64,000 nucleotides of DNA from an uncultured Armatimonadetes bacterium. Lineage in GTDB: Bacteria; Armatimonadota; UBA5829. The notes under the pieces were generated by a model. The model was not told the DNA's origin. It did not search any database and saw only the letters and a program-made list of their open reading frames with translations. Shown piece by piece: positions 1 to 64,000 of this stretch. Where the stretch lies: positions 2,346,382 to 2,410,381 of the forward strand of contig CAVQDB010000005.1 in the NCBI GenBank assembly GCA_963711155.1, written 5' to 3'. Numbering within the stretch: the stretch's first letter is position 1; each line of letters starts with the position of its first letter. A program made the position numbers and the translations under genes.

Positions 1-25
1 CTGTGTTGCGACTCTTCTCCACCAT
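1..25 (-). CDS. Probable start of the next operon gene, running off the left edge (MVEKSRNT...)
   Basis: ATG at 25-23 preceded on the minus strand by GGAGGG; same orientation as the upstream operon; only 8 codons visible. Confidence 0.35.
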
Positions 26-54
26 AAGCAGGTCTCTTCCCTCCATTTGCAGCT

Positions 55-200
55 TGGATGCTGAATCAAGTTCAGCATGACACGGTCCAGACTGGATGCT
101 GAATCAAGTTCAGCATGACAAGGTCCGGACTGGATGCTGAATCAAGTTCAGCATGACAGGGTCCGGACTGGATGCTGAATCAGGTTCAGCATGACAAGGT
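55..200. repeat. REP/BIME-like tandem array of palindromic repeats, 38-bp period, about 3.8 copies
   Basis: Core TGGATGCTGAATCA(A/G)GTTCAGCATGACA starts at 55, 93, 131 and 169, joined by near-identical 10-bp linkers (NGGTCCRGAC). The internal palindrome is ATGCTGAA-N5-TTCAGCAT. The array lies just downstream of the stop codon at 201-203. Confidence 0.9.
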
Positions 201-2468
201 TCACTTGGTGATCTCAAGCGGCGCCCAGTGTCCGGGCACGGGTTTGGCGCGGGCGGCCCATTTCTTCCAGACGGCGGGTTCGCCCAGCAGCCCGACGTAC
301 AGAGCACCGACGACCGGCCTGGCCTGCGCGATAGCGATCCGGCCCGTGTCGGTCCAGTACCAGTCCGTCATCGGAACGCGGCTCGGTGATTCGTTAAGGA
401 ACGTGAAGGCGGCGTTGACGAACGGCTCGAAGTCCTTGCGATCGCCCGTCAACGCGCCGGTCCACATCATCCAGTCCAGTTTGGTGCTGTTCTGCCGGAT
501 GTCCAGCGGGAGGCCGTAACGCGTCAGCTTCGTTCGATAGAACGCGATCTCCTCTCGCGCGACCTCGGGCGGGAACAGGTCGAGATTGAGAACCCGGTTC
601 CAGATCAGGTTGTATTTCTGGCTCCAGGTACCGGAACGGTCGAACGCGAGCCGGTAGTGGTCGCCATCGTTGGCCATCTTCGTCCATTGGACCGCGAATC
701 CCTGCGCGAGCTTGCGATAGCTCTCGGCCTCGTCGCGCTTGCCCAATCGGTCGCAGAGCTGGGCAAAGGCGCCGAGGGCGAGTATCGATTTGGCCGAAAG
801 ATTGACGTTGTGCGCGAGGTGGCCGGTGAAGTCATCCGTGCAGAGCTGCTCCTTGGGATCCATGCCGTTGCTCTTGAGGTACTCCGCCCACTTCGTCAGG
901 ACCGCCCAGTGCTTCGCGGAGAAGTCGGCGTTGCCCTCGGCTTTGGCAATCGCCGCCATCATGAGCAGCATGTTGGCGCTCTCTTCGACGGGCATTTGGT
1001 TGGTCTCGGTTTCCTCGCCACCGCCGTAGACCTGGCCGTCGGCCAGTGGGTAAGTCCCGATGTCGTGAGGGGCGAACGGCCATTTCCAGCGCGGCGATTC
1101 GGCATAGAGCAACACGGGTTCAAGCGAGGCCTCGAGCAGCATCGGATTGAAGAGCAGTAACTGCGGCGAGGACGGGTAGATGACATCCACGGTGCTGATG
1201 CAGGCGTTGCTGAAGCATTCCTTGCAGAAGTAGAGCGGCATACCGTTGGCGTCGGCCGCGAGCTTGCCCGCAGCCATGCACTGCCTGTAAGCCAGCGATG
1301 CTATCTGCGCATACTTGGGTCCGCCGGCGGCTGTGAGATCGGCGATTACGTCCTTGTCGAACGCCTCGCACTGCTTAGTTAGAGGCTCGTAGTCCTTTGC
1401 CGCCTGCTTGAGCATGTCCGCGGCTTCCGCGCCGTTGCGACGCCAGTAGGGACGCAGGCGTTGGCCCATGAACTCGATGCTGTAGAGGTCGTCGTAGGCG
1501 AAGATCACGTAGCGCGAGACGGGCGTCTCGTCGACTTTGCCGAGATCGAAGGTGACGGTGGCCGATGGGAACGCCTCGCCCGCGGGCCGGGGCATGGCAG
1601 AATCGTCCGGCTTGGGGAGCGGGCTGTTCGTCAGCAGAGAGCCGCGGCAGGCGTCGCCGTTGCCGAGATAGGTCTGCAGGCCGGGCTGGTTCGGCGTCGC
1701 GACGTAGAGATAGCCCCAGTCGATTCGCAGGTCATCGCCTTTCTTGGCGAGAATGGGCTGGTCCTGGCTGCCGATGCGAAGGACGGTCAGTCCGTCGACG
1801 GCGGGACGATCCCATGTGACGCGCTGGTCCGGGGTGTTGACGGTCAGCAGCGCCGAAGTCTCCAGATAGAGTGTGACGTCATGCTCCTTGCCGTCGTTGC
1901 TTGCAACTTTCCAGGTCATGTACGACGCAGGCCGGGAGAGGATGTCGAGGTCGTAGGGCAGGCTCGGGGTCATGAACGTGAGCACGAGCCGGACCTTGTC
2001 GTTGGCGATCCTGTAGATGGAGCGCGTAGGCGTCACTTCGAGGCCGGTCTGCGGCATGGGCGGGACGTAGAACGGGTCGGTTCCGATCACGCGCAGGACC
2101 TTGCCGTCGATGCGGATCATGCAGCGGAGCGGCATCTGGCTGCCCGTCCAGTGCGTGGTGTGGCCGTCGGTCAGGAAGTCATGGAACGACCAGACGCTGA
2201 AGTAGGGATCGACCGCGATCAGGGGCGTAGCCGGAGGGCGGAACGGCCCGACGCCGGGTACGCCCGTGTCGGCTGCGGCGATTCCGCAGCAGGCGAAGAG
2301 CGTGGCCAAGGCAAGCAAGATGGCGCACCGCAGGCGCTGAGTACCGTGTCGAAACGCCGTGGAGTTGCGACCGCCCTTCGATACGGCCCACCCATTCGCT
2401 ACGGCGGCCAATCCCCGCCTACTCAGGGCGGGCCACTCAGGGCTAGCAGAGTGGAGACACACGATCAT
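201..2468 (-). CDS. GtaA glutaminase-like / DUF5127-DUF4965-DUF1793 protein, (alpha/alpha)6 barrel, secreted
   Basis: Intact 755-aa ORF with family motifs FRPPATPLIAVDPYFSVWS, KECFSNACISTVDVIYP, APHDIGTYP, MPVEESANM, WSQKYNLIW and ARPVVG. A hydrophobic signal segment is present but the exact start is uncertain (ATGA overlap at 2465-2468). Confidence 0.85.
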   Translation of the reverse strand: MIVCLHSASPEWPALSRRGLAAVANGWAVSKGGRNSTAFRHGTQRLRCAILLALATLFACCGIAAADTGVPGVGPFRPPATPLIAVDPYFSVWSFHDFLTDGHTTHWTGSQMPLRCMIRIDGKVLRVIGTDPFYVPPMPQTGLEVTPTRSIYRIANDKVRLVLTFMTPSLPYDLDILSRPASYMTWKVASNDGKEHDVTLYLETSALLTVNTPDQRVTWDRPAVDGLTVLRIGSQDQPILAKKGDDLRIDWGYLYVATPNQPGLQTYLGNGDACRGSLLTNSPLPKPDDSAMPRPAGEAFPSATVTFDLGKVDETPVSRYVIFAYDDLYSIEFMGQRLRPYWRRNGAEAADMLKQAAKDYEPLTKQCEAFDKDVIADLTAAGGPKYAQIASLAYRQCMAAGKLAADANGMPLYFCKECFSNACISTVDVIYPSSPQLLLFNPMLLEASLEPVLLYAESPRWKWPFAPHDIGTYPLADGQVYGGGEETETNQMPVEESANMLLMMAAIAKAEGNADFSAKHWAVLTKWAEYLKSNGMDPKEQLCTDDFTGHLAHNVNLSAKSILALGAFAQLCDRLGKRDEAESYRKLAQGFAVQWTKMANDGDHYRLAFDRSGTWSQKYNLIWNRVLNLDLFPPEVAREEIAFYRTKLTRYGLPLDIRQNSTKLDWMMWTGALTGDRKDFEPFVNAAFTFLNESPSRVPMTDWYWTDTGRIAIAQARPVVGALYVGLLGEPAVWKKWAARAKPVPGHWAPLEITK

Positions 2469-4814
2469 TCGAACACCACCATCGTATGAATGTCGACGCT
2501 TGGGACGGTGACTTGCACGCCATCGTTGTTCTTGGTGATCGGCAGAGGAGTGTGTCCCGGTTCCTGGTACGCCGAGTTGACGCTGGTGTCTGCGATAGTG
2601 ACCTTGATGTTCGGGATCGGCAGAATGTCCTCCCTCATGGAGGGATTGTTCTCAGGCAGAGCACCATCGGCCGTGGTATTGACCTCGTTGAGCAGGTGCA
2701 CGATCCTGCGCTTGCCGTTGTTCTGAGTGTAGAACGCGGCCTGGACGCAGAGCGGCGCTTCGATCTTGTAAGGGCACTTGCCGGCTGCCCACTTCACGGC
2801 GTTGCTGATCAGCTTGCGCTGGTACTGGAATGGCGCGATGAAGTAGGCCTGGCCCATGTCGCAAGCGAAGTAGACCGAACGGCCGCTGCCCACGGAACTC
2901 ATCGAGTTGGCGTCGTTGATGACGATGAAGGGCCACTCCGGATCGGCCAGCCGACGGCCCAGCCTGATGACGCCGGGGACCAGATCGACGTTGGTCATCC
3001 ATCCGATGTAGTTGACACGGTCGCCGCCGCGGTAGTTCGCGCGGATAACGGGATCGTCAACGATGGGGTGCGAGTCGATCCCGGTAAGGGGCAGATAGCA
3101 CTGCACCCACGGGTCGAAGTTGGGCCAGCGCGCGGAGTAGTCGGTTGTGCCCTTGAAATGAACCCCGAAGACGTCGGAGAGGCCGAAGTCGGGCTGGCGG
3201 TCGCCGAACTCGTTGCAGATCGAGCTTTCGTGCATGGCGACGATCCCGCCGCCGTCCTTGACGAACTGGCGAATGTTGTCGTCGGCTTTCTTGCTGAGAC
3301 AGGCGGCGTTGGGCAGGATCAGCACCTTGTACTGCTTGAGTGTCTGCAAGTTCTCGACGTCCGGCTCGATGATGATGTCGAGCGGGAGGTGGTCCTGCAT
3401 CATGGCGCGGAAGACGCCGACGGCCGACTCCATGTGCGCGGGCATGCGCCGCTCGCCGGCGGCGAGCTTGCCGATGTCGGGCGTGTCCACGCCGCTGCCA
3501 AACCAGTGCCCCAGCGGCACTTCCATGCGCAGCGCCGGGCAGGCCGTATAGTAGGCGGCTGCTCTCGCCGACGAGCATGGCCGCCCACTTCACGGACTTG
3601 GCGCCGTCGGTGAAGGGCTCGCGTTCCTCGAGCATCTTGTTGAAATGCGAGAGCGGGGCTTCTTTGCTCTGCTGCCAGTAGCCGGTGGCGACGAGGCAGC
3701 CGTTGGTGAGGACGGTCATATTGCGAACGTCGCACTCGGCGGGCGGCGGCTGCATTCCGAACTGGCCCTGCTCGCACAGATACGGCAGGACCAAGGCGGG
3801 GCTGTCGCCGGTGAGGCCGCGGTAGTAGCGGCAGGTGAACGCCGGAAGAAGGTTGCTCCCCTGGTCAGGTGGGAAGTCCCACAGCAGTTCGAGGGCGGGT
3901 GCGTCAAGCACGCGGTGCATATTGTCCGAGCCCTCGACGGCCGGCGCGCCCATCCAATGCCACCATCGGCCCGGGCCGGTGGTCCACGGCGCGCAGACGA
4001 AGTCCGGCTTGAAAGCCTTGAGCGCCAATGTCCACTTCTCGACGAACTTGGTGTAACGGTCGAGCTTCCACTTGAGATAGTGGCGCCACTCGGGATCGTT
4101 GGCGTTGATCCCGCCGGGCATGTCGCGGCCGGTTTCCTTCTTGTAGTCGGCGACACAGTGGGGGCAGTAGCATTGCATCCAGCAGCCGAAGCCGTCGAGG
4201 TTATAGCCGTCCAGGTCAAGCCTCTTGGCTATCTCGACCTGCGATCTGATGAAGAAGTCGCCGTAGGGCGAGTTCCAGCAGCCGAGGACCATGCTGTCCG
4301 GTATCTTGTCGGCGGGAAGCGGCTTCTGACCCGGCGAATCGAGAACCTGCCAGTCGGGATGCTCCGCCTGGACCCACGGCGTCATGTGCATCCGAATGAC
4401 CTCTCCGAGAACCTTGATGCCTTTGGCGTGCGCGGCGTCTACGTTGGCGCGGAGCTGCTTGACGTCTGCGTCCGACAGGGCCTTGCCCGTGCGGACATCG
4501 ACGATTTCGTCGTTCTTGCCAAGAACGTAGGGACCGCCTGCAAAGCCCATGCCGCCGGCGTTGGTGCCGCCGCAGATCGCGTTGGACCCGTCCTTGACCA
4601 TCTGATCCAGATCACCGCGAAAAGCGCCGAAGCAGAGGCGCTGGTTGGTCTTCAGCCAGGTGTTGTTCTCGGCATCGAGGCCCTTCATCGAGTCGGCACG
4701 GGCCTTGATCTTGGCCAGGACTGCACTGTCGGGCTTGGCCGGAGTGGCCCCGTCAGCGTACGGGGCCAGCATCATACAGCAGCAGAGTATCGCTATCAGA
4801 CGCATAGCTGTCAT
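2465..4814 (-). CDS. Putative glycoside hydrolase, TIM barrel + beta-galactosidase trimerisation domain (GHL6-like), paralog 1; one apparent frameshift near 3531
   Basis: ORFs 3057..4826 and 2465..3526 join into a protein collinear with the intact neighbour 4831..7137. Motifs: HPDWQ, CWNSPYG, NLDGFG, CYCPHC, HMESAVG, KVLILPNAACLS. GAGG RBS precedes the ATG at 4814; signal peptide present. Confidence 0.8.
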
Positions 4815-4830
4815 TGCATGCCTCAATTCT

Positions 4831-7137
4831 CTATTCGAAAACCACCATGGAGTGGATGACGAGCTTGGGAACGGTGACCTGGACGCCGTCGGCCGTCTTG
4901 GTCAGCGGCAGCGCTGTGTGGCCGGGCTCCTGGAAGGCCGTCGTAACGCTGGGATCGGCGAGCGAGACCTTGATGTCGGTAACCGGAACGGTGTCCTCGC
5001 GCATGGGCGGATTGTTCTCAGGCAGGGCGCGGGAAGCAGTGGTGTTGACATCGTTGAGGAGATGCACGATCTTGCGCTTGCCGTCGTTCTGAGTGTAGAA
5101 GGCGGCCTGGACGCAGAGAGGGGCCTCGACCTTGACGGGACACGTATTGCCGGCGGCCGCCCAGCGCACTGCGTTGGTGATCATCCTGCGCTCGTATTGG
5201 TACGGCGCCAGGAAGTATGCCTGCCCGAGATCGGCTGCGATGTAGGCGGATCGACCGTTTCCGACGGTGTTGAGCACCACAAACGGCCAGTTGTCGGCGC
5301 CAAGGCGGTTGCCGATTATCTTGGCGGACTTGTCGGCCTCGACGTTGGTCGCCCAGCCGATGTAGTTGAGCCGGTCCGAGCCTCTGCGGTAGTTCGACTG
5401 GATGACGGGGTCGTCGGTGATCTCGTTCTTGTCGTAGCCAAGGAAGATGTCCACGCACTTCACGTAGTTGGGCCAGCGGGCGGAGTAGTCGTCCGTGCCC
5501 TTGAAGTGAGCGCCGTAGACGTCGGCGAGGCCGAAGTCGGTCTGCCGGTCGCCGAACTCGTTGCAGATGGAGCTTTCGTGAAGCGAGACCAGTCCGCCGC
5601 CGCCCTTGACGAACGCGCGGATCACGTCCACTGCCTTCTGGCTGAGGCAGGTGGCATCGGGGAGAATCAGGACCTTGTATTTGCGGAGGGTAGCGATGCT
5701 CTCCAGGTCGGGTTCGATCACTATGTCGAGGGGCAGGTGATCCTCCATCATCGCGCGGAACGTGCCGACGGCGGATTCCATGTGGGTGGGTATGCGACGC
5801 TCACCGGGCGGGAGCTTGCTGATGTCGTTGGTGTCTACGCCGCTGCCTATCCAGGAGCCCAACGGCACTTCGAGCCGCGCGCCGGGGATGCCGTGCATCA
5901 GCCGGCTGCTTTCGCCGACGAACATCGCCGCCCATTTCAGCGATTTGGCGTTGGTGGTGAACGGCTCGCGGTCCTTCAGCTCCTTGTTGAAGTGCGAGAG
6001 GGGAGCGTCGGCGTTCTGCTGCCAGAGCCCCTGGCCGACGAGGCAGCCGTTGGTGAGAACGGTCATCTCGCGCACGTCGCACTCGACCGCCGGTGGCTGC
6101 ATGTTGAACTGGCCCTGTTCGCACAGATAGGGCAGCATCCAGGCGGGTCGGTCGCCGGTGAGGCCGCGGTAGTAGCGAACGACGAACGAGGCGATCATGT
6201 TGTCGCCCTGATCGGGCGGGAAGTCCCATAGCAGTTCCAGGAACGGCGCGTCAAGGACGCGGTGGAGGGCGTCGGTCCCCTCGGCAAACGGCGCGCCCAT
6301 CCAGTGCCACCAGCGTCCGGGGCCGGTCGTCCACGGCGCGCAGACGAAGTCCGGCTTGACGGCCTTGAGCGCGGCGGTCCACTTCGCGACGAATTTGGTG
6401 TAGCGGGCCAGCCTCCACTTGAGATAGTGGCGGAACTCGGGGTCGTTTACGTTCTTGTCCTTGGGAATGTCCTTGCCGGTGTCGTGCTTGTAGGCGGCGC
6501 GGCAGTATGGGCAGTAGCACTGGGTCCAGCACCCGAAGCCGTCCATGTTGTAGCCGTCCCAGTCCAGCCGCTTCACGAGCTCCACCTGCGACTTGATGAA
6601 CCAATCGCCATAGGGGGAGTTCCAGCAGCCCATCATGGCGCGGCCCTCAGCGGCCTTGCCGGTTATGGGCTTGCCGTTGGGCGTGACGATCTCCTGCCAG
6701 TCCGGGTGCTCGGCGACCATCCAAGGGGCGATGTTGAAGCGGATGACCTCTCCGAGGACTTTGGCGCCCTTCGCGTGTGCGGCAACGACGTTGGCGCGCA
6801 GTTCCTGAAGGGTCTTCTCGGGCACCACTTTGCCGCTGATCTCGATGATGGTCTTGCCGTCCTTGTCGAGGATGAACGGGCCTCCGGCGAAGCCGATGCC
6901 GGCGGCGTTGGTGCCGCCGCAGATGACGTTGGTGCCGTCCTTGATAACCTCGTCGAGGTCCTTTGGGCCGACGCCGAAGCACATACGCTGATTGGTCGTA
7001 AGCCAGGTGGCAGGCCTGTCGGCGATGCCGACCAGGGACAGGTCCTGTGTGGCGTCATCCGCGGCAAACGCGGTCAGCGCGGCTGCAACCCACACGACCG
7101 TCAGTGCAAGAACAAGTGTAAGCGACTGTCTGAGCAT
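4831..7137 (-). CDS. Putative glycoside hydrolase, TIM barrel + trimerisation domain (GHL6-like), paralog 2, intact
   Basis: 768-aa ORF with signal peptide; motifs CWNSPYG, NMDGFG, CYCPYC, HMESAVG, VLILPDATCLS, GGGLVSLHESS. Confidence 0.85.
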   Translation of the reverse strand: MLRQSLTLVLALTVVWVAAALTAFAADDATQDLSLVGIADRPATWLTTNQRMCFGVGPKDLDEVIKDGTNVICGGTNAAGIGFAGGPFILDKDGKTIIEISGKVVPEKTLQELRANVVAAHAKGAKVLGEVIRFNIAPWMVAEHPDWQEIVTPNGKPITGKAAEGRAMMGCWNSPYGDWFIKSQVELVKRLDWDGYNMDGFGCWTQCYCPYCRAAYKHDTGKDIPKDKNVNDPEFRHYLKWRLARYTKFVAKWTAALKAVKPDFVCAPWTTGPGRWWHWMGAPFAEGTDALHRVLDAPFLELLWDFPPDQGDNMIASFVVRYYRGLTGDRPAWMLPYLCEQGQFNMQPPAVECDVREMTVLTNGCLVGQGLWQQNADAPLSHFNKELKDREPFTTNAKSLKWAAMFVGESSRLMHGIPGARLEVPLGSWIGSGVDTNDISKLPPGERRIPTHMESAVGTFRAMMEDHLPLDIVIEPDLESIATLRKYKVLILPDATCLSQKAVDVIRAFVKGGGGLVSLHESSICNEFGDRQTDFGLADVYGAHFKGTDDYSARWPNYVKCVDIFLGYDKNEITDDPVIQSNYRRGSDRLNYIGWATNVEADKSAKIIGNRLGADNWPFVVLNTVGNGRSAYIAADLGQAYFLAPYQYERRMITNAVRWAAAGNTCPVKVEAPLCVQAAFYTQNDGKRKIVHLLNDVNTTASRALPENNPPMREDTVPVTDIKVSLADPSVTTAFQEPGHTALPLTKTADGVQVTVPKLVIHSMVVFE

Positions 7138-7299
7138 TGGAACTTCCTTTCCGTCAACCCGCTTCCAAATGAAGCTTCGATATCAGAACTCATGAACTGG
7201 TTCGCCAGCTCAATCAACCATTCCTGCGCAATAACACGCAACCACACGCAAAAAGCAGCAGTTGCCTGAACCCAGTCCGGACAATCCGGCTGGCCTCGT

Positions 7300-9492
7300 C
7301 TACAGGAGTGCAAGCGGAGCGCCGCTCAGCCGATAGCGGCCGCCCTTGGTTGTGCGCAAAACGAGCGTCTCGTCACCGTATCTGACCTTGCAGGCGCCGC
7401 CGAGTTTAGACAGAATTGTCGCGCCGGACAGGCGGCCGTCCTTCCATGACATGTCGACGACAAACCCGCCGCGCGCGCACAGCCCTTTGACCGTGCCACT
7501 GCTCCAGGCTTTGGGCATGGCCGGAAGCAGATGGACCTCGCCGGTCTGGCTCTGGAGAAGCATCTCGGCGACCGCCGCTGTTGCGCCGAAGTTGCCGTCG
7601 ATCTGGAACGGCGGATGAGCGTCCAGCAGGTTGGAGTATGTGCCGCCGGCGTTGCCATAGTCGATGTCCTTTGAAGTCACGAGCCGGAGTTGACTGGCGA
7701 GCATCTTGTGGGCGTGGTCGCCGTCGAGCAGTCGGGCCCAGAAGCAGATCTTCCACGCCTTGCTCCATCCGGTGCCGCCGTCGCCGCGGGCGTTGAGTGA
7801 GACCCGCGCGGCACCCGGCGAGCGCGGGGGTCGTGGTGGGAGAGATCTGGTTGCCGGGATAAAGGCCGAAGAGGTGGGATACGTGGCGGTGCTGGTCGGT
7901 TGGGTCGTCCCGGTCCACCGCCCACTCCTGCAGTTGGCCCCATTTGCCGATCTTCGGCGCGAGCAGCCTGGAACGCATATCGCTGATCTTGCGGCGGTAT
8001 TCGGGATCGACATCCAGCACGGTCGACGGCCTGGACGTAGTTGCCGAACAGGTCCCAGATGATCATCTGGTCGTAGGTGACTCCGTCCTCTCGCGGGCCG
8101 TGCTCGGGGGAGAAGCCGTCGGGAACGACAAGCGTGCCGTCCGGCAGGGCCTTGAGGCGATCCTCCCAGAACTCGCAGATCTCCTTGATGATCGGATAGG
8201 CGCGCGACTTGAGGAACTGCCTGTCGCCGGTGAACTCGTAGTGCTCCCAGAGATGCCTGCAGAACCACGCGCTGCCGGTGAGGTTACTCCCAGCGGGACC
8301 TGCCGAAGATGTTGTTCTCGGTGTAGATCACCCAGCCGCGGGTGCTGGGGCCGAAGTCCTCTTTGGTCTGTTTGGCGCGCACCTCGCGCAGGTTGTTGAT
8401 GTAGTCCAGGAACGGGATGTGGCACTCCGAGAGGTTGGTGGGCTCGGCTGGCCAGTAGTTCATCTCGACGTTGATGTTGGCGTGATAGTCGCAGGTCCAG
8501 GGCGGGTTGTTGCTGTCGTTCCAGAGACCCTGGAGGTTGGCGGGAAGCGATCCGGGGCGTGAGCAACTGATCAGCAGGTACCTTCCGAACTGGAAGAACA
8601 GGCTTTCCAGGCCGTTGTCCGGCGCGCCCGCCGCGTATGCGGCCATTCGCTCGTCCGTAGGCAGTTGGGCGGCCGACGCGTTCGATGGCCCGAGGTCGAG
8701 CGTCACGCGATCGAAGAGCCTCCGGTAGTCCCTGACGTGCTCGGTAAGAAGCTGGGAATAGGGCTGGGCGGCGGCGTTATCGATCTCGTTCGTGAGCTTG
8801 CCGTGCGGATCGGGGCCGCGCCACCCCTGGTCGTAGCGGGGGACGTAGTTGGTGCGCGCGGCAAGGATCAGGATGAGGCTGTCCGCGCCCTCGATCTTGA
8901 GGTCCGAGCCGTCGGCCGCGACGGTCCCGCCCTCGTGCTTGACCAAAACCTGTGACTCATATTTGAGGCCGTTGGCGAGCGCGCCGGCGGAGGTGAGGCG
9001 GCCGGCACCGGCGGTCGTTGCCGCGCCGTGGGCGTCAAGGAGCCTGATCGTTCCTGAGTACGAGCCGGGCTTGTCGGCGGTCAGGCGCATGACGATGACC
9101 TGCGCCGGGGCGCTGGAGAAGCACTGCCTGCGGTACGTGACGCCGCCGGATGTGTAGGTAACGTCGTGCACGGCCTTGCTGATGTCGAGTTGGCGGCGGT
9201 AGCTTTGAGGCGCATCTTGCTTGAGGTCGATGTAGATGTCGCCGAAGTCCTGGTAGCAGCCGGTGTCACGTTCGTCGCCGGTCCAGAGGCTGATCTCGTT
9301 GAACTGCACGCGCTCGCTGGGTGCACCGCCGAAGATCATGCATCCAACGCGGCCGTTGCCGATGGGGAGCGCCTGAGTCTGCCAATCCCGCGCGGGCTGC
9401 TTGTACCAGAGCACGAGCGGGTCACGTGCCTCGCACGCGGCGGCGCAGCAGATCAACAGCATTCCCATAGCCATACGCGAGATCAGCGTCAT
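7300..9492 (-). CDS. GH95 alpha-L-fucosidase-like protein; three apparent frameshifts (about 8290, 8021 and 7815)
   Basis: Segments in different frames carry GH95 motifs in the right order: LWYKQPA..ALPIGNG, LFFQFGRYLLIS.SRPG.LPANLQGLWN, YHANINVEMNYW, FSPEHG, HRHVSHLFGLYP, GWSKAW, HPPFQIDGNFG. Confidence 0.9.
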
Positions 9493-9495
9493 AGC

Positions 9496-12400
9496 CTACC
9501 TGATCCTGTCCCAGATCAATAGCGCTGTGCCCTTTTGGGGGATGTCAACCGGGTACTGCACGCCCTTTTTGACCACGGGCACTTCCTTGTAGTCGCTGCC
9601 GCTGCCGACGAGAATGCGCGGCGGGCGGGTGTAGATGTCCAGGTGGGCCTCGTGCGGGCGGATCAGAACGGTCACCTTCTCCTGGTGGTTCATGACCATC
9701 AGGACGTATCTCTCGTCGTTTTGATAGCCGGCCCAGTTGATGTCATAGTGGTCTATGCCGGTAACGTCGCAGCGCTCCTCGGGCATCTTGACTCGGCCGG
9801 GAATGCCGAGGACGGTGCCGCGCATCGTCATGGGGTCGATCTTGATGTATTGCGGCGCGCGCATATTGCCCTCGCGGATGAGCCAGTCGAGGGCGAGCCA
9901 GGCGTACTGGGCGGTCTGCCATTCGTTCCAGACGCCGCGCCCGCCCGCGCCGGCCTTGGTCATGGCGTTCACGTTGTCGATGGGCGGGCTGATGGTGCCG
10001 GTGAGGCATTCGTCCCAGCCGGCGATGGCGCACATGCCGTAGGCCTGGTCGGGGTCGGCGCAGAAGTGAATGGCCTTGACCGCGCCGGAGAGGTCGTTCC
10101 AGAACGTGTCGCCACTGATCTCATACATGCGCTGCATGGCCGCGCCGACCATGGGGCTTTGGGCCTGCGAAGGGCCGCCGCTGCCCTGCTCGATGGTCTC
10201 GCCGTAGCAGGTCTCGTACTGGCGGGTCGAGACGACGCGCGTCCAGAGGCTCACGGCGGAGTCGCGCGCAACCTTGAGGGCCAGATCGTTGTCGCCCATG
10301 TCGGCAAAGCATTGGCAGGCAATGGCGGCTTCGTAGGTCTCTGAGCTGCGCGTGACGTTGCCGCCGCCGCCCGATACATCCTCCCAGTAGCCCTGGTAGA
10401 GGTGGTTGTCGTAGGAGGTCTTGACGAAGTAGTCCTTGGACTTGAGCGAGGCGGTCTTGTAGTTCTCGTCGCCGGTGAACTGCCACATCTTCCAGAGGGC
10501 CCAGGTGCACCATATCTGGCCGGAGTCGGACTGGTCGCTGATGACCTTGCCTTCGAGATCGTAGGCGTAGGGCCAGGAACCGTTTTCGTTCTGGTGCGAG
10601 ACCAGGAAGTCGCAGCCTTTCTTTGCAGCGGCGAAGGCCTTGTCGTCTTTGCGGCCGCTGGCCTCCCAATACCAGAGAAGGGTCTTGATGGAGGTGCCGG
10701 TGGAGTGCGGGAGCAGCCAGCGGTTGCCGGCCTGGTCGGTGCCCTCGAGGAAGAACGCGCCCGGCGTGCCCTTGACGAGATACTGCGAGAACCACGCGCC
10801 CTCCATCGGCCCGGACTTCTCCTGGACCGAGATCAGCCAGTCTTTGACTGCCTCGGCCTTGGTCTTGGCGGTCTCGTCGTCGGTCGCGAGGTAGTAGGAA
10901 TAGAATGCGGGCAGCGTGTAGGTGGTGCCGTAGAAGTTGAAGTGGAAATCGACATTCGGGTACGAGCGCATCGTGTTGAAGATCGTGCTCCAGTTCTCCT
11001 GCCGCTCCATCTCGCGGACGCTGAGCATCTGCATCTCGGTAAGCGGCATCGCCCACTGCCGCGCCTGCTCGAACTTGAAGATGTCCTTGACCACGTGGCG
11101 ATAGGCGTCCCAGGCGTCGCCCTTGCGCATGGGCAGCGTGATCTTGAACTTCGTGGGGCCTTTCCAGATCGGCTGCCAGATTCCCTGGTGCAGCGGATCG
11201 GGGTCGGCGAGGTCGATGTCCATGCTCGCCTGCATACTGAAGTCCCCGGCGTAGCCCCAGGCCGTTGCGTCGGTGTCGGGGACCATTGAGACCGTGCCGG
11301 CGTCGGTTTGGACGGTGAGCATGCGCGTGGGAGCGTATTGAGCGTAGTTACCGTAACCGTTGTTGGGGCCGTGCTCCTTGGTGAAGAGATCCTGGTGGGG
11401 CCGGAACATGATCTTGGGGTCGTTGACGGCAAAGCGAATCAGGAATTTGGCTGCTGTGAGCGCGGTTGGGTGTGGGTCGTCGGGTATGACGCCGAAGTAG
11501 AACTCCGGGTCATCGCCGCTCTCGCTGACGCCGAGTCTGATCTTGATCACCGCCCCGCCGGTGGATGCTGAATCAAGTTCGGCATGACGCGTGCCCGGGT
11601 AGGTCGCCGCGAAGGCGGGTTCCGCCTCGGACCCCACCGATTTGAGCGGGACCGCGTCGCCCTTGTCCGAGAAGAGCATCAGCCAGCCGGAAATCGCACC
11701 GCCGCCGTTGAGCTGGGTGTCCATCTTGCCCTCAATGCCGTTGCTGTTCCACTGCGTGGTCAGAGTGCTGGTCTTCACCGTCCACGAGGTAACGGTCGGG
11801 CAGATGACTCCACGGCGGATGGCCGTCTTTGTGACGCCGGACGACCTGGCTTCGAGCATGCCTTCGTCGTAGCCCGGCTTTGCTGCGGCGTCGATGGAGA
11901 ATGAGGCGGATTTGCCGGGGGCGAGGTCGCCGAGCTTAGCGGTCTTGCCCAGCCAGGAGACGGATGCGCCCGGCGCTGATGTGGTTCCCTGGTTCGTGAC
12001 GCGTCCCTCGCATTTGACGGCGTCGCCGGCGTTCGCGACGATGGACGCGTTGGGCGTTAGCTGCTCGAACGCGAGCTTGGGCTTGGCCCTGATGGTGTAG
12101 GGTCGCTTGTCGATCAGGAACTTGCCGACGTGCAGCTCGATGAAGATCGGAGTGTCGCCCGGAAAGAGCGGCTTAGTGCTCACCGGCACGACTGCGCTCC
12201 CGCCTCTGGGAATATCGGGGACCTTGAACTCCTGCGGGCCGCCGAGGCTGCCGTCGGGTGAGATGATGCGCAGGGTGGCGCCGGAGATGGGCGCGTCCGG
12301 GCTGACAACGCGTACGGCGAGCTTGCACGGCTCGGACTGAACGGCGATGGGCGGGTCCTGGGTTACGTTGCCCACGGTCGCGCCGTAGTAGGTCTCTATC

Positions 12401-12957
12401 TCGTAGGTGTAGAGCTTGGGGACGTTCTCGATCATCGACTTGATGACGATCTTGTAGTAGCGGGCGGGCGCGGGCTTGTCTATGCCGATCACCTGCGGGA
12501 AATCCCGCTGGAGGGTGATGCTCTGCAGGGGCGTCCAGTTCTCGCCGTCCGCGCTGGAGAGAATGTCCACGTCTTTCCATGCTTTCCAGTCATTCACGCG
12601 GTCGAAGTAGTGGATGTAGCGCGTCACAGCGACGGGGCGCTTGTAGTCGATGGTCACGTAGGCGGGCTTGTCGGCGGTGGGGGCGTCGCAGTTCCAGTAG
12701 ACGCGAATGGTGGGCTGGGTTACGCTTGCCGGGAAAGTGTCGAATGCAGGCTCGGTGCCGAACACCCAGCCGCCGGGGCCTGTTCCCTTGGTCTCGACAG
12801 GGTATTCCGAGTAGTCCCATTTCTCGCACCGCACGGGCGGGACGTCACCGAGGCCGGGGACTGCCACGATGGGCATCGAGCTGACGGGCGGAAGCTGGTC
12901 GGCAGCTTGGGAAATGCCGGATAGGACTAATAGGACTAATAGGACCAATGACTTCAC
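9496..12957 (-). CDS. Secreted protein: N-terminal discoidin/F5-8C-like domain, Ig-like region, C-terminal (alpha/alpha)6 barrel; putative glycoside hydrolase
   Basis: Intact 1153-aa ORF with a GTG start and signal peptide. The discoidin-like stretch is IDYKRP...DVDILSSADGENWT...ARYYKIVI. Helical-barrel turns include HQNENGSWPY and EGAWFSQY. It is paralogous to 17804..20643. Confidence 0.7.
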   Translation of the reverse strand: MKSLVLLVLLVLSGISQAADQLPPVSSMPIVAVPGLGDVPPVRCEKWDYSEYPVETKGTGPGGWVFGTEPAFDTFPASVTQPTIRVYWNCDAPTADKPAYVTIDYKRPVAVTRYIHYFDRVNDWKAWKDVDILSSADGENWTPLQSITLQRDFPQVIGIDKPAPARYYKIVIKSMIENVPKLYTYEIETYYGATVGNVTQDPPIAVQSEPCKLAVRVVSPDAPISGATLRIISPDGSLGGPQEFKVPDIPRGGSAVVPVSTKPLFPGDTPIFIELHVGKFLIDKRPYTIRAKPKLAFEQLTPNASIVANAGDAVKCEGRVTNQGTTSAPGASVSWLGKTAKLGDLAPGKSASFSIDAAAKPGYDEGMLEARSSGVTKTAIRRGVICPTVTSWTVKTSTLTTQWNSNGIEGKMDTQLNGGGAISGWLMLFSDKGDAVPLKSVGSEAEPAFAATYPGTRHAELDSASTGGAVIKIRLGVSESGDDPEFYFGVIPDDPHPTALTAAKFLIRFAVNDPKIMFRPHQDLFTKEHGPNNGYGNYAQYAPTRMLTVQTDAGTVSMVPDTDATAWGYAGDFSMQASMDIDLADPDPLHQGIWQPIWKGPTKFKITLPMRKGDAWDAYRHVVKDIFKFEQARQWAMPLTEMQMLSVREMERQENWSTIFNTMRSYPNVDFHFNFYGTTYTLPAFYSYYLATDDETAKTKAEAVKDWLISVQEKSGPMEGAWFSQYLVKGTPGAFFLEGTDQAGNRWLLPHSTGTSIKTLLWYWEASGRKDDKAFAAAKKGCDFLVSHQNENGSWPYAYDLEGKVISDQSDSGQIWCTWALWKMWQFTGDENYKTASLKSKDYFVKTSYDNHLYQGYWEDVSGGGGNVTRSSETYEAAIACQCFADMGDNDLALKVARDSAVSLWTRVVSTRQYETCYGETIEQGSGGPSQAQSPMVGAAMQRMYEISGDTFWNDLSGAVKAIHFCADPDQAYGMCAIAGWDECLTGTISPPIDNVNAMTKAGAGGRGVWNEWQTAQYAWLALDWLIREGNMRAPQYIKIDPMTMRGTVLGIPGRVKMPEERCDVTGIDHYDINWAGYQNDERYVLMVMNHQEKVTVLIRPHEAHLDIYTRPPRILVGSGSDYKEVPVVKKGVQYPVDIPQKGTALLIWDRIR
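11562..11588. repeat. Solitary copy of the REP-like palindrome, in frame inside the 9496..12957 CDS
   Basis: TGGATGCTGAATCAAGTTCGGCATGAC matches the array core at 26 of 27 positions and reads RHAELDSAS in the protein. Confidence 0.85.
12922..12948 (-). repeat. 9-bp tandem repeat x3 forming the signal-peptide h-region (LVL LVL LVL)
   Basis: Plus strand reads TAGGACTAA TAGGACTAA TAGGACCAA. Confidence 0.75.
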
Positions 12958-12983
12958 GATGCTTCTTCCCCTCGGCGGTTGAT

Positions 12984-15280
12984 CTAGCGCTCGGCGACGA
13001 CCATGGAGTGCAATGCGAGCTTCGGCACGGTGACCTCTACGCCATCAGCAGTCCTGCTGATGGCAAGGTCCTGGTGTTCGGGTTCGAGATGGACGCGCTT
13101 GATCGCGGGATCGCTGAACGCGACTTTGATGTCGGCGAGAGGCACGATCTCCTCGCGAAGGGAGACGTTGCCCTCCGGCAGTGCGCGGTCGGTGGTCGTG
13201 TTGATCTCGTTGAGCAGGTGGACTATGGTGCGCTTGCCGCCGTCCTGCTCGTAGAAAGTGGACTGCACGCACATCGGCGCGGTCACCTTGACCGTCGGCT
13301 TCGCGGCGGCCGCCCAGCGAAGGGTGTTTGCGATCAGCCTGCGCTCGTATTGATAGGGAGTCGTGTAGTAGCTCTGCCCAACGTCGGCGGCGAAGTAGGC
13401 CACCCTGCCCTTGTGATCCGAAAGCAGCAGGAACGGGACGTTCTCGTTGTCTCGCGTGCGAGTTACGACGGCCTGGGCGCCCTCTTTGGGCTTCACTTGT
13501 GTGGTCATGCCTATGAAGTCCAGGTTGTCCAGAGCGATCTGGAAGTTGCTCTTGACCACGGGATCATCCGTGATCTGGTTGGGCGAGAACCGGACCACGC
13601 AGGAGTTGCCGAAATCGGGCCAGCGACCGGTGTGGTCATCGACGCCCTCGAAACCGGCGCCGAAGAGATCGCCGAGCGCGAAGTCCTTGCGCTTGTAGCC
13701 GAGATCGTCATACAGAGAGCTTTCCTGCATCGCCACGAGACCACCGCCTTTAGCCACGAACTTGCGTATTGACGCGACCGCCTTGTCGGACAAGCAGGCC
13801 GCGTTGGGCAGCACGAGCAGCTTGTACTGCGCGAGGAAGGCCTGGTCGGCGACGTCGGCGTCGGTGATGATGTCAAGCGGCAGGTGCTCCTCCTCGGCCG
13901 CGCGGAACACGCCAACGGCGGATTCCATGTGCGCGGGAAGCCGGCGTTCGCTCGGAATCACCTTCGACGCATCGGCTGTATCGACTCCACTCCCAATCAC
14001 TGCCCCGCCCTTGAGCTTGCCGTGCGGAAGCTCGATATGCCATATAGCAGCCGGCTGTTCTGCGAGACCAGCATTGCGGCCCACTTGACGCTCTTCGTGC
14101 CCTCGGTCCAGGGCTGGCGGTCCTTGATCTCCTGCATATAATGGGCAGGCGTGCTGGTCTGATTGATTACATAAGTAATGACGAACGGCACACAGCCATT
14201 TGTGAATACGGTGAAGAGCCTGAAATCGTTTTCTATCTCCGGCGGAATGGCCCACTGCTGGCCCTGCGAGCGGAAGTAGGTGCACATTATCGCCGGGTTC
14301 TCCCTGGTCAGCCCGCGGTAGTAGCGGCAGGTGAAGCTGGGAAGCAGGTTGCTGGCCAGGTTGGGCGGGAAGTCCCAGAGCAGCTCGACGATGGGCGCGT
14401 CGATGATGCGGTTGATCGCGTCGCTGTGCTCGACGAGCGGGGCGTAGGTCCAGTGCCACCAGCGGCCGGGGCCGGTGCTCCACGGGGTGAATGCATAGTC
14501 GGGCTTGATCGCCTTGAGCGCCTTCATCCACTTGGCGACGAACTTGTCGTATTCGGCGAGCCGCCACTTGATGTAGCGGCGGTACTCGGGGTCGGAGACG
14601 TCCGGCGGGGCGGGATACTCCTTGAGGACGGGGATATGATGACCGGTGGCCTTGAAGTAGCCCTCACGGCAGCACTTGCAGTAGCAGGCGGTGAACGTGC
14701 CTCCGAAACCGTCGAGGATCTGGCCGTCCCAGCCGCATGTTTTGGCAAGATAGACGTTCTTCTTGATGTACCAGTCGCCGAACGGAGAGTACCAACAGCC
14801 CTCGGGCGCGGGCCACTTGTTGCCGGGCTCGTATACGGTGGGGTCTTTGAAGGGCTTGGCGTCGGGCGTGTGAAGCCACTGCCAGTCGGGGTGCTGCGCG
14901 AGAATCTCCGTTTCCCAGAACGGCGGAATGTGGCCGACGGTCTTGACGCCGGCGTCCTGAAGGCGCTTGACGCCGGCACGCACGGGACCCATGTCCACGT
15001 AGACCTTCTTGCCGTTGCTGTAGTTGAAGATGCCGGTGCCGTCGTAGAACCAGAACGCGGTGGGGACGTTGAATATCGCCGTCACGCCGGCGTCAACCGC
15101 TTCCTTGAGCGATGCATCGGTTCCGGACTCGACGAAGGCCGGTCGGAAGTCCTTGAGCATCCACTCGGGGACGGGATACGGCTTGACCGACTGGTCCGCG
15201 CCCAGACACGCGGTACCCAGCGCGGCGGTCACCGCCAGCGCGCATACCGGGATCATCAGGTCCAAACGAAAGCTCAGCAT
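12984..15280 (-). CDS. GHL6-like TIM barrel + trimerisation-domain glycoside hydrolase, paralog 3; one apparent frameshift near 14028
   Basis: ORFs 13997..15280 and the C-terminal part of 12984..14567 join. Motifs: QHPDWQW, GCWYSPFG, LDGFG, CYCKCC, WSTGPGRWWHW, HMESAVG, LVLPNAACLS. Signal peptide present. Confidence 0.8.
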
Positions 15281-15296
15281 TCTCAGACTCCTCTAT

Positions 15297-17563
15297 CTAT
15301 CTCTCGGCGACGACCATCGAATGAAGGTCAAGTTGGGGGACGGTGACCTCGACTCCGTCCGCGGTCTTCGTGATGGGCAGGTCGCGGCCCTCCGGCTCGA
15401 GGTGGACGCGGGCTATAGATGTGTCGCGGAAGACCACCTTGATTCCCGCGATGGGCACGATCTCCTCACGCATGGGCGGATTGCCGTCGGGCAGCGCGCG
15501 TCCGGCGGTGGAGTTGGTCTCGTTGAGCAGGTGGACGATGGTGCGCTTGCCGTCCTCCTGCTGGTAGAACGTCGATTGCACGAGCATGGGCGCGGTGACC
15601 TGCACCGTGGGCTTGTCAGACGCCGCCCATCGCATGGAACTCGCCAGCAGCGCGCGCTCGTACTGATAAGGATTGGTGAAGTAGCTCTGTCCGACATCGG
15701 CGGCTATGTACACGACCTTGCCCCTGCCGTGCGTGGAGATCACTACGAACGGCGCGGCCTCGCCGGGCAGCAGCCTGTTGGCGACGACCTCGGCGCCGGT
15801 CGCCGCCTTCACGTGCGTGGCGATGCCGATGTAGTCGATGTTGTCGAGGCCGATCTGGTGGTTGTCCCAGAGCACGGGATCGTCGGTAACAGGGTGCTTG
15901 TAGAACTTGATGTTGACCGGATGGTCGAAGTTCGGCCAGCGGGCGGCATGGCTCTCGATTCCGAGATAGCCGGCGCCGAACAGGTCGGCGAGGGCGAAAT
16001 CGTTGCGCTTGTCGCCGAAGTCGTTGTAGAGAGAGGTCTCGTGCATTGCAACGAGGCCGCCGCCGTTCTCGACGAATCTGCGGATGTTTACGGCAGCCTT
16101 GTCGGACAGGCAGGCGGCGTTGGGAAGTATGAGAACCTTGGTACTGCGCGAGGAACGCCTCGTCCTCGAGGTCGGCGTCTATGATGATGTCCAGCGGAAG
16201 ATGCTCCTCAAGCGCGGCCCGGAACGTGCCTACGGCAGACTCCATGTGCGCGGGCATGCGGCGCTGGCTTGCAGGCAGTTTGGAGTTGTCGGGAGTATCG
16301 ACCCCGCTGCCGATGGCCCCGCCCTTGAGCTCGCCATGCGTGCCGGAGATGCCGTAGAACAGCCGGCTGTTCTGCGAGACCAGCATGGCCGCCCACTTGA
16401 CGGACTTGGCGCCGTCCGTCCAGCGCTGGCGGACCTTGACCTGCTCGGCATAGTGGCCGGGGTTCGTGGCGCTGTCCTGAACGTACGGGATCAGAAATGG
16501 GAGGCAGCCGTTGGCGATCACGGTGAAGATACGGAAGTCGTTCTCCACGCGTGGAGGGGCGGCGTTCTGCTGGCCCTGCGAGCGGAAGTAGATGCACATG
16601 ATCGCTGGGTTCTCGCGCGTGACGCCGCGGTAGAGGCGGTTGGTGAAACTGGGAAGCAGGTTGCTTGCCTGGTCCGGTGGAAAGTCCCAGAACAGCTCGA
16701 CCATCGGCGCATCGACGATGCGGTTTGCCGTCTCGCTGTGCTCGACGAGCGGGGCGTAGGTCCAGTGCCACCAGCGGCCGGGGCTGGTGCTCCAGGGAGT
16801 GAAGGCGTAGTCCGACTTGATCTTCTTCAGAGCCGCCATCCATTTGGCGACGAACTTGTCGGTACTCAGCCATCCGCCACTTGATGTAGCGGCGGTATTC
16901 GGGATCGGAGACATCGGGAGGGGCGGGATAGGCCTTGAGCTTGGGGATGTCATGGCCGGTGGCTTTCTTGTATCCCTCGCGGCAGTATTTGCAGTAGCAG
17001 GCGGTGAATGTTCCACCGAAGCCGTCCAAGCCCTGGCCGTCCCAGCCGAGTTGCTGAGCCATCAGCACGTTCTTGTGGATATACCAGTCGCCGAAGGGGC
17101 CGTACCAGCAGCCGAACGGATAGGGATAGCTCTTGGCGACCTCGGCAACGGGCTTGGCGTCGGGGGTAATGAGCCACTGCCAATCGGGGTGTTGTGCAAG
17201 TATCTCTGACTCCCACATCGGCGCAACGCCACCCGTGGCTTTGAAGCCGGCGTCCTGAATGCGTCTGACGCCTCGCCGCGGAATGGTGGGGCCGGTGTAG
17301 ACCTTCTTGCCGTCCTTCCAGTCGTAGAACCCGACGCCGTCGTACCACCAGGGCAGCACCGGGCCGCCGAGAACCGTCATTCCCCAGTCGCGCGCGTTCT
17401 TGAGGTCCTTGTCGGTCCCGGACGGTTGGAACCCGGACAGGAAGTCGTGCCCAAGCCACTCGGGCACCGGGTAGGGCTTGACTGCGTCCGCGGCGGCTCC
17501 GGATGTCAGAATGCTCAGGACGCAGCAGACCGCAAATGCGAGGATAGGATAGGCTCTGGCCAT
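15297..17563 (-). CDS. GHL6-like TIM barrel + trimerisation-domain glycoside hydrolase, paralog 4; apparent frameshifts at 16861 and 16140
   Basis: Three ORF pieces are collinear with paralog 3. The start MARAYPIL at 17563 has a GGAG RBS. Motifs: QHPDWQW, GLDGFG, CYCKYC, HMESAVG. Confidence 0.8.
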
Positions 17564-17624
17564 CGTTACACGCTCCACGTTTCGCCCCGCGCGGCGTGCG
17601 CGGACAGACATAGCTCTACAGGAC

Positions 17625-17630
17625 ATTATA
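17625..17630 (-). promoter_or_regulatory. Possible -10 box (TATAAT) for the leftward operon starting at 17563
   Basis: Exact TATAAT about 60 nt upstream of the start codon; no good -35 at 17-nt spacing. Confidence 0.35.
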
Positions 17631-17682
17631 GACCATTACGTGCTCGCAGGGAAGTGCGATAGACCAAATTCGCCTGAATATA

Positions 17683-17694
17683 CGCACACATGCG
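17683..17694. promoter_or_regulatory. Candidate operator CGCA-N4-TGCG
   Basis: CGCA CACA TGCG in a divergent intergenic region; the motif recurs in other promoter regions. Confidence 0.5.
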
Positions 17695-17736
17695 AGCCAA
17701 CGCGCACCAGCAACCGGGCGAGTGCCCGAAATCGCG

Positions 17737-17765
17737 TTGACACACAACGGCGTCGGCGATACAAT
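17737..17765 (+). promoter_or_regulatory. sigma70-type promoter
   Basis: TTGACA-N17-TACAAT upstream of the ATG at 17804. Confidence 0.8.
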
Positions 17766-17803
17766 GAGCACATGCAAGCGCAGAGCTTGAAGGGAGCGAA
17801 TCG

Positions 17804-20643
17804 ATGGATAGGAATGTCCTCTTGAGGTTGATAGTCGTTTGTGTGGGGGTGGTGTGCATGACGATGTGCTGCTTGGGGACCGCGGGCGCGTCGAAACTGG
17901 ACTACGCCAAGCACAAGGTCACCGTCACCGATGAGAGCGGCAAGGGTTTTGAGATGTACGGGATGACCGGCACGGGCGCGCAGGACGTGGCCGACGGCCT
18001 CGGCGCGGACCCGATGCCGTGCGCCTGGGGCCTCTGGATGCGGAAGGAAGCGCCCACCGCCGACAAGCCCGCCGTGCTCGAGTTCGACTACGGCACTCCC
18101 GTCAAGGTCGCCGCGCTTGCGCACTACTTCTACGTGCCGGGGTGCCGGGATCATCGCTGGCAAGATTGGCTCTCGGGGCCGTCGGCGTTCGGCGAGGTCA
18201 GGATCTACGTCAGTGACGACAACGCCAAGTGGACCGAGGTCTCGCACCTGACGGGCCTGCCGGCGGGCTGCCCGCAGCTTCTCAAGGTCGAGAGACCGAC
18301 GTCGGCGCGGTATCTCAAGCTGGAAGTGCTGTCGTTGATAAAGGGAGCGGAGTGGATTCGGTCATACGAGATCGAGACTTACTTGGACAGCGCGCCGAAG
18401 TCGCTGCCGTCGCCGAAGGTCAAGCCGGTCCGGCACGGGTTTCCGTACAAGGCCGCTTTGATGCCTGTTGCGGCGAGTCAGGCGGGTGATCTCAAGCTCG
18501 CCGCGGATGCCAGGGCGCTTGATTTCAGCGTCTCCGGGCCGAAGCTCGATGTGCCGGCGCGTGGCAGGCTGAGCATCACGATAGACGATCAGCCGGTAGC
18601 CTGGAAGGCCAGCAAGGCCGGTGGGCTTATGTTCACGGGCTCGGCGGCGGGGCGCAACCTGAAGTTGAGCGCCTTGTTCGTGAAGGCCGGATTGCTGCTG
18701 AAGTTTTCGTCCGATGATCCGGTGACCTATCCGTTCCCCAAGCTCGATGTAGTCGCGAGCATGGACAAGCCGGTGAAGGAAGTGGTGTGTGCCGGAGTAC
18801 TTCTACAGCAACTCCACCGCGCCGAAGGAGGCCGTGAGCATTCCATCGGCGACCGTCCCGACTGCGATCTCGATGATCGGGGATGGGAAGACCGTGGTTA
18901 CGCTCGTGCCGGATACGGATCGGAGTTGGGTGGGACTGCAGGGCGACAGCGCGGTGGCTACGTTCCCGGTGGACCAGGAGAACGAACCAGGTCCTTGTGC
19001 TGGCGAGCGCGGGCGACTGGTTCTCCGGGTTCGAGCGGGCGGCTGCGGATGTATACAACTTCGACGAGCCGAGGCAGTTCTCGCCCGTCAGCCAGGCCAT
19101 ACCGGACATCTGCGGCTATCTACTGCAGCCTCAGCTCTGGAGCGATAAGTGGCAGATGCTGCGGTCGTTCCCCGACGTGGACTTCTTCTACATCTTCTAC
19201 AGCCTGCCTTACGCGATTCCGGCGCTGACCTACTGGGAGGAGCTTTCCGGCGACAGGACGGTGAGCGGCAAGATCGACAGCATACTCAAGTTCACCCTCG
19301 ACCGAAGGATCACGGACGGGCCGATGAAGGGTGCGATCTTCTCGGAGTACGCCGATAGAGAGGTCGTGGAGAAGAGCGCGATTCCTTATGGGTATGCGCC
19401 GTTCTACACTTGGTACGTCAACTATCCGGACGAGAAGATCATAGGGCTGGACCAGGGGTGCAATCGGTGGATCACCGCGCACAATATGGGGGCGGTGCTG
19501 TGGGCAGTCACACACGTGTGGCGCTCGCGCGGCAAGCTGCCGGATGACGTCGTATCGGCAGCGAGGGACGTCGCTGACTGGCTGGTCAGTCACCAGAAGG
19601 CCGACGGCAGTTGGTCTTATGCGTATAAGGAAGATGGAACGATCGCCTCGCCGATGTCGGACAGCGGGTCGATCTGGAACATCTGGAGCCTGTATCGGTT
19701 CGGCAAGCTGACGGGCGATGCCAAATACTCGGAGGCGGCGGCGAAGGGCGTCGAGTACTTCAAGAAGACGTTCACCGCCAATCACCTCTACCGCGGGTAC
19801 TGGGAGGACATCTACGGCGGCGGGAAGACCGAGCTCAACAACGCGCAGGGCTATGAGGCGTCGATTGCTGCGATAGCGTTCGCGGAGATGGGCGACCTGG
19901 ATGCCATGAGGATCTCCTCGCGGGATTCGCTGCGGTTCATCTGCACTCGTGTCCTGGAGAGCCGCGACTATTGGACGAGCTACGGGGGCGCGTCGGAGCA
20001 GCAGGGATGGGCGCCAGGCAGCTACATCGCGCCGACGTTCGGTTACGCGGCGCACCTTGCGTGGCGCAAGACCGGAGACGACTTCTGCCGCCGGTTCTCA
20101 GGGCTTGCGAAGACCATCGGATGGTGGCAGGACAAGTGCGGGGGCGCGTTCTGGCTGGCGGCGGCGGTGCGGCAGCAGCCCATCGATATGTATCGCACCG
20201 AGGGCGGCGGCCGGCAGTTCTGGGCGCTGTGGGATTCGGCGCAGAAGGTGGCGTTCTCGGTGCCGTGGCTGGTCGATGAGGTCAATCGACGGTCGGGTGA
20301 CACCATCAAGCTGGGCGTCGAGAGCCTGAAGGGCACTGACGACCGCGGCGTCGAAGTGGCGGCGAGGGTGTTCAAGGGCAAGGTGGAGTCTACGAGCGGG
20401 CAGGTGAACTGGCTCGGGATGGAATCAACGTCGCCGGGTCACGCCGGGGAGTACCAGCTCGTGCTCATCAACCACGCCGAGGCGACGGATGTGTCCGTGA
20501 CGCTGCCGTCGGGCTGCGCTCCCGATTCGGTCAGGGCGTTCGATGCGAAGGGGCGTCCGGCGAAGCTGGAACCGAAGAAGGCCACGCCAAGCGTGGTGAT
20601 TCATCTGCCCGAGCAGTATACCGCCGTGGTTGTGTGGCGGTAG
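17804..20643 (+). CDS. Secreted discoidin-like + (alpha/alpha)6-barrel protein, paralog of 9496..12957; apparent frameshifts near 18780-18795 and 18980
   Basis: ORFs 17804..19228, 18789..19148 and 18883..20643 join. Shared with the paralog: APTADKPA, MLRSFPDVDF vs TMRSYPNVDF, HQKADGSWSY vs HQNENGSWPY, HLYRGYWEDI vs HLYQGYWEDV, and VNWLG vs INWAG. Confidence 0.7.
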
Positions 20644-20699
20644 CGGATCACGAAGCGTCTTCGGTACATCGCCGCAGTCGCAGTCTGGAGACGCCTCCT

Positions 20700-21750
20700 A
20701 CGGCCTGTCCCATCTTCTGGAGTGTGTAAAATGCTTTTTGGTTCTCCACCCTCTTGGTGTTGTGTATATCGGTTAGGCTGCCAGTGCTATCTTCTTTCTC
20801 TTGCGAAGCCTGGGCTGCCAGATGTCTTTGCCTGACCAGCGTCCGTTGAGCCAGAAGAAGACTTTGTATACGGCCCTGTTGCACGCCTCACGGTTGGCGA
20901 ATGCTCCACAGCCGAACTGTTGTCTGCGCAGCTCAAGAAAGACTCTCTCGATGGGATTGCTGGTCCGCACGTACTCCCAGTGCAGTTCGGGACAGGTAAA
21001 GAACGCCAGCAAGCGACCTGAGTCTTCCTCGACGCTTGCCACCACATTTGGATATCTCTGCCGCCAGCGGACACACCAGCGCCCCAAAGCTTTCTTGGCA
21101 GTCATCAGATTGGCGCCTGATATACCGTCCCTCAGACCAGGCGACCACTGCCTTGCGATCACAAGCGTTTACAGCCTTGCGCACTTGCGCATGGCGATGA
21201 GCCCAGCACAGCTGATGGGGCGCGTCGCGCAGAGACCTCTGAGGCCGCTTTGAGCAGTCCACCGATGCTCGTCCGAGATCACCATCCCCAACTCAGAAGG
21301 CGTCAGCCCACGGCTCACCAGCTGGGCTAGGAAACCACGCCAGTTCGACTCATTCTCAAGCGAGGTTCTCTCGAAACCAAGGATCTCTTTCTCGCCTGAG
21401 TATGTGACGCCGACGGCAGTCATAATGCAGATGCGTGTCGCATTCAAGCCAACGATGTCCTTGGCCCAGGCGGCATCCAGGAACAGATACTCATAGCGAC
21501 CTCTAGTGGACGCTCTTTGAACTCCTTTACGCGCTTGTCCAGTTCCCCCTGGACCCGCCTCAGCACTGTGTCGCTGGGTCGGCAGCCGGTCGTCGATTCC
21601 AACAGCCGGATCACCTCAGACCGTCTTAAGCCGGCCATCAGGGCCTTGTCCACCCAGCCCTCCACCTGCGCGATCGCGCGGTGGCCGGGATCAAGAAAGG
21701 AAGACGCGAAGCCCCGGCCCCGCAATCGGGGTATCCGGATGTCCATCAGC
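20700..21750 (-). mobile_element. IS256-family (Mutator-type) transposase remnant, 5'-truncated, with several indels
   Basis: Fragments read in order: IRIPRLR, EY-LFLDA, AVGV..SGEKEILG, MVISDEH-GL, HQLCWAH, RTSNPIERVFLELRR. The stop is at 20773. A TGTGTAA-containing IR-like end lies near 20701-20729. The region corresponding to the transposase N-terminus and left end is missing. Confidence 0.85.
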
Positions 21751-21756
21751 AGCCCG

Positions 21757-23595
21757 CTACCTCCTGTCCCACCTCAGGTTCTTGAAGACGGGCGGGGAGT
21801 CTACGGGTGCTACGCCGGTCAGGCTTATGGATCTCACGCCGTCCCATTTGGAAAGCGGGTTGCCGTCCGCGTCCTTGAAACTCGACGGATCGAAGCGCAG
21901 CGTTACGAAACCCGCGGCGTCGCGCTTGACTTCCGGCTTGGCGGAGTAGGCGGCCCGCCTGTTCTTGGGGGCCTCGCAGTCGAGGATCACGGTCAGCTCG
22001 CTGGGGGCGCGGGGGGCGTAGTAGTCGAGCAGCAGGGCCTTGTCATCAGCGCCGCCTCTCCACTCCGGGTCGCCGATCCTCCTGGTGGCGAAGTAGAACT
22101 TCAGCGTGCCGTCCTTGTTGACGAAGGGCGGGTTGTCGCACTCGAAGGGGTTGACGGTGAAGCCGCGTTCGCCGGCGGGGCCGGTCCAGGGCTTGAGGTA
22201 GTATTCGTAGATCTTGGGGTCGGGGTATGCGGGGACCCAGTGCCACTGGTCCGAGTTGCCCATCGAATCGACGAGCGCCTCGCGCTGGAGAGTGGGCTTG
22301 ACGCCTTGCAGTAACGCCGTGTTGGCCTCGACCAGCTTCGAGCTCACTTCCCTGCCGTCGCCATAGGCGACGTTTGCGAACGCGAAGATCCTATCGCCTG
22401 CGGTCATGAATGGCGCGTCGGCGACGTAGGAGTCGCCGTCCTTGCGAACCGGTGTCGCCAGCCTCCAGTAGCGGGTCGTGGGCACAGAGTCGTTCAGACA
22501 GTAGTAGACGTCCACCTTTTCGATGCGGCTGGAATCATCGGTGGTCACTCTGATCCGAGGTACGCCTCCGGCGGAGGCTATCTCGACGCCGGGCGTCCTG
22601 GGCCACGGGCCGCCTTTGCCCTTGAGCTGCCAGTCCATCCACATCGGGAGCGATTTGCTCTCGGGCGGCTCCATGTGGTGGCTGGAACGCGGCGTGTAGA
22701 GCTGCCGGACGGTGGCCGAGCCGAGCGCGTCCACGCAGTAGAGCGCGTTATCGAGGTTGAAGGAGCCGTCATTGGTGGCCGTCATGTAGAGCACCGGGAC
22801 GGTTATCAGCGGAGCGTAGAAGCCGGGACAGCTAGGCGTTTCGTTGAACTTGGACATCACCACGTCGGGCGAAGGATTGTTGAGGCGCAGCCCGCTGCTG
22901 TCGCAGAGGGCATAGCCGGCGCCGTAGATCGGGACGATGGTCTTGACGCGACTGTCGGCAGCGGCAAGCAGCCAGGCCATGTAACCGCCCGCCGAGACCC
23001 CGTACGCGCCCAGCTTGTCCGGGTTGACGCGGGGATGCGATTCCAGCAGAGTAAGCGAGCGCCTGGCGGTGTTGGTGAAGTGATACCAACTGTCGCATTT
23101 GAGCGGATCGACGCCGGGGTTGGCCGCGGGGCCCAGCATAATCTTCTCGACCGGCGCGCCCCATTTCGTGAAGTGCTCGCGCTTATACTCCGGCAGGTTG
23201 TATTTGTTCGTGTCGCCGGAGAAGTCGAAACTGACGCAGACGTAGCCGCGCTTCGCCCAGAACCGCACCCACTCCAGATACGCGGTCTGACCGCCGCCGT
23301 GGCAGTAGAGAATGCCCGGAAGGTTTTTGCCCGTTCTGGGCGCGCCGCGGTAGGCGTAGACGCGGGTCTTGACGCCGTCGGTGATCTCGCCGGTGAAGTA
23401 GAGCTGCTCGATGTGGATGTCGCCTTCGTCCCATTCCTTGACCATCTCGATCTCGAGCGGGTCCTTGGAGGGATCGAAGCCGGCGTAGAGGGCCTTGATC
23501 TTCGACGAGACCTCCGAACCGGCGGTGGCGGCGAGCGCGGCCGTCGCCAGCGTGACTGCGGCGCACGCCGCAATGATCAGCTTCATAGTCATCAT
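21757..23595 (-). CDS. Secreted alpha/beta hydrolase (dienelactone hydrolase / acetylxylan esterase-like)
   Basis: Intact 612-aa ORF with signal peptide; ILYCHGGG oxyanion motif, GAYGVSAGG nucleophile elbow, ATND and SSHH as candidate acid and His. Confidence 0.8.
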   Translation of the reverse strand: MMTMKLIIAACAAVTLATAALAATAGSEVSSKIKALYAGFDPSKDPLEIEMVKEWDEGDIHIEQLYFTGEITDGVKTRVYAYRGAPRTGKNLPGILYCHGGGQTAYLEWVRFWAKRGYVCVSFDFSGDTNKYNLPEYKREHFTKWGAPVEKIMLGPAANPGVDPLKCDSWYHFTNTARRSLTLLESHPRVNPDKLGAYGVSAGGYMAWLLAAADSRVKTIVPIYGAGYALCDSSGLRLNNPSPDVVMSKFNETPSCPGFYAPLITVPVLYMTATNDGSFNLDNALYCVDALGSATVRQLYTPRSSHHMEPPESKSLPMWMDWQLKGKGGPWPRTPGVEIASAGGVPRIRVTTDDSSRIEKVDVYYCLNDSVPTTRYWRLATPVRKDGDSYVADAPFMTAGDRIFAFANVAYGDGREVSSKLVEANTALLQGVKPTLQREALVDSMGNSDQWHWVPAYPDPKIYEYYLKPWTGPAGERGFTVNPFECDNPPFVNKDGTLKFYFATRRIGDPEWRGGADDKALLLDYYAPRAPSELTVILDCEAPKNRRAAYSAKPEVKRDAAGFVTLRFDPSSFKDADGNPLSKWDGVRSISLTGVAPVDSPPVFKNLRWDRR

Positions 23596-25626
23596 CTACT
23601 CCCTGGTGGTTATCTGAGCGAACAGGCCGGCGATACTCTTCTGTCGGGCGTCGCCGGCGGTCGAGTAGCGGTTCATCATGGTCTCGAAGCCCGTGTACAT
23701 ACTCGTGCACGCGTCCTGCAGCCAGGCCATGGTGGAGTTGCGGATGCCGGCGTCCAACTGGGAGTAGAGCCCGGCGTCGTTCATGGCGGCCCTCGCCCGG
23801 TAGGCGTCGAAGGCAGCGATTGCTTCCGCGAGGAAGGCCCGCTCGTAGTCCGCGCCGGGGATTCCGGCGAGCTTGTCCCTCATGGACGCTAGGACACGAT
23901 ATTGCTCGGCCAGAGCCTGCGGAAGTTCCTTGGTAGTGGCGGGACACTGCGGGTCCTCGGTGGTGAAGCTCGTGTCGGGCTTCTGGGTATCCGCGGGCCA
24001 GTTGCCGCCGGTCACGATCTCAACGTTCGCATGCTCGGGCAGATCGGCGTAGCGCAGGACGACGTGATCGGCTGCGTCGACGCGGGCTTTCTTGCCGTTG
24101 ATGGATAGCGCAATCACGTTGGGGCCGGCGTTGGTAACGCCGATCGCGATGCGCTTGCTGCCAAACCGGATCGGCTCCTTCTGGGAGTACTGCGTGACGC
24201 TCGCGGGAATGTGGGGATACAGCTCCAGGCTGTCCGCCTTGTAGACGTATTCGAACAGCCCTCTGGCAACCGCCGCGAACGGGCCAAGGGCATCGTAGCA
24301 GAGCGCGGTGCTGCGCCGGGTTCCATCCGCTCTTGCCGAAGAAGCCGAGCGGGGCATCGAGCTTGAAGCCCTGAGCGAGTCCGAAGCTGGCCTTCATCGA
24401 CCTGGCGATGTCGTCATAGTGTCCGGTGCGGGCGTAGGCCATGATCGCGCGGGCTTCCATGGTAGTCCACACACCGCCGTTGACCCACTTGCCGTACTCC
24501 ATCAGCTTGTCCACCGCCATCGAGGCCGCGCTCTTGCTGCCGCCATCGAGGTAGATGTCGTCGAGCGACGGATAGTTGGTGATGAGCATGTCGCAGGGGC
24601 GAAGCTCGGGGATCGACGTGATCCTCGAGACGATCTTGCCCGCAAGGGCGTCATCGACGGCGCGAAAACAGACGGCATCGACATTCGGGGCCACCTCGAA
24701 GTAGCCGAACTGCTTTTGCCCGAGGACGCCGTGTTTGATTCCGCCTGTTTCCACAAACTTGACGAAGTACGCGTCGTCGGTCAGCAGCGTGGGCAGGGAG
24801 TCGCGGGTGATCTTGCGCCTGTGCTCGTAGACGGCGACCTTGCCGGCGTCTCCGGCCATCTTTTCGAGCTCGATCATCCGATCCAACGCGGCGAGGTAGT
24901 TGATGGAGAGGCCGGCGAGGTAGGCTCTACCGTAGGTTCCGTTGGGCATGGGCTGGCCGCCGTAGCTGGGCGCGAGCAGGTTCGACGCGGGGCCGACCAG
25001 GAACAGGTTGTTTCTGGCGTCGCGGCGGCGTTCGATGAAGTCGCAAGAGCGCTCCAGCTTGGGCAGGTAGCGGCGGATGGCGTCCGTGTCGCGACCGATC
25101 AGGAGCAGCTCCGCCTGCATCACGACGCCCGCGGCCGCGCCTTCGTAGAACCAGTCGTGCCGCTTGTGCAGCGAGGTGTCCATGTCGCCCTGCTTGTAGA
25201 TAACCGAGGTCGGACCTGCGCAGTCGCAGAGGCTGCCGTCAGGAGCCGGCTCCGGCGGGAAGCTGCCGACGCGCTTGCCGTCGCCCTCGAACTTGAACCA
25301 CAAGTCCTGCGCGTTCTGCAGGGCGGTGATCCAGGGCTCGCTCAGGAACGGCAGCGAGCAGTAGGTGGGGCCGTAGCTGTTCTGAATCCACCACATGTAC
25401 CAGCTCATGTCTCGCAAAGCCGCTCCTCCTTGCCGAGGTAGAGCATCGAGATGTTCTGCCGGTATGGGTTCGCGTGGAAGAAGCCGAATGATTGGTCGAT
25501 CAGCCGCAGGTAGCCGACGTCGCCCTTGCCGGAGCAGTAGGTCCCGTCGTAGTCCGCGGCGGATGCCATCGCCGATAGTCCGATCAGTCCGATAGCGATC
25601 AATGCCAGACTCCGTGCAATGTTCAT
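23596..25626 (-). CDS. Secreted six-hairpin-glycosidase-like hypothetical protein; apparent frameshifts near 25420 and 24315
   Basis: The start MNIARSLALIAIG at 25626 overlaps the upstream stop (ATGA). It continues into ORF 24020..25417 (WWIQNSYGPTY, DWFYEG, KWVNGGVWTTMEAR) and then the C-terminal part of 23596..24357. Confidence 0.6.
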
Positions 25627-28609
25627 CGCGACGACCCCTTGCCGGGTCTCGCCAGTGTCAGATCGATTGCCTTGGGCGTATTCCACGCCGAGATGGTGAC
25701 GCTCAGATCGGCGAGACGGGCCTTGATGGGGCTGGCTGTGACGTTGTCTATGCCGGTCATATCGATGCGAACCGTCCCGACGATCTCCTTCTGCTCGCCC
25801 GGCCGGAGCCAGAAGTAGTTGTCGGACCAGAGGACGCTGCAGGCGTCCGGGTTGAGCGATAAGCGCACGGGATAGGCCGGTTTCTTGCCGGTATTTTGCA
25901 CGATCAGTCTGACTCGCGCCTCCTTGCCGGACTGGGATGCGCCGAGGACCTTTGCAGCAAGTGTGGTCGGGCTGGCCTCCAACTGGGGCCGGAGCCAGGG
26001 GCCGGTCTTGGTGAGCTGGGTCTCGGCAGGCTTCGCCTTCCACTCGGCGCGCTTGGTTGGATCGGCAAGCTCGCCCCATATCTTGAGCGGGTATGCCTGG
26101 CGGGAGAGCTGCTTTCCATCGGAGTCTGACAGAGTCAGTTCGAGGAAGAAGAAGCTCTCGGGCGTGCCGGCGGGTATCTGCCAGGCGATGGTCTTGGTGG
26201 GTGACGGGTAGCCGTTGGCGGGCAGGGCGACGGTCCAGGTCTTGCTCTCGACCTCGTCGAGCTTGCTGTCGAGCACCCTGGCGACGAGCTTCGCGTTGCT
26301 GAGCGGGAGCGGAGGCGTCGTTGACCGCGCCGACGTCGGCCATGAACTCGTCACCCGCGCCCCAGGTCAGAAACGTCTTGCCGTAGACGTGAACCGGCTC
26401 GAATGCGCGCTTGACCGCGTAGTAGGTGATCTTGGGCTGGCCGAACCAGTCGATTATGCTCCAGTCGCTGAGCGGGCTGTGGCTGTTATAGGTCCAGACG
26501 GTCTCGCCGCCCTTGTAGGGGAACCCGGCGCGCCAGTTCTCGAAGACGTAGCCGTAGGTCTCGGCATGAGACATCTGCGAGTATTCGATCATCTCCGGGA
26601 TCGTGGCCTTGCCGAAGTCGGCGTAGTAGGACGGCCGGTTCCAGAGGATCTTGGCGACGCGGTCGGCCTCGGTAAAGCGGTCGTGCCACACGGGGTGCTT
26701 GGCCATGAACGCCGTCGCGTCGTAGCCGACGGGCTGGTTGCCAAGTTCACTGGCGGGCAGGACGCGCTTGAGCTGGGAGTAGTTGGCATACGACATCAGC
26801 GACCACTCGGAAACGAAGTTCACGTTCTCGCCGAACCATCTGATATACGAGTTCGGGTCGCCGATCCAGAGATCGAGAAACGCCTGCTCGTTGAAGAGGC
26901 CGTGCGCGAAGTAGGAGTGATGGCTGCCCGCGCTGGGGGAGTTTATCCGCCACGGGCGGTCGTCATACGACGCCACGATCTCGCGTGCGATGCCCATGTA
27001 GGTGATCAGGCCGACCGCGTAGGGCGAGAACTCATTGCCGCCGACGTAGACGGCGAGCGACGGATGCTGCCGCAGGCGCAGGACGGACTGCTTGAGCTGC
27101 TCGCGCCAGACGGTGAGCGGTATCTTCGAATCCCTGTGCCAGCAGAACTGAAGGTCCTGCCAGACGAGGATGCCGTTCTCGTCGCACTGCTGGTAGAACC
27201 TGTCTGTTTCGAGCAGGCAGTTGCCCCCGTTGAGGCGGAAGAAGTTGATTCCCGCGTTTTTCGCGGCGCGAATGAGCCACTTCTCGCGGTCGGGGTCGAG
27301 GGCAAGAATGTCGTCCTGGGTCATCCAACAGACACCCTTGCCGTAGACCGGCCTGCCGTTGACGACGAAGAGGTAGCGGTAGGATTCGTCGGAGTTGTGC
27401 AGGGCATCGTCGTCGACGGCGGTGTCCGCGGCCCAGAGATCGGGCCGACCCCAGGGCACGGAGTTGCCAGGCTCCGGCGCGGGCTTGACATCGAGCGACC
27501 ACACGTCGGGCCGCTGCGGGTTGGAGCGGGGCTTGTCGGGCAGGTATGGGTTGCGCTCTATCGTCAGGGTCCTTATGCCGAACCTGGCGTCGATCGAGTC
27601 CATGCGGCTCTTGCCCCGGGAAAGCGACAGCTCGATGCGGTAGAGGTTCTGCGGCCCCATACCGTTGGGCCACCAGAGATTCGGCTTGGCGATCTTGATA
27701 CCTTGCTCCCAGAACGACGTGCCCCTGGGCACAGCCTGGTCGAAGTCGGCTTCCCAGACGACCTTGTTGGACGCCGCGTCGAGAATGCGGGCGTGGATCG
27801 TGCCGGTGAAGCGCTCGCCGGTATTGAGGACCATCGCCTGCGCGAAGAGTGTAGCGGTGTTGTTGGCGATGCTGACCGTGCGAACGTAGGGCGCTTCGAG
27901 GTAGGCGGCGCCGGTCGCGACCAGGCGGACCGGCTGCCAGAGGCCGATGGTCCTATACATGTTGCCCCAACTGCGGTGCCCCATCTGCGCGCGGGACTTC
28001 ATCGTTTCGGCGTCGTCGAGGCCGTGCAGCAGACGGACCATCAGAGTGTGCGTGGAACCGGGGGACAGCGAGGCGGTCACGTCGAGTGTAGGGCCGCCGA
28101 ACATGCCCGCGTGCGAACCGAGATACTTGCCATCGAGCCAGATGGAGCCGAGGTAGTCCATCCCGTCGAACCGAAGCCGGATGACCTTGCCCTTCCATGC
28201 CTCGGGCACAGTGAAGGTGGTTCGCAGGAGCCAGTCGGAGTCCTGGATCCACTGGAGCTGCTTGAAGTTGTCGGCGTACCAGGGGTTGGCGATCTTGCCG
28301 GCCTTGTAGAGCGCGTAGTGGACGCTCGCCGGCATTGTGACGTCGGTCCAGTCGAGGCTGTCGATGTCGCCGCCGGGTGTGTCGGGTGCCTTTGCGAGCT
28401 GCCATTTCGTCAGCACGGTCTGGGTGGACGGCGAAGTCGCAGTCTCGGGGCGCTGCGAGATCGGGTAGATGCCGTAGATCAGCGTCTGTTTGGCGCCATC
28501 GACCGTCATAGCGAGGGCGTCCGGGTCCGCGGACGCAGCGACTCCACACGCCGACAGGGCAATAAGCCCGGCAATTGCGTGACATGCTCAGTCTCCAGTA
28601 GTTGCTCAT
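25623..28609 (-). CDS. GH2 beta-mannosidase-like glycoside hydrolase; apparent frameshifts near 28580 and 26306
   Basis: Motifs LRFDGMDY, GLWQPVRL, RFGIRT, VNGRPVYGKG, LVWQD, LRQHPSL...GGNE (acid/base), FVSEW (nucleophile) and DWSIIDWFGQPK. The signal peptide AIAGLIALSACGVAASA is in a shifted frame. The start is 28609 or 28585. Confidence 0.85.
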
Positions 28610-28623
28610 GTCGAGATACCGTC

Positions 28624-30918
28624 CTAGTTCAGCTCCATAACGACCATGGCATGCACATCGAGCGACGGCACGGTGACCTCGTGCATGCCCGGCGAATCGA
28701 CCGGCTTGAGGTCGATGCCCTCCGGCTCCAGGTGCACGCGCTTGACGTTGCTGAGGTGATAGCGCAGCTTGATGCCCGCGATGGGAACGCTCTCCTCGCG
28801 AAGGGGCACATCGACCTCCGGCAGGCCATGGTCGCTGGTGGTGTTGATGCCGTTGAAGAGCTGGATCACGAGCCGCTCGCCCGAGCTGTCCTTCTGCCTG
28901 AAGAACGTGCTCTGGACGCACATCGGAGCCTCGACCTCGATGGCCGGCTGCGCGTTGGCTGCCCATCTGATCGCACTGGCCATCACGATCCGCTCGTAGG
29001 GGTAGCAGTAGCTGAAGCAGGCCGCGTCGAACCCGGCGGCCATGTAGACCACGCGCCCCTGGCCGGATTGGCCCATCACGACAGCCGGGATTGGATCGAG
29101 GCCCTCCGGGAACATGATCATCGCACGCTTCATCGGCGGGCGGGCGTCGCTCATCTTGACCAGCGGCCCTTTGAAACTCGCCTGCGCCACGTTGCAGATC
29201 AGAGCCATTCTCGGATCGTTGATGAGTTCGTCGGTTTGGATGTCACCCGCTCCCCAGCGCATCTCCGCCGTGCCCATTCGCTTGGCCCAGTAGCTGTCGT
29301 CTATTACTTTGGCGAAGTTGGCGTCGATCTCGGCGTGCGTCTTGGGCGCCGCGGGCCTTCCGAGGTAGTCCACGCCAAAAACATCGGCCAGGGCGAAGTT
29401 GCTGCGCGGCTGGCCAAGTTCGTTACAGAGCGATGTCTCGCAGGTGGCAACAAGCCCGCCTCCGGCTTTGACGTAGTCCCTGATCACGTTGACCTGTTCG
29501 TCCGAGAGCGCGGCGGCGTTCGGCAAGATCAGAACCCTGTAGGGCTTGAGCCGCTCGGGAGTCAGGTCCATGTCCGTGATCAGCGTGACCGGCAGGTGCT
29601 CTTCCATGCCGACTCTGAACGCGCCGAGAGCGTGTGCGAGGAACCGTTCCATTATCTGTCCGCCGGCGTAGAACTGCCGGGTCTGCTCGCTGACCAGAAG
29701 CGCGGCCCACGGCTCCTGCTGGGCCTTGATGAACCACTTCTTGCGCTTGCCGATCTCGCGCATGGTCATGTCTCCGGCTTGTTTGCCGCATGCGGGGGGC
29801 ATCGCGATGGGCGTGATGGCGCCGTTGGTCATCGCCATCATGCATCGGACGAAAAGCTCGTGTCTGGGGAAGCTGGACGTGCTGTAGGGGTTGCCGCGCG
29901 ACATGATATACGGCTCGCAGGCTCCGACACGGCCGCCGTTGACGGCACGGACGTAGGCCGCGCCGAACGCCGGAACTACGCTCGCGCCGAGGTTGACCTC
30001 GTCGAGCCACCATTCCTGGACCGGACAGTCGAATATCTCGTTCATTCTGGCGGACATCACGCGCGGGCTGGTGAGGAAGTGGCCGTAGCGGCCGGCGTTG
30101 ACGGTCCAGGTGTAGATGGCGGTGTTGGGGCTGATCTGGCGAAGGCGCTCGTGGAGCTTGGCATACCAGTCCTCCAGCTTCTGGTCGGCCCAGAGCAGAT
30201 ATGCGAGGTAGTCCGGGTCGGCCAGGTCAACGTTCTTTGGGAACTTGCGGCCTGTTTCCTTCTCGTAGAGTGCTACTTCGTAGGGATTGTAGTTGATGAC
30301 CTCGTGGTAGCAGCCGTCGAACGAGACGCCATCGACGCCATAGGTCTTGACTATCTCGGCGATGTTCGCGATTGCGTAGTCGCCATAGGGTGTGAACAGC
30401 CCGAGGTGGCGGTAGTTCACGTTTTCCGGCTTTGTCAGGTCGAGGCTGGGATCGGCCGGCTTAGTGTCAGGAGTTCGCATCACGAGCCATTCCTGGTGTT
30501 TCTTCGCCAGCTCAGGCGGAGCGTAAGGCGTGATGCCGATGATGATGCGCATGCCGTCCTTGCGGGCCCGCGCGTACCACTCCTTCAACATGCGGTCCTG
30601 ATCGGCAGGCGGGCCGGACTTGGGATCGTCTACCTTTAGGGGGTAGTAGAGGTCGGGGCCTCCGGTGTGTAGGACGGTCACGCCCATCGCGGCGAGCGCG
30701 TCAATGCCGTCGAGGTGGCCGGGATCGCTGGGATTCGGGAAGTAGAACGCCTTCTGCACGCCTTCGTAGACCCAGTCCGGCGGCTCGCTGGGCTTGAAGT
30801 CACGGTCCTGGGTATACCACTTCAGGCCGGCCATAGTCAGAGGCTCGACGGCCGCGGCCGGCGCACAGACGGCTGCCAGGATCGCCAGGATGAGAAAGAG
30901 CTGCAAGGTACGGTTCAT
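28624..30918 (-). CDS. GHL6-like TIM barrel + trimerisation-domain glycoside hydrolase, paralog 5, intact and divergent
   Basis: The start MNRTLQLF has a GAGG RBS and a signal peptide follows. Motifs: KHQEW, TPYGDY, DGVSFDG, VLILPNAAALS, GGGLVATCETS. It lacks the CYCxxC cluster. Confidence 0.8.
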   Translation of the reverse strand: MNRTLQLFLILAILAAVCAPAAAVEPLTMAGLKWYTQDRDFKPSEPPDWVYEGVQKAFYFPNPSDPGHLDGIDALAAMGVTVLHTGGPDLYYPLKVDDPKSGPPADQDRMLKEWYARARKDGMRIIIGITPYAPPELAKKHQEWLVMRTPDTKPADPSLDLTKPENVNYRHLGLFTPYGDYAIANIAEIVKTYGVDGVSFDGCYHEVINYNPYEVALYEKETGRKFPKNVDLADPDYLAYLLWADQKLEDWYAKLHERLRQISPNTAIYTWTVNAGRYGHFLTSPRVMSARMNEIFDCPVQEWWLDEVNLGASVVPAFGAAYVRAVNGGRVGACEPYIMSRGNPYSTSSFPRHELFVRCMMAMTNGAITPIAMPPACGKQAGDMTMREIGKRKKWFIKAQQEPWAALLVSEQTRQFYAGGQIMERFLAHALGAFRVGMEEHLPVTLITDMDLTPERLKPYRVLILPNAAALSDEQVNVIRDYVKAGGGLVATCETSLCNELGQPRSNFALADVFGVDYLGRPAAPKTHAEIDANFAKVIDDSYWAKRMGTAEMRWGAGDIQTDELINDPRMALICNVAQASFKGPLVKMSDARPPMKRAMIMFPEGLDPIPAVVMGQSGQGRVVYMAAGFDAACFSYCYPYERIVMASAIRWAANAQPAIEVEAPMCVQSTFFRQKDSSGERLVIQLFNGINTTSDHGLPEVDVPLREESVPIAGIKLRYHLSNVKRVHLEPEGIDLKPVDSPGMHEVTVPSLDVHAMVVMELN

Positions 30919-33897
30919 TTTGGTGTCCTCGATGGTTGGTTCACTGCTGAGTATTCTACGGCCGGATTCCACGCGATGTCACCTGACACGTTGTCGGGGT
31001 TGTGCTTCAGCACATGGAGAACTCGGTCGCCAGGTTTGACCTCGACCTTGACTCGATAGTTGACGACGCTGCCCGTGGCGGGCACGGTCTTCCAGCCCTG
31101 GCTCGGCCAGACCTGCTTGTCGTTGACGGTGATCCGCACGGCGCACTTCGTCGAAGCAACCACGCCGAGCGTGGGGTCCTTCTTGACGACGCCCCGCAGG
31201 GTGACCGTGCCCGGCCTCGAAACTGTGAATACACGGGCGATCTCACCTGAGGGGTGCGGGTGCATGACTGTGCGGCCGATGGCGCAGGATTCGACTTCGT
31301 CCATCCAGAGTCCCTCGTAACCGTGGGTCGGATTCCAGTAGAGCTTGCGATACTGCCGGCCCGGTTCGGCGAGCTCGTAGCTCCAGCCGCGATAGCCCTG
31401 CTCGATGCCGTAGCCGCCAAAGCCGTAGTGCGTTTCCGGCTCGCCTGGAATCGACTTGGCCTCTACTTTGGTAGAGACGTTGCCGTCTCCGTCGATGGCA
31501 CGGACGAAGTAGCGGCACTTGGCCAGATCGGAGGCGAGCGCGGAGCGGTCGAAGAAGAACGTGCCTACGGAGACCTTGCCGAGGTCGGTTTCGGCGCCGT
31601 CGGGCGCGACGCGGAAGACCTCGTAGCAGGAGAGCCAGTTGTTGTCACGGGCGGGCGACCAGTGGAGCTCGACGCCCTGGGTGAAGGTGTGTGTGGCCAC
31701 CCGCTGGGTTACGGCGGACGGCGCGGATGGAGGCGTCTTGTCGCGGCCGCTGCCGGGCCTGTCCGGCAGATTGAAGAAGATGATGTCGCCTGCTTTGGGT
31801 TGATCCAGCGTGACGCCGTTATGCATCAGATCGGCGCCGGTGCGTTTCTGGGTCAGGTCGGAGAGGTCGCAGCGGACATCATACTCCAGGTCGGGGACGA
31901 GTCCTTTCGGCATGATCGTGACCGCGCCCGCGGGCATGGAATCCGGCTTCTCGATGGGGCGGTTGGTAACGATGAAGCCCTTTGCGCCCTCGCGATCCAT
32001 GCGCTGGAAGTAGAGGATGGGGTCGTCGCCGGTGACCTCGGGCCTGAACACGTGCGCCCATCTGCCGACGACGTGCTGGCTCAGGAGGTACCTGTACAGA
32101 TCCCAATCCTTGCGAACCGCCTCCAGAGTCGGGATGCACTCGGGCCTGATGGCGGGAACGCCGGGGCGGTAGTGCGATTCGGTGTTCCTGCCGCTCTGAT
32201 AAGGCTCCTTGGAGCCGGGGTCGGCGATCCAGACGGGCGAGCATGCGCAAGTTGAAGCGGTCAACGCGGATGTCATACTGCTTTCGGCCGGAGATGTTGG
32301 TGAAGCAGTCGTAGAGCATGTCGGGCGGGAGGATCATGGAGGTGTAGTAGCCGGCGTAGTTGCCCACGCCGCCGTCGGAGAGCTGCTGGGTCTGCGCATA
32401 GCTCGCGAGATCGTAGCTGATCCCGTTTCCGCCGCCCATGCAGGCGTCGATGGAGCAGTCGGGGTGCTTCGCGACGAACTCGCGGACCAAGCGGCGGAAC
32501 TCCTGGTCGGCCGCGAGGCGGTCGGTGCCGAGGGCGGGGGCGAAGTCGAATCGCCACTGGAAGTTGCCCCAGCGCGAGACCATGGAGTCCAGCAGCTTGA
32601 GCTGCCAGTCGGTCACTTCGGGCTTGGATTGGTTCAGATATGACGGGCCGATTTTGAGGTCGGTCAGCAGCGGGCCGACTTCGCGTTCGGCTCTCGATCC
32701 GGGGTAAGCCACCGCCGACCACACCCATATCAGCATCTCCATGCCGTGTTTGCGGACGTACTCGTGCGTTTGGGACCAGTCGGGGCCGTTCCAGTTGCCG
32801 AACTCGTCGTACCAGGCGGCGTCGTTCCAGAGAATCCCCGCTCCGACGTATCGCGCCCACTCCATGAACTGCAGGTCCATCGCCAGCCTGCGCGCCCAGA
32901 GTTCCTCGGTCCCGCACCGAACCCACCACGGGCCGTCGAACTCCGTGGCATAGCGCGGCCGGGCGAAGAAGTTGTCCTTCTTGTGCTGCCAGAGGTAGCG
33001 GTACTGCCAGTCGAGGTTCAGGTTGCCCATGTCGTCCAGGTCGCCCGCGAAGACACCGTGAAACGCGACAGGCGTGGTGAGGCTGTCGCCTGGTTTGAGC
33101 GTGCGGGAGAACTTGTCCAGCCTCAGGCCGAGATGGAAGCCGTCACCGGCGCCGGCGCCGATCTGGGCTGACCAGGGGCCGCAGTAGTCCCAGCCCATGG
33201 TGAGGCCGTGGCGGCGCTCCTTGTCGAACAGGATCACTAGCGGCAGGTGGTCGGCGGAACCGGTGGTGGCGAAGGTGTGGGAGTACTTCGAGTCCACCGG
33301 TTCAACGACGAGGCGCTGCTGGCTGCCCGCCGCGCCACCCGTGAAGTAGCCGAGCGATAGCCCTGCCTTGATGTCCTGAGTCATGACTCCGGCGCTTATG
33401 ACGGCGGGATTGCTCAGCACGATTGGCTTCTTGCCGGTGTTGGTGTAGGTGGCCCACTCGCGGATGATCCCCGTGCCGGGGTAGACGATGAAGTGCCTGG
33501 CGACCCGAAGGGTTCCCTTGCGCACGGTGAACTCGGTCTGCAACTCGCCCTGATCGAGCTTGCGGGTCTTGCTGTCCGCGAGAGTCCACCCAGCGTCGGC
33601 GGATGTGACCGACCTACCGTCAACCGTCACGGCGAACGCGGCGGAACCCGCGCCTTGGTTGTATTCGCGCGGCGGGTTGGTCTGTTTGTTGATGAAAGAA
33701 GTCAGCAGCAGGCGGCCGTCTCGAAGCGCGATCGTCTTCTCGACCATCGAGGCGCCAAGCTTCCACTCGCGGTCTCCGCCGGGAGATGCCGTGTATATGA
33801 CGTAGCCGTCGCTGCTTCGCATCTCAGCCGGAGCAGCCGAGACGGCGATACTGGCGATTGTCAGCGCGGCGAAGGCGCAAACGTATGCTGGAGTCAC
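30915..33897 (-). CDS. GH36/clan-D alpha-galactosidase-like protein with C-terminal FN3-like and beta-sandwich domains; apparent frameshift near 32240
   Basis: Motifs WNDAAWYD (DDGW-like), QWRFDF (nucleophile-like), IDACMGGG and QLSDG; FN3-like PPSAP...VELHWSPARDN...YEVFR; signal peptide present. Confidence 0.7.
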
Positions 33898-33901
33898 GGC
33901 G

Positions 33902-36303
33902 CTACGATCCCTCCTTGATGACGATGCGGTCCTGTTTGCCGTCCCATTTCAGCGGCTTGCCGTTCAGGGTGATGGTCTTGAGGCCCTTGACGGGCGGGAC
34001 GTGCAGGACGATGCGCGCGGGTCGAGTGCGAAAGTCGCCTGAGAAGCTGATATTGAGTTCCGCGCCGCGATTGGCAAGCCCGGCTCGCAGCGTGACAGGG
34101 CCGAACTCCGTGGGCATGTTCTCGAAGATGGTCTCTTGATCGGACCGCAGCCATGCGAGCGGCATGAGGCGAAGCAGGCGGAGTTCGCCGGGCGCGACCT
34201 GGTCATCGATCACTGATAGCCGCGCGAAGTACAGCTCCGGGAGCCATGACGTGCACGCGGACACTCCACCCCTCGTCTCGCAGATCGTGCAAGTCTGCCG
34301 GGAGACCGCGCCCGCGAACAGGGAGTACATCCCCTCCAGAAAGCTATTGCGGTCCGCCGTCTGCCAGGAATGATAGATGTTCCAACTGTAGCACGGCTCG
34401 CAGCTCGACATCTCGTGCACAAGACAGGGCACCTGCCAACAGTTGGAATCCTTGCGATAGAACTTCGTCTGCGGGCCCTCGCGGAACCAGAGCAGCACGG
34501 AGCGCATCGCGTCGTCGCTGGCGTCGAGCAGCCCCGAGAAGACGAGCATGAGCGGGCCGGTGTCGAGGTAGAACGCTCCTCTCGTCTCCCATGCGGGCTC
34601 GTCGGAGAGAGACTTGGGGACGAAGTGGTGCGTCTTGCCGTGCGAATCGGTCCAGATGGGCATCGTCTCGATCTTGCGCGCGAAGGCCGCGCGGAATGTC
34701 TTCCTGTAGTCCTCGGCTTCTCTCGCGAACTCGGCGGCGCGGGGGTGGTGGATCATATTGAGGAGTCTCACTGCCGTTATCAGACCCTTGTAGGCCCAGC
34801 CGTCGCTCCAGATGGACTGGATCGGGGTCGGGAAGTCGCTGGCCTGCGCGGGCGGCATCAGGCCATCGACCCCGCCGTGGCCCTTGATACGCCTGGCGTA
34901 CTGGATGAACTCACACGCCTTGACGATGGTCGGCGTCCAGTCCTCGACGAACTGCTTGTCGCCCGAGAGCAGGGCGTGCTCGCAGATGGTATAGAGCACG
35001 GCCCCGTGGTCGCTCATCCATACGACTGCCTGCCTGCTCCTGGTGCCGAGGAAGCCGGGATGGAGATCGAAGCTGTCGCCGGGGGGCTTGACCGTGCCCT
35101 GCTCGTCCTTGAAGATTTGCAGATGCCGGGCTACCGTGTCGTGATGGCCGAGGGTGTCCAGGGTCATTATCGAAGTGAACGCGTTAGGCGTCGCCCAAAG
35201 GTTGGCGTAGACCCAGGCTCCCGTGAGGAAGCTGCACGTGCCGGTCCTGGGGTCCTTGTCCGCGATCAACTCGGCGTACTTGACGCTGCTTGCGAAGACT
35301 CTGTTGACCTGCTCTTCCGGGGTGTGCACACGGGCGGCGGTGGCGGGCCGCGACGACCAGTAGCGGTTGGCCTCGACCAGGGCGCGGTCGTAGCCGAGGG
35401 CGAGTTCCTTGTCGAGGATTGATCGGTCGGTGGGAAGCATCGGCACGAGGAGATCGACGTGCTCGCCCTTGACTGCGTCCATCTGAACGTAGAGCAGCGA
35501 GTCCTTGTCGGTCGGATCGCCGATCCGGAACTCGGCGGTGCAGTCCTGCCCGGGCGCCACGGCCAGCCGGACCTTGCCGTCCTCCTCGATGACGTAGAAG
35601 CCCGACGCGGGGCCGTACTTCGCAGGCTCGGCGTGCAGCGCGCGGGGGTACTTCGACGTCTCGGGATGGTAGTTGATGTTGTTTCTGATCTCCATCGAAT
35701 GGCTGATGTATGGGGCGTTGATGCGGATGACGAAGCCGTTTCGGGGGTCGATTGGAAGGCCCTGGCAGACGTCGTGGATGGACAGGCGCACCCACGCGAA
35801 CAACGGCTCATCGCCGGTCTTGACCGGGCCGCCGCCGGGGATGTGGGCGAAGATGTTCTGCCTGAGCAGAAGACCGTCGCGCGACCATTCGCTCCACACG
35901 ACCGGGGCGGCGCATTGCTCCAGTCCCTGGATGATGCTGCCGTCGTCGCGCTCGGGGTAGAGCGTGCCGCTGACCTCGCGGAACGCGCCCGTCCTCGATG
36001 GCAGAAATCCAAGCTGCACGCCGAGGCCGTCTGGTACTGGGCGGTGCGGCTGTTGGTGTAGGGCTCTGCGTAGATCGCGCCGTTGAAGAGAATCAGGAAC
36101 CGGCAGAGGTGGTCTTTCCAGCCGATGGGCGTGACCTTGTCCGGCAGCTCGGTCCACCACTGCGCGGCCGTCGCGAAGTCAGGCTCGATAGCAGGCTGCG
36201 CCTCTGGCACGTAGCTTCCACCTCCCGCGGCAGCAGTCGGGCAAGCCGATAACAGAACCAGACAAAGAGAACACAACCCCGCGGCGCGCATCATGCTGTC
36301 CAT
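33902..36303 (-). CDS. Secreted six-hairpin-glycosidase-like protein; apparent frameshift near 36030
   Basis: ORF 35266..36390 (N-terminal part, signal MMRAAGLCSLCLVLL) joins 33902..36160. Motifs: WMSDHGAVLY, GLMPPAQASD, LRLMPLAWL, MPTEFG. It resembles 55999..58912. Confidence 0.65.
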
Positions 36304-36346
36304 CCCTAAGCCCCGATGACGCGTGTCTGTCGAGGCGCATAACCGA

Positions 36347-36375
36347 GTTGTACCACTTAGCAGCGCGAATGTCAA
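36347..36375 (-). promoter_or_regulatory. sigma70-type promoter for the leftward 14.5-kb operon
   Basis: TTGACA-N17-TACAAC with TG just upstream of the -10 box. Confidence 0.6.
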
Positions 36376-36395
36376 GTCACTAACAAGCACGAACG

Positions 36396-36407
36396 CGCAT
36401 TATTGCG
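36396..36407. promoter_or_regulatory. Candidate operator CGCA-N4-TGCG between back-to-back promoters
   Basis: GCGCA TTAT TGCGC. Confidence 0.55.
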
Positions 36408-36418
36408 CCATAATAGCC

Positions 36419-36447
36419 TTGACTAAGCCCACAAGCCGAGGTAGACT
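36419..36447 (+). promoter_or_regulatory. sigma70-type promoter
   Basis: TTGACT-N17-TAGACT, followed by an AGGAG RBS before the ATG at 36483. Confidence 0.75.
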
Positions 36448-36482
36448 ATTATTGGTCGTTACTTCATCAGGAGAACCATCGC

Positions 36483-38846
36483 ATGTGTCGTTTGATCGCG
36501 CCGCTCGCCTCTATTGTCCTGCTTCTTGCGCTGTCGGTCGCTCAGGTGATCGCGGAGCCCGCTGCCGAGCCGGCCGCCCCCGCCAACACGCTCATCAAGT
36601 ATGTGCTTGCTGTACCGTGCCTGGACCCCGATGGCGTGGAAGTCAAGCTCTGGCTGAATCAGGATCCACCTGAGGGCGCGATAGTGCATATCGAGGCCGA
36701 CGATCACAGCATTGATGTACCCTACGGACGGCGGCTCTTTCTGCCCCTGCCGGGCGCGCCGCGGTGGACCCCTGACACGCCCAATCTTCTGAAGCTCACG
36801 GTGCGGATCGGTTCGGAGGAGCGGTCCGTGAGGTTCGGACTGCGCCGGGTGGAAGCAAGGGGCGAGAAGCTATTTCTCAATGGACAGCCGCTGTACATTC
36901 GGGGGTTCGGATGCGATGGGAACGACAACGGCCAGCTTCGCAGGCAGGTGACGACCGTTGCCGGCTATCGCAACTACGTCAAGCGCGCGAAGGAGTTCGG
37001 GTTCAACACGATGCGGTCGCACATGCCCGACAACGACCGCCCGCAGGCGTTTCTGGACGCATGCGACGAACTGGGGCTGTTCATTTGGGCGGAGTTCGAG
37101 TTCGCGGATTCCGACCCCGCGAAGCTCGCGCCGTTCTGGAACCACCCGTCGGTGATCTGGTGGTGCTGGGGAAACGAGATGCACGGGTCCGGATCGGTGC
37201 CGTGGGTGCAGCAGGCATATAAGACGGTCCACGAGTTAGATCCCAGCAGGCTGATAATGGACAATTCCGGCTGGGGTGAGTTCGACCGCGACACGACTGA
37301 CGTCATCAGTCAGCACTTGGGGTACTACTTCCCTTATGGCCCGCGCGCGCAGTGCTATTCCTCATACGCGCTGTTCACGGCGGAGGGATCGGTGAAGGGT
37401 AAGCCCATGGCCGAGATGATGCAGGAGATGCGGGACGGCAAGTTCCACCTGGGCAAGCCGATGCTGGCACACGAGACCGGCAACTACTCGACGTTCCCGG
37501 ATGTTAGGCGGCGGGCGTCGAGGATGAACATCAGCCTGCGGCCGCAGATCGTGAAGAAGATGGAAACAGGCGATAGGATGGCCCACCTTGCGCGCTGGGT
37601 CGAGGGCTCCGACAAGTTCAAGCAGGAGATGGACAAGCTCGCCATCGAGCAGATCCGCAAAAGTCCGATTGTGGAGGGCTTCGAGATGTGGATGCTGGCC
37701 GACCACGGTTACGTGTTCTCGGGCGTGATCGAGGATGGCGAGGACTGCAAGGTCAAGCCGTTCCTGAACCCGGCCTACTACAGGCTGGCCAACGCACCCG
37801 ATGTGCTGCTTGCGGACTTCCCGGACAACAACGTCAAGCGGGTGTTCGCGCCCGGAGAGAGGTTCGATCTACACCTGCTGGCGTCCGTGTATGGGCCGGA
37901 GGCGCTGGCGCCCGGCAAGGCTTTGTGGACGGTAGCCGAGGGGGATCGCGTCGTTACGTCGGGGTCGGGCAACGTGGGAGGGGCGGACCGGGGCCGCGTC
38001 ACCGTGCTGGGCGACGTGCCGATAGTGATGCCCGAGGCGCAGCATCCGCTTCAACTCGAACTCAAAGTCAGATTTCCGCAGGAGAAGCAGGAGCTTGTCA
38101 ACCGGTGGCACGTGTGGGTGTTCCCGCCAGTCGATGTGCCGAAGCCTGAAAACGTCCTCGTGACAAAGGAGATGTCAGACTCCGCGATCGATGCCCTGGC
38201 GTCCGGCGCAAGGGTCCTGCTCGAACTGGAGGACACCAAGGCGCTCGGGCGGGGCGACCAGGCGTTTCCGTCGGTTCTGGCCAGATTCCGCCCCGCGATA
38301 TGGGAATACGGGCACAACCTGGGCGCCTACATACCCAGGCACCCCGCGTTCGCGGGCTTTCCGAACAACAGATTCAGCGACCTGCAGTTCTACCACGCGA
38401 TCGACCACGGGCGGAAGATCATCCTCGACGACTGCCCGTTCGCGCCGGAGGCCATAGTTGACGCGATCGATCTGCCATGCGCAAACGGCGGCCCCTACTC
38501 GCGAAAGGCGACCTATCTGTTCGAGCTGAAGGTGGGCAAGGGGAGTCTGCTTGTCAGCGGGTTCAACTTCACGGACGAGAACCTCAAGAACCCGGAGGTC
38601 CGAACGCTGCTGAAGGGCTTGCTGGACTACGCGGCCGGCCCCGAGTTCAAGCCGGCGACGAGCGTCGATCCGAAAACGCTGCGCGCGTATGCGCGCCAAG
38701 CGAAGCCGGATCCGGCCCTGGCGGGGGAAGGTCTCTGGGGGCCGATATTCTACGGCGATACCGAAACGACCGGTTGGAACAAGTTCCTCGATGCGGGCGA
38801 GGAGCCGCCGGTTGCGAAGGTCACACCCCAGCAGGTACTTCACTGA
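36483..38846 (+). CDS. GH2 glycoside hydrolase (TIM barrel), secreted
   Basis: Intact 787-aa ORF; RFGLRRVE, LNGQPLYIRG, GFNTMRSH, NHPSVIWWCWGNE (acid/base), LAHETG (nucleophile). Confidence 0.85.
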   Translation: MCRLIAPLASIVLLLALSVAQVIAEPAAEPAAPANTLIKYVLAVPCLDPDGVEVKLWLNQDPPEGAIVHIEADDHSIDVPYGRRLFLPLPGAPRWTPDTPNLLKLTVRIGSEERSVRFGLRRVEARGEKLFLNGQPLYIRGFGCDGNDNGQLRRQVTTVAGYRNYVKRAKEFGFNTMRSHMPDNDRPQAFLDACDELGLFIWAEFEFADSDPAKLAPFWNHPSVIWWCWGNEMHGSGSVPWVQQAYKTVHELDPSRLIMDNSGWGEFDRDTTDVISQHLGYYFPYGPRAQCYSSYALFTAEGSVKGKPMAEMMQEMRDGKFHLGKPMLAHETGNYSTFPDVRRRASRMNISLRPQIVKKMETGDRMAHLARWVEGSDKFKQEMDKLAIEQIRKSPIVEGFEMWMLADHGYVFSGVIEDGEDCKVKPFLNPAYYRLANAPDVLLADFPDNNVKRVFAPGERFDLHLLASVYGPEALAPGKALWTVAEGDRVVTSGSGNVGGADRGRVTVLGDVPIVMPEAQHPLQLELKVRFPQEKQELVNRWHVWVFPPVDVPKPENVLVTKEMSDSAIDALASGARVLLELEDTKALGRGDQAFPSVLARFRPAIWEYGHNLGAYIPRHPAFAGFPNNRFSDLQFYHAIDHGRKIILDDCPFAPEAIVDAIDLPCANGGPYSRKATYLFELKVGKGSLLVSGFNFTDENLKNPEVRTLLKGLLDYAAGPEFKPATSVDPKTLRAYARQAKPDPALAGEGLWGPIFYGDTETTGWNKFLDAGEEPPVAKVTPQQVLH

Positions 38847-38861
38847 GGTGTCCGACACCGA

Positions 38862-41032
38862 TCAGCGCTCGAAAACTACTACCGAGTGCAGAGTCAGCGT
38901 CGGGTACCACAACCTCCCAACCGGCGGCAACCTTCGTCAGTTTCAGCTCGGTCCCTTGCGGAATGAGCCTTGCCCTCTTCGGCTTGCCGCCGGTGATGAG
39001 GACCCTGACATCGTGAATCGGGACGATCTCCTCGCGGAGCGCGAACTGCTTGTCCGCGGTGGAGCTGTGTCCCGTTGTGGTATCGAGGCCGTTGAGCAGA
39101 TGGACGATGGTCTGCTCGCCGCCGCCCGCTTTCTTGGTGAAGAAGCCAGCGAGAACGCACATCGGGGCGGTAACCCGCACGTCGGGCTCGCTGCGCGCGG
39201 CCCACTTGACTGCGTTCGCCAGCACGATCCGCTGGTAGGGGTAGCTGGCGTCGTAGTAAGCCTCATCGATCGCTGCAGGGAAGTACGCGACCCGGCCACT
39301 TTTGTACTCTGAGGCGAGCAGCGGGGCCCAGTTCTTCTTGGACTCGTCCGAGGCGTTGGCTGCGTCGAGCACTGTCAGCGGCGCGATGTCGCCCGCGGCG
39401 GCCTTGACCCTGGCGAACTTGCCCCAGTAGGTGTTGTAGCCGCCGGTCCCCATCAGGTCGTGCAGATATGCGTCGTCGGTGATCGGGTGCGACGTTGATG
39501 AGAAACCGACGCGGCTCGCGGTGTGAGGCTCGCTGGAGACGTAGTTGGCGCCGAAGACGTCGGCGAGGGCGAAGTCGGGTCTGATCTGACCCAACTGGTC
39601 ACGCAGCGAGGTCTCATAGGTCGCGACCAGCCCGCCGCCCTTGGCGACGTAGTCCCGCAGCGCGCCCGCGATCCTATCGGACATGCAGAAGTCGTTGGGC
39701 AGGACTACTACCTTGTACTGCGCCAGCGTTTGGGGCGTGACGTTGTGCTCGGAGATCACGTCGAATGGGATATGGGACTCAAGCAGCGCGCGCGCCACGC
39801 CGCCCCTGTGATCCGCCACCTTCTCGTTAATCGCCTGCTCCATGGGGCCGTGGAAGTCGCCCTCGGCCGATATGCCCGACATCTGGAGAGTGGTATACGA
39901 GTCGAGGCAGGCGGCGTACTTCAGCGTCTTGGTACCATCGACGTAGGGCAGGTAGTCCACATCGTCCTGGATCACCTTATCCCAGTCCTTGGGCGTGAAA
40001 CCGGTGCGGGCGCCGGACCAGATGATCGGCACCGCGCCCATCGTCATGGCCTCGTGCATCTGATAGAGGACCTCGGCCATCGGCATGCTCGATCCGTGGT
40101 AGACCCCGGCGTCGATGTCCTTCATCCACCTGGCAAACATATACGGCTGCATCGCGGGCGCGCGGTCGCCGGCCGAGCCGCGGAGCCGCTTGTTGAGCCA
40201 CACGGAGAAGACATCGTAGGAGTCCCACCACTCCTTCCATGTCATATCGAAGGCGCAGTTGAGTGACTCCGGCATCCAACTGGGATAGGCGCCGTTGGCG
40301 TCGTTGTTGCTCCAGTTGATGATACCTGCTTCGGGGTTGACTGCCTTGATGGCCTTGCTGAGCTGGACGGCGCGCTCCATGAAGTTTGCAGTCACGCCAG
40401 ACGATGTAGCGGCGGTAGTTGATGTCGTTCTCGTCTATCTTCGGAGGAACGTCGTAGCCGGTTTCCTGCTTGTAGGCGGTTCTGCAATACTCGCAGCAGC
40501 AGTAGCGGCACTGATACCAGCCGTCGAATGTGTAGGCGTCGATACCGTACTTCTTGACGTTGTCGGCCAGCAGTTTGATGAGGTAGTCGCCATAGGGAGA
40601 GAGCAGACACGCGGTATCCTTGGAAACCGGCACCCCCGGCTCTTTCTGCAGGAGCCATTCCGGGTGCGATTTGATGGCTTCTTCTTTCCAGGACTCGGCG
40701 ATGAACGGCCGCATCCCCAGAACAACCTTCACTCCGGCGGAATGCATCTGCGGGATCTTGTCGAGCGGGCCGTAGGTGAGGATGGTCAGTCCGGCCTGCT
40801 GCAGCTTCTTCGCCCACGGCTTGAGCTCGGTCTTATCGTCGTTGGCGAAGGGCACATCGCAGAAGGAGTCTATGATCACCACGCTGTCGAGCCAGCCGGG
40901 GCGGTCTACCGGCTGGGCGACGGTGTCATACGACCAGGCAGGCGCGCTGTCCTGCGCGTTCGCGGGGACCGCGGACGCAGAGACGGCTGCAAGCGAGGCA
41001 ACCGCAAGCAGGTGCCAGTTCCAGTAACCCAT
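38862..41032 (-). CDS. GHL6-like TIM barrel + trimerisation-domain glycoside hydrolase, paralog 6; apparent frameshifts near 40383 and 38903
   Basis: ORFs 39977..41038 and 38821..40395 join. Motifs: SHPEW, CLLSPYGDY, YTFDGW, CRYCCCEYC, VVVLPNDFCMS, GGGLVATYETS. Removing one base at about 38903 restores the family ending LHSVVVFER* (stop at 38862). Confidence 0.8.
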
Positions 41033-41044
41033 ACTCAACTCCCT

Positions 41045-41986
41045 CTATGAGGCGTAACGGGCGTAACCGCCGCCCCAGTCTTGTGGGTTGTTGCTTTCCA
41101 GGAATTCGAGAGCCTGACGCAGCGAAGGAAGCCCCGTTCTGCCGCCGGGTCTGGTGCACTTGATCGCCGCAACGGCCGCGGCGAAGTCGCAGCACCGGCG
41201 CGTGTCCCAGTTGCGAGCAAGCCCGTAGGCGAACGCGCCATGGAACGTATCGCCGGCGCCGGTCGTGTCTACGACGTCCACCTTGTAGGCCGTTCCGCGA
41301 CCGGTGGAGGCCCCATCCGAGTAGACCCAGCCGTCGCTGCCGAGCGTGACTACGGCCACACTCGGCCCAAGCCCGTGGATCACCGCCAGGGCATTCTCGG
41401 GCTCGTTTTCAAGGCCGAGTTCTCTGGCGTAGTGCCGCGGCGCGATCAGAACGTCCACGTATTTCAGCAACTCCGCATTGGTCTGGTTGGGCGTCAGGTC
41501 GGCTACCACCGGCACGCCGCACTTGCGGCTCTTGCGTGCTGCGGCGAGGGCCAGCTCGGGATATATGTCGTCTACCAGCGTGGCGCCGCAAGACTCGAGG
41601 GGGGACAAGTCAATTGGCGGCAGGCTGCGTCCCAGGCTGGCCCCGCTTCTGTGGAAGATCGTGCGTTCGCCCGATCTCTCATCTACGTGGATGAAGCTGA
41701 ACGGGCTCTCACCACCCGCGATGCGAATCAGCCCGTCCGTCGGGATACCTTCGGCTTCGAGCTCGGCTGCTATGAGATCGCCCACCTGGTCGTCCCCAAG
41801 CAGGCTGAAGAGTCGGCAGTCGGCGCCCAGCCGCGCGCACGCGACCATCGCGGTGGCAACCAGTCCGCCTCCCTGGATGCTGAAACCACTCACCAGCGCC
41901 ATGTCGCCCCACGGAACCTGGGGCGAGACCACTATGTAGTCAAGACACGAAATACCTGCGCCGGCTATGCAGGGACGTTCGCTCAC
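41045..41986 (-). CDS. PfkB-family carbohydrate kinase
   Basis: GGGLVATAMVACARLG and VDTTGAGDTFHGAF PfkB signatures; GAGGAG RBS before the GTG. Confidence 0.92.
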   Translation of the reverse strand: MSERPCIAGAGISCLDYIVVSPQVPWGDMALVSGFSIQGGGLVATAMVACARLGADCRLFSLLGDDQVGDLIAAELEAEGIPTDGLIRIAGGESPFSFIHVDERSGERTIFHRSGASLGRSLPPIDLSPLESCGATLVDDIYPELALAAARKSRKCGVPVVADLTPNQTNAELLKYVDVLIAPRHYARELGLENEPENALAVIHGLGPSVAVVTLGSDGWVYSDGASTGRGTAYKVDVVDTTGAGDTFHGAFAYGLARNWDTRRCCDFAAAVAAIKCTRPGGRTGLPSLRQALEFLESNNPQDWGGGYARYAS

Positions 41987-42019
41987 AATATGCTCCTCGT
42001 GCGCTCTGGGCGTTACCTT

Positions 42020-42049
42020 ATTCTAGTGCTAAATCAATCCGTTAGTCAA
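42020..42049 (-). promoter_or_regulatory. sigma70-type promoter for the kinase
   Basis: TTGACT-N18-TAGAAT. Confidence 0.7.
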
Positions 42050-42079
42050 GAGTTTCATGCTTGTTTGTGGTTATACTAG

Positions 42080-42091
42080 CGCATTTGTGCC
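42080..42091. promoter_or_regulatory. Candidate operator (one mismatch to CGCA-N4-TGCG)
   Basis: CGCA TTTG TGCC between divergent -35 boxes; its reverse complement shares CACAAATGCGC with 54164-54174. Confidence 0.45.
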
Positions 42092-42110
42092 TATTAGAGA
42101 GTCTTTTGGC

Positions 42111-42139
42111 TTGACTGATACCTGTCGGGGTGGTATAGT
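42111..42139 (+). promoter_or_regulatory. sigma70-type promoter
   Basis: TTGACT-N17-TATAGT. Confidence 0.75.
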
Positions 42140-42213
42140 CTCAGTGTTCTACAATGACAACAGCGGCACCGCGGGACACACGCGCCGCGCGCGGAAAGGA
42201 TAGCACAATCATA

Positions 42214-43561
42214 ATGAGACACGACGAACTCAGAGCCAAAGTATACGAACGCCTATCTGAACTGCCGATCCTGGATGCCCACACGCATCTGGTCGATGGT
42301 AAACTCGCCGCGCGCGGTCTTCACGATGTCCTGCTGTATCACATGGCGGTCAGCGACCTCTACGCGGCGGGCTGCCCGAGCGGAGCAAGGCTGACTTGCT
42401 ATCCCGGTTGGCCGAGCGAACAGGAAGCGCACTTCCGCATCAAAGAGGCGCTGCCCTACCTGAAATACGTTCGGGGCACGGCGATCAGTTACGGCATACG
42501 GGTGATCCTGCGCGATCTCTACGGCATCGCTACGCCGGTTGACGAGAGCAACTGGGAAGGCATCGATGCGATGATCCGCGAGCGGGCCGACGATCGGTCC
42601 TGGCAGCGACAGGTGATCGACAAGGCTCACGTGAAGCGCATCTGCACCGAGATCGCGCGCCGCGAAGGCGGCTCGAGACGACGATATCCTGCAGTACTCC
42701 CTGGAATGGGCTTTCTTCACGCGCTGCCAGTGGGGTGAGTTCGACACCGCGCTGTATGAGCTCGAAAGATGTTGGGGAAAGACGCCCGACAGCCCCATGC
42801 CGATCGGCTCGGGTTCCAGGCCGCCGACCGAGCGGGTAATCAAGTCGGTTGACGACGTGAAGCAGGCGGTCGAGCTGGTACGTGAGTCAGATCCCGATAG
42901 ACCGGGTCATCTCGACGGCGACGCACATCTCCACCGACATCGACTTCAAGTCGGTGACCGACAGCGAGATGCAGGCGGCGATTGCGGCAACGGGCCAGCG
43001 CCGGGCCTGACGAGCGAGACATCTACGCCTCTTACGTCAACGAGGTGTTCCTGACCGAACTGGAGGCCAAGCTCGGGGACCGCCTGGTCTTTCAGTTCAG
43101 CTTCGGCGCGGAGCCCCTGCCCTATGAGACCGCCAGCCGGCTTTCGCAGAAGACAATCGCGCAGGTCGCCGAGATGATAGCGCGGCATCCGAAACTGCAT
43201 TTCCAGTGCTTCGCTTTCGAGCCGGCACGCCAACCAGTCCATGTGCACCCTGGCGCGCGAGCTGCCGAACTTCTCTCTGGCGGGCTACTGGTGGCACAAC
43301 TTCTTCCCGGGCGCCATCCGGCAGGTCATGCAGGAAAGGCTGGATATGCTGCCCACCAACAAGCAGATAGGGTTCTTCTCGGACGCCTACTGCGTCGAAT
43401 GGACCTACGCAAAGACGGTGATAGTGAAGCAGGCGATGGCGGAGGTGTTGACCGACAAGGTCGCCCAGGGCCAGTACGATGTTGACCTGGCGATCGACAT
43501 CGCCGCAGAGATTCTCTACCAGACTCCTCAATCACTGCTGGGTATGGTCCCGGCGAACTAA
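42214..43561 (+). CDS. Uronate-isomerase-like amidohydrolase-fold protein; apparent frameshifts near 42677, 42875, 42987 and 43213
   Basis: LPILDAHTH (HxH metal motif), FQFSFGAE, LARELPNFSLAGYWWHNFF, FFSDAYCVEW; cytoplasmic (no signal peptide). Confidence 0.7.
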
Positions 43562-43628
43562 CCGACCGGCGCATGAAGTATGCTTCAGGCGGCTCTTCGC
43601 CCGAGGCGTTCGTCTCGCGCAAGCAGGT

Positions 43629-43656
43629 GCTTCGGCTGCAGAAAGCCTGCCGAAGC
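43629..43656 (+). terminator. Hairpin downstream of the isomerase-like gene
   Basis: GCTTCGGC / GCCGAAGC 8-bp stem; no clear U-tract. Confidence 0.3.
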
Positions 43657-43680
43657 GTCATCGGACGTGTACGCGTTCTA

Positions 43681-43708
43681 TTGACAGCCCGACGGCTCCT
43701 CATAGAAT
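43681..43708 (+). promoter_or_regulatory. sigma70-type promoter for the DeoR gene
   Basis: TTGACA-N16-TAGAAT. Confidence 0.65.
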
Positions 43709-43798
43709 GTTCATTGGCATCGGCGCGGCTATGCGTAGACGCACGAGTTCCTGCGCTCCAGCGGCACACGCGGCAAGAACAGATATGGAGATCAGCCA

Positions 43799-44576
43799 AT
43801 GAACAATTCAGAGCTATTCGTCCCGGAACGATGGGACAAGATAGTGGCCATGCTGGACCAGAAGGGCAGGGCAACCGTCGAGGAACTGGCGGAGTTTTTC
43901 GGCGTCTCCAGAAGCACCATACGCCGGGATCTTCTGGAGATGCATCAACAGAACCTGCTCAGGCGCACTCGAGGCGGAGCCGTCAGGGCGCAGATGGTGC
44001 GCGTTCGATCGACCGGTGGCCGAAAGTGGAACGATCAACGTCGATGTCAAGGAGAAGATAGGCAAGGCGGCAGCGGCTTTCATATCGCCCGGCGAGACCG
44101 TCATGCTGGACGCCGGCTCAACGACAGCCCAGGTCGTCAGGCATCTTCAGTCCTCGAACCTGACTCTGGTGACGAACTCGTTCGATGCGGTCATCTCAGC
44201 AATGTCGAAGCCTGAGATCGACCTGCTCATGGTCGGCGGCCTCGTGAGGGTCCACGGCGGAGCTACGGTCGGCCCCACGGCTGAGGACCAGATCCGCCTG
44301 TTCAAAGCGGACACCGCGGTGCTGGGGATGAACGGCGTTTCGCCGGATGATGGCTTGACGACGCCCAATCTGCTGGTGGCCCAGATCAAGCGGCAGATGA
44401 TCGCGCAGTCCAACAGGCTGATACTGGTCGCGGATCACACCAAGCTCGGGGTATCGGCGCTGTGCAGGGTCGCGCCGATGGAGACCGTGGAGGTGCTCGT
44501 CACTGACGAAGACGCCGACCCTGAGATACTCGATGCCATACGGGCGCTCGGCGTCGAGGTAGTGGTGGCCAAGTAG
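43799..44576 (+). CDS. DeoR/GlpR-family transcriptional regulator; apparent frameshift near 43998
   Basis: HTH VEELAEFFGVSRSTIRRDL..RTRGGA; sensor domain MLDAGSTT, VTNS, ADHTKLG. Confidence 0.92.
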
Positions 44577-44578
44577 TA

Positions 44579-45481
44579 TCAGACTGTGCCGACGCTGCCC
44601 AGCTCGTGCATCCAGCGGCTGACCACTTTCGCGACTGCCTCTTTTGCATCCACGAGCGTGTGAGCCCACCACGCTTTTCCATTGCCGCGCGCTACGGCAT
44701 CCTGGATCGCGTTCAGATAGGCCCGGCCGATCTCGCTGGCCACGTTGACCTTGCTTATACCGATCTCAATCGCGCGGCGAAGCTGGTCAGGATGGGTACC
44801 GGATCCTCCGTGGAGGACGAGCGGAACGCGCGTTGCCTTCTTGATAGCCTCCAGCAGCTCGAACTCAAGCACAGGACGCTGCGTGTAGATTCCGTGCGCG
44901 TTACCTATCGCGACGGCAAGTGCATCGACCCCGGTTCGCTCGACGAACTCAGCGGCCATGGCGGGATCCGTCAGGGAGTGGCCATTTCGTCCCTCTACGG
45001 CCGCGTCGTCAACCCTGCCTACCGCTCCCAGCTCACCCTCAACGGTGACGCCCTTGGGATGGGCCATATCGACTACCATCTTCGTGAGTGCTACGTTCTC
45101 CTCGAAGTCGAAGGAGGACGCGTCGATCATCACCGAGGGAAAACCTGCTTCGATGCACTCCTCGACCAGGTCGACGTCCTCCGCGTGGTCGAGATGCAGG
45201 CAGACGGGAACATCGGCTGACAGCGCAACAGACTGCACTATCTCCACCAGCATCTTGGCGCCGAGCAGCGGGATCTCCCACGGACCGGTGATGAACATCA
45301 CAGGCGAGCGGAGAGCCGAGCCGGTCTCCACTATTGCCTGCGCCGTTTCGGCATTGCAGAAATTGAACGCTCCCACGGCGTAGTGCCCGTCCTGGGCATC
45401 GTACAGCATCTGCTCCAGTCCTACAAGACAGTGCGAACCTGACGAGGACCGTTTAGGCTCCGCTCCGACTATGCTGCTCAT
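44579..45481 (-). CDS. Class II (metal-dependent) fructose/tagatose-bisphosphate-type aldolase
   Basis: CLHLDH, SVMIDAS, VEGELG, AVAIGNAHG, LVLHGGSG, KVNV; GGAG RBS. Confidence 0.93.
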   Translation of the reverse strand: MSSIVGAEPKRSSSGSHCLVGLEQMLYDAQDGHYAVGAFNFCNAETAQAIVETGSALRSPVMFITGPWEIPLLGAKMLVEIVQSVALSADVPVCLHLDHAEDVDLVEECIEAGFPSVMIDASSFDFEENVALTKMVVDMAHPKGVTVEGELGAVGRVDDAAVEGRNGHSLTDPAMAAEFVERTGVDALAVAIGNAHGIYTQRPVLEFELLEAIKKATRVPLVLHGGSGTHPDQLRRAIEIGISKVNVASEIGRAYLNAIQDAVARGNGKAWWAHTLVDAKEAVAKVVSRWMHELGSVGTV

Positions 45482-45677
45482 TGTTGCACTCCACTTCCGC
45501 CGACCCGCAGCGTTATTCTATGGGTCGCACAGCTAGTCTGACCCACCAGACAAGCCGCTGCTTCAAACTGCGATCCTTGTATATGGCTGTCTTGCTTGGA
45601 ACAGCCCCTCAATCGGCAAACCAGTGGGGTTTTGCTCGCGTACGCAGACATACACGCACGTCCCTCCACTAATAAGC

Positions 45678-45706
45678 ATTATACTCCATGCGCTCTATTC
45701 TGTAAA
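45678..45706 (-). promoter_or_regulatory. sigma70-type promoter for the aldolase (about 190-nt leader)
   Basis: TTTACA-N17-TATAAT. Confidence 0.7.
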
Positions 45707-45723
45707 GAGCGCGAAAGGTGACA

Positions 45724-45763
45724 ATGGGGCTGGGCGATACCGATCCGACCGACCCAGCCCCAT
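45724..45763 (-). terminator. Putative terminator hairpin after the triple-CBM gene
   Basis: Perfect 11-bp stem ATGGGGCTGGG / CCCAGCCCCAT about 10 nt past the inferred stop at 45773; weak U-tract. Confidence 0.5.
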
Positions 45764-45772
45764 CGATTCAGC

Positions 45773-47994
45773 TCAGGACAGTATCTGGATGTCCTCATAC
45801 GGGTTGACGTACATGTACCTTGGTATCGCCGTCCCGTACGATATGACCGTTGACCACGACGTTCTGGCCGTAGTAGGGGAATGGCCAGACATAGGAGGTC
45901 TTGACCAGTAGATCACCACCGGAACCGTCGTTTATGTTGAACCAACCGAATATTTCGTCCGAGGCGGTGACCATGCCTCCGCATCTTATGTAGAGGCCGT
46001 CAAGCGGCGCGCCTGTGCCGGTGAGTATCGGCCTCAGGATCGTTCCAACCGGCTTGAGCGGCGTGACGCTCTCGACCTTGGTCATTGGTGCGGTAACCGA
46101 CATGACCAGGGTATTGTTGAAGCGGCCGGAGTCTGCCGCCGGTAGGATCGTGGCCGTGATATGGACCTTGTCGCCCACCGGCGGAGCAGCGGCGCCCAGG
46201 AAATCGGAGTATGGAGTGTAGGCGTCGGGGCACTCCACCAGCATGCCGGCCGAGCGGTCGGCCGCTTCCGCAAAGAACTCGACCTCGCCGCCGATGGGAT
46301 CCTCGACCACCTTGGTGACCACGGCATCAGTCTCAACAAAGCTGTAGAGACCGGCCTTTCGTGCGTCGCCAATTGTGCTAGAGATGACAGGCACGCCGTG
46401 ATCGACAAGCTCGAAGTCATCCAGGAAGACCTTGTCGTTGTTGTAGATGTTCATGCCGACATCCCAGAATAGCTTCTCAGTATCGGGACCTGTGACAAAG
46501 TCAATCGTCATCCGGCCCCATTCAGTCTGGAGGTTGGCATACAGCGGAGTGTGGTGCGTGAAGCCGGCGTAGGTCCCATCCGCCTTGCGCTCCTCTATCC
46601 CGCCGTCTAGAGCGTTGCCAGACCACACTCCTTCGGTTCTATACCACAGAGTAGCGGTATATCGGTGATTGGGCAGGCACGATACGGTCTGGTTGATATG
46701 GCTCAGTATCGCGCCGTTCGAGCCGGTGCACACCGCGCAATAGTCGCCGGCATGCGGCGAATCAGTCGTTACGTCGAAGTCTACCCCTACCTCGCCCGGG
46801 TGTCCGGGATCGGTATTGGATGTGTTCCAGGCAATCAGGTTGCCCAGCTCAAAGCCAGGGTTGAACAGCGCTCCAGGAGGGCCAAGCTTCCACACGTGAA
46901 CGTCGTCAAGATAGAACTTCTCGCTGGAGCCACCCACCATGTTGGCGCCGAAGGTCCAGTTGCCCTTCCTCGTGTAGGGAGGGGTGGCGTCCGCGGTCTG
47001 GTAGGTATAGGATGTGTGAACCCAGCTCGGGTCACTGGTACATGTGACGACATCGGTGCGGAGTTCACTGAGCTGCGCATAGGTGGCGCCGTCGTAGTCG
47101 GTACTCGTGGAATCTGATGTCCACGATGGCAGGCTGGGCTCCAGTTGCCCAGGGGCCGACCGTCTTGTAGTAGTATTCGATCTGGTACACTGTGCCGGGA
47201 TCCAGATCGAAATAGGACGAAGTGAGGGTGCTGACACCGTTGGCTGAGCCGCCGATCCCCTCGGCGCCGAAGTCGCCCGCATGCGCCGCTTCGGCCGCGG
47301 CCTGCCACGTGACGTACGGCGGGTAGCCACCCACGTTCCACGCCGTCAACGTACCGGTCTCGAAATCGCAGTTCACCGGCGGACCGGGATTGGGGGGCGG
47401 AGGAGGAGTCACTTTTTCGAGATCGAAATCGTCGAAGTAGATCGAGTCGCCAGCGGCGCCGCCGCCCTGGTACGTGTTGAGATACAATCCGCCGGAAGTG
47501 TCGCTCTCGCCGGTGTTGAAGGTGAAGGACACCCGCATCCAGCTCGGGGACGCGCCGAGATTGGTCAGCACTTTGTTCCAGGCTCCGTTGATATACAACT
47601 GAACCTGGCAGATATTGCCCGCGCCCCAGCCGGAACCGCTGGTCTTGTACCAGAATGAGACAGTGTAGTCTGAGTTCGGATCCAGCGGCACATCAACCTG
47701 CTGAAGTCCGACGGGGGAAGCACCGCCGTAGTCGTAGCCCTGAATGCAATACGATCCGGTGTGACCGCCCGGCGCGACTGTAAAGACCGTATACTGGTAG
47801 CCGTCCCAGTTGCAGCTCCACGGGGTGTCCGCGCTGGTCATGTAACTCGTCGGTCCCGGACCCGGCGCGGTACCGGACAGGGTTTGTGTCCCACCCTCGA
47901 CGCCCGGTTCCAGAAACAGATTCGCGCAGGCGGCAGGAATCGCCAAGGCCAGACATAGGGCTATCGCTGCAGCCATAGGTGCAAATCTCTTCAT
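45773..47994 (-). CDS. Secreted non-catalytic protein with three CBM4/9-like (galactose-binding-fold) modules and a conserved C-terminal domain; apparent frameshifts at 47100 and 45819
   Basis: Signal peptide MKRFAPMAAAIALCLALA, then three repeats of N..FE.G....W ... H.G.Y/F ... Y......YKT/YRT ... W...S/T ... YFDD/YLDD/FLDD. Removing one base at 45819 gives the ending YVNPYEDIQILS*; uncorrected, the ORF ends at 45795. Confidence 0.75.
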
Positions 47995-48038
47995 TTGCTT
48001 TTCTCTCCTCTCCGATTACACTCTTGTTCTGCTGTAGT

Positions 48039-48307
48039 GCTCGCTTTGTTGCCTCGCTGGAGGCGAGCGAGCTTGTTTTGAAGGGTCTTATCGCTAATCC
48101 ACGATAGTGGATTCCACCGCATCACCAGGACTGAGCCTGGTGTGCATGGAGGCACACTGACTTTGCGTTCGTCAACGAACCCCCCTTTCGCCTCGTTCTC
48201 GACTAGTTGCTTCCGCCTCGTTGTCCAAGGCGGAAGCGGGCCCGTTCCGTCAGTCCGTTACCAGACAAACTCCGGCCACTAACCAGGAATGTATGGACGG
48301 ACGGAAC
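48039..48307. ncRNA. Candidate structured RNA / cis-regulatory leader (seven hairpins) between the pilin-like and CBM genes
   Basis: Stems at 48039-48072, 48096-48113, 48123-48142, 48140-48157, 48167-48180, 48209-48237 and 48244-48307; no known family recognised. Confidence 0.35.
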
Positions 48308-48343
48308 CTGCCCAAACGCAACGCCACCCGGACAGACCGGGCG

Positions 48344-49117
48344 CTACATCTTCGAGCCAAACGGCGGATAGGAACGCAGCCATTCCTTCCTGAACTTCTG
48401 CTGCCAGTAGGTGGGGTCACCGCGGTTGCCGCAGTCGGTATTCACGGCTGGGTCCCACCACATCCACTCCAGCGGCGTCGTGCCCAGCGTGTCGTACAGG
48501 TAGACGGACTTGACGTGTCCGTCCACGAACGCGACATTCATCCTGCCGAAATGATAGAACGGCGCGTAGAGCGGTATGTTCTGGCGCAGGGCCATCTTGA
48601 AATCGCATGTCCAGATTCCGCCCTTGACCTCGCCGAGGGCGATGATCTGCGTCGGCCGCGGATACTCGGATATACGGTGCAGATGACGAAGCTGAGGGTC
48701 CGAGTCGTTGGACGTCACTTCCTGATTCAGGCCGTAGCTGCTGGGAATATCGTGTGTTATGTCCGAATCGGTGTACCAGGTGGCTGCATCTCGTATCATA
48801 GCCGGACACATGTAGGCTTTTCTGCTTCTAATGTAGGGGTAGAGAAGCAGCCGGCCCGATTTCCTGTCGGGATAGTCCGGCGGGTCTGTGTCGTACTCGT
48901 GCTGAATGCACGGCACCATGTATCCGTGGTATTCATCAGCATAGAGCAGCATGGCGTTACCGAAGGTCTTGATGTTGCCGTAGCATGCCTTCGCCTGGCC
49001 GGCCCTCTTGGCATTGAGGAACACCGGAAACAGGATAGCTGCCAGTATCGCGATTATGGTAATCACCACCAGCAGCTCGATCAGAGTGAACCCGCTTCCA
49101 CTTTTCCTGCCGCACAT
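48344..49117 (-). CDS. Prepilin-type N-terminal cleavage/methylation protein with H-X9-DG motif (DUF1559-like pseudopilin)
   Basis: G|FTLIELLVVITIIAILAAILFPVF class III signal, SYGLN, and HFGRMNVAFVDGHVK (H-X9-DG); GGAGG RBS before the ATG at 49117. Confidence 0.93.
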   Translation of the reverse strand: MCGRKSGSGFTLIELLVVITIIAILAAILFPVFLNAKRAGQAKACYGNIKTFGNAMLLYADEYHGYMVPCIQHEYDTDPPDYPDRKSGRLLLYPYIRSRKAYMCPAMIRDAATWYTDSDITHDIPSSYGLNQEVTSNDSDPQLRHLHRISEYPRPTQIIALGEVKGGIWTCDFKMALRQNIPLYAPFYHFGRMNVAFVDGHVKSVYLYDTLGTTPLEWMWWDPAVNTDCGNRGDPTYWQQKFRKEWLRSYPPFGSKM

Positions 49118-49196
49118 TTTGACCTCCACCCGCATTGGCTCAGCCATTGTGATCCAGACCAGCTAGATCACACCCCCAGATCGTGGACTGCCCAGA

Positions 49197-49216
49197 AACA
49201 CGCATTCATGCGCGTT
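49197..49216. promoter_or_regulatory. Candidate operator, most symmetric copy
   Basis: AAC-A-CGCA-TTCA-TGCG-C-GTT, just downstream of the pilin-gene promoter. Confidence 0.55.
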
Positions 49217-49245
49217 CGTGCTCACATTGCATTCCAGTACCTTGT

Positions 49246-49274
49246 ATTATCGCCCACAAATGGCCAGTTGTCAA
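49246..49274 (-). promoter_or_regulatory. sigma70-type promoter for the pilin-like gene
   Basis: TTGACA-N17-GATAAT. Confidence 0.7.
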
Positions 49275-49453
49275 GGCCCCAGCGCGACAAAACAGCATTT
49301 ATTCGCTGCACGATCCGCTTCCTCATCTCGTCGTTTGCAGCGTTTTTCCACGGTTTGGGCACACTTCAAACACTGCAAGTCGCGTGCCATAACCCCCAGT
49401 CGTGCCAAGCATCGCGCATATTCGCGCATCGGCACGCGCAATACGTGGCGGAC

Positions 49454-51944
49454 CTATCGGAGCGCGTCGTTCAGTACTGTGACTATCTCCGTGGCATACA
49501 CTACGGGCGCGCCGTTATATGAGATCGCGCCGGTGACACTCACAAACCGACCGGCGGTTGCGGAACCTGACCAGGACAACGTGCTCACGGTCAGGCCCGC
49601 GGCATCAGAGCCGTCGGTCAGGACGAACGAGCTCGGCGTCACCGAACCGGCCTTCACCATCCCCCACACACGCACATACAGACCGTTGAGCATCAACTGC
49701 TTCGCCCAGGCGTTGCGCACGCCCATCGAACGAACGCTGCCGGGGCCGGTGCGAGTGATGTCCGTTACCAGAATCCGAGACTCATTGGCCGACATCACCT
49801 GCACCGAGCCTACAAGGTTCACCATCCCCGTCGCGGGATAGCTCGTGCACAGAAGCCGAATACCGCTGATCCCATCGGGTTCCTCGATATAGCCAAGGCT
49901 CCCCGATGTCCAGTAGAGCACCTTGTCCGCGAGCTTCACGATCGTGCCGCCGGGCAGGCCCTTCACCGACGCAATCGGCCGATTCGGCGAGACTATCCTA
50001 TAAACCTGAGTGTGCTCGACGGACTCGGCATTGCCGACCGTATCTACGGCGAAGTATCGGAGCATCGTGTCGGCAATAAGCTGTATCGGGCCGGAGTAGA
50101 CGGTCGAAGCAGTCGTCGGCTCGGAACCGTTCGTGGTGTAGTAGATGACGCCGGGCTCGCTCATCGTCAACTCGACCGTGAGGGGCTTGTAGACGCCACC
50201 GACCGGGGCCGCGCTCGATGTGGGAATGGTGGTATCGACCCTGAACGGCCCAAAGTCAAGCGTCGTCGGATAGTAGGCCCCGACCTGATTGACCGACCTC
50301 AAGTGCAGGTAGAAGTCCGCGCCCGACGAAGGCGATTGCACCAGAGTACCCGAGTTCCACGTCGCCTCGGACCCGCTCCATGTGTGCGTCGCGCTGGTGT
50401 CCCAGGCATACTGGAAGGCCGAGAGGCTGCCCGGGCCGAAGCCGAGGGGGTTGCTGAACGTGAATGGCGAGCCCATCGGGTAGTACTGGCCGGTGTTCCT
50501 GTCGCAGGCGACGGTTAGGCCCACGGCGGGCGCGGCGGGAAGGGTGCAGGCGGTGAACAGAGGAGTCCTCAGGCTCGGCGACGCGCCGTTGGTTGCGATC
50601 ACCTGGAAGCTGTACTGCGTGTTGGGGCTCAGACCGACCTGCGTCCAGGAGGTCGTGTTGGCGGAGACGGTTTCCCTCAGCGTGGCGGGCATGTCCGTTC
50701 CGGCATCGACGTAGACGGCGAAGCCGGTCTCGGTGGTCGAGTTGTCCTGCCAGGTCCAGGTGGCCCTGGCAGGGCCGATATCGGTGACGCCGGTGTTGGA
50801 AGGGTCCGCGGGCGGGATCGGCACGTCGGAGGTCTTGGAGCGGAGTATGTCCAGATAGGTCGTGCCGTAGCCGGTGTAGTAGAGGCCGTTGCACGTGGGC
50901 GAGCAGCCGGGGTTGAGCGGCAGGGCCGTGTCGATTGTGCGCGTCGAGCTTCCCGAGCCCGAAGGCTCGATCTGCGTGTCCTCGTGCCACTCGTTCCACG
51001 AAGTGACGATCATCGTGCCGCGCGAGTTGCTGAGCACGGCTTTGTCGAGCAGGGCGGAGAACATCGACCCCTCCGAGTAGCTGTCGCTGATCTTCTTTCT
51101 GGACATGGGGTTGCTGCCCGATGCTACTTCGGTGTTGTTGAAGCCCGGACCGACGCCGGGATAGTAGTCTATCCCCGAGTTCGCCGCCAGGGTCTTCCAC
51201 TGGTCGCTGTATGTCTTCCAGGTGTTGAGATTGCTCGTTGACACGTAGCTTCCGGCGCCGCAGTTTTTGAGGTTGCCGTAGACGTCGTAGTTGGTGACCG
51301 CATCCATCAGGCTGCAGCGCGTCGTATTGGAGTTCGATGACGATCCCCACACCTCATCGCCTATGATGTAGACCTGGTAGCCCTTGGCCGAGGCGGCACT
51401 GCGTATATTGCTGATGTACGTAGTGAGGTTCGCCGTGCTCATGGCGCGCGTCACGTAGATTCCTATAACCGGTTTGTTGTCTATCTTGTAGTAGCTGGAC
51501 CTGCTGAAGTAGTTGTCACAGACGTAGCTCGTCTGCTCGTATACGTTACTGAGCGTGATGGCGTCAACTTCGTAGAACAGAGCGAGCTTGAGGCCGCCGA
51601 TATCGGGGTTGGGGAACATGCAGTTCCGAATTGTCCAGTCCTCGTTGGTTCCCTGGCCCCAGTAGCTGCACATGAAGAAGTCGATTCCACAGCTTCTGGC
51701 CCACAGGAAGTGGCTGCTGACGGTGGAGCTGTCGTGGCAGTTGTCACCATCCAAGGTACGGGGCCTCTTGTGGAAGAAGGTACCACCTGATTGACGAGTA
51801 GAGATTGGGGGAGCTGTGGAAGTAGTTGTCGCCGTACCACGGGTAGTAGTAGGCGCCGACGTTGAACTCGGCACACCAACACGCCGAGCGGCAGGCGGCA
51901 AGCAGCGCGATGCTGACCGCGATGATCCAACTGCTCGTCCTCAT
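49454..51944 (-). CDS. Secreted GH99-like (endo-alpha-mannanase-like) enzyme + FN3 + chitobiase/HEX C-terminal-like domain + conserved C-terminal domain; apparent frameshift near 51745
   Basis: AYYYPWYG, GIDFF..SYWG, LFYE, KIDNKPV, PGVGPGFN and VTSWNEWHEDTQIEP (GH99 motif); YYTTNGSEPTTASTVYSGPI; signal peptide present. Confidence 0.8.
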
Positions 51945-51962
51945 CTGAGTCGTCCCCGTGCT

Positions 51963-54113
51963 CTACCGACCGACGATAACGTCAACCTTGCCGGCGGAAT
52001 GGAATACCTTCACCAGTCCATTGTCGGCATACGACCATCCATAGTCCTTCCCCAACTTGCTGACGCGGCGCAGCGCCTTCCCGTTGCACTCTACGGATTT
52101 CGGCGGCGCCGCCACTACCAATCTATCGGTGCTCTCGCGTGCTGTTCCATAGTGCACGCCCTTTGAATCATATCGGATCGACATCAACGGCGAGGATACC
52201 CGCACGAGGTGGTTCTCGCCCTTCGGCGCCATCTCGGGCAGCGTCCCCATCGCGTAGACGTAGGCCGTCGGCGCCCACATGTTGTTGCACCACCACATAT
52301 CGTTCGATGCCTGGACCGGCCCGCCGCCCATGAGCAAGATGAAGCCGTTCTGTTCGGTGTAATACTGCCCGGCGTTGAGGAAGTGGTAGACCATCTGCTT
52401 GTGTTCGGGCCTGCCGGTAGCCTCGTAGAGGTCCGCCTCGACCATCGACATGTGAAAGCCGTGGTAGGGCATCACGACGTAGCAGACGGTCTGCTCCGCG
52501 ATGCCGCGCTCGCCGTTGCAGTCCTTGGCGCCAAAGTGCTCATAGATCCAGGACCGCAGTTGTTCGGAGAGCTTGACGTACTCGGGATGCTTGTCTCGCC
52601 GCGTGAGCAGCAGCCGTATCGCGTTCATGGGCACGTAGCCGGAGAAGTTCTCGGTTTCCGGGCCCTTGTAGTGGCACCATTCGAGATTGACGTTGGAGGG
52701 AACGTCGCCGAATATGTTGAGCCATCGATAGCTCTTGCACGGGACGTCCACAAGCCACTGCTCGGCTCGCCTGGCCGCGGCCGAGTATGCCGGCTTGCCG
52801 GTCGTGGCGCCGACCTCGTCGAGAAACGCGATATTGTCCAGGACGTTGGCGGAGAAGTCGTCGTTGGGCTTGCCGTCGCGGGGGTTGACTCGGTAGTCCC
52901 AGTGGCCATCGGGCAACTGCAGCCTCAGGAGCGCGTCCGCCATGCCGGCGCAGTAGGAGAGATACTTCGACTTGCCGGTCAGATGGTAGAGGCGCATGCA
53001 TCGTGATCCCGACCGCGCCCTGTTCCTCCAATGAGATCAAGTCGCCGCCGAGGTTCTCGTCCTTCACCTCGCCAACGTCGCCGTAGGGCCAGAGGAAGAT
53101 GGTCTTGCCCTCCACGTCGCCGACGACCTTGCCCTGGTTGACTTTGGTGATGGAAAGGCCCCCACCCTTCCAGTCCTTGGGGATCACGTGCGCAGGGAAG
53201 AGCAGCCAGTCGGCGAGCTGCTCGGCGCAATCGAGGCCCCGCTTGTCGCCGGTGAACATGTAGTAGTCCAGGAAGCCCGTGTTGTAGAAGTGAATTCCTG
53301 CGGGATGTAGTTGGTCGGGTTGCCGACGGTCCCGTTGAGGTTGATCGTGCAGGCGTAGACGTAGGGCGGCCACTTGCGGCCTTCCTCGTCGCGCAGCCAG
53401 TTGCCCACGGCGTTGTCGGCGGCCCAGAAAACGAACTCGCAGGGGCGAGTGATCATGTCCTTGTAGGGCCAGCGGGACAGGACGCGGCCGCTGGAATCGT
53501 GCGCGACGTTCTGCATTCCGTAGAGCCTCGTGTCGAACGGCGTCTGGCTCACCTTGATATTGGAGAACGACGCGCCGGCGTAGCGCGCGGCGACGCCGAC
53601 GGTCCCGGCGTAGAGCTGGCCGAAGAGAATGCCCTGGAGCGCGGGCTTGCCGTCGAGACTGGCCAGGAACTGCGTGCCGGCGAGCATGACTTTGAGATGG
53701 CGCTTGCCAGGACTGGGGTCCTGCAGAGGGCAGACGTTGCAGAGCGTCTCGTTGTCGCCCGAGATCAGGTAGTAGGAGATCGTGTAGAGGTCCTCTTCCG
53801 TCGGGCCGTTCCACGCCTTGTAGGGCTTCTTGTCCAGCACGCACATGGCGTAGTTCTCGGGGTTCACGTAGCCCAGCACAAACCCGACGCGGGCGGACTT
53901 GCCCGTAGGCTGCCAGTCGAGGTCGGCCTCGATGGTGAGATCGCCGCGAACGCCGGGGGCTGTCGCGATGGCCCAGTTATCGCCGGGATCGGCGATTCGA
54001 GCTTGCGAGCCGGCAAGGGTCCAGTTGCCCTGAACTGCGTGCAGTTCGCGCGCGGCCTGGCAGGCGGTTGCCGCAAGAGTGATGCAAGCTGCTGCGATGA
54101 AGACCCTGACCAT
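51963..54113 (-). CDS. Secreted protein: N-terminal ConA/DUF1080-like beta-sandwich + (alpha/alpha)6 barrel; apparent frameshifts near 53300 and 52998
   Basis: ORFs 53184..54113, 52540..53844 and 51963..52997 join. Motifs: GTVGVAARY..ASFSNIKV, DYYMFTGDKRGLD, RLYHLTGKSKYL, LQLPDGHWDY. Confidence 0.65.
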
Positions 54114-54154
54114 TCTCCAGTGCTCCTCCAGTACCCTGGTACAACCTCATTCTC

Positions 54155-54203
54155 ATTATAGCACACAAATGCGCAGCTCTTATAGCTTACACGCATAAAT
54201 ACG
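54155..54203. promoter_or_regulatory. Leftward -10 box plus two one-mismatch operator copies
   Basis: TATAAT (minus) at 54155-54160; CACA CAAA TGCG at 54162-54173; CGCA TAAA TACG at 54192-54203, just upstream of the rightward -35. Confidence 0.45.
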
Positions 54204-54206
54204 CGC

Positions 54207-54235
54207 TTGACGCAGGTGTTTCGGCTGTATACAAT
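54207..54235 (+). promoter_or_regulatory. sigma70-type promoter for the symporter
   Basis: TTGACG-N17-TACAAT. Confidence 0.8.
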
Positions 54236-54279
54236 TAACTCTACAATGAGGATGTAATCCGAGAAAAGGAGACCAAAGG

Positions 54280-55968
54280 ATGCCGGTTACTATTGAGCTT
54301 TCGCTATTTGATTGGGTTGTGTGCATCGTCGCATTGGGCGGGAGCATATTCATCGGGCTGTGGCTGTCGCTGAGAGCACGGTCTACGGAGAACAGCGCCG
54401 GGTTCTTTCTCGCGGGCAGATCTCTTACGTGGCCAGTGGTCGGGGCCTCTCTGTTCGCGACGAACATCGGCGCGGAGCACCTGGTAGGGCTCTCGGGCGA
54501 CTCCTACCGCTACGGTCTGTGCGCGGGAACGGTAGAGCTAGCCACAGCTATCTGCCTCGGCTTCGCGGCAGCGGTACTGCTTCCGCACTACTTAAGGAAC
54601 AAGATCTACACGATACCGGAGTTTCTGGAGACGCGCTACAGCCCAAGGGCGCGCGTGGCGTTCTCGGGCCTGATGATCCTGATATGCATCATGACCAAGA
54701 CCGCATTCACGCTCTATGCCGGCGCTCTGGTTCTGCACCTGCTGATCCCCGGCTGGGACATCATGCCCACGATCGTGGTTCTGGGTGGACTTGCCGCGGT
54801 TATCACGATGGTGGGCGGGTTCACGACAGTTGCCTACACGGACACCATACAGACCGTTATCATGCTGGTCGGAAGCGGCACGATGACCATCATCGGGCTG
54901 AATGCAGTCGGAGGGTGGCATGCGCTTACCGTAAAGGCCGCGGCTCTGCCCGCGGCGATGCATCTGGCGCCCAACGCTGCAATGCACATAGCCAGGCCGC
55001 TGACCGACCCGAACTACCCGTTCTGGGGCATCATCATAGGCGCGATCTACGGCGGCATATTCTACTGGGGCATGGACCAGGTCAACGCCCAGCGAATGCT
55101 GGGTGCCAAGAACCTCAACCACGCCCGCTGGGGAGCTATGTTCGCCACGCTTCTCAAGCTCTTTCCGGTGTTCATCTTCGCGCTGCCGGGAGTGATCGCG
55201 CTGGTGCTGTCCAAGGGAAGCCTGCTGGTACCGGACGCGCATGGCCACGAGCACACACGAGAGACGTTCGCCTGGCTCCTAACCCATCTACTTCCAAGCG
55301 GCATGCGGGGCCTGCTGCTCTCGTCATTGCTAGCCGCGTTGATATCCTCGCTGCTGGCAATCATGAACTCGATGTCAACTATGGCAGTCAGGGACTTCGT
55401 CCTGAGGTTCCGCCCGGACACCAGCGAACAGAGACAGGTCTGGCTCGCGCGAGCGGCGATTGTGGGCGGGGCTTTCCTTGGCGTACTGGCCGCGTATCCG
55501 ATCTACAAGAGTCCCGATGGCATATACAAGTATCTCCAGACCATATCGATATATCTTGCCATGCCCGTAACGCCTGTGATCGCGTTTGGCATCATGTCCA
55601 AGCGGGTGACTATCAAGGGTGCCACGTGGTCGGTGATCGCAGGTGCGGCGGTGGCGGTCATCTATGTTATAGACCAACTCAAGGGCGTAGCGTGGGGCAC
55701 GAAAGCACTTCCGTTCCTGCACTTTGAGTTCCACGGCATCAAGCTGACAGAGAACTACACCCTGCGAGGTCTGTGGGGAACGCTGATCGTGATAGCGGTG
55801 CTGTTCATTGTTTCGGCGTTTACGAAGAAGACTGACAAGGAGGTCCTCGATCATACAACTGTCAACTGGAGGCAGAAGCGCGAGCCGTTCACGGGCATCA
55901 CGGACTGGCGGCTGCACTGGGTGCTGTTGGCGGTAGCCACAGTGCTACTCTACAAGTTCGTCTGGTAG
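54280..55968 (+). CDS. Sodium:solute symporter (SSS/SLC5 family), probable sugar importer
   Basis: Intact 562-aa polytopic membrane protein; FFLAGRSLTWPVVGASLFATNIGAEHLVGL, YTIPEFLETRY, VAYTDTIQ, YWGMDQVNAQRMLGAK. Confidence 0.93.
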   Translation: MPVTIELSLFDWVVCIVALGGSIFIGLWLSLRARSTENSAGFFLAGRSLTWPVVGASLFATNIGAEHLVGLSGDSYRYGLCAGTVELATAICLGFAAAVLLPHYLRNKIYTIPEFLETRYSPRARVAFSGLMILICIMTKTAFTLYAGALVLHLLIPGWDIMPTIVVLGGLAAVITMVGGFTTVAYTDTIQTVIMLVGSGTMTIIGLNAVGGWHALTVKAAALPAAMHLAPNAAMHIARPLTDPNYPFWGIIIGAIYGGIFYWGMDQVNAQRMLGAKNLNHARWGAMFATLLKLFPVFIFALPGVIALVLSKGSLLVPDAHGHEHTRETFAWLLTHLLPSGMRGLLLSSLLAALISSLLAIMNSMSTMAVRDFVLRFRPDTSEQRQVWLARAAIVGGAFLGVLAAYPIYKSPDGIYKYLQTISIYLAMPVTPVIAFGIMSKRVTIKGATWSVIAGAAVAVIYVIDQLKGVAWGTKALPFLHFEFHGIKLTENYTLRGLWGTLIVIAVLFIVSAFTKKTDKEVLDHTTVNWRQKREPFTGITDWRLHWVLLAVATVLLYKFVW

Positions 55969-55998
55969 CCTATTGTAGGCGGTATCAGGGGCAGAGGA

Positions 55999-58912
55999 TC
56001 AGTTCGTTGAACCGGGCTTGTCGCGAACCACGAGCGGCAAGCCCGGTTCCATTGGGCGCTGACCACGGTCAGTAGGAACTTCCAGCCCGGCTTTCGCGGT
56101 TCCGGCGGGGATGGTGATCCACTCACCTTCGAAGCCCTTGAAATCCCTGCCGTTCAGGCGGACGGACTTGATCGGCTTCGCGTCCGGATGCCGGATGCGA
56201 AGCTTGATCGGCACGGGTTTGCGGTCCGGGGCGGTTACCGATGCCTCGATCTTGCCGTTGGCGGCGTCTGATTCGATGCTGAAGCTGACGTTGCCGAACC
56301 ACGTGGGCAGTCCCGTCACCAAGATGCTCTTCCCCTGCTCCAGCCACGCTCTTGGTACCGCGCGGCAGAGTTCGAGCGAGTCCGGGTTCTCGTGCACGAG
56401 CATCATGCGCAGGAAGCGGGTGTGCTCTCCGTCGGCCCAGGGCAGGTTCTGAACACCTCCGTGCCATTCGACGGGCGCGTAGGTCTGGCGGTCCATCGCC
56501 TCAGCCAGTTCGTTGTAGTAGACGTTCAGGAACTTGTTGATCTGGTCGCGACCGTAGTAGACGGCCCGCTGCGGCACATACCACGGCTCGCCGATGGCAA
56601 GCCCGTTCTTGAGCCAGTAGTCCTCGGCCTCTTCTATCATGTAGCCGGCGAGCCGCGATCTCGCGTCAACCACGCCGCAGTCCACCAGGTGCAGCGGGCC
56701 CACATCGAGCCACCAGGGATGCTTGTTCTCGTTCGAAATCTTCCAGGTGTTGTTGAGATCGATGGGCACCAGCGGGACGGTCTCGCCGTCGGTCATTTTG
56801 TACGGCGCAGTGTGGTCGGTGGCCCAGTTGACCGCCGAGATGATGCACTTGCGATACTCATCGACATCGGCGGTGAACTCCGCGGCCCGCGGATGATCGA
56901 TCTGCCTGAGCACCCGGGCGGCGGCGTTGAGTCCCATCCAGGTGAAGGCGTCAGTCGGGAAGCTGTAGCACGGCGGCGCGCCGTTCTCCCGTGACGCCGG
57001 GGGGCAAGAGGCCCCACTCCGGCGGCTTCGTGCCATCAGCAGCGGTGGTCTTTGTCCTGGCGCGCTCCCGCTGCACCCAATCGCAGGCGGCGATCAGATT
57101 CGGCAGGACGCGGTCCAGCCAGTGCCGGTCGCCGCTGAGCAGATAATGCTCGCTCAAGGCCCAGAGAAGCCAGCCGTGGTTGCTGGTCCACCTGACCCAG
57201 GTGTAGTCGTCAGCCGTGCTCAGGAATCCTTCTTTGGACTTGAAGTTGCCCGGCGGCGTGGACTTGCCCTGCCACTTGAGGAACGTGTCGAGGTAACGGG
57301 CCGCGTCGGCGTGATAGCCGTGCATATCCAGGCCGACGATCTCCGCGGCGGCGAGGTTGCCCCAGACGGCGTCGTACCAGCCGATGTTGGTCTTGATGAT
57401 CGGGAGGCCGTTGGTCGGGTCGATGTCGGCGTTGGAGAGGATGTGGGAGATGTTCACGTTCCAGACTTCATCGACCACGCGCTCCGGGACCTTGACCTGC
57501 GCGCCCTTGTTGAGAATACCGCGCCAGTAGTCCGTGACGGCCTGGCATTCGCGCTCGAACTGCGCCTTTTGCAGCCACGCGGCTTCCGTCGAGTTCGCCG
57601 GCAGGAAAGGCACGGTCACGACCAAATCCTTATGACCGTTCGCGGGCACGTCGAACTTGAAGTGCACGCAGTTGAGCATGGGATCGCCGGCGTTCGTGTT
57701 GATCCACTTGCCGGATTTGGTCTGAGGATCGTAGTCGAGGCTGTAGTTGATCTCCATCCAACTGATCACCGGATAGGGCCTGTCGCCGGCAGTCTTGCTT
57801 ATCATCGCCCGGACCGCGTGGGCGAGAACGGGCTCGAAGTTGCAGTACAACACGCCGCCCAGGTTGTTGGACAGCTCGGGCTTTGAGCTGAGCTCGTCGT
57901 AGGTGTGGTTGTTGATGACGGGCTTGACCGAGATCCAACTCGTGCCATCGAAATACTGGATGTCCAGGCCGTCGTAGGCGGGCACGGCTCCGCTCATCGA
58001 GCCGAGGGTGATGCCGTTGAGCCATCTGGGCTTCTCGAAACGCAGGCCGATCCCCGCGGTGCCGGTGAACTTGTCGGTGGTCGGCGCCCACCAGGAAGCA
58101 AACAGACCGTCGAAGGCCTTCTCCGGCTCGTGGCCCTTCACGGGTTTGTCCGCATAGTCACCCCAGGCCTCGACCTTGGGCCTGTCCGGCTGGAGTTTGG
58201 TCTCGGCCTCAGCGCCCTCGGGGCCTCGCCACATCACCCGGACGTCGCCGGCGTCGGTGGTCAGCCGATCCTTGCCGGCATGCAGTATGCCGCGATACTC
58301 GTAGGGCACTTCCGATCGGTCCTGGCCGTTGGAACTACCGCACACCGACAGCCACAGGTCGGCTTGCTGGGCCTTGTCGGACTCGTTGGTGACCCGCACT
58401 CGCACGAACGCCGCGGAGTTCTCCTTGCCCGTGCGGACGTCCATTTTGTCGCCGATGAGGCGGACGAAAGACACTTCGTCGTACTTGAGTTTGTTAGCTG
58501 CATCCTCCCAGGCCGTCGTCATCATCGGCAGGCAGCCGTCGACCAGCCTCTGACGCACGTCCGGCCGCGGAGCCATGCGGAAGTCCGGGGTCGCGCCCGT
58601 GCCGATAAGGATCTCGATGCCGTCGTCATAGTGGGCGAGCAGATCCCTGCTGCCCGGCAACAACGGACAATCGCCCAGCGCCTGGGAAACGTAGACCGTG
58701 TGGACTCCCCCGCCCATCGTAGAGATGAACTTCGCCCTGCTGTCCTTGGCGGACAGAACGGTGCACTGGCCCACGAGTGGAGTCCAGTTCTTGCACGCCG
58801 ACTCATACGTCGGCTCGACGGGCAGGTCCTCGAAGCGAACCGCCGCCGATGCGATCGAAGCCATAACAATCATTGCGGTACCCAGTATCCAAATCCTCGT
58901 GCTGTAAGTCAA
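55999..58912 (-). CDS. Secreted six-hairpin-glycosidase-like protein with an inserted discoidin (F5/8C) domain; apparent frameshift near 56985
   Basis: ORFs 56951..58999 and 55999..57036 join. Discoidin motif EKAFDGLFASWW. WTSNHGWLLW, GLLPPG, CRAVPRAWL and LPTWFG parallel 33902..36303. GGAGG RBS before TTG 58912 / GTG 58915. Confidence 0.65.
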
Positions 58913-58932
58913 CACTAACCTCCATAGAAATG

Positions 58933-60291
58933 CTATTCCGGCCGGGTCATCACTCGCCAGAGCAGGAACGCGTACGGTCCGTAGCTCTCGGGCGTCCACG
59001 CCGGCATAGGACAGTCCGAGGCGATGTAGAACTCACCGGTTGTCTTCACGGAACCGTAGAGCTGGTTCGGGACGAACAGATAGCTGCTCGCCTTGTAACC
59101 GAGTGCGAGGGGATCGGCCCCCGCGATGGGCTGGTGATCCACAGGGCCATCACCCAGCAGGTCGCCGTCCCAGGCATAGAGCTGCCCCATCGATGGGTTG
59201 TTGATGAACACCCAACCGCCGGCGGACGCGGGAACCATCCTGCCGCTGTTCGCCAGGCTATACGAAATCGAGACGGACCTCAGCTTGACCAGATGCCTCG
59301 ACTGCACATCGTATCGCCAGAAGTCGTGGGCGCAGGGAGCCGTCTTGTCCGCGGAGATCGCTTCGCAGTATATGAGAAGCCTGTTGCGTGCAGGGTCCTC
59401 CGGCCGCATGTCCAGCGGCATATATGTGCCATCCTCCGGCCATTTCATGTCCTCGCGGTGCAGGACGCGCCCGTCCCAGGAAAGGTGGATGAGCCGGGCA
59501 GACACGCGCTTCGAGTCGTCCCAGACCTGGCCGGTCACCACAATCCCCGCATCCGTGGCCGCCACCTGGGGATAGAACAGAGCCATCGGCTCCGCATAGA
59601 CTATGGGCTCCTGAAACGCGAAGTCTAGACCGGACCGCTTTCCGATGAACACAACAGGCGTGTTGAACCCGAACTTCTGCTCAGGCGACCAGGCCAGCAC
59701 CACCAGCGCCATACGCATTCCATCCGGCGATACGCCCGCGTTCATCCGGAGATGAAAGCAGTCCTGCACGCTCGTCGGAATGAGCGAGGTGCGATCGACG
59801 AGACTAGTGATGTCCTCCGGCTTCGCGCTGCGATAGTAGCGCAGCCGGCCCGGGCTGATGTCCGCTCTGTCGGTCTCATAGTCGCACCCGACGAAGATGT
59901 GGATATACCCGTCTGGGGTGAGCACCATCTGCGGCTGGTTGCAGTTGTGCAGCCTCCAGCTCGCGTCCCGGCCCTTCTGCTGCGCGGACGGATACGGGGC
60001 GTTCGGGATGGGAATTCGCGTCACCGCGGCCTTGAGGTCCGAGCCCGGCTTGGGATACTGCCCCACCGTCATCCGCGTCTGCCATTTGCCGTCGCACTTC
60101 TCGTAGGCGGCCGCACTCCAGAACAGCCCTCGTTTACCCTCCAGCAGGTAGCCGAATGTGTGGCCGCCCCACTGACCTCTGATGTTGTCCTGGAGCACGA
60201 CCGGCCCGGAGACTACTCTCACAGACGCGCCTGCCGCACTACAGCGCAAGACCAGCATGATCGCGAACAGGACTGCCAGACGCCAAGTCAT
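58933..60291 (-). CDS. Secreted hypothetical protein, probable beta-propeller (BNR_4-like)
   Basis: Intact 452-aa ORF with signal peptide; HNCNQPQMVLTPDGYIHIF, YYRSAKPEDI, FYPQ. Confidence 0.5.
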   Translation of the reverse strand: MTWRLAVLFAIMLVLRCSAAGASVRVVSGPVVLQDNIRGQWGGHTFGYLLEGKRGLFWSAAAYEKCDGKWQTRMTVGQYPKPGSDLKAAVTRIPIPNAPYPSAQQKGRDASWRLHNCNQPQMVLTPDGYIHIFVGCDYETDRADISPGRLRYYRSAKPEDITSLVDRTSLIPTSVQDCFHLRMNAGVSPDGMRMALVVLAWSPEQKFGFNTPVVFIGKRSGLDFAFQEPIVYAEPMALFYPQVAATDAGIVVTGQVWDDSKRVSARLIHLSWDGRVLHREDMKWPEDGTYMPLDMRPEDPARNRLLIYCEAISADKTAPCAHDFWRYDVQSRHLVKLRSVSISYSLANSGRMVPASAGGWVFINNPSMGQLYAWDGDLLGDGPVDHQPIAGADPLALGYKASSYLFVPNQLYGSVKTTGEFYIASDCPMPAWTPESYGPYAFLLWRVMTRPE

Positions 60292-60297
60292 ATCATC

Positions 60298-61125
60298 TCA
60301 CCATACAAACTGCGCCAGGAACCGCTTGCCTATTCTCAAGCCCTCCCAGTGCCTGTCGCCGCCGAAATAGGGGTCCTCGTGTTCAATGAGCACGGGGCCG
60401 TCGTAACCGGCCTCTCTGAGTATCTGGAAGAACGCCGGCCAGTCCACGGAACCGTAGCCGGGGAGGCGATAGGTCCACCAGCCCTCGCCGTAGATCCCGC
60501 AGCGGTCGATCTTGTCCTCGTAGATCTGGGTGTCCTTCGCATGCACACGGATGATCTTGTGCTTGAACTCGCGCGCGGCGGCGAGGTAGTCCACGCCCTG
60601 CCAGACCAGGTGAGAGGGGTCGAACTCCAGGCCGAGGTCGGGCGCGTCCAGTGCCGAGAAGATCTTCTCCCAGTTGTAGGGGGTCGTGGCGAGCTGGCCG
60701 TGGCCTGGGCAGTTCTCGAAGGCAAGCCTTACTTGGTGCTTGCGGGCCTCTTCGAGCAGCTCGCCGTAGATGTCGGCTATCTTGCGTATGTTGTCGTCGA
60801 GAGAGAGCCGGTCGTCGCGACCGGTCGAAGTCGAGAGAACATCCGCGCCGAACATGCTGCAGAAGTCCAGCAGCCTGCTGAATTCGGCTCGGGCGGCCTG
60901 CGCGACGGCTCTGTCCGGCGACAGGAAGTTGGCGGCGTGTATGCAGCCGCTAACCCGGACGCTGGTGCTGTTGAGGCGCGCCAGCCGTTCCTCGATCTGC
61001 TTGTCCGTCGCCTGCATCAGGCTCGACCACGCGGTGCTGCCCTCCAGCTCCATGTAGTCGAAGCCCTCGCTCGCGGCGAAGTCGATATGCTCTTCGGTAA
61101 ACTGCGAGCAGAAGCCGATCTTCAT
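60298..61125 (-). CDS. Sugar phosphate isomerase/epimerase (xylose-isomerase-like TIM barrel)
   Basis: Metal-ligand motifs LAFENC, GLEFDPSHL, RVHAKD and LIEHED; start is ATG 61125 or GTG 61137. Confidence 0.88.
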   Translation of the reverse strand: MKIGFCSQFTEEHIDFAASEGFDYMELEGSTAWSSLMQATDKQIEERLARLNSTSVRVSGCIHAANFLSPDRAVAQAARAEFSRLLDFCSMFGADVLSTSTGRDDRLSLDDNIRKIADIYGELLEEARKHQVRLAFENCPGHGQLATTPYNWEKIFSALDAPDLGLEFDPSHLVWQGVDYLAAAREFKHKIIRVHAKDTQIYEDKIDRCGIYGEGWWTYRLPGYGSVDWPAFFQILREAGYDGPVLIEHEDPYFGGDRHWEGLRIGKRFLAQFVW

Positions 61126-61126
61126 G

Positions 61127-64000
61127 TCAGTGTCCACTCCTTGCCAAGACTGTCGGCGCGTTCCAGGCAGATACGTTCATAGTGATATCTAACAGCTTCG
61201 CGACCGGCGGCTTGGTGACCGGGTCCAGGCCCTTCATGTCCAGCTTGACCGTGCCCGTGATGTCCTTGGTTTCGCCGGGAAGCAGCCAGAAGAAGCTGTC
61301 GCTCCAGATACTGGTGTAGGCGTCAGGCTCGACCGCGATCTTGACGGGGAACGCCGGGGCCTTGCCCGTGTTCGTGATGCGGACGGTGATCCTGGCCTCG
61401 TTGCCGCCGCGCTTGGCGCTCACGAGTCTGGCATCCAACTGCGTGGGCTGAGACTCGACCTGCGGCTTGAGCCAGGGGCCGGTCTTGCAGATTGGGTCGG
61501 TGGCCGGCTTCGATTGCCACGCCTTACGGGCGGCCGGATCAGCCAGCGACTTGAGCACCTTCATCCAGTAGACCTGCCGCGAGAGCCGCTTGCCGCTGGC
61601 GTCCGACAGAGTGACTTCCAGCCAGAAATAGCTCTCGGGCGTGCCGGCGGGTATCGGCCAGGATAGATCACTGCCCTTGCTGCGATAGCCTTTGGCGGGA
61701 ACGTCCACGTCCCAGCGCCACGTCTTGACGGACTTGAACTGCCTGTCCAGCACACGCGCGCTGATCTTCGCTCCCTTGATGGGCGCGACGTCGTCGTTGA
61801 TCGCCCAGACAGAGGCCTTGAACGTGTCGCCCGGACCCCAGAAGAACCAGTTCGTGTTCGCGACGACGTGGACTGGTTCGTTTGCCCGCTTCATCGCATA
61901 GTAGGCGATCAGCGGCTGCCCGAACCAGTCGATGAGGTCCCACGAGCTTGCCGGCTGCGGGATGTTGTAGGTCCAGAAGGTCTCGCCGCCCTTGTAGGGG
62001 AACTGCGAGCGCCAGTGCTCCATCACGTAACCCACGGTCTGCGCATGGCCCATCTGGGAGGTACTCGCTGAGGTCCGCCACGCTCGCCTTGGCAAGATCG
62101 CCGTACCAGGAGGCCTTCATGAAGTTGAACGGCGCAAGTCCGGGTTCGGCGTAACGCTCGACGTTGATGGTCGGGTGCGAGTTCTTGAACGCGTCGAAGT
62201 CATATCCCACCGGCCCGCGCTCAAGCTCCTCCTTGGGGATGATCCGCTTCAGGCAGGAGTAGTTGTTGTAGGCATAGATCGACCACTCGCTGATGAAGTT
62301 GGCGCCTTCATCCCAGATCCTGGGATACCAGTTCGGGTCACCGGTCCAGACATCGGGGATGATGTAGGCGTGGAACGTGCCGCCACCGGTGCTGCCTACG
62401 CGGTCACAGCCGGGCGACGACATGCGCATCGGACGGTTGTCATACGAGTCGAATATCTCCCGGGCGAGGCCGAGATAAGGCCCCAAGCCGAGGCCGTAGG
62501 GGTTGAACTCGTTGCCGCCGCAGTAGATGGCCAGCGACGGATGCTGCCGGATTCGCAGCACGCTCTGGGTCAACTGGTCGCGCCAGGTCGGGATCGACGA
62601 CGCGTGACCGCCGTCCCAGTTGAAGATCAGCTCCTGCCAGACCAGGATGCCGTTCTCATCGCAGAGGTTGTAGAACTGCTCGGTCTCGAACATATCGGTC
62701 CCGGCGTTGAGACGGAAGAAGTTGACGCCGGCCATCTTCGCCGCGTGGATCATCCAGGACTCGCGCTGGGGAGTCAGCATCAGAAGGTCGTCTGAGGTAA
62801 GCCACGAGACGCCCTTCGCGTAGAACGGCCGGCCGTTGACCGCGAAAAGGAAGCGGTAGGCCTCGTCCGCGTTCTCCCACGCCCAATCGAGCACTTGTCC
62901 GTCGCTGACCGTTGATGTCATCGGCGTCACGCGGCGCGGCGAGTTCGCAGACGAGGGATTGCGCTTAACTTCAAGGGTCCTTATGCCGAACCGGGTGCTG
63001 ATGCGGTCGAGTTCGGGGGCGTTGGGCGCGTCGCGGCGGATGGATAGCTCCATGCGATAGAGAGGCTGATCGCCCATACCGTTCGGCCACCAGAGGCGGG
63101 GATTGGGCAGCGTGATCGGCTGCTCCCAGTATGACCCGCCGGCCAGGAACCTCTGCTTGTAGTCGTGCTTCCAGACGACGCGGTTGTCCGGGCCCAGTAT
63201 GGTCGCACTCACGACGCCCTCGAACTCGCCCGTCGTGTTCGTGATGCAGGCCTGCGCCCAGAGGTTCGCGGAACCAGTCGAGATGGAATCCGTGCGCACG
63301 AGAGGCTCCTCGAGGTAGGCGTCGCCCGTACCGACCAGCCTCACGGATTTCCACAGCCCCATGCTCCAGTATTTGTTGCCCCAGTAGCTCATGCCCGCAG
63401 AGGATGTCCGGCTTGATGACGTCGCCCGATCTGCCCTTGCCGGCGGCGATCCGGACCATCAGTTCGTGCTCGGTACCCGGCGCGGCGTCTTCGGTGATGT
63501 CCAGCGTGGGGCCGCCGAGCATGCCCTCGTGGGTACCCATGAAGTCACCGTCGAGCCAGATGGAGCCGATGTAGTCGATCCCGTCGAACCGCAGCCTGAT
63601 CCGGCGTCCGGCCCAATCATTCGGTATCGTGAAGCGCTTGCGCAGGCACCAGTCGCGCGTCGATATCCACTGCAGCTTCTTGTTGTTGTCGGCGTACCAC
63701 GGATTGTCGATCTTGCCCGCCTCGAAGAGGGCATACTGGATCGAGTTGGGCATTGTGACGTGAATCCACTCGAAGTCAGCGGTCTCGGCGGGATCGGAGA
63801 AGGGCTTCCTGGCCTCGGCAAGCTCCCAGTCGCCGTCGAGCCTGAACTGGCGCACCGCGCTTGCAGGCCCGGTCTGCGTGCGCTCGGCAACCGGGATTGT
63901 CGAGTAGACGCGCGTCGTGGCGATGCGCTCAAGCGATGCGGCCGCGAGGGACTCCTTGTCCAGTCCTGTCTCGAGTATCGAGGCGTAGCAGCCGATGACG
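61127..64000 (-). CDS. GH2 beta-mannosidase-like glycoside hydrolase, paralog of 25623..28609; 5' end beyond the window; apparent frameshifts at 63395 and 62060
   Basis: LRFDGIDY, GLWKSVRL, RFGIRT, VNGRPFYAKG, IRQHPSL..CGGNE, FISEW, DWFGQP; the reading frame stays open to position 64000. Confidence 0.85.

Follow-up and report, generated by a model that had tools for sequence, protein, structure and literature searches.

A prepilin-like H-X9-DG protein and its CBM4_9-type partner in a predicted glycan-utilisation locus of an uncultured Armatimonadetes bacterium

In the 64,000-nucleotide stretch of DNA analysed here (the window), the gene for an H-X9-DG prepilin-like protein is followed by the gene for a secreted protein with CBM4_9-type modules, and this pair is the conserved core of the locus. 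A functional partnership between the two predicted products is well supported, because the order of their genes is conserved across the pilin orthogroup and four pilin and CBM cassettes occur in the genome itself. The best explanation, to which we give an even chance, is that the pair belongs to a DeoR-regulated glycan-utilisation locus in which a surface-held CBM protein would capture polysaccharide.

Genes and reading frames of the locus

The original prediction described three co-oriented genes, for a prepilin-like protein of the H-X9-DG type and, on either side of it, a GH99-like enzyme and a CBM protein, and all three are indeed located on the minus strand at the coordinates given. The features of the locus are:

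41045..41986, minus strand: PfkB-family sugar kinase (Pfam PfkB, 155.8 bits; synteny)
42214..43561, plus strand: UxaC-like isomerase, gene in fragments (ORF fragments; synteny)
43799..44576, plus strand: DeoR-family regulator (Pfam; synteny)
44579..45481, minus strand: class II aldolase (Pfam F_bP_aldolase, 306.8 bits; synteny)
45795-47994, minus strand: CBM gene, whole; one gene in two frames, with the break near 47100 within module 2
45795..47110, minus strand: CBM gene, 3' part; remainder of module 2, then module 3 and a predicted tandem-OB C-terminal domain (L096 comparison; domain profile)
47065..47994, minus strand: CBM gene, 5' part; signal peptide, CBM4_9 module 1 and first half of module 2 (Pfam; L096 comparison)
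48344..49147, minus strand: H-X9-DG prepilin-like protein (N_methyl, TIGR04294, AF2)
49246..49274, minus strand: sigma-70-like promoter match TTGACA-17-GATAAT, about 100 nt 5' of the pilin start (consensus scan, 11/12; a pattern match only)
49454-51944, minus strand: GH99-like gene, whole (Pfam, three-frame translation)
49454..51754, minus strand: GH99-like main ORF (Pfam; C-terminal domain profile, 9e-31)
51744..51944, minus strand: GH99-like 5' part; signal peptide and domain start (three-frame translation; alignment to L014, L015 and L016)
51963..54113, minus strand: conserved 717-aa secreted protein (translation, tblastn, faint GH127 matches)
54280..55968, plus strand: sodium:solute symporter, SSF (Pfam SSF, 233.8 bits; synteny)

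The GH99-like protein belongs to the GH99 family by its match to Glyco_hydro_99 (PF16317; 49.5 bits, cut-off 33). Its main ORF comprises a GH99/WbsX-like catalytic domain with the catalytic-type motif NEWHE, an FN3 domain (Pfam fn3), a further module, a CHB_HEX_C_1/Fn3_assoc match, and the C-terminal domain (CTD) discussed below. The sequence includes WNEWHEDTQIEP, and we take the catalytic glutamates to be those expected from general knowledge of GH99. The 5' part, whose frame differs from that of the main ORF with a switch near 51750, encodes the signal peptide (MRTSSWIIAVSIALLAAC..., with a lipobox-like LAAC) and YYYPWYG, the start of the GH99 domain; the N-termini of L014, L015 and L016, which are intact, were aligned with it as a check. 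The product is predicted to be an endo-mannosidase-type enzyme. As an optional insertion in the locus, the gene is present in L107 and absent from L096 and L103 (apparently from L097 and L106 too).

The 717-aa protein is putatively active on glycans, its N-terminal half being lectin-like and the other half faintly GH127-like, (alpha/alpha)6; it shares 68.6% identity across 719 aa with the 717-aa orthologue of L096 (tblastn). The aldolase gene lies immediately downstream of the CBM gene and is kept in L096, L102, and L103. Intact orthologues of the isomerase have 446-461 aa, and that of L096 is a weak UxaC match. The SSF gene is divergent from the genes for secreted proteins, as it is in L103 and L107. 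The remaining genes of the window are mostly of glycoside-hydrolase type (GH42M/GHL6/ThuA, GH2, GHL10, GH95, GH65N, GtaA, AXE1 and Pec_lyase). Among the 37 window proteins scanned there is a single SSF symporter and no TonB-dependent receptor, SusD or solute-binding family, in agreement with the claim that an SSS symporter is the sole transporter and that TonB-dependent receptors and SusD are absent.

At least six frame breaks were found between 42 and 54 kb, and at least four indels fall in 8 kb of this region, while the orthologues are intact. The gene for the 717-aa protein has two compensating frameshifts in the assembly, at about 52998-53250, and the HTH of the DeoR regulator is read in a different, overlapping frame from its DeoRC sensor domain, which implies a further indel. 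If the breaks in the GH99, CBM, 717-aa, DeoR and isomerase genes were real, this copy of the locus would be decaying into pseudogenes, a reading that their number favours and that we nevertheless regard as very improbable. Conserved secretion genes are broken in frame as well, T2SS genes being split between frames elsewhere in the genome, and there are no premature stops besides the indels, while identity to the intact orthologues is high. The assembly has 5 contigs, 5.6 Mb and an estimated completeness of 60.6%, as is typical of indel-rich long-read assemblies. The combination of few contigs with about 60% completeness, together with conserved genes split genome-wide, makes assembly errors, instead of gene decay, the most likely source of the frameshifts.

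The prepilin-like protein and its CBM partner

The prepilin-like protein (257 aa in an alternative gene call starting at M11) has a prepilin-type signal, with the cleavage and methylation site G|FTLIE and Glu at +5. Its N-terminus matches N_methyl (PF07963) at 33.4 bits (cut-off 21.2) and TIGR02532 at 29.3 bits (cut-off 16.3), while its C-terminus, at residues 196-215, matches the H-X9-DG model TIGR04294 at 25.5 bits (cut-off 19). Among 70 relatives, F20-E24, D209, and H211 are invariant, and H199 and G210 are at least 90% conserved. A 50-residue alpha1 helix is joined to a head of about 190 aa, which includes a pair of invariant Cys residues as well as the motif H199..D209-G210-H211; the AF2 model has a pLDDT of 92.6, and a structure search with the head gave no fold match in the PDB. 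No match to PF07596 (SBP_bac_10/DUF1559) was obtained over the head at E<=0.01, nor do the 19 closest relatives have a precomputed one, and the protein thus represents a divergent subfamily of H-X9-DG/DUF1559. Relatives at <=38% identity have PF07596.

The protein scores below every equivalog cut-off of NCBIfam, and its profile resembles those of pilins (PilA, GspG, geopilin) over alpha1 only. The best NCBIfam match of the N-terminus is GspG (TIGR01710), with 35.4 bits against a cut-off of 88.85 and covering only residues 18-71. With this score below the cut-off, a likeness limited to alpha1, and a gene outside a gsp operon, it was rejected as the T2SS major pseudopilin GspG. It belongs instead to a large, scattered paralogue family, with 45 matches at E<=1e-10 in its own genome (about 46 loci by profile) and from 5 to at least 63 matches per genome across 40 relatives.

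In the CBM protein, module 1 matches CBM_4_9 (PF02018) at 54 bits (cut-off 25.9) and is a member of CBM4/9, while modules 2 and 3 were recognised with a profile made from the genome's own modules. The orthologues have precomputed PF02018 matches. The intact orthologue of L096 (744 aa) shares 49% identity with the 5' half (L096 residues 2-306) and 54% with the 3' half (residues 333-730). The CBM4_9-type modules are predicted polysaccharide binders, and the predicted module layout leaves space for no catalytic domain. The domain layout thus bears out the original description of a non-catalytic protein with three CBM-like modules, although the gene is split in two frames.

In L096, L102, and L103 the gene order is identical to that of the window, with the pilin gene followed by a gene for a multi-CBM4_9 protein with CTD, then the aldolase, the DeoR and isomerase-like genes in the opposite orientation, and PfkB; the pilins are 49-54% identical. 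The order in L107 (SSF, a 718-aa protein, GH99-CTD, and the N-terminus of the pilin) is also that of the window. L098/L099 have other genomic surroundings, yet the pilin is again followed by a protein of the same CBM module type (5e-32), which in L098 has no CTD. The 235-aa gene product encoded immediately upstream of the pilin in L100 has a CBM-like module (3.8e-6). Indeed, a gene of this module type adjoins the pilin gene in every complete metagenomic locus of the orthogroup. The genome itself has this module type at no more than 6 loci, and at each of the four strong multi-module ones a pilin gene in the same orientation lies at a distance of 0-704 nt; these four cassettes represent at least two divergent pilin lineages. 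The pilin and the CBM protein behave as a conserved pair with a shared function in a glycan locus. The genomes G039 and G003 each have a single weak match to the module type, so the rule could not be replicated there.

Adjacency of pilin and CTD genes was also expected to exceed chance, and it does so about 3-fold, with significance in two of three genomes. In the own genome 8 such adjacencies were observed against 3.0 expected (p=0.006). In the complete genome G039, where 8 of 50 pilins adjoin CTD genes, significance derives from an approximate gene-order expectation, a position-based null giving just p=0.06-0.08; in G003 the count is 2 of 13. About 80% of the pilin-like genes have neither a CTD nor a CBM neighbour, and about 95% of the CTD genes have no pilin neighbour. 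It might be argued that clustering in secretome islands and duplication of cassettes produced these adjacencies, and that the pilin serves the envelope in a generic way, with no specific partner. The enrichment with CTD genes is modest (2.5-3.5-fold), two of the four cassettes are related through duplication, and at least 45 pilin paralogues are dispersed over the genome. We consider this explanation improbable, given that pilin-CBM adjacency is kept at 45-54% pilin identity despite differing other neighbours, that it is seen at 4 of the 4 strong multi-CBM loci where the chance per gene is about 1.6%, and that the tight pairs, with few exceptions, share one orientation and are separated by short gaps.

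The shared C-terminal domain and the assembly machinery

The GH99-like and CBM proteins each end in a CTD of about 190 aa, encoded at 49457-50011 and 45798-46415, respectively. Direct comparison of the two by BLASTP is weak (E value 2e-4 over 70 aa). When a profile was made only from the hits that the GH99 CTD gave in the first round, it found the CBM CTD at a genome-wide E value of 1.9e-5, and the final profile matches it at 2e-18; a reversed-sequence control gave 0 matches. Within the window the domain is present only on the two genes flanking the pilin. As a signature of the system it fails, though common to both proteins as claimed, since about 157 genes of the genome bear it and it is abundant across the class; it is nearly missing in the rest of the phylum.

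No Pfam or NCBIfam model covers the domain in the 39 CTDs scanned, and the weak Pfam matches are to RMI2, tRNA_anti-codon, and BOF. The AF2 model (pLDDT 89.4) has two beta-barrels, for which the top Foldseek matches are the OB folds of HIN-200, RPA, Stn1/Ten1, and YgiW (probability about 1.0, with E values of just 1e-3 to 1e-2; TM-score of the tandem 0.43). We therefore describe the CTD as a previously undescribed domain with a predicted tandem OB fold. Like the T9SS CTD, it is found at the extreme C-terminus of diverse secreted proteins in a single lineage. It differs in its predicted fold, which is not an Ig-like beta-sandwich, in occurring internally or as 2-3 copies in some proteins, and in that no machinery is assigned to it here. 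With two OB-like barrels modelled and no match to the Por secretion tail among the 39 CTDs (Pfam/NCBIfam), the T9SS sorting domain was rejected as an identity.

Prepilin peptidase and T2SS/T4P assembly genes, which the original prediction asked to be located, are present in the genome as a prepilin peptidase, several secretin/GspE/GspF clusters and PilB/T/C clusters. Two of the three findings that were to refute the original prediction, a lack of enriched adjacency and a lack of this machinery, were thus not obtained. Hundreds of kb separate the pilin gene from the closest of the assembly genes, and it lies outside any assembly operon. Such a complement might alternatively serve a cargo-specific T2SS pseudopilin that takes no part in glycan binding or capture; its sole task would be to recognise, in the periplasm, the secreted protein or proteins encoded next to it, perhaps via the CTD with its predicted tandem OB fold, and to drive them out across the secretin. 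This possibility is consistent with three tandem secretin genes, at least two secretin-GspE-GspF-pseudopilin clusters and the GspG match of the N-terminus, and also with the resemblance of a domain shared by so many secreted proteins to a sorting signal. Family members also flank varied secreted proteins, including polysaccharide lyases and FG-GAP/ASPIC proteins (PMC8567305), and it is the distant members that flank non-glycan proteins such as the latter. We find an export adaptor doubtful all the same, as the GspG score is far below the cut-off and confined to the alpha1 helix, and about 46 pilin loci face 157 CTD proteins, most of whose genes have no pilin neighbour. Moreover, pilin-rich genomes without CTDs occur (56 pilins and 0 CTDs in G038), as do ones with very few (at least 63 pilins but 4 CTDs in G017), and the closest association is with CBM modules, the L098 partner having no CTD.

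Proposed role and comparison with known systems

A surface glycan-capture role for the pilin-CBM pair is plausible, although we infer it. PilD would cleave the prepilin-like protein at G|F, and a T2SS/T4P-type machine would insert it into the envelope, either as a subunit of a (pseudo)pilus or as a stalk in the membrane. There it would serve as the partner specific to this locus, bringing the CBM protein to the cell surface or retaining it there, and it may do likewise for the CTD-bearing GH99 enzyme. The CBM modules would bind polysaccharide, which the secreted enzymes would cut near the cell; the released sugar would be imported by the SSF symporter and catabolised by the isomerase, kinase, and aldolase under DeoR control.

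An import role of the SusC/D kind, also envisaged originally, is unsupported, as nothing points to an import function, and the neighbouring SSF symporter, acting on released monosaccharide, is the simpler explanation of uptake. As in Bacteroidota PULs, one locus brings a regulator, a transporter and catabolic enzymes together with secreted proteins for binding and cutting glycans, and the non-catalytic multi-CBM protein resembles SusE/F in role. The locus is not a PUL of that type, with neither TonB-dependent transporter nor SusD among the 37 window proteins, and import by an SSF symporter implies uptake of monosaccharide, not oligosaccharide, in contrast to those systems.

Pilus-linked adhesion to glycans has precedents in cellulolytic bacteria, as Caldicellulosiruptor tāpirins adjoin a T4P locus and Ruminococcus albus has cellulose-binding pilins. 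The present locus likewise links a pilin-type protein genetically to a predicted polysaccharide-binding protein, and differs in that the predicted binding modules are on a separate CBM protein beside an orphan pilin gene. In the Planctomycetes P. limnophila and G. obscuriglobus, dextran binds pili-like fibres (PMC5394234). With GspG-K pseudopilins and type IV pilins the protein shares the prepilin peptidase site, Glu at +5, an alpha1 matching PilA, GspG, and geopilin, and assembly genes in the genome; unlike them, it is encoded outside an assembly operon and its head has no solved structural relative.

Genes of the H-X9-DG/DUF1559 families (PF07596, TIGR04294) of Planctomycetota, Verrucomicrobiota, Lentisphaerota, and Armatimonadota frequently have genes for secreted proteins as their neighbours (PMC8567305), and no function has been assigned to the family in the literature (PMC10632474, PMC12673574). 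The protein described here has their class III signal peptide, long alpha1, C..N.KQ.. motif, C-terminal H-X9-DG, and tens of scattered paralogues per genome. In the literature searched we found no description of a conserved catabolic locus around an H-X9-DG pilin. Unlike these families, the present orthogroup falls below PF07596 and has a nameable partner with CBM4_9-type modules, and the pilin and CBM protein offer a concrete pair for testing surface glycan capture.

Architecture of the locus and state of the assembly

Three co-oriented genes occupy the minus strand within 45.8-51.9 kb of the window, which spans C5:2346382-2410381. Based on profile searches, the genes and the copies of a shared C-terminal domain (CTD) that they carry are as follows.

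45795-47994, minus: carbohydrate-binding module (CBM) protein; one CBM_4_9 module at 54 bits and two more modules of the same type
45798-46415, minus: CTD of the CBM protein
48344-49147, minus: pilin-like protein; N_methyl and TIGR04294 H-X9-DG, each above cut-off
49454-51944, minus: GH99-like enzyme; Pfam Glyco_hydro_99 at 49.5 bits (cut-off 33), with WbsX, fn3, CHB_HEX_C_1/Fn3_assoc and the motif WNEWHE
49457-50011, minus: CTD of the GH99-like enzyme

The layout of the CBM gene leaves no space for a catalytic domain. The remainder of the window includes many glycoside-hydrolase-type genes and a single SSF symporter; the window proteins scanned included neither a TonB-dependent receptor nor a SusD or solute-binding protein. 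A promoter-like site, a good pattern match, lies ~100 nt before the start of the pilin gene. A long spacer of 165-350 nt separates the pilin and CBM genes at every locus (window 47995-48343 and the metagenomic loci L096, L102, L103 and L098); in the window it includes weak terminator-like hairpins, and the two genes may thus be separately expressed or attenuated.

Several reading frames of the locus are broken. The signal peptide and the YYYPWYG domain start of the GH99-like gene lie in a different frame from the remainder, with the break near 51750, the CBM gene changes frame within module 2 near 47100, a 717-aa gene upstream has two compensating frameshifts (window 52998-53250), and both the DeoR gene (43799-44576) and the UxaC-like isomerase gene (42214-43561) are split between frames. 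True decay of the locus would account for these breaks, and we consider it highly improbable: each of them is spanned by intact orthologue matches, the same kind of split affects conserved secretion genes in other parts of the genome, and the assembly (5.64 Mb) has an estimated completeness of only 60.6% despite its 5 contigs. On these grounds the frameshifts are most likely assembly indels. The conserved genes found split genome-wide include those for a GspE-type ATPase, a secretin, PilT, DeoR and the UxaC-like isomerase, and examples of such regions outside the window are C2:101305-102289, C5:745865-746357 and C5:821007-821472. The pattern resembles that of a long-read assembly left without polishing, so that readings of this genome from ORFs call for caution.

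Conservation of the pilin-CBM pair

The pilin-like protein is one of a family that counts at least 45 paralogues in this genome and from 5 to at least 63 in 40 relatives, none of which holds an orthologue; the matches there are at paralogue level, with identities of 40% or less. Its orthogroup, of ~19 proteins sharing 38-71% identity, comes from metagenomes only. An exact-sequence look-up of the 267-aa ORF gave no match, the gene as called (P0001) encoding 257 aa. A Cys pair, D209 and H211 are invariant, and H199 and G210 are kept in at least 90% of sequences. The AF2 model (pLDDT 92.6) has an alpha1 helix of 50 residues, to which all Foldseek matches are confined; for the ~190-aa head, no PDB structure matched.

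In L096, L102 and L103 the gene order is that of the window (717-731-aa protein -> pilin -> multi-CBM4_9 protein with CTD -> class II aldolase <- DeoR <- isomerase-like -> PfkB), and L103 includes the SSF symporter too. The surroundings differ in L098/L099, where the same CBM module type still follows the pilin, there fused to GHL6/GH42M. In L100/L101 a small gene, which in L100 encodes a CBM-like module (3.8e-6), precedes tandem pilins, with a CTD protein encoded two genes upstream. Two or three tandem pilins of the orthogroup are followed in L100:8001-11707 and L101:8001-12694 by a 665-aa DUF6785 protein, a partner type different from the CBM protein.

The GH99-like gene is absent from L096, L103 and apparently L097 and L106, and is missing from 39/40 relatives; none of 80 genome loci with GH99-like relatives has a pilin within 8 kb. 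Since it is present in L107, this gene can be regarded as an optional member of the locus. The order there, an SSF gene, a 718-aa protein and a GH99-like-CTD gene followed by the N-terminal part of a pilin where the contig ends, speaks against a unique insertion in the window. A conserved secreted protein of ~717 aa always lies upstream of the pilin, at the following positions.

window 51963-54113, minus
L096:3262-7592, two tandem copies
L097:543-2696
L103:5545-7740
L106:4809-6959
L107:6633-8789

Pfam and PDB sequence searches gave no significant match for this protein, and its GH127/GH88-like matches are faint; judged from sequence, it could represent a novel glycoside-hydrolase-like family and act as the key enzyme here.

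The genome has six loci with the CBM module type. A co-oriented pilin-like gene lies 0-704 nt from the CBM gene in 4/4 of the strong multi-module loci, and these pilins represent at least two divergent lineages. The relative genomes G039 and G003 have just one weak CBM-module match each, too little to replicate the rule, and we found no paper linking H-X9-DG pilins to CBM proteins in the literature searched. That the two genes are neighbours without a specific partnership is, with the 4/4 loci and the synteny in mind, distinctly unlikely.

The shared C-terminal domain

The CTD of ~190 aa was recognised only weakly by direct BLASTP of the GH99-like protein against the CBM protein (E value 2e-4). 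A profile built from first-round matches of the GH99 CTD alone retrieved the CBM CTD at a genome-wide E value of 1.9e-5, the converged profile did so at 2e-18, and a reversed-sequence control gave zero matches. Within the window the domain is present only on the two genes flanking the pilin. Across the genome it occurs in ~157 genes for very diverse secreted proteins, so the sharing noted in the original prediction is real yet not private to this pair. The domain ends no more than 5 residues from the stop codon in 57/91 full-length cases; in some proteins it is internal or in 2-3 copies. We found no model for it in Pfam or NCBIfam beyond weak OB-fold matches, and no paper describing such a domain in the literature searched. 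The AF2 model (pLDDT 89.4) has two beta-barrels, whose nearest PDB folds, with modest scores, are tandem OB domains, e.g. those of HIN-200 and RPA. The profile matched 8,018 representative clusters (50% identity) in 1.84 billion proteins; the CTD is plentiful in most members of this class, though absent from two (G015 and G038), and is nearly absent in the rest of the phylum. It is a candidate sorting or anchoring signal.

Pilin genes adjoin a CTD gene in 8 cases vs 3.0 expected in this genome (p=0.006, gene-order permutation), and in 8/50 vs ~2.3 and 2/13 vs ~0.4 in the complete genomes G039 and G003, respectively, where the gene-order expectation is approximate. Position-based permutation of the pilin-CTD distance gave weak signals only (G039, p~0.06); gene-order tests were favoured because random placements can land inside long CTD genes. 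The majority of pilins lie away from any CTD gene, as do the majority of CTD genes from any pilin. G017 (8.2 Mb, 1 contig) combines at least 63 pilins with just 4 CTDs, the 56 pilins of G038 are accompanied by no CTD at all, and distant family members adjoin an alginate-lyase-type gene or FG-GAP/ASPIC genes. The two expansions are evolutionarily separable, and the adjacency that had been anticipated is tight for the CBM protein in this subfamily and, though enriched, loose for the CTD.

Putative role of the pilin-like protein

The original prediction placed the pilin-like protein in a T2SS/T4P-like machine, and a prepilin peptidase and assembly genes were sought in the genome and found.

C5:1850026-1855779: prepilin peptidase in a PilB/PilT/PilC/pilin cluster
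C2:170591-175505 and C2:100094-104893: two secretin-GspE-GspF clusters, one directly preceding pilin-like genes
C2:444933-450652: GspF-GspE-pilin cluster, no secretin detected
C5:2203866-2207699: three tandem secretin-domain genes on one strand

The evidence best supports a conserved module of pilin and CBM protein within a DeoR-controlled glycan-utilisation locus. The pilin would be a T2SS/T4P-assembled partner that holds or delivers the CBM protein at the surface, a mechanism to which, taken whole, we give about even chances. A pilin acting purely as an export adaptor, for which the same secretion clusters might serve, is possible but doubtful. For glycan import by the pilin system, which had also been suggested, we found nothing in support, and uptake of sugars via the adjacent SSF symporter is the simpler route.

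DUF1559/N_methyl families are expanded in Planctomycetes, with scattered genes, signal-peptide genes alongside and products in membrane fractions (PMC8567305, PMC10632474); the H-X9-DG/DUF1559 paralogues number 68 in one planctomycete and 91 in another (PMC10632474, PMC8567305). More speculatively, and in our view rather unlikely, H-X9-DG pilins in general might be locus-specific pseudopilus or short-pilus subunits on which secreted CBM proteins and enzymes dock, possibly via the putative tandem-OB CTD. If true, this would give a function to one of the largest bacterial paralogue families still uncharacterised, which ranks among the largest in Planctomycetota, Verrucomicrobiota and Armatimonadota, and would amount to a pilus-based, cellulosome-like display and capture system in Armatimonadota, and by extension PVC bacteria, taking the place of the Sus outer-membrane complex. 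Dextran-binding fibres have been described in Planctomycetes (PMC5394234), and the players in fibre-mediated uptake there are still called unknown in a 2025 review (PMC12673574). The undescribed, putatively tandem OB-fold CTD is a hallmark of the secretome in one class of Armatimonadota. The locus itself bears on how Sus-less glycan degraders keep polysaccharides at the cell surface, and supplies a defined, conserved pair, one pilin-like and one multi-CBM protein, that can be expressed to probe whether they bind each other and glycans.

Follow-up and report, generated by a model that had tools for sequence, protein, structure and literature searches.

OB proteins of the RPA, Stn1 and HIN-200 type are cytoplasmic or nuclear nucleic-acid binders with a binding face that is mostly basic, and among the OB folds that bacteria export the BOF proteins are small, stand-alone, single-barrel and periplasmic. 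In Bacteroidota many secreted proteins end in the T9SS CTD, a beta-sandwich of ~70-100 aa that is always located at the extreme C-terminus, occurs in single copy and is cleaved by PorU (PMC4804311).

Here we describe a module of ~180-200 residues that consists of two OB barrels derived from an internal duplication, and which forms the tails of two genes (gene A and gene B) within a stretch of 64,000 nucleotides from an uncultured member of the Armatimonadota (the window). An earlier note on this DNA, made from the letters alone, had read these tails as a tandem OB-fold-like module directing a subset of proteins to the cell surface; as a whole that reading is partly supported, with targeting to the surface a plausible role for the module.

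The two tails in the window

Gene A and gene B are predicted from their translations to encode secreted, glycan-acting proteins that are unrelated to each other (Table 1), and an HX9DG pilin-like gene lies between them. Each gene contains one frameshift, that of gene B near 51745-51765 and that of gene A near 47100-47112, the latter splitting the gene into ORFs 47065..47994 and 45795..47330, with a CBM_4_9 match on the N-terminal ORF (Pfam, E 2.9e-14). The signal peptide of gene B reads MRTSSWIIAVSIALLAACRSACWCAEF. Positions 47994 and 51944, given in the earlier note as the limits of the two genes, are true ATG starts, whilst its end of the gene A tail, 45773, is ~22 nt too low. No orthologue of gene A was found among 12 relatives, nor of the GH99-like part of gene B among 10; a 75-aa N-module query found no match in relatives either, same genus included, and so carries no weight.

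Table 1. Positions of gene A, gene B and their parts in the window.
Feature	Position	Strand	Remarks
Gene A	45795..47994	-	signal peptide, ~3 CBM_4_9-like jelly-roll modules, tandem OB tail (ORF list and translations)
Gene A, signal peptide	47923..47994	-	MKRFAPMAAAIALCLALAIPAACA, read off the translation
Gene A, tandem OB module	45798..46391	-	198 aa; stop codon 45795-45797
Gene A, OB1	~46068..46391	-	
Gene A, OB2	~45798..46004	-	
Gene B	49454..51944	-	signal peptide, GH99/WbsX-like domain, fn3, CHB_HEX_C_1, tandem OB tail
Gene B, GH99/WbsX-like domain	~50957..51742	-	Pfam Glyco_hydro_99, 4.4e-13
Gene B, fn3	~50570..50803	-	Pfam, 7.4e-9
Gene B, CHB_HEX_C_1	~50018..50206	-	Pfam, 1.3e-18
Gene B, tandem OB module	49457..49993	-	179 aa; stop codon 49454-49456
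Gene B, OB1	~49724..49993	-	
Gene B, OB2	~49457..49681	-	

That both proteins end in alignable sequence was confirmed with a profile HMM trained on 99 full-length copies from elsewhere in the same genome, both window copies being excluded. The gene B tail scored 89.9 bits (E 4.6e-25, residues 640-802 of an 815-aa ORF) and the gene A tail 46.7 bits (E 7.7e-12, residues 318-502 of a 511-aa ORF), against 9.6 bits for the best of 1000 shuffled tails, and both matches run from HMM position ~6 to 180-188, nearly the whole profile. Pairwise BLASTP of gene A against gene B aligns the last ~70 residues only (33% identity, E 2e-5), divergence in the N-terminal half being too great for a pairwise match there. 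Both tails are therefore members of one genome-wide family of tandem OB tails that has no name, and, as the earlier note had it, the module is confined within the window to gene A and gene B, these being the sole matches even at E <= 10. The gene A tail is acidic (pI 4.7), retains the conserved Glu and Arg and ends in ...VRDGDTKVHVRQPV; that of gene B is an atypical copy, basic (pI 9.4), with Gly in place of the conserved Arg and the C-terminus ...EIVTVLNDALR.

The proposed tandem OB architecture has stood up to structure prediction and to profile comparison. AF2 models the gene B tail as two five-stranded barrels (pLDDT 91.3, pTM 0.86) and the gene A tail in the order helix, five strands, linker helix, five strands (pLDDT 83.6, pTM 0.80), and the OB1 half of the module matches the OB2 half in hhalign with 95% probability (E 3.2e-8). 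The Foldseek neighbours of both tails are exclusively OB proteins (probability 0.9-1.0), with Teb1-AB, HIN-200 and RPA70-AB found for gene A over ~200 columns (E 5e-6 to 1e-4), and the D. radiodurans SSB, HIN-200 and RPA found for gene B over a similar ~200 columns; a single barrel of the gene B tail finds Ten1/Stn1 with a TM of 0.6-0.7. As modelled, then, the module has the five-stranded closed barrel, the topology and the structural neighbours that define the OB-fold superfamily. The full-length TM is just 0.3-0.4, which indicates that the two barrels are arranged to each other differently than in known tandem-OB proteins.

A family without a model and its carriers

A match to an already characterised domain, against which the earlier note had guarded, was not found: in Pfam and NCBIfam no model reaches threshold for the module, the searches covering the window tails and 28 members. 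Below threshold there are matches to the RMI2, BOF, tRNA_anti-codon, Rep_fac-A_3 and YgiW models. Those to OB1 are weak, with BOF found for 4 of the 28 members (best E 0.004, Pfam) and TIGR00156 for two (E 9e-4, NCBIfam), in neither case from the window copies, ExeM_NucH for 2 of the 28 (E 0.03) and PDB entry 1nnx at E 0.3; there is also a weak match to the OB region of the EEP nuclease 9sf8. OB2 is matched by RPA14 in a PDB profile search (profile positions 125-181, E 0.011). Homologues of the module in protein databases are nameless or annotated as "hypothetical protein", and a full-text literature search found no published description of such a module.

The genome has 157 ORFs with the module, equivalent to ~145 genes or roughly 2-3% of its gene content, a good deal more than the "subset of proteins" that had been envisaged. 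In a representative library at 50% identity the family extends to at least 5,860 clusters with a cut-off of E <= 1e-3, or 2,270 clusters when the cut-off is E <= 1e-30. Restriction to a lineage was borne out, the module being common in one Armatimonadota class and nearly absent from the others. It is matched in 30 of 31 relatives, with 17-104 copies in 28 of them; in a phylum-wide sample 9 of the 11 genomes from the same class have at least 26 scored candidates each, whereas outside the class just 5 of ~110 genomes give any match, and these are weak and number 1-2 per genome. The module is absent altogether from G015 and G131, which belong to the same class, and as these organisms live without it, it must be dispensable; G007 and G017 are likewise at the low end, the four genomes having 0-4 copies.

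What the module is attached to varies widely. Among 52 carriers there are 103 Pfam families, which include proteases, beta-helices, propellers, LRR, FGE-sulfatase, deacetylases and amidases, and the carriers range in length from 200 to 2500 aa. Using a crude test, a signal-peptide-like start was found on 63% of carriers compared to 26% of the background; many of these are clear signal peptides, and most carriers that fail the test seem to be gene calls that are truncated or have the wrong start, so that the expectation of Sec signals holds for most carriers with an intact N-terminus. The expectation that the module is always C-terminal does not. It is terminal in 101 of 150 representatives, around two thirds, with 11 copies found directly behind the signal peptide and many others internal, although some of these "internal" copies may only look so because the gene call is fragmented, and 22 of the 150 proteins have two or three copies where the rest have one. 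N-terminal, internal and multi-copy arrangements are also present in the genome studied here.

When the module is terminal the protein tends to end with it, the chain stopping 2-6 residues past the last strand in 14 of 20 copies sampled from relatives. Module tails end in "...R.R...DI.." and contain no hydrophobic segment, and one subfamily has an extra linear C-terminal tail, "..PR(D/H/K)". The family is acidic, with a median pI of 4.95, 81% of copies below 6 and a median net charge of -5, and has Glu-Arg-Arg positions in OB1 and a GLNNIG linker.

What the module might do

The reading we prefer, and to which we would give roughly an even chance, is that the module serves exported proteins in general as a handle for docking or retention. 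A two-OB module that folds by itself and is not catalytic is placed on dozens to more than 100 Sec-exported proteins per genome in one Armatimonadota class, usually as the last domain whatever the activity of the passenger. Following export it would attach to a single partner common to all carriers, whether glycan or protein, located on the envelope or in the matrix, and thereby hold at the cell surface enzymes and binding proteins that might otherwise diffuse away, in the manner of a dockerin, an SLH domain or a cell-wall-binding module and unlike a secretion tag that is cleaved. We infer the binding and retention functions, and that the carriers have a partner in common, from the architecture: flexible position, one to three copies per protein and varied passengers are better accounted for by modular docking than by a cleaved tag like the T9SS CTD. 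SLH itself would not seem to be the general anchor in this genome, which has only 2 SLH matches. Counting against docking, a strong bias towards the extreme C-terminus would also be expected of a recognition tag, the module is dispensable in G015 and G131, and part of the internal copies may come from miscalled genes. A search for the partner, which was not systematic, identified no cohesin-like partner or scaffold.

The bias for the extreme C-terminus leads to a second reading, in which the module is a cargo tag, recognised in its folded state by a dedicated outer-membrane translocon or attachment machine of the class and possibly cleaved as in T9SS. The exact ending of so many carriers a few residues after the last strand would fit this, as would the number of unrelated passengers per genome, the sharp lineage boundary and the "..PR(D/H/K)" tail, which could be a processing site. 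Copies behind signal peptides, inside proteins and in tandem do not fit, and we know of no T9SS CTD or PEP-CTERM in an N-terminal, internal or tandem placement. Furthermore no candidate for the machinery was found: secretin/T2SS does not co-vary with the module, secretin being found in each of the 14 class genomes tested, the two without the module among them, and a link to pseudopilins, prompted by the HX9DG gene, was rejected as genome-wide 10 carriers lie within 4 kb of prepilin-motif ORFs where 8.5 are expected (p 0.36). We consider a cargo tag unlikely.

A bolder version, slightly less probable again, would make the module the address label of an undescribed system for surface display or outer-membrane translocation, confined to one class and having its own receptor or processing machinery, with "..PR(D/H/K)" as the processing site and the machinery lost in G015 and G131. 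If true, this system would be the functional equivalent, built on an OB fold, of the T9SS-CTD or sortase systems.

It has also to be considered that the module targets substrates, in the way of a CBM or of the OB domains found in extracellular nucleases, by binding environmental polysaccharide or extracellular DNA. The closest structures are indeed DNA binders, the weak sequence matches include the ExeM/NucH nuclease model and the OB region of 9sf8, and the Pfam matches of both window genes predict action on glycans. The acidity of the module makes it a poor fit for DNA or other polyanions, and on this ground extracellular DNA binding was rejected as its general function; moreover a single substrate makes little sense when the passengers range over proteases, LRR, propellers, amidases and numerous domains with no link to glycans. 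The conserved motifs "F.IDDGSG" and "FYIEE.DR..G" correspond to the beta2-beta3 hairpin that OB folds of the RPA/Stn1 type share, and as such look structural and not ligand-specific, which also counts against substrate targeting. It would therefore seem improbable that this is what the module does.

Least probable is a domain for folding, stability or oligomerisation with no role in localisation, either an intramolecular chaperone or an OB-OB multimeriser (cf. RPA, CST), since although the nearest sequence relatives (RPA14/RPA32, Stn1/Ten1 and RMI2-type OB folds) act by OB-OB assembly and the two-barrel unit is predicted to be rigid (pTM 0.80-0.86), comparable exoproteins do without the module in other Armatimonadota classes and in two genomes of the same class, and a chaperone leaves more than 100 unrelated folds and multiple copies unexplained.

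The Armatimonadota are a widespread phylum that has been little studied. The module, for which Pfam and NCBIfam have no model, is present in thousands of publicly available protein clusters; a family model would improve the annotation of every genome in this class. If the module does bind a defined envelope partner as a docking handle, it would show how hydrolases, proteases and adhesin-like proteins stay on the cell, would be one of few instances in which an RPA/Stn1-type OB fold has taken on an extracellular role and might be of use as a display tag.

Comparison with known systems

The module has the same five-stranded OB barrel as RPA14, RPA32, Stn1-Ten1, RMI2 and tRNA_anti-codon (PF01336), and it is with the tandem-OB proteins HIN-200, RPA70 DBD-A/B, Teb1-AB and Deinococcus SSB that it aligns over both barrels, at the low full-length TM given above. 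It differs from these proteins in being Sec-exported, acidic and fused to exoenzymes, and it reaches none of their family thresholds. Export is shared with BOF (PF04076 / TIGR00156; YgiW, YdeI) and with the N-terminal OB domains of ExeM/NucH; however the module is two fused barrels appended to hundreds of multidomain proteins, where BOF/YgiW-YdeI proteins are small, single-OB and stand alone, and it scores under the curated cut-offs, the gathering cut-off of BOF included.

Like the T9SS CTD the module is a folded C-terminal domain found on many secreted proteins of one lineage. Whilst the T9SS CTD is restricted to the extreme C-terminus in single copy, the module is a tandem OB of ~190 aa that is also N-terminal, internal and multi-copy, and neither window protein has a Pfam or NCBIfam match to TIGR04183 or PF18962; a search of the genome with TIGR04183 returned zero matches, which carries no weight as the control genomes gave none either. 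The short motif, hydrophobic helix and basic tail of PEP-CTERM and LPXTG-type signals are not a feature of the module, which has no hydrophobic segment. Of the three analogies drawn in the earlier note, the one that suits the module best is SLH, a position-flexible binding module, ahead of the T9SS CTD and PEP-CTERM.

By membership the module is neither SLH (PF00395), which has no match on gene A or gene B, nor dockerin (PF00404), a duplicated Ca-binding F-hand of ~70 aa that has a cohesin partner, a different fold and likewise no Pfam match here. In fold and sequence the module is unrelated to both, and neither a cohesin-like nor an SCWP partner was identified for it. The likeness to dockerin and SLH is one of presumed mode of working, as these too are non-catalytic, occur on many unrelated exoenzymes, are mostly terminal yet flexible in position, and are sometimes duplicated.

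A paralogous family of mostly C-terminal modules

Two otherwise unrelated genes of the window, A and B, end in a shared module of about 190 residues. When the two tails are compared by BLASTP the last ~70 residues alone align (33% identity, E 2e-5), and an iterated profile search of six-frame ORFs found the module in 157 ORFs of the genome, merging to ~145 genes and including 101 full-length copies. Against circularity a leave-out profile was made from 99 copies with both window sequences excluded; it scored 89.9 bits on gene B (E 4.6e-25, residues 640-802) and 46.7 bits on gene A (E 7.7e-12, residues 318-502), the maximum among 1000 shuffled tails being 9.6 bits. The shared C-terminal sequence that an earlier note had seen in genes A and B is thus upheld, as is its absence from the other secreted enzymes of the window, with no further window ORF matching even at E <= 10. 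The two tails belong to a huge paralogous family within the same genome.

The outer limits previously given to the two genes stand, but there is one frameshift inside each. The frame of gene A is broken near 47100-47112 and resumes as ORF 45795..47330, that of gene B is broken near 51745-51765 and resumes as an 815-aa ORF with GH99/WbsX-like, fn3 and CHB_HEX_C_1 domains (Pfam), the last of these being a separate beta-sandwich immediately upstream of the module. Adjacent partial matches reveal that many further module genes of the genome are split between neighbouring ORFs, and the assembly (5 contigs, 5.64 Mb) has a completeness score of only 60.6%; the frameshifts are therefore probably long-read indel errors in the assembly rather than the mark of pseudogenes.

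Features discussed in the text (G000 coordinates carry the contig number, C; L numbers are loci, L011 lying on a metagenome contig; P numbers are representative proteins)
Feature	Coordinates	Strand	Details
Gene A	45795..47994	-	ATG at 47994; signal peptide MKRFAPMAAAIALCLALAIPAACA, then CBM_4_9-type jelly-roll modules (Pfam, E 2.9e-14)
Pseudopilin-like gene	48344..49147	-	between genes A and B; prepilin-type N-terminal methylation / H-X9-DG (NCBIfam TIGR02532, TIGR04294)
Gene B	49454..51944	-	ATG at 51944; N-terminal sequence MRTSSWIIAVSIALLAACRSACWCAEF
Module copy of gene B	49457..49993		pI 9.4
PR-tail subfamily	G000 C5:281169-283598	-	also P0028, P0062, P0072, P0109 and others; L036, L038
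Short-protein family	G000 C5:1818264-1819094	-	
Short-protein family	G000 C2:946394-947269	+	
Short-protein family	G000 C5:1374921-1375814	-	
Clustered large genes	G000 C3:1360309-1396135		at least 7 genes; sub-type 'ATPVAKISDLWP...GLYNIGMLVRIAG...VTGLVGVVGGKPVIVIRG'
HAP2-GCS1-like gene	L011:4838-5989	+	ENA contig k141_171026; 383 aa; also L012
Carrier with lipobox-like motif	G000 C5:1829155-1830306	+	also P0071, P0079

Fold and family status

AlphaFold2 models, for which a family alignment of 24-28 sequences served as input, are confident, with a pLDDT of 91.3 and pTM of 0.86 for the gene B module and 83.6 and 0.80 for that of gene A; in both there are two sets of five strands, the first preceded by a short helix and joined to the second by a linker helix. 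Foldseek matched them in the PDB exclusively to OB-fold proteins; alignments of ~200 columns were to the tandem-OB units of Deinococcus SSB, HIN-200, RPA70 A/B and Teb1-AB, and single-barrel matches (TM 0.6-0.7) to Ten1, Stn1, RPA14 and aaRS anticodon-binding domains. Furthermore the two halves of the module align with one another (hhalign probability 95%, E 3.2e-8). The module is accordingly an internally duplicated tandem OB, with two barrels in both window copies, a fold that had been guessed correctly from the sequence.

No above-threshold Pfam or NCBIfam match falls on the module in genes A and B or 28 paralogues, sub-threshold matches being to OB families alone (RMI2, BOF, tRNA_anti-codon, Rep_fac-A_3, YgiW/YdeI and ExeM_NucH), and the profile's matches among PDB sequences include RPA14 (E 0.011) and YgiW (E 0.3). 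Homologues in a collection of 5.8 billion proteins are nameless or "hypothetical protein", almost none with a precomputed Pfam match, and a full-text literature search found no description of the module. It is a real domain family without a Pfam or NCBIfam model, in which the OB fold serves as an exoprotein appendage.

The module is acidic: the median pI is 4.95, and in 81% of copies the value lies below 6. The gene B copy is atypical of the family in being basic and in having the conserved Arg of its "IEE.DR" motif replaced by Gly; the paralogues nearest to it are acidic and have the Arg. In one subfamily the last strand, "G.LVNVL.VR.Q.DI.V", is followed by a Ser/Pro-rich tail of 16-35 aa that ends "(S/T/N)xPR(D/H/K)", and PR[x] lies within the last 14 residues in 15 of 16 such tails vs 7 of 134 other representatives; this mini-tail may serve as an additional, linear signal at the C-terminus. 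Each member of a conserved family of short proteins (~270-300 aa) joins the tandem OB to a signal peptide and an N-module of ~60 aa ("YRIDW..SGGG..Y.L..T.GQP...HWIGFW"). Members from many metagenomes share 50-63% identity, and two of the three G000 genes come after a large gene that encodes a protein beginning "..YQGKL.D..G.P". Module genes are clustered beyond chance (gaps <6 kb 26%, 14% expected), and one cluster on C3 shares a closely related sub-type. At L011, on an Armatimonadota-like metagenome contig, the gene 12 nt upstream of one for a short module protein matches Pfam HAP2-GCS1, the gamete fusogen family (E 3.6e-13, 49.4 bits, cut-off 27.4), over profile positions 363-465 of 515 only.

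Distribution and candidate machinery

At E <= 1e-3 the profile matches 5,860 clusters (50% identity), of which 2,270 reach E <= 1e-30, and contig titles of relatives read Armatimonadota. A search of the source genome together with 30 relatives gave a match in 30 of these 31, 28 relatives having 17-104 copies each, several of these counts being lower bounds. Among 121 genomes sampled across the phylum, nine of 11 from the same class had at least 26 scored candidates each, whereas five of ~110 from other classes had one or two weak matches (E 7e-11 to 8e-4). The expansion is therefore restricted at class level and not phylum-wide, which answers the question of lineage restriction raised earlier.

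Pseudopilin-motif genes, one of which lies between genes A and B, are not enriched near carrier genes genome-wide, and secretins, considered as co-varying machinery, were found in each of the 14 genomes of the class that were tested, the two without the module among them. SLH, with 2 matches, is too rare to be the general exoprotein anchor in the source genome. Relatives of the same family or class with few copies (none in G015 and G131, one in G007 and four in G017, vs 30 to >100 in neighbours) offer a natural contrast for profiling a partner or machinery.

Carriers, position and possible role

Among 52 representatives 103 Pfam families occur on carriers, including NosD/beta-helix, RCC1, CHB_HEX_C_1, CarboxypepD_reg, FGE-sulfatase, Peptidase_S8, LRR, FG-GAP and WD40. 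By a crude test 63% of carriers have a signal-peptide-like start, many of them plain signal peptides, vs 26% of the background, and those failing mostly resemble gene calls that are truncated or have a wrong start. Export signals, unrelated passengers, carriers numbering from dozens to hundreds per genome and a sharp lineage boundary together characterise a general localisation handle and not a substrate-specific CBM.

The strict C-terminal position raised in the earlier note does not hold. In 101 of the 150 best representatives a copy ends <=15 residues from the C-terminus, 11 copies begin directly behind a signal peptide and the remainder are internal, with two or three copies in 22 proteins; 14 of 20 copies from eight relatives end 2-6 residues past the last strand. 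N-terminal copies in the source genome accompany propeller, polysaccharide-deacetylase, PKD and InlB-repeat domains. Several N-terminal copies are preceded by a lipobox-like L-x-x-C ("LLAAC", "AIAAC", "VASAC") at 3-6 residues, so some carriers may be lipoproteins with the module beside a lipid anchor.

From this architecture we give even chances to a docking or retention module, which would hold exported carriers by binding a common envelope or matrix partner; flexible position and multiple copies fit binding modules. The marked preference for the extreme C-terminus would suit a cargo tag, an unlikely reading whose cleaved form does not fit the flexible position and multiple copies. Substrate targeting is more doubtful still, as the acidity disfavours binding to DNA or other polyanions despite the relatives of the fold, and an oligomerisation or folding domain, also drawn from the architecture, we consider improbable. 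For docking or retention the functional analogies of the earlier note survive in part: SLH-like binding agrees, as do dockerin and cell-wall-binding repeats, with the positional flexibility and multiple copies of the module, whereas the T9SS CTD and PEP-CTERM, like LPXTG cleaved tags, do not.
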